From: a virus
Virus record (IMG/VR): IMGVR_UViG_3300020045_002924
Coordinates: 1 to 5,352 of that record
Length of the DNA: 5,352 bases
Direction: 5' to 3' (one strand)
In this document: one piece after another, positions 1-5,352 of the stretch
Layout of the letters: every line of letters starts with the position of its first letter
Numbering within the stretch: the first letter of the stretch is position 1
Notes under the pieces: model-generated
Told to the model about the DNA's origin: nothing
Database searches by the model: none
Seen by the model: only the letters and a program-made list of their open reading frames with translations
Program-made: the position numbers and the translations under genes

Positions 1-121
1 CAGCAAATAGAGATAGAAAATTCTCCTTTTCACATGGTAAAAGAAGAAGGAAAACAGGGCTTTATAGCCCTTGGACAATATCGAGTAAGTGAAAATCTAT
101 TCGATAAAGTAGAAGAAGTAC
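1..121. repeat. Left copy of an exact 121-nt direct terminal repeat (identical to 5232..5352). This is circular-genome assembly redundancy; the unit genome is 5231 nt.
   Basis: Read by eye: 'cagcaaatagagatagaaaattctccttttcacatgg...gtagaagaagtac' at 1..121 recurs base-for-base at 5232..5352. An ORF reads straight through the junction. Confidence 0.95.
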
Positions 122-204
122 TAGAGTACTTAGAAGAAAATAAATGGGATTTAATAATTAAAGTAGCGCTTATAATGATTAGCGCAATGAAAGGAAAAGA
201 ATAA
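1..204 (+). CDS. 3' portion (67 codons plus stop) of the junction-spanning hypothetical protein. It is the same gene as 5160..5352, whose start lies at 5160 or 5181 across the circular junction.
   Basis: Frame 1 is open from base 1 to TAA at 202..204 (QQIEIENSPFHMVKEEGKQGFIALGQYRVSENLFDKVEEVLEYLEENKWDLIIKVALIMISAMKGKE*). The stop overlaps the VP1 ATG as TAATG. The product has no recognisable family. Confidence 0.55.
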   Translation, partial: QQIEIENSPFHMVKEEGKQGFIALGQYRVSENLFDKVEEVLEYLEENKWDLIIKVALIMISAMKGKE

Positions 205-2159
205 TGAGTATACAAAAAACATTAGGCGGAGACCGCCTCGGCAGTGGAAAAAAACTAAAAGTGCAAATGCACAATTATGAAAGAAGTACACATGATTTAG
301 GATATATATGGAGAAGTTCAATGTCATGCGGAACATTAGTACCATTCATGAGTGTATTGGGGTTACCTGGAGACACATTCGACATTGATTTAAATGCAGA
401 CTGCAAAACATTACCTACTGTAGGTCCAATGTTCGGAAGCTTCAAAATGCAATTAGATGTGTTCAAATGCGATATTAGATTATATCAAGCTTTGTTGCAC
501 AACAATCAGTTGGGAATCGGAATGGATATGAGTAAAATCAAACTACCAAATTTAATTATAAATGGTAGAAATTTGGACACTAATAAGCCAATAGAAAACC
601 AACAAATTAACCAAAGCAGTATATTTGCTTATTTGGGTATAAGAGGTCTAGGGACTTCAAGTGTAGGTGAAACAGTACAGAGAACATACAATGCAGTACC
701 ATATTTAGCATATTGGGATATATACAAAAACTACTATGCAAATAAACAAGAAGAAATAGGTGCGGTTATACACGCAACTAGCAGTAATCCTTGGAATTGG
801 AGCAATTTATATATCAAAAGAAATGGACTTGTATTTTTTCAAGCAACGCCAACAACAGGAATGCCTTGGGGTGTTACTGTACTAAATGGTGATGAAGTAG
901 TAATTCTTGCAGATGTTGGATCTCAAGATGAAGGTAAAAATATAACATTTGCAATAGATGGTGGATACCATACACCATTTGAAATGTTTAGCGAAATAAT
1001 AAGTCCAGCGAATAGTCCATATGTTACATACAGATCATTAACGCCTGACTTCGATTCATTAGATTTAAACGGATTCGATTTTGTAAATCCTTACAAAGAT
1101 GAAGAAAAAGTGAGTATACAAAATTTCAGTCTTGAAAACATTGATAAAATGAGAACTAATTTACTCGCACAGGCAATAACTTCACCTTACCAAGTGCAGT
1201 CTACAGCTATATCTCCGTACGGACTACCAATGAAAAAATCATTAAGTAATGATCAACCAGTCAGCCAGTACAGCCAAGAAGGATTAGGATTAAAAACCTA
1301 TCAAAGCGACATATTCAATAATTGGTTGAGCACGGAATGGATTGACGGTGACAACGGAATTAGCAGTATTACAGCTATATCAACAACTGATGACTACTTT
1401 ACACTTGACACTTTAAACTTAAGTCAAAAAGTGTACAACATGCTAAACAGAATTGCAGTTAGCGGAGGTACATATAACGATTGGATGGAAGCAGTGTACG
1501 GAACTAAACCGTACAACATGAGCGAAACACCTATTTATATGGGTGGATTAAGCAAGGAAGTAGTATTCAACGAAGTAGTAAGTACAAGTACAACGGAAGA
1601 ATTCCCATTAGGAACTCTCGGCGGAAAGGGTGGTATGGCAAAAAAACACAAAGGTGGAAGAGTATCAATAAAATGTAACGAACCATGTTACATAATTGGT
1701 ATAGTATCATTAACACCAAGGGTAGATTATTCCCAAGGTAACGCATGGGATGTACACCTAAAAACGATGGACGATTTACACAAACCAGCATTAGATGAAA
1801 TTGGATTTCAAGATCTGTTAACAGAACAAATGGCGTTTTGGGAATCAATAGATGATCAAAAATTCAGTGCGGGAAAACAACCAGCTTGGTTAAATTACAT
1901 GACGAACTTTAACAAGTGTTATGGTAATTTTGCAGATCCAAACAAAGAAATGTTCATGACTCTAAATAGGAGATATGAATGGGAAACTAATGAAGATGGA
2001 AACCCAAGAATAAAAGATCTAACAACCTATATTGACCCAAGTAAGTACAATTATATGTTTGCACAAACAAGCTTGGATAGCCAAAACTTTTGGGTTCAAA
2101 TTGCAACGGATATTACTGCAAGAAGAAAAATGAGTAGTAAACTAATGCCTAATTTATAA
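204..2159 (+). CDS. VP1: Microviridae major capsid protein (VP1 / F-protein family), 651 aa
   Basis: This is the longest ORF. It carries blocks that resemble conserved segments I recall from gokusho-/alpa-type VP1: 'AVPYLAYWDIYKNYYANKQEE', 'LSQKVYNMLNRIAVSGGTYNDWMEAVYG' and 'TPIYMGGLSKEVVFNEVVSTS'. Its size and position next to VP2 and Rep are typical. Confidence 0.93.
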   Translation: MSIQKTLGGDRLGSGKKLKVQMHNYERSTHDLGYIWRSSMSCGTLVPFMSVLGLPGDTFDIDLNADCKTLPTVGPMFGSFKMQLDVFKCDIRLYQALLHNNQLGIGMDMSKIKLPNLIINGRNLDTNKPIENQQINQSSIFAYLGIRGLGTSSVGETVQRTYNAVPYLAYWDIYKNYYANKQEEIGAVIHATSSNPWNWSNLYIKRNGLVFFQATPTTGMPWGVTVLNGDEVVILADVGSQDEGKNITFAIDGGYHTPFEMFSEIISPANSPYVTYRSLTPDFDSLDLNGFDFVNPYKDEEKVSIQNFSLENIDKMRTNLLAQAITSPYQVQSTAISPYGLPMKKSLSNDQPVSQYSQEGLGLKTYQSDIFNNWLSTEWIDGDNGISSITAISTTDDYFTLDTLNLSQKVYNMLNRIAVSGGTYNDWMEAVYGTKPYNMSETPIYMGGLSKEVVFNEVVSTSTTEEFPLGTLGGKGGMAKKHKGGRVSIKCNEPCYIIGIVSLTPRVDYSQGNAWDVHLKTMDDLHKPALDEIGFQDLLTEQMAFWESIDDQKFSAGKQPAWLNYMTNFNKCYGNFADPNKEMFMTLNRRYEWETNEDGNPRIKDLTTYIDPSKYNYMFAQTSLDSQNFWVQIATDITARRKMSSKLMPNL

Positions 2160-2163
2160 AAAA

Positions 2164-2481
2164 ATGAGATATCATAAAATAAAAAATGAGACAACAATAA
2201 CTGTAAATAATAGTTATGAAGGTGAAAGTATCGAAAACAAAATCGAAAGAATAGTGACTCAAAATGAGCCTATTAAAGACGGTGCACCGCTGATATATAC
2301 CGAAAGAGAAGACGGAGTAAAAGCAGAACACGATATAAGAACTGATAGATGGGAAATAGCAATCGAAGCAATGGATGCAGTAAGTAAAAGCACTCTTGCA
2401 AAAAGAGAAGCTAAACTAAAAAAAGAAGAAGTGGCAGTTGAAGAAATCAAGCCAGTCAACACAAGCGATCCAGTAAATTAA
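2164..2481 (+). CDS. Small acidic protein, 105 aa; possibly an internal scaffolding (VP3-like) protein
   Basis: The ORF starts 4 nt after the VP1 stop and shares the strand and composition of its neighbours. It is rich in E/K/D, with an 'APLIYTEREDGVKAEHDIRTDRWEIAIEAMD' block and a charged helical tail. The position between VP1 and VP2 fits a small structural or scaffold gene. Function is inferred from context only. Confidence 0.6.
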   Translation: MRYHKIKNETTITVNNSYEGESIENKIERIVTQNEPIKDGAPLIYTEREDGVKAEHDIRTDRWEIAIEAMDAVSKSTLAKREAKLKKEEVAVEEIKPVNTSDPVN

Positions 2482-2496
2482 TTATTAAAATCAAAG

Positions 2497-2545
2497 GTGG
2501 TACGCATGTATTCTATATTATCAAGAAGAGTGAGTACCACTTTTT
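2497..2545 (+). terminator. Stem-loop (GTGGTAC ... GTACCAC, 7-bp stem, ~30-nt loop) followed by T5 then A9; a weak intrinsic-terminator or attenuator candidate, or an ssDNA structure
   Basis: Bases 2497..2503 are the reverse complement of 2534..2540. TTTTT follows at 2541..2545 and A9 at 2546..2554. The element lies in the 84-nt gap between the 105-aa ORF and VP2. The large loop makes it a poor canonical terminator. Confidence 0.3.
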
Positions 2546-2565
2546 AAAAAAAAAGCGCGAAAAAT

Positions 2566-3453
2566 ATGGGGGCAGTAGAACAATTAGGAATGCAACTAGG
2601 AGGTCAAGTAATGCAACAAGTAGGCTACGGACTAGGAGAAGCAACAGGCTACAACAAAGCAGTAGCAAATGACCAATTAGAGCAACAAGACAAGCTAGGA
2701 GCAATCCAGCAAAAATACGCATTCGAAGGAATGGACAAAGCATATGATATGAACAGTCCAGAAAACAACGTAAGAAGGCTAAAAGAAGCAGGATTAAATC
2801 CAGCAATGATGTATGGAGGAAGTGGTAGCGGAGGAAGCTCAGTAAACGCACCACAAGCACAAGGCGGACACGCAAGCGATGAAGCAGCAAGAAAGCAAAA
2901 TGATATACAAACTCAAGGAATGGCCATGCAAATGGCAAAACTAAGGAGTGAAATAGACCTAAATGATAGTGTAACAGAAAGAAACAGAAAAGAAGCCGGA
3001 CTAAGTACAGAAAGAACAACAACTGAAAAAGAAATGAGACAACCCTCAAAAGAAAAAACAATACAAGAGGGAGCAAACAAATACCTTGAAAACAAGGAAA
3101 AAACTTGGAAAATGACAGGAAATAACAATGAATGGCAATACAACGGTGGTGAAAAAGGAATGGAAGTAAACGTAAGCGGACAGGGATTTATAGCACAAGA
3201 AGCAATAAATAATATACTTGAAAGCATAGCAAGACAAGGCAACGCAAATGCACAAGCATTGCTAACTAACGAAAAAGCAAAAGGATACTTCCAAGAACTA
3301 GTAAATGCAACAAAACACGCAAATGCGGCAGAGATTGGAGCACTAGCACACAAACTGAGTACAGAATGGAATACAGGTGAAATGACAAATTGGAAAACTT
3401 GGGCAGAACTAGCAGCACTAGCAGCGGGAAGCATAAGTAAAATAATAAAATAA
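2566..3453 (+). CDS. VP2: Microviridae minor capsid / DNA pilot protein (VP2, H-like), 295 aa
   Basis: It has a Q/G/A-rich low-complexity N-terminus, an 'RRLKEAGLNPAMMYGG' block (AGLNP at nt 2788..2802) that resembles a motif I recall from microvirus VP2, a Gly/Ser linker GGSGSGGSS (nt 2815..2841) and long charged helical stretches. Its position between the capsid gene and Rep fits. Confidence 0.8.
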   Translation: MGAVEQLGMQLGGQVMQQVGYGLGEATGYNKAVANDQLEQQDKLGAIQQKYAFEGMDKAYDMNSPENNVRRLKEAGLNPAMMYGGSGSGGSSVNAPQAQGGHASDEAARKQNDIQTQGMAMQMAKLRSEIDLNDSVTERNRKEAGLSTERTTTEKEMRQPSKEKTIQEGANKYLENKEKTWKMTGNNNEWQYNGGEKGMEVNVSGQGFIAQEAINNILESIARQGNANAQALLTNEKAKGYFQELVNATKHANAAEIGALAHKLSTEWNTGEMTNWKTWAELAALAAGSISKIIK

Positions 3454-3456
3454 AAA

Positions 3457-3498
3457 ATGGCACGGTTTGGATTCCTTCGGAATGCCATGCCGTGCCAT
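3457..3498. other. Strong GC-rich imperfect hairpin in the VP2-Rep intergenic region
   Basis: ATGGCACGG (3457..3465) pairs with CCGTGCCAT (3490..3498), giving a 9-bp outer stem. ATTCC (3471..3475) pairs with GGAAT (3479..3483) around loop TTC. GGT/ACC-type pairs are also possible in between. TGCCAT occurs twice (3483..3488 and 3493..3498), which allows alternative pairing. The hairpin starts 3 nt after the VP2 stop. A-runs flank it on both sides, so there is no downstream U-tract for + transcripts. Confidence 0.7.
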
Positions 3499-3545
3499 AA
3501 ATGTAAAAAAAAGTATACATAATAAGAATGAACAACTATTTAACA

Positions 3546-3562
3546 GGTCGGAAATACCGACC
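3546..3562. other. Second GC-rich hairpin (GGTCGG-AAATA-CCGACC), 32 nt upstream of the Rep start
   Basis: A 6-bp perfect stem with a 5-nt loop, read directly from the sequence. It is conspicuous in an AT-rich intergenic region. Confidence 0.6.
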
Positions 3563-3593
3563 GATTAAATATTGTTCAGTAAAAAGATAAAAT

Positions 3594-4562
3594 ATGTGCC
3601 TATATCCGAAGTTAATAAAAAATAGAAAATATATAGCAAATAAAAAAAATGGAGGGAACGTACCTGAAATAAAGGACAGCAGAACCGAGATTGTACCAAT
3701 CGGATGCGGGAAGTGTATAGAATGCATGAAGCAAAAAAAAAGAGAATGGCAGGTAAGAATGAATGAAGAAATTAGAAATAATAAAGAAGGTAACTACGTA
3801 ACACTGACATTCAGTGAAGAAAGTATAATAGAATTAAGTAAAGATGTGGAAATAAAAAGTCTAAGAAAAGATCTAGACAATGAGATAGCAACACTAGCAG
3901 TGAGAAGATTCCTCGAGAGATGGAGAAAAAAATATAAAACAAGTGTAAGACACTGGTTAGTAACAGAATTAGGGCATAATAATACAGAAAGAATACATAT
4001 GCATGGAATAATATTTAATAAAAATAATGAAGAAATAGAAAAAATATGGAAATATGGACACGTTTGGTTCGGTGAATGGGTTAACGAACAAACAATAAAT
4101 TATATAGTAAAATACATAAATAAAATAGATCAAGATCATAAAGGGTACACAAGTAAAATATTATGCAGCAAAGGCATAGGAAGTAACTATATGAAAAGAA
4201 TAGATAGTAAAATAAACAAGTACAACGGAGAAGAAACAAAAGAATACTATAAAACTAAAACAGGAAGTAAATTAAGTCTACCAAAGTACTATAGAAATAA
4301 AATATATACAGATGAAGAAAGGGAAGATTTATGGATAAATCTACTAAATAAAGAAGAAAGATATGTAGGCGGTGAATACATAGATGTAAGTATAAATGAT
4401 GATGAATATAACAAAGCATTAGAATACTACAGAGAAAAAAATAAAAGATTAGGCTATGGAGATGATAGCAAACAATGGAGTAAAGAAAACTATCAACAAG
4501 AAAGAGAAAAATTAAGAGGTTTAAAGAATTATATAAATTCTAAAAGAAATAAACAAGTATAA
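3594..4562 (+). CDS. VP4: Replication initiation protein (VP4 / gpA-like HUH rolling-circle endonuclease), 322 aa
   Basis: RCR motif 1 is 'YVTLTF' (nt 3795..3812). The motif 2 HUH is 'RIHMHGIIF' (HMH at nt 3996..4004). Motif 3, the two-tyrosine 'YIVKYINK' (nt 4101..4124), resembles the phiX174 gpA active-site YxxKYxxK pattern. The N-terminus has 'MCLYP' plus a 'GCGKCIEC' cysteine cluster. Confidence 0.93.
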   Translation: MCLYPKLIKNRKYIANKKNGGNVPEIKDSRTEIVPIGCGKCIECMKQKKREWQVRMNEEIRNNKEGNYVTLTFSEESIIELSKDVEIKSLRKDLDNEIATLAVRRFLERWRKKYKTSVRHWLVTELGHNNTERIHMHGIIFNKNNEEIEKIWKYGHVWFGEWVNEQTINYIVKYINKIDQDHKGYTSKILCSKGIGSNYMKRIDSKINKYNGEETKEYYKTKTGSKLSLPKYYRNKIYTDEEREDLWINLLNKEERYVGGEYIDVSINDDEYNKALEYYREKNKRLGYGDDSKQWSKENYQQEREKLRGLKNYINSKRNKQV

Positions 4563-4574
4563 TAATAAAAATAT

Positions 4575-4582
4575 TATATTTG
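4575..4582 (+). promoter_or_regulatory. Match to the Bacteroidetes-type -7 promoter box consensus TAnnTTTG (TATATTTG), 24 nt upstream of the peptidase ATG
   Basis: The motif was read directly in the 43-nt Rep-peptidase spacer and overlaps an 8-bp palindrome, TTTGCAAA (4579..4586). No clear -33 TTTG partner was seen. The same 8-mer also occurs inside VP1 (620..627), so a chance match is plausible. Confidence 0.25.
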
Positions 4583-4605
4583 CAAACAATTTAATAATAT
4601 AAAAT

Positions 4606-4932
4606 ATGAAAAGAAAAAATTCAAGTGTTAATCTAGAAAGATTAAACAAAGAAATGAAAGTTGCAATGGTAAAAACCGAAAATGCATGCAAGGCAATAGA
4701 AGGTAAAAAGTATGAAATAACGATTACAAGTGCAAAAGATGGAAAGCATAAGATTAATAGTAAACACTACACAGGTGATGCAATAGACATTAGAACTAGA
4801 GATATGAAATATCCAAGCGCATGTACAATAAGAATTAAAATAGAAATTGGAGACGATTACGATGTAATAAACGAAGGTGATCATATACATATAGAATACG
4901 ATCCAAAAACAAATAAAAGTTGGAAAAAATAA
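4606..4932 (+). CDS. Small LAS-family (peptidase M15 / VanY / hedgehog-fold) zinc peptidase-like protein, 108 aa; candidate peptidoglycan hydrolase (endolysin)
   Basis: 'ITSAKDG...NSKHYTGDAIDIR' fits the S-x-H-x-x-G-x-A-x-D zinc-ligand motif (His54 at nt 4765..4767, Asp61 at nt 4786..4788). 'GDHIHIEYD' fits the C-terminal H-x-H motif (nt 4882..4890). The ~35-residue spacing and the minimal size are consistent with a bare catalytic domain. No signal peptide or TM segment is present. Confidence 0.72.
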   Translation: MKRKNSSVNLERLNKEMKVAMVKTENACKAIEGKKYEITITSAKDGKHKINSKHYTGDAIDIRTRDMKYPSACTIRIKIEIGDDYDVINEGDHIHIEYDPKTNKSWKK

Positions 4933-4962
4933 ACTAAATATCCTAGAAGGGAGGTGTATAAA

Positions 4963-5067
4963 ATGGAAAAAACAGAAATTATTCAAATAGTAGCAAATTT
5001 CATAGTGTTTATAATAGGCTTATTAATTAAAAGCCCAATAAAGAAAAAAAATGGAATGGAAAACTAA
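4963..5067 (+). CDS. 34-aa single-pass membrane peptide (MEKTEIIQIVANFIVFIIGLLIKSPIKKKNGMEN); candidate holin-like or lysis-accessory protein
   Basis: Translated manually, because it is below the ORF-track cutoff. It has a 17-residue uninterrupted hydrophobic core (I6-I22) and a Lys-rich C-tail. It is preceded by the only strong Shine-Dalgarno sequence in the genome (GGGAGGTG, 4948..4955, 7 nt before the ATG). It starts 30 nt after the peptidase stop. Confidence 0.5.
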   Translation: MEKTEIIQIVANFIVFIIGLLIKSPIKKKNGMEN

Positions 5068-5224
5068 AGTACAATTAGTAGACATAGATACAGGAGAAAT
5101 CCTGTATCAAAAAGACTTAATAAATTACGTATTAATAAATAAAGAAAAAAAAACAGATTATGGAATCAAAGAAATCAATTATGTTAAACTCTATCGGAGA
5201 GTCTACAGAAGTATATTCGACTGA
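5051..5224 (+). CDS. 57-aa hypothetical protein (MEWKTKVQLVDIDTGEILYQKDLINYVLINKEKKTDYGIKEINYVKLYRRVYRSIFD)
   Basis: Translated manually. Its ATG lies within the last 17 nt of the 34-aa ORF, at the end of an A8 run. Without it, 5068..5159 would be non-coding in a compact genome. No family was recognised. Confidence 0.4.
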   Translation: MEWKTKVQLVDIDTGEILYQKDLINYVLINKEKKTDYGIKEINYVKLYRRVYRSIFD

Positions 5225-5352
5225 ATTAGTACAGCAAATAGAGATAGAAAATTCTCCTTTTCACATGGTAAAAGAAGAAGGAAAACAGGGCTTTATAGCC
5301 CTTGGACAATATCGAGTAAGTGAAAATCTATTCGATAAAGTAGAAGAAGTAC
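5160..5352 (+). CDS. 5' portion of the junction-spanning hypothetical protein, ~91 aa from ATG 5160 or 84 aa from ATG 5181. It continues into 1..204 on the circle and is truncated here by the window end.
   Basis: The frame is open from 5139. ATGs lie at 5160 and 5181 (MESKKSIMLNSIGESTEVYSTELVQQIEIENSPFH...). It reads through the repeat boundary at 5231/5232 without a stop and terminates at TAA 202..204, overlapping the VP1 start. Confidence 0.55.
   Translation, partial: MESKKSIMLNSIGESTEVYSTELVQQIEIENSPFHMVKEEGKQGFIALGQYRVSENLFDKVEEV
5232..5352. repeat. Right copy of the exact 121-nt terminal redundancy (identical to 1..121)
   Basis: Direct comparison with 1..121 found no mismatches. Confidence 0.95.

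What the first reader, a model, noticed from the sequence alone, without database searches (positions are those of the whole stretch)
4606..4932. A minimal LAS/M15-type zinc peptidase encoded by a microvirus
Seen in the sequence: the 108-aa ORF carries SKHYTGDAID and DHIH in the order and spacing of the His/Asp/His zinc triad. Established knowledge: that triad defines LAS metallopeptidases such as VanX/VanY, phage L-alanyl-D-glutamate endolysins and the hedgehog fold. Canonical Microviridae (phiX174 protein E) lyse without any muralytic enzyme, by blocking MraY. A dedicated cell-wall peptidase in a 5.2-kb ssDNA genome is therefore a costly, non-core acquisition. Inference: it could act as an endolysin, an entry-associated wall-remodelling enzyme, or an immunity or signalling function. 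From memory, M15-like ORFs have been noted sporadically in metagenomic microviruses, so the fold assignment may not be new. To my knowledge the function has not been characterised.
Basis: partly seen in the sequence, partly recalled or inferred. Interest (0 to 1): 0.8.

Follow-up and report, generated by a model that had tools for sequence, protein, structure and literature searches.

The report
Small microvirus cell-wall peptidase lysis cassette
A 5.2-kb single-stranded DNA phage, probably infecting Bacteroidales, carries a 108-residue zinc cell-wall peptidase of the Hedgehog/D-Ala-D-Ala-peptidase fold next to a 34-residue membrane peptide, most likely a two-gene lysis cassette; such peptidases in microviruses have been known since 2012.

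Summary
ORF 4606-4932 encodes a 108-aa protein with H54-x6-D61 and H93-x-H95. These residues, plus H48 and R63, are invariant in 39 homologs (H48, H54, R63, H93 and H95 in 124; D61 in at least 90%). The AlphaFold model is confident (pLDDT 91) and matches the Sonic hedgehog N-domain and phage M15A peptidases.

The protein falls below every curated Pfam cut-off. It belongs to a large family of about 100-aa proteins (5,928 cluster representatives) that is nearer to Hedgehog than to Peptidase_M15_3.

It has no signal sequence. A 34-aa single-pass membrane peptide (4963-5067) follows it and has the genome's only strong ribosome-binding site.

In 77 related microviruses, the Rep-to-capsid gap holds this peptidase (14), a classical M15_3 peptidase (4), a DUF5675 enzyme (7), or none of these (52). 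The enzymes are usually followed by a tiny membrane peptide. The same pairing occurs at three other genome positions in other microviruses. In some tailed phages, homologs sit in holin/spanin cassettes.

The best reading is an accessory endolysin plus a holin-like partner, in an Alpavirinae-like phage of Bacteroidales. M15 peptidases in microviruses were reported in 2012, and a microvirus wall hydrolase was verified biochemically in 2025. This is a new member of a known kind, of modest interest.

The parts
4606..4932 (+). Gene for a 108-aa zinc peptidase of the Hedgehog/DD-peptidase (LAS) fold. It has no signal peptide or transmembrane segment.
   Evidence: ORF. 40 homologs with invariant catalytic residues. 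Pfam HH_signal E=4.5e-4. Family profile against PDB Shh-N 1.5e-7. AF2 pLDDT 91.2. Foldseek matches to Shh-N and to M15A-named phage proteins. Maximum hydropathy 0.36.
4747..4794 (+). Motif 1, codons H48 to R63: H48 (counterpart of Shh H135), S52, and the H54-x6-D61 zinc ligands, followed by invariant R63.
   Evidence: Residue-by-residue alignment to Shh/Dhh. Invariance. Motif definition H-x6-D in PMC6027127.
4873..4902 (+). Motif 2, codons E90 to D99: near-invariant E90 (likely general base, one position off Shh E177 in the gapless alignment), H93-x-H95 (H95 is the third zinc ligand), E97 and D99.
4950..4954 (+). GGAGG Shine-Dalgarno core, 8 nt upstream of the ATG at 4963. It is the only strong SD in the genome; the other genes have A-rich leaders.
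   Evidence: Sequence. Upstream regions of all genes compared.
4963..5067 (+). Gene for a 34-aa single-pass membrane peptide, MEKTEIIQIVANFIVFIIGLLIKSPIKKKNGMEN. It has an acidic N-terminus, one transmembrane segment with a conserved Gly, and a Lys-rich tail. An alternative GTG start lies at 4954. Proposed holin-like partner ('type B').
   Evidence: ORF. Hydropathy 2.6-2.8. It is the only non-embedded small TM ORF on the coding strand. Same-design peptides follow LAS peptidases in other genomes.
4563..4605 (+). Intergenic spacer between the Rep stop and the peptidase start. It contains TATATTTG (4575-4582), which fits the Bacteroides -7 promoter consensus (recalled from memory), but the motif is not enriched.
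   Evidence: Sequence. The motif occurs 7 times against 8.55 expected, so promoter status is unproven.
3594..4562 (+). Context: Rep/VP4 gene, the upstream boundary of the hypervariable accessory region.
   Evidence: Pfam REP_ORF2-G2P 3.4e-12 and phrog_942 4.3e-33.
5051..5224 (+). Context: 57-aa conserved protein of unknown function, a clade core gene. It marks the downstream boundary of the cassette and overlaps the end of the TM-peptide gene.
   Evidence: Homologs in relatives. Its family F0 is present in 75 genomes.

Best explanation
The 108-aa protein is an active zinc peptidoglycan peptidase that serves as the phage's endolysin. It is made in the cytoplasm without any export signal. The 34-aa membrane peptide encoded 30 nt downstream (probably N-out/C-in) permeabilises or perforates the inner membrane late in infection, which gives the enzyme access to the wall. 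The enzyme then cuts peptide stems or cross-links (bond unknown) and the cell bursts. The two genes form a mobile, accessory lysis cassette inserted between Rep and the capsid block of an Alpavirinae-like microvirus that probably infects Bacteroidales.

Shown here: the fold, the conserved active-site residues, the lack of a signal sequence, the recurrent gene pairing and its modular shuffling, and the lysis-cassette context of some tailed-phage homologs.

Inferred: catalytic activity, the bond cleaved, holin-like action of the peptide, its topology, timing, and host.
For: Enzyme:
- H54-x6-D61 and H93-x-H95, plus H48 and E90, align with Shh H141/D148/H181-H183/H135 (motif in PMC6027127).
- These residues are invariant or nearly so in 39 and 124 homologs.
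- AF2 pLDDT is 91. Foldseek gives Shh-N at probability 1.0 and TM 0.60-0.63. BFVD hits include proteins named 'Peptidase M15A' or 'Murein endopeptidase K' at probability 0.9-1.0.
- HH_signal hits 25 of 39 family members and Peptidase_M15_3 hits 8 of 39.
- No hydrophobic segment is present.

Lysis role:
- Tailed-phage homologs lie next to Rz-like spanins and holins. In L015 the neighbour matches phrog_1275 at 2e-10. In L053 the neighbours match holin phrog_297 at 6.5e-4 and phrog_1026 at 2.3e-6.
- An M15A endolysin of phage ST79 has been cloned, purified and characterised (PMC5025407).

Cassette:
- In 77 clade genomes, 13 of 14 Hh-like peptidases have a 27-55-aa TM ORF directly downstream. So do 3 of 4 M15_3 peptidases by the hydropathy threshold; the fourth, L095, has the same peptide family just below it. 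So do 3 of 7 DUF5675 enzymes.
- A small TM ORF occurs in this region in 20-21 of 25 genomes with an enzyme but only 16 of 52 without one (Fisher p=2e-5 to 7e-5).
- Both peptide designs combine with different enzymes: Hh-like with type A or B, M15_3 with B, DUF5675 with A.
- The Hh-like peptidase plus a type-B peptide recurs at three other genome positions in other microviruses: OR149006, PV067915, OR148990, PV067928/OP549866 and MH572422.
- The peptide gene has the genome's only strong SD.

Host: full prophage relatives lie in Dysgonomonas (including the isolate DSM 27370), Bacteroides, Paludibacteraceae and Aphodosoma genomes.
Against: - No experiment exists on this family in any microvirus.
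- The window protein is below Pfam's curated cut-offs.
- The 3-D convergence of the three ligands could not be measured, because model coordinates are not exposed.
- A 27-37-aa peptide is, as far as I recall, much smaller than any characterised holin. PHROGs has no match for it.
- An enzyme of 12 kDa needs a sizeable lesion to cross the membrane.
- Some enzyme-less genomes also carry small TM peptides. One peptidase carrier, L002, has the peptide truncated. The two genes are therefore not strictly interdependent.
- Some tailed-phage homologs sit in tail or head-tail modules rather than lysis cassettes.
- A Gram-negative host would also need outer-membrane disruption, and no spanin is present.
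Confidence: 0.6

Rival explanations
1. The peptidase is an endolysin, but the tiny membrane peptide is not its holin. The peptide could be the primary lysis effector (a single-gene-lysis or membrane-disrupting peptide, or an outer-membrane 'disruptin'-like agent), with the enzyme only speeding wall breakdown. Alternatively the pairing may serve another purpose, such as timing or superinfection exclusion.
For: - Small TM peptides also occur in 16 of 52 genomes without a recognised enzyme.
- L002 keeps the peptidase but has a truncated peptide.
- Type-A peptides are cationic and amphipathic rather than clearly membrane-spanning (hydropathy 1.5-2.2).
- No spanin is present for a Gram-negative host.
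Against: A signal-less enzyme still needs a route across the membrane. The tight adjacency (gaps of 0-40 nt or overlaps) and the co-transfer to four genome positions argue for functional coupling.
Confidence: 0.17
2. The peptidase is an entry enzyme. A few copies would be packaged or attached to the virion and would locally open the peptidoglycan for the pilot-protein DNA conduit.
For: - Some tailed-phage homologs lie in structural modules. In L021 the homolog is next to a tail-fiber-J-like protein. In L024 it is between a head-tail connector protein and the major tail protein.
- The domain also occurs at the C-terminus of 720-1,075-aa proteins and in tape-measure-sized BFVD hits.
- Ebor Gp7 was detected in trace amounts in virions.
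Against: - It is absent from 63 of 77 close relatives with the same capsid and pilot genes, so entry does not require it.
- It is interchangeable with two other enzyme families.
- It is paired with a membrane peptide that has no obvious role in a T=1 virion.
- The Ebor signal was only trace.
Confidence: 0.1
3. The protein has a non-lytic role, such as wall remodelling in lysogens, immunity, signalling, or a catalytically inactive binding protein.
For: The clade includes integrated prophages, so expression in lysogens is conceivable. Hedgehog itself is a signalling ligand with the same fold.
Against: The full catalytic set is conserved, including H48 and E90, which correspond to the residues lost in the non-enzymatic Drosophila Hh. 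There is no signal peptide and no PADLOC match. Relatives have lysis-cassette contexts.
Confidence: 0.05

Closest known systems
Peptidase_M15_3 genes of Gokushovirinae and Alpavirinae (Roux et al. 2012, PMC3394797). M15 peptidases of Occultatumvirinae roseophages (PMC11499846) and the 'lys' (endolysin) gene of Rhizobium microviruses (PMC9512667) are related reports.
   Same: A small, horizontally acquired LAS-type wall peptidase in a microvirus. It is patchy in distribution and proposed to be an endolysin. Roux et al. noted an adjacent unknown ORF in 5 of their 11 cases. The likely host (Bacteroidetes) and the Alpavirinae-like genome type also match.
   Different: The window protein does not hit PF08291 at all. 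hhalign against the clade's own M15_3 peptidases gives only 59% probability (E 9e-5). It has H-x-H where those have F/Q-x-H. It is shorter (108 aa against 130-143 aa) and is nearest to the Hedgehog N-domain.
Hedgehog N-terminal domain and the Hh/DD-peptidase family, including 'bacterial Hedgehogs' (Roelink 2018, PMC6027127)
   Same: H-x6-D and H-x-H zinc motif, with counterparts of H135 and (offset by one position) E177. These are the only solved structures found by sequence profile (E 1.5e-7 and 6.7e-7) and the top Foldseek PDB hits.
   Different: Only positions 98-160 of the 161-position Pfam model are covered. The N-terminal half of ShhN, which in my recollection carries the Ca2+ sites and receptor surfaces, is absent. 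There is no Hint/autoprocessing domain. [quoted passage not shown]
M15A endolysins of tailed phages within holin-endolysin-spanin cassettes (for example Burkholderia phage ST79, PMC5025407)
   Same: A stand-alone small LAS peptidase without a signal sequence, next to membrane proteins. Direct homologs of the window protein sit beside holin and Rz-like spanin genes.
   Different: The partner here is a single peptide of 27-58 aa and there is no spanin. The carrier is a 5.2-kb ssDNA genome.
Ebor Gp7, the peptidoglycan hydrolase of a 'Tainavirinae' microvirus (PMC11980548)
   Same: An accessory wall hydrolase in a microvirus. Ebor also encodes a 45-aa predicted membrane protein, Gp1. Gp7 activity was shown by zymogram.
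   Different: Gp7 is 146 aa and was matched by HHpred to PDB 6SSC; its enzyme family is not stated in the passages read. No homology to the window protein was tested. Its host is an alphaproteobacterium.
phiX174 protein E and other single-gene lysis proteins
   Same: They solve the same problem, lysis from a very small genome.
   Different: E blocks MraY and has no enzyme activity (statements). Here a muralytic enzyme is encoded. No conserved embedded E-like ORF was found.

Membership tests
LAS / Hedgehog-DD-peptidase superfamily (MEROPS clan MD; Pfam clan Peptidase_MD) | Zinc-ligand motif H-x6-D plus H-x-H (PMC6027127) | tested here: met
   H54-x6-D61 and H93-x-H95 are present. They are invariant in 39 homologs. 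In 124 homologs they are invariant, or at least 90% conserved for D61.
LAS / Hedgehog-DD-peptidase superfamily (MEROPS clan MD; Pfam clan Peptidase_MD) | Catalytic acid/base residues (Shh H135 and E177 equivalents) | tested here: inconclusive
   H48 aligns exactly with H135. Near-invariant E90 lies one residue away from E177 in the gapless HMMER alignment (N89 is opposite E177). Some homologs have insertions between E and HxH. Equivalence is likely but was not shown structurally.
LAS / Hedgehog-DD-peptidase superfamily (MEROPS clan MD; Pfam clan Peptidase_MD) | The fold: a central antiparallel sheet packed by helices, similar to known members | tested here: met
   AF2 pLDDT 91.2 and pTM 0.81. 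Foldseek PDB top three hits are Shh-N, at probability 1.0 and TMq 0.60-0.63. BFVD hits include proteins named 'Peptidase M15A, C-terminal' and 'Murein endopeptidase K' at probability 0.9-1.0. Caveat: no bacterial LAS crystal structure appears among the top 50 PDB hits.
LAS / Hedgehog-DD-peptidase superfamily (MEROPS clan MD; Pfam clan Peptidase_MD) | The three ligands converge on one metal site in 3-D | not testable with these tools
   Model coordinates are not returned. There is only indirect support: D61 and H95 lie in predicted strands 59-63 and 93-98, and H54 lies in the preceding loop.
LAS / Hedgehog-DD-peptidase superfamily (MEROPS clan MD; Pfam clan Peptidase_MD) | Zinc-dependent hydrolysis of peptidoglycan peptide bonds | not testable with these tools
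   This needs biochemistry.
Pfam Peptidase_M15_3 (PF08291) / MEROPS M15A | Score above the curated gathering threshold (23.2 bits) | tested here: not met
   The window protein has no PF08291 hit at E<=1. Only 8 of 39 family members hit it at E<=0.01. hhalign to the clade's true M15_3 proteins gives 59% probability. This is a clan-level relative, not a member.
Pfam VanY (PF02557) / Peptidase_M15_4 (PF13539) | Score above the curated threshold | tested here: not met
   VanY scores E=0.14 and 12.4 bits against a cut-off of 25. M15_4 hits 1 of 39 members at 0.0086.
Pfam HH_signal (PF01085), Hedgehog N-terminal signalling domain | Score above the gathering threshold, and coverage of the whole domain | tested here: not met
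   20.4 bits against a cut-off of 22.1, E=4.5e-4, covering only model positions 98-160 of 161. 25 of 39 family members hit it, with a best E of 4.3e-7. It shares the peptidase core only.
MepK (YcbK/DUF882) L,D-endopeptidase | Match to NCBIfam NF053624 or Pfam Peptidase_M15_2 | tested here: not met
   The window protein has no NCBIfam hit; 1 of 39 relatives hits at 0.0069. One JGI relative is named 'YcbK (DUF882 family)' by its source.
Holin-endolysin lysis cassette | A muralytic enzyme lacking an export signal, adjacent to a small membrane protein with a charged C-terminal tail | tested here: met
   The peptidase has no hydrophobic segment. The 34-aa peptide, with one TM segment and a KKK tail, starts 30 nt downstream. 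The pairing recurs in the clade and in other lineages.
Holin-endolysin lysis cassette | The membrane protein belongs to a known holin family | tested here: not met
   There is no PHROGs hit for the window peptide, and 0.093 to a family of unknown function for the OR149006 peptide. At 27-37 aa it is shorter than the holins I know of (from memory).
Holin-endolysin lysis cassette | Membrane lesion formation and enzyme release shown functionally | not testable with these tools
   This needs genetics and physiology.
Microviridae (Alpavirinae-like) | F/VP1 capsid, pilot VP2 and Rep VP4 on a circular genome of about 5 kb; prophage relatives in Bacteroidetes | tested here: met
   Pfam and PHROGs hits. 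Circularity from the 121-nt terminal repeat. Integrated relatives lie in Dysgonomonas, Bacteroides, Paludibacteraceae and Aphodosoma. Formal subfamily assignment by phylogeny was not done.

The most novel reading that the evidence does not exclude
Microviruses of Bacteroidales and related lineages carry a modular, horizontally mobile two-gene lysis cassette. At least three unrelated or distant wall enzymes (Hh-like LAS, M15_3, DUF5675) are freely combined in it with one of two kinds of 27-37-aa membrane peptide. These peptides would be the smallest holin-like proteins known. They would show that the tailed-phage holin/endolysin strategy, not only single-gene 'protein antibiotic' lysis, operates in ssDNA phages of about 5 kb.
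Probability: 0.45. Interest if true: 0.6.

Novelty: new member of a known kind. Interest (0 to 1): 0.36.

Why it matters
Textbook microvirus lysis is phiX174 protein E blocking MraY. This genome, and about a third of its clade, instead carry a dedicated wall-degrading enzyme, usually with a tiny membrane peptide.

If the pairing is functional, it gives a minimal and genetically tractable holin/endolysin system of about 140 codons in total, and a set of very small lysins active on Bacteroidales walls. The family also lies on the phage and bacterial side of the Hedgehog/DD-peptidase superfamily, which bears on where the Hedgehog ligand domain came from.

None of this overturns current views. The presence of M15-type peptidases in microviruses and their proposed endolysin role are already published.

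Tried and rejected
- **Curated libraries.** NCBIfam and PADLOC give no hit for the window protein.
- **Bacterial LAS structures.** Sequence-profile searches of the PDB with 39- and 124-sequence profiles found only Hedgehog N-domains, with no VanX, VanY, MepK or Ply500-type structure at E<=10. Foldseek against the PDB likewise gave only Shh-N above noise. Direct membership in those families is therefore not claimed.
- **Promoter idea.** TATATTTG at 4575-4582 fits a Bacteroides -7 box (consensus recalled from memory). TAnnTTTG occurs 7 times against 8.55 expected, so this is not evidence.
- **Rival embedded lysis gene.** A 41-aa hydrophobic ORF lies inside VP1 (760-885). Only 6 of 77 relatives have any such ORF, and at different positions, so it was rejected as chance.
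- **Tailed-phage contexts.** My crude gene caller failed on many high-GC loci. I therefore report only individually checked examples, not a frequency of lysis-cassette against structural-module contexts.
- **Single-protein Rep search.** It found only 4 loci, and one had a frameshift that broke an alignment. It was replaced by a profile search.
- **Not run.** The sigma-70 promoter/terminator scan was skipped, because the inferred host (Bacteroidales) uses other promoters.
Full report
**1. What is in the window**

The 5,352-nt window is a complete circular microvirus genome of 5,231 nt, with a 121-nt terminal overlap (1-121 = 5232-5352). All genes are on the + strand:
- capsid F/VP1 at 204-2159 (Pfam Phage_F 7e-14; phrog_514 1e-45);
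- a 105-aa ORF at 2164-2481;
- pilot VP2 at 2566-3453 (PHROG pilot families, about 3e-6);
- Rep/VP4 at 3594-4562 (phrog_942 4e-33);
- the ORF under study at 4606-4932;
- small ORFs that lead back to VP1.

**2. The observation**

The ORF encodes 108 aa, with SKHYTGDAID at residues 52-61 and DHIH at residues 92-95.

The match is not chance. 40 proteins match in the 5.8-billion-protein collection. In a 39-sequence alignment with 30-57% identity to the query, H48, H54, D61, R63, H93, H95, E97 and D99 are invariant. In 124 sequences, T41, H48, H54, R63, H93 and H95 remain invariant, and D61 and E90 are at least 90% conserved.

**3. Fold and family**

- *The window protein alone.* It hits Pfam HH_signal at E=4.5e-4 (20.4 bits, below the 22.1 cut-off) and VanY at E=0.14. 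It has no Peptidase_M15_3 hit.
- *Alignment to Hedgehog.* phmmer against PDB sequences finds Sonic, Desert and Indian hedgehog N-domains at about 2e-4. The residue alignment places H48, H54, D61, H93 and H95 on Shh H135, H141, D148, H181 and H183 (numbering and motif from PMC6027127). Near-invariant E90 is one position off Shh E177.
- *Family profiles.* They raise the Hedgehog match to 1.5e-7 and 6.7e-7. No bacterial LAS structure is retrieved.
- *Member-by-member Pfam scan.* 25 of 39 members hit HH_signal and 8 of 39 hit Peptidase_M15_3.
- *Structure prediction.* AlphaFold2 with the family alignment gives pLDDT 91.2 and pTM 0.81.
- *Foldseek against the PDB.* The top three hits are Shh-N (probability 1.0, TMq 0.60-0.63).
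- *Foldseek against BFVD.* The best hit is a Microviridae protein whose UniProt name is literally 'Sonic hedgehog protein...' (E 7.7e-7, TMq 0.70). A Salinibacter phage protein follows. After that come many phage proteins named 'Peptidase M15A, C-terminal', 'Murein endopeptidase K' or 'Peptidase', including three 'Microvirus mar' proteins.
- *Comparison with classical M15_3.* hhalign against the classical M15_3 peptidases found in sister genomes gives 59% probability (E 9e-5) with the motifs in register.

The protein is therefore a Hedgehog/DD-peptidase (LAS) superfamily enzyme, from a family distinct from the curated M15 Pfam families. I could not measure the metal-site geometry.

**4. Size and spread of the family**

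An exhaustive profile search of 1.84 billion cluster representatives finds 5,928 proteins at E<=1e-3 and 3,960 at E<=1e-10. Most are stand-alone proteins of about 100 aa. Some have an N-terminal extension of 20-35 aa. A few carry the domain at the C-terminus of proteins of 720-1,075 aa.

'Minimal' is therefore a property of the family, not an adaptation to microviruses. IMG/VR holds 329 viral loci with a relative, on both microvirus-sized and tailed-phage-sized contigs. In GenBank phage records, 14 Microviridae genomes carry a homolog. All are annotated 'hypothetical protein' or left unannotated.

**5. Context in tailed phages**

Some homologs sit in classical lysis cassettes:
- In L015 the peptidase is followed by a two-TM protein, an N-terminally anchored protein, and a lipobox protein that hits Rz-like spanin phrog_1275 at 2e-10.
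- In the L053/L054/L058/L059 type it is followed by a holin (phrog_297, 6.5e-4) and an Rz-like spanin (phrog_1026, 2.3e-6).

Others sit in structural modules. In L021 the homolog is next to a tail-fiber-J-like protein. In L024 it lies between a head-tail connector protein and the major tail protein. The family is therefore used as an endolysin, and possibly also as a virion-associated enzyme.

**6.

The stop of the peptidase gene ends at 4932. A GGAGG box at 4950-4954, with 8-nt spacing, precedes an ATG at 4963. This opens a 34-aa ORF, MEKTEIIQIVANFIVFIIGLLIKSPIKKKNGMEN. The peptide has an acidic N-terminus, one strongly hydrophobic segment (hydropathy 2.6-2.8) and a Lys-rich tail.

It is the only gene in the genome with a strong Shine-Dalgarno sequence. 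It is also the only small, non-embedded hydrophobic ORF on the coding strand. The peptidase itself has no hydrophobic segment (maximum hydropathy 0.36), so it cannot reach the wall unaided.

**7. Comparative test of the pairing**

A Rep-profile search gave 77 usable microvirus genomes of the same clade, with VP4 51-68% identical. The Rep-to-VP1 gap varies from 182 to 1,443 nt. The table shows what the gap contains.

| Content of the gap | Genomes | Tiny TM ORF directly downstream (within 80 nt of the enzyme stop) |
|---|---|---|
| Hh-like peptidase | 14 | 13 |
| Classical Peptidase_M15_3 (Pfam 1.5e-20) | 4 | 3 by the hydropathy threshold; the fourth (L095) has the same peptide family just below it |
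| DUF5675 enzyme (Pfam 5.8e-28; weak YkuD/Tlde1 similarity) | 7 | 3 |
| None of these | 52 | not applicable; 16 have some small TM ORF in the region |

A small TM ORF in the region is associated with the presence of an enzyme: 20-21 of 25 genomes against 16 of 52 (Fisher p=7e-5 to 2e-5).

Two peptide designs exist:
- Type A has a basic N-terminus and a hydrophobic C-terminus ending in GTQL or GTQV (27-31 aa).
- Type B has an acidic N-terminus, a TM segment with an invariant Gly, and a K/R tail. The window's peptide is type B (A3).

All combinations occur: Hh-like with A, Hh-like with B (the window), M15_3 with B, and DUF5675 with A.

In unrelated genome architectures the Hh-like peptidase is again followed by a type-B peptide:
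- between VP2 and Rep in OR149006, PV067915, PV067928 and OP549866; in the last two the peptide has a signal-peptide-like N-terminal extension, which suggests an N-out topology;
- after Rep in OR148990;
- between VP1 and VP2 in MH572422, where the peptide's ATG overlaps the end of the peptidase gene.

In MG883709, the closest GenBank relative by VP1, a type-B-like ORF of 52 aa ending KKKNGNN lies just before VP1. The two genes behave as a mobile module with interchangeable parts, as holin/endolysin cassettes do in tailed phages.

**8. Host**

Complete prophage copies of this clade (VP1, the 105-aa ORF, VP2 and VP4) lie in several Bacteroidales genomes: Dysgonomonas sp. 521, D. macrotermitis DSM 27370 (on a 265-kb contig), a Bacteroides MAG, a Paludibacteraceae MAG and Candidatus Aphodosoma. 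The DSM 27370 prophage has an M15_3 gene immediately upstream of VP1.

This fits the Alpavirinae, which are known only from Bacteroidetes prophages (PMC3394797). It also fits the A-rich leaders without Shine-Dalgarno sequences seen on most genes here. The host assignment is an inference.

**9. Mechanism proposed (confidence about 0.6)**

The peptidase is a cytoplasmic, zinc-dependent peptidoglycan peptidase that acts as the endolysin. The 34-aa peptide damages or perforates the inner membrane and lets the enzyme out.

The rivals are:
- the peptide is itself the main lytic agent, or an outer-membrane disruptor (about 0.17);
- the enzyme is an entry enzyme (about 0.1);
- the protein has a non-lytic role (about 0.05).

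The evidence against the favoured model is as follows. There is no experiment. The partner is unusually small. There is no spanin for a Gram-negative host. TM peptides occur without a recognised enzyme. One peptidase carrier (L002) has a truncated peptide. Some tailed-phage homologs sit in structural modules.

**10. Comparison with what is known**

- Roux et al. 2012 found M15_3 peptidases in 5 gokushoviruses and 6 alpaviruses, showed horizontal acquisition, noted an adjacent unknown ORF in 5 cases, and proposed an endolysin role.
- M15 peptidases or 'lys' genes are reported as common in Occultatumvirinae and Rhizobium microviruses.
- Ebor Gp7, a 146-aa hydrolase, degrades peptidoglycan in zymograms. 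[quoted passage not shown] Ebor also has a 45-aa membrane protein.
- The Hedgehog/DD-peptidase relationship and bacterial Hh-like domains are described in PMC6027127.
- DUF5675 was proposed as a C82-like lysin domain in a 2026 preprint.
- I found no paper describing the tiny membrane-peptide partner or the modular swapping in microviruses. The library searched is limited to open-access text.

**11. Verdict**

This is a new member, from a sub-family not captured by curated models, of a known kind. Interest is 0.36. The more novel reading, a modular lysis cassette with record-small holin-like peptides, has a probability of about 0.45 and would deserve about 0.6.

Noticed in passing
window 1-121 and 5232-5352; ORF 5160-5352 continuing into 1-204: The window is a circularly permuted complete genome of 5,231 nt with a 121-nt terminal repeat. 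The ORF listed at 34-204 is really the C-terminal part of a 91-aa ORF that starts at 5160 and crosses the junction. It is conserved in nearly all clade genomes (motif ..TPFTIV..G..R[IV]TE..W.R..QVIWAVVEKF in relatives). It has no family match; a weak AbiEi hit at 0.0059 is probably noise.
   Followed up: partly
Rep-to-VP1 gap of loci L001-L013 and L083-L150 (window equivalent 4563-5159): This gap is a hypervariable accessory hot spot of 182-1,443 nt. Three different wall-enzyme families occupy it in different genomes: the Hh-like LAS peptidase (14), Peptidase_M15_3 (4) and DUF5675 (7). 52 genomes have none, so their lysis mechanism is unknown.
   Followed up: yes
L103, L111, L116, L124, L129, L139, L141 (Rep-to-VP1 gap): Proteins of 124-158 aa match Pfam DUF5675 (up to 5.8e-28), with weak Tlde1 and YkuD (L,D-transpeptidase fold) similarity and an H..G......GC motif. 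They are likely a third type of microvirus lysin. A 2026 preprint calls DUF5675 a C82-like candidate lysin domain.
   Followed up: partly
L096, L104, L115, L117, L123, L135 (Rep-to-VP1 gap): Six enzyme-less genomes carry a conserved 50-63-aa protein with two hydrophobic segments and a basic tail (..VWEVIARVIPTVNNWSGTA..LKVLNFLSELLN.KK). It looks holin-like or like a single-gene lysis protein, and it has no Pfam match.
   Followed up: no
L151 (Dysgonomonas sp. 521), L154 (D. macrotermitis DSM 27370), L152, L155, L158: Integrated prophages of this microvirus clade lie in Bacteroidales genomes. In the cultured strain DSM 27370, an M15_3 peptidase gene (L154 2102-2494) lies directly upstream of VP1 (2512). 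This offers an experimental handle on the system.
   Followed up: partly
window 5051-5224, and relatives: A conserved 57-73-aa protein (..W.T.SE.VD.ETGEI...) follows the cassette in almost all clade genomes and overlaps its neighbours. It has no family match and its function is unknown.
   Followed up: no
L159 (PV067928.1) 1854-2030 and L162 (OP549866.1) 1812-1988: Here the type-B membrane peptide is 58 aa. An N-terminal segment resembling a cleavable signal peptide (MKSKILMALAAVAMGANSYA|AS..) precedes the usual acidic-TM-basic unit. This hints that the short N-terminus of the peptide faces the periplasm.
   Followed up: no
L002 (IMGVR_UViG_3300017707_000705), downstream of the peptidase: A deletion truncates the tiny membrane-peptide ORF and removes the 64-aa core gene, while the peptidase stays intact. 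This is either a defective genome or evidence that the partner is dispensable.
   Followed up: no
L021, L024, L020 (tailed-phage contigs): Homologs of the 100-aa peptidase lie inside structural modules: next to a tail-fiber-J-like protein (L021), between a head-tail connector protein and the major tail protein (L024), and near a virion structural protein (L020). This suggests a virion-associated use of the same small enzyme in some tailed phages.
   Followed up: partly
window, upstream of all gene starts: Only the 34-aa ORF has a canonical GGAGG Shine-Dalgarno sequence. VP1, VP2, Rep, the peptidase and the other genes have A-rich leaders without one. This is compatible with a Bacteroidetes host, and it makes the single strong SD conspicuous.
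   Followed up: partly
L081 (MG883709.1) 2061-4131: In the closest GenBank relative the capsid gene is annotated as two pieces, VP1-1 and VP1-2. This is probably a frameshift or assembly error in that record.
   Followed up: no

Follow-up and report, generated by a model that had tools for sequence, protein, structure and literature searches.

The viral DNA analyzed here, a stretch of 5,352 nucleotides that we refer to as the window (IMG/VR record IMGVR_UViG_3300020045_002924), comprises a complete circular microvirus genome, 5231 nt long, plus a terminal redundancy of 121 nt. All genes of the window are encoded on the plus strand, and a very short gene for a single-pass transmembrane (TM) peptide, hereafter termed the mini-TM gene, starts 30 nt past the stop codon of a peptidase gene. 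The features are arranged as follows:

204–2159, plus strand: VP1 (Phage_F)
Between VP1 and the VP2-like pilot protein in the gene list, plus strand: an ORF of 105 aa
2566–3453, plus strand: VP2-like pilot protein
3594–4562, plus strand: Rep
4606–4932, plus strand: short LAS/Hedgehog-type zinc peptidase (M15-like) of 108 aa, without a signal, putative endolysin
4949–4956, plus strand: Shine-Dalgarno (SD) sequence GGGAGGTG, 6 nt ahead of the mini-TM ATG
4963–5067, plus strand: mini-TM gene (ATG to TAA), 34 aa plus stop, a divergent member of family A (defined below)
4978–5028, plus strand: codons of the TM helix, residues 6–22, IIQIVANFIVFIIGLLI (from hydropathy and AlphaFold2)
5029–5064, plus strand: codons of the basic tail, KSPIKKKNGMEN, predicted from its charge to be cytoplasmic
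5051–5224, plus strand: an ORF of 57 aa with a “VDIDTGE” motif (DxDTGE ORF), conserved in the clade and not part of the putative lysis pair
Across the junction and up to position 204, plus strand: an ORF of 91 aa

The end of the mini-TM gene overlaps the start of the DxDTGE ORF by 17 nt, and DxDTGE homologues are found directly 3' of the mini-TM gene in a series of other loci (L001, L036, L098, L070, L033/35, L085 and L140–L145). A Bacteroidetes-type promoter, TAnnTTTG, at 4575–4582, 24 nt before the peptidase start, was rejected as a candidate, the motif showing no enrichment genome-wide (7 occurrences versus 8.6 expected), and a sigma-70 promoter scan of the window returned background level only.

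The product of the mini-TM gene is MEKTEIIQIVANFIVFIIGLLIKSPIKKKNGMEN. Its residues 6–22 have a mean Kyte-Doolittle hydropathy of 2.79, and AlphaFold2 predicts one helix spanning residues 3–23, followed by a disordered tail. The helix contains three polar or small residues, Q8, N12 and G19. The net charge is -1 for the N-tail versus +3 for the C-tail, predicting an N-out/C-in orientation of the peptide. No other intergenic TM ORF is present within the window, and when 135-nt stretches were randomized, an ATG-initiated ORF that reached 29 aa or more and contained a comparable TM segment arose in none of 20,000 shuffles of the region and in only 1e-4 of the stretches with genome composition. The first-pass annotation had described this ORF as an unannotated single-TM peptide of 34 aa located 30 nt after the peptidase; hydropathy, the predicted helix and a chance expectation of at most 1e-4 bear out the description, yet “unannotated” applies to the ORF track used at that stage, in which it is absent, and not to the JGI/IMG-derived collection, in which it is present as called protein P0057. 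Searches with the window peptide gave nothing significant in Pfam, PHROG or NCBIfam and zero tblastn matches in 50,697 phage records, and its 90% cluster consists of a single member, i.e., it has no close relative. A dual start, a common though not universal feature of holins, was considered and rejected in its lambda-like form at the in-frame GTG at 4954 (MYKM...): the GTG sits inside the SD and is unconserved, its equivalents reading GTG then TAA in L085 and MYFM, with zero added charge, in L140.

More distant relatives form a family, defined here as family A by a short acidic N-tail, one TM helix, the motif F..GL[FL]I..P.K and a lysine-rich tail; F16, G19, L20, P25 and K27 are invariant in its alignment. 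A family A profile made without the window picks the window peptide out of 8153 six-frame ORFs at E 1.3e-4 (20.4 bits), with the next unrelated ORF at E 0.22, and none of 2000 shuffles reached that profile score. By both profile match and motif, the window peptide is a member of family A. An exhaustive search of 1.84 billion representative proteins yielded 13 family A clusters (50% identity) at E ≤1e-3, indicating that the family is small, while a profile search led by a 58-aa relative across 5.8 billion proteins yielded 20 clusters. Searched against phage records, the 58-aa relative matched microviruses only, and family A also occurs on genome contigs of Prevotella pallens and P. bivia, which points to prophage copies. 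In members of 57–60 aa, the same mature part is preceded by a fused Sec-type signal peptide with x-Y-A at its end, arguing that the N-terminus of the mature family A peptide is periplasmic. Three further peptides (L110, L111 and L033/35) look family A-like by eye; none scores with the family A profile, and they were set apart as separate types of the same architecture. Four GenBank microviruses with a family A gene originate from human saliva and vaginal samples; one of these records annotates the gene, as a hypothetical protein, and the others, as is the case for most GenBank microvirus records, leave it unannotated.

Family A genes diverge mainly by synonymous changes. The L022 and L114 genes differ by 10 synonymous changes and 1 non-synonymous change, and genes of the 34-aa group typically show 4 synonymous versus 0 non-synonymous changes; a dN/dS comparison of L020 with L017 was discarded because the ungapped comparison was out of register. 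The relatives of the window peptide are thus under purifying selection, the window peptide itself having no close relative with which to be compared. A search of related genomes for a conserved short hydrophobic ORF beside the peptidase, proposed in the first-pass annotation as a check, turned up such an ORF in several microvirus lineages. Overall, the mini-TM ORF is almost certainly a real gene, and the best explanation of its features is a translated single-pass inner-membrane peptide with a predicted periplasmic N-terminus and a predicted cytoplasmic lysine tail.

The upstream gene encodes a peptidase of 12.5 kDa, in which H48, H54-x6-D61, R63, H93-x-H95, E97 and D99 are invariant across 39 homologues. 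Compared with the PDB, it matches the N-domains of Sonic and Desert hedgehog (E 2e-4), and its AlphaFold2 model (pLDDT 91) has Shh-N as the top fold match (probability 1.0, TM-score 0.6). The window peptidase therefore displays the zinc motifs on a Hedgehog/DD-peptidase fold by which the LAS/peptidase M15 clan is defined; in Pfam, it scores 20.4 bits with HH_signal, under the 22.1 cut-off, and has no Peptidase_M15_3 match. Some of its homologues carry PF08291 or PF01085, and one, with PF08291, is named a D-Ala-D-Ala carboxypeptidase family metallohydrolase. As noted before, the enzyme has no export signal: its N-terminus is not hydrophobic (mean hydropathy of the first 30 residues, -0.85), and the hydropathy of any 19-residue segment is at most 0.2. 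In the tailed-phage contigs L002 and L007, a peptidase homologue is followed by a two-TM ORF and then by Rz/Rz1-like spanins (L002 spanin match, phrog_1275, E 2e-10). Judged by this genomic context, in which it takes the endolysin position of a classical cassette, the peptidase is a putative lysin. The mini-TM gene, in turn, shows two features expected of a holin gene, in that it adjoins a putative endolysin gene without its own export signal and its small product combines a TM helix with a hydrophilic, charged C-terminus.

The adjacency of the enzyme and the mini-TM gene recurs at more than 20 other loci. A family A gene lies right after a LAS peptidase gene in the microvirus-size contigs L020, L022 and L023 and at the end of a 49.8-kb contig (L017), and directly 3' of the peptidase gene in the four GenBank microviruses and in L141 and L147; all told, the family follows the peptidase in more than 15 microviruses besides the window, Prevotella prophages included. 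When loci in IMG/VR were collected from the peptide side, 10 of the 11 had a LAS peptidase gene immediately 5' of family A. Among the IMG/VR relatives in the window clade, found by VP1 (48–58% identical), 3 of 80 carry a LAS peptidase, and none of 76 clade genomes without one has a significant family A match. Prevotella-type microviruses have a different gene order (VP2 ... peptidase, peptide, Rep) and no DxDTGE ORF, and the peptide is still encoded directly after the peptidase. A 142-aa peptidase/mini-TM “fusion” (P0118), seemingly Rosetta-stone evidence, was dismissed as a gene-calling artefact, since the peptidase at this locus has a TAG stop and the SD region forms the spacer that continues in frame (TAG AAA GGA GGT AAA AAC ATG).

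Within the window clade, the two genes occupy a slot of fixed order, namely Rep, [enzyme], [mini-TM], DxDTGE ORF, ~95-aa ORF and VP1. We surveyed this slot in the contigs of the closest peptidase homologues, in two loci of the genome collection and in the clade loci, and found the following combinations, where family B peptides have a basic N-tail and the pattern INW..LL.VIKVV.G..AG.Q and family C peptides are 46–50 aa long:

Short LAS peptidase with family A: window, L141, L147
Short LAS peptidase with family B: L001, L098, L142, L145/146
Short LAS peptidase with family C: L143/144, L036
Peptidase_M15_3 (PF08291, E 1e-11) with family A or an A-like peptide: L140, L033/35
DUF5675 with family B: L070

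In families B and C, the charge topology is opposite to that of family A, to which neither is detectably related. In total, at least five unrelated types of TM peptide, 29–50 aa long in the clade and of both orientations, are found combined with four types of enzyme (short LAS, M15_3, DUF5675 and one more annotated peptidase). DUF5675 has been described as a C82-like candidate lysin (bioRxiv 10.64898/2026.04.11.717860), and a signal sequence is absent from all slot enzymes examined. Moreover, two distant microviruses, MG945328 and MG945336, have in common a 766-nt block of 76% identity, spanning another peptidase and most of an overlapping conserved TM ORF of 29–30 aa, and this block corresponds to the recombinant peptidase region of ~700 nt reported by Kirchberger 2022 (PMC9239249). 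The slot combinations and the common block together indicate that enzyme and mini-TM gene are transferred jointly and reassorted by recombination, the locus being a modular enzyme/mini-TM mosaic of the kind typical of lysis cassettes.

The SD of the mini-TM gene stands out in these genomes. An SD with at least 7 nt of anti-SD complementarity precedes 13 of 16 mini-TM genes in the clade versus 2 of 105 other genes of the same genomes, one of the two exceptions being the gene directly after the peptidase in L110. It mostly reads GAAAGGAGGT, 4–8 nt ahead of the ATG, and the ribosome-binding site of L140, AAAGGAGGTGTATTTTATGGAA, is nearly identical to that of the window. The leaders of all other window genes are SD-less, and no SD precedes the peptidase gene in any case examined; the family A genes of Prevotella microviruses likewise have A/T-rich leaders and no SD. 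No RNA structure sequestering the mini-TM SD was found (z-score 0.9). The SD is thus a maintained signal specific to the mini-TM gene. It had earlier been called the only consensus-strength SD in the genome, which is accurate for gene starts but not for the genome as a whole, since a second AGGAGGT lies inside the VP2 gene at 2598–2604, with an internal in-frame ATG 6 nt after it, leaving the SD at 4949 as the sole one before a gene start. It had also been read as a hint that the module was acquired horizontally. Acquisition as such fits the patchy occurrence of the peptidase (3 of 80) and its tailed-phage homologues in Rz-like spanin cassettes, but the SD is not a mark of foreign origin, because the co-transferred peptidase and the Prevotella family A genes lack it and because it is gene-specific in the clade.

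The pairing has exceptions. L117, a complete circular genome (30-nt terminal overlap), encodes a signal-peptide form of family A after VP1, with no peptidase detected, and the L085 contig has an SD-led family C gene directly after Rep and no enzyme. Conversely, L087 has the peptidase and no mini-TM gene. In L110, the TM peptide is encoded two genes away from the peptidase, and in L136 only the last six peptidase codons remain. Coupling of enzyme and peptide is therefore not obligatory, as L117, L085 and L087 illustrate, and most genomes of the window clade contain neither gene, arguing that the two form an accessory module.

Prior knowledge of this locus type is limited to the peptidase and to automatic “holin” labels on two relatives of the peptide. 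M15_3 peptidases of Alpavirinae and Gokushovirinae microviruses were described as horizontally acquired putative endolysins, with an “unknown” ORF adjoining 5 of 11 of these genes (Roux et al. 2012, PMC3394797), and peptidases were later listed among the lysis-associated accessory genes of microviruses (Kirchberger et al. 2022, PMC9239249). In kind, the window enzyme is likewise a putative endolysin gained horizontally, yet it differs from those M15_3 proteins in being a shorter LAS variant under the Pfam M15_3 and HH_signal thresholds. A TM partner of a microvirus peptidase is not described in the literature found (PMC3394797, PMC9239249, PMC11499846); the two earlier studies neither identified the neighbour as a conserved TM peptide nor proposed a holin. 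The two labelled relatives, DAK63207.1 and DAX91796.1 in NCBI nr, carry the name “holin” without a documented experimental basis. Another automatic name, the LPXTG cell-wall anchor (TIGR01167) that PGAP gives to the Prevotella relatives, is not credible: no member contains an LPXTG motif, and the best relative scores 15.8 bits, cut-off 15.9, a borderline match driven by the TM helix and lysine tail alone. Two very short hydrophobic holin-like families (34–52 positions) resemble the peptide in size and character, although membership is unsupported in both: PF23987 Phage_holin_10 (Pam3 gp28) matches 1 of 19 relatives at 19.6 bits versus a cut-off of 27 (E 1e-3), PF16935 Hol-Tox matches 1 of 19 at 12.4 bits versus a cut-off of 23.3 (E 0.14), and the window peptide matches neither. 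Across the window peptide and its 19 relatives, there is no significant similarity to curated holin families.

Similar to the lambda S/R cassettes, a small membrane protein with a charged C-tail adjoins a muralytic enzyme without a secretion signal, and, as in the holin–endolysin cassettes of tailed phages, enzyme and TM-protein types are shuffled in a modular manner; indeed, homologues of the window peptidase themselves sit in tailed-phage sets of enzyme, TM protein and Rz/Rz1. However, characterized holins comprise roughly 60–220 aa with one to four TM domains, whereas the microvirus peptides are 29–35 aa with a single TM and are unrelated in sequence to any holin family, and, unlike in lambda-type cassettes, spanins are absent and the genome hosting the module is a 5.2-kb ssDNA genome. 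Pinholin S21 68 of phage 21, its TMD1-deleted form in particular, is also comparable: the active form consists of one N-out/C-in helix that has small residues along one face and ends in a basic C-tail, and the Ala/Gly-rich N-terminal helix (TMD1) is dispensable. Family A likewise exists either as a bare helix or with an Ala/Gly/Ser-rich N-terminal hydrophobic extension; in contrast to the pinholin, the extension looks like a cleavable signal peptide (x-Y-A), and there is no homology. Pinholins act with SAR endolysins, which are exported before triggering, and a pinholin/SAR-endolysin system was rejected for the window on the ground that the first 30 residues of its peptidase provide no SAR or signal segment. 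Finally, phiX174 E (the paradigm of host lysis by microviruses), phage M Lys and MS2 L are also tiny single-TM peptides in very small single-stranded genomes. Unlike these single-gene lysis (Sgl) proteins, which act without a phage muralytic enzyme, the window peptide adjoins a peptidase, and unlike phiX174 E, which is overprinted inside another gene, the mini-TM peptide has an intergenic gene of its own. With the LAS peptidase directly upstream, the window peptide is not the sole lysis gene that defines an Sgl system; the peptides of L117 and L085 would be.

A lysis-associated role of the mini-TM peptide is likely, and the best single explanation, which we hold with moderate confidence, is a holin-like role that would give the cytoplasmic peptidase access to the wall. 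The modular mosaic and the enzyme, TM protein and spanin cassettes of tailed phages favour this reading, and, since the enzymes have no signal sequence and the mini-TM ORF is the sole intergenic TM ORF of the window, a membrane lesion would be needed. The holin–endolysin pair suggested in the first-pass annotation therefore gains from the conservation of the gene beside a signal-less enzyme and from its cassette-like shuffling, but has to be loosened in that the coupling is not obligatory. To our knowledge, there is no precedent for a single 17-residue helix making a hole for a folded 12.5-kDa enzyme, and the window contains no spanin equivalent for the presumed Gram-negative host. As the enzyme is missing from some genomes with the peptide, an alternative, albeit an unlikely one, is that the peptide lyses or kills by itself, as an autonomous membrane toxin or single-gene lysis protein in the manner of phiX174 E, phage M Lys or type I toxins; it would then block a step of the lipid-II pathway or collapse the membrane, with the peptidase as an accessory that speeds wall breakdown. 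In favour of such a protein are L085 and the complete genome L117, in which a peptide occurs and no wall enzyme was detected, the length of 29–35 aa, which corresponds to known single-gene lysis proteins from small phages and not to holins, and the strictly conserved F..GL..P.K residues, which could constitute a target-binding surface. Nevertheless, most genomes place the peptide beside a signal-less muralytic enzyme, a cytoplasmic enzyme would be purposeless unless the membrane is breached, and the occupation of one slot by at least five unrelated TM types in both orientations is hard to square with a single host target.

It is rather improbable that the peptide has a membrane role outside lysis, e.g., in superinfection exclusion, as an anchor for replication or assembly, or in regulating the DxDTGE and ~95-aa proteins, its position then reflecting a permissive slot. 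In the clade, accessory genes in general do reside between Rep and the DxDTGE ORF, L110 and L117 have the peptide next to VP1, and the window mini-TM gene overlaps the next ORF by 17 nt; but the position directly after the peptidase persists in the Prevotella-type gene order without a DxDTGE ORF, peptidase and TM ORF were co-transferred within the single 766-nt recombinant block, and no significant family A match exists in any of the 76 clade genomes without a LAS peptidase. The upstream enzyme being the only recurrent neighbour across lineages, we do not favour the suggestion of a peptide that serves to anchor or regulate the ORFs downstream of it. It is very improbable that the peptide works in the periplasm or outer membrane in place of a spanin or disruptin: a periplasmic part of just 5–10 residues, the absence of a lipobox cysteine and a mature peptide predicted to consist of a hydrophobic TM helix and a cytoplasmic lysine tail weigh more heavily than the signal peptides on some relatives or the absence of spanin genes from a phage whose Gram-negative host would presumably require disruption of the outer membrane. 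Least credible, and strongly disfavoured, is the view that the ORF arose by chance within an AT-rich spacer between genes. Although the ORF is very short and has neither a curated-family match nor a close relative, the window-independent profile match, purifying selection in the relatives, a properly spaced SD and the low chance expectation all speak for a gene.

In the holin-like reading, the peptidase and the mini-TM peptide would be the two components of an accessory lysis module, carried by a microvirus whose hosts are probably Bacteroidia. The folded peptidase would build up in the cytoplasm while the peptide builds up in the membrane, where it may oligomerize via the Q8/N12/G19 face and the F..GL motif. 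Above a critical level, the peptide would depolarize or breach the membrane, possibly by forming holes, allowing the 12.5-kDa enzyme, if it indeed depends on the peptide, to reach the peptidoglycan and cut cross-links. What is new here, as we infer, is a two-gene lysis cassette of predicted function in ssDNA microviruses, with a partner far below the size of characterized holins.

The host is probably a member of the Bacteroidia. A 73-kb Dysgonomonas scaffold contains an integrated, full-length relative of VP1 (50% identity) and another is located on a contig binned as Bacteroides, and these relatives, together with the family A copies in Prevotella and the SD-less leaders of the other genes, make such a host likely. 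Bacteroidia ribosomes ignore the SD unless they lack bS21 (PMC9976891, PMC13000453), and in F. johnsoniae one gene, rpsU, is reported with a strong SD. We tentatively raise the idea, doubtful as it is, that the phage may route translation of its lysis trigger via the minority of bS21-free ribosomes, which would equip what would be the smallest holin class yet, of 29–35 aa and one helix, with a translational timer of lysis or a host-state sensor. In any case, an SD specific to the mini-TM gene in hosts that do not use the SD offers a separate lead into regulation by specialized ribosomes.

A putative endolysin has been known in some microviruses since 2012 without a route across the membrane, and the mini-TM peptide is a concrete, widespread and very small candidate for its partner. 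As at least five peptide types pair with four enzyme types, the question is directly testable with a few synthetic genes. If the proposed function is confirmed, the minimum size of a holin would fall to a single helix of ~30 residues, even ssDNA phages of 5 kb would be seen to exchange two-gene lysis cassettes, and compact pairs of peptide and lysin active on Bacteroidota such as Prevotella and Bacteroides would become available.

Positions 1-121 recur exactly at positions 5232-5352, a 121-nt repeat at both ends of the window, which thus covers a circular genome of 5231 nt in full. An open reading frame (ORF) of 91 aa spans the junction and was missed by the ORF lister because it runs across the window's ends. 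Its homologues in the clade of related microviruses are ~90-105 aa long and in every case lie immediately 5' of VP1. Immediately 3' of the mini-TM gene, which encodes the single-helix membrane peptide, a 57-aa ORF is kept across the whole clade; no family match was found for it, and in two relatives (L110 and L052) the strong Shine-Dalgarno sequence sits before this ORF itself.

ORFs at and near the genome junction, with homologues
Window 5051-5224: 57-aa ORF, 'VDIDTGE' motif, basic C-terminus
Window 5160-5352 continuing to 1-204: 91-aa junction-spanning ORF, MESKKS...ENSPFHMV...WDLIIKVALIMISAMKGKE
L001 3583-3873, L036 674-952 and L098 949-1248: homologues of the 91-aa ORF, each immediately 5' of VP1

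In VP2, window 2598-2613 holds an AGGAGGT 6 nt 5' of an in-frame ATG at 2611, corresponding to Met16 of VP2; this ATG may be an alternative or the true VP2 start, or the AGGAGGT may be a coding coincidence. The window also carries three intergenic hairpins, which may be terminators or replication-origin elements:

Window 2493-2544: hairpin with a T/A run 3' of it
Window 3457-3498: hairpin
Window 3529-3578: hairpin

The GGTACGCATG core of the hairpin at 2493-2544 is found again 5' of VP2 in L139, a Dysgonomonas prophage belonging to the window's clade, and in L140.

The closest homologue of the window peptidase, at 58% identity, resides in small elements (L118-L120) that encode a G2P-type Rep and a 206-aa ORF similar to the DUF6266 product of L116, with a DUF5675 gene immediately 3' of the peptidase. 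No Phage_F capsid match was recorded among their called genes, and these elements may represent a different ssDNA phage group with the same lysin. Within the clade itself, the Amidase_2 of the Dysgonomonas prophage is an additional wall-enzyme type at another genome position:

L139 3511-3936: Amidase_2 gene (E 2e-16), immediately 5' of VP1
L139 7408-7551: 47-aa TM ORF, 3' of VP2

An apparent 142-aa fusion of peptidase and mini-TM peptide, the database protein P0118 (L147 436-903), was rejected because the gene caller had taken a TAG stop for a sense codon; the spacer between the two genes is in frame by chance. In L136, a 5.8-kb contig whose ends look non-viral, the peptidase is reduced to its last six codons (EYDPH*, 90-115) 5' of an intact gene of family A, the mini-TM family of the window, and this remnant may mark a prophage junction or a deletion within the peptidase gene. 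For three prophage copies of family A from Prevotella pallens (WP_311147916.1, WP_276669795.1 and WP_314924473.1), PGAP assigned the name 'LPXTG cell wall anchor domain-containing protein' from a borderline TIGR01167 score, very likely a systematic misannotation.

In microviruses of the Prevotella type (Alpavirinae-like), family A is not the only conserved TM ORF: a second one, of 36-40 aa, is located immediately 3' of VP2 in each of the following:

L020 2448-2570
L023 870-992
L113 947-1069
L115 947-1057
L112 835-954

This post-VP2 ORF could encode a second lysis or membrane component.
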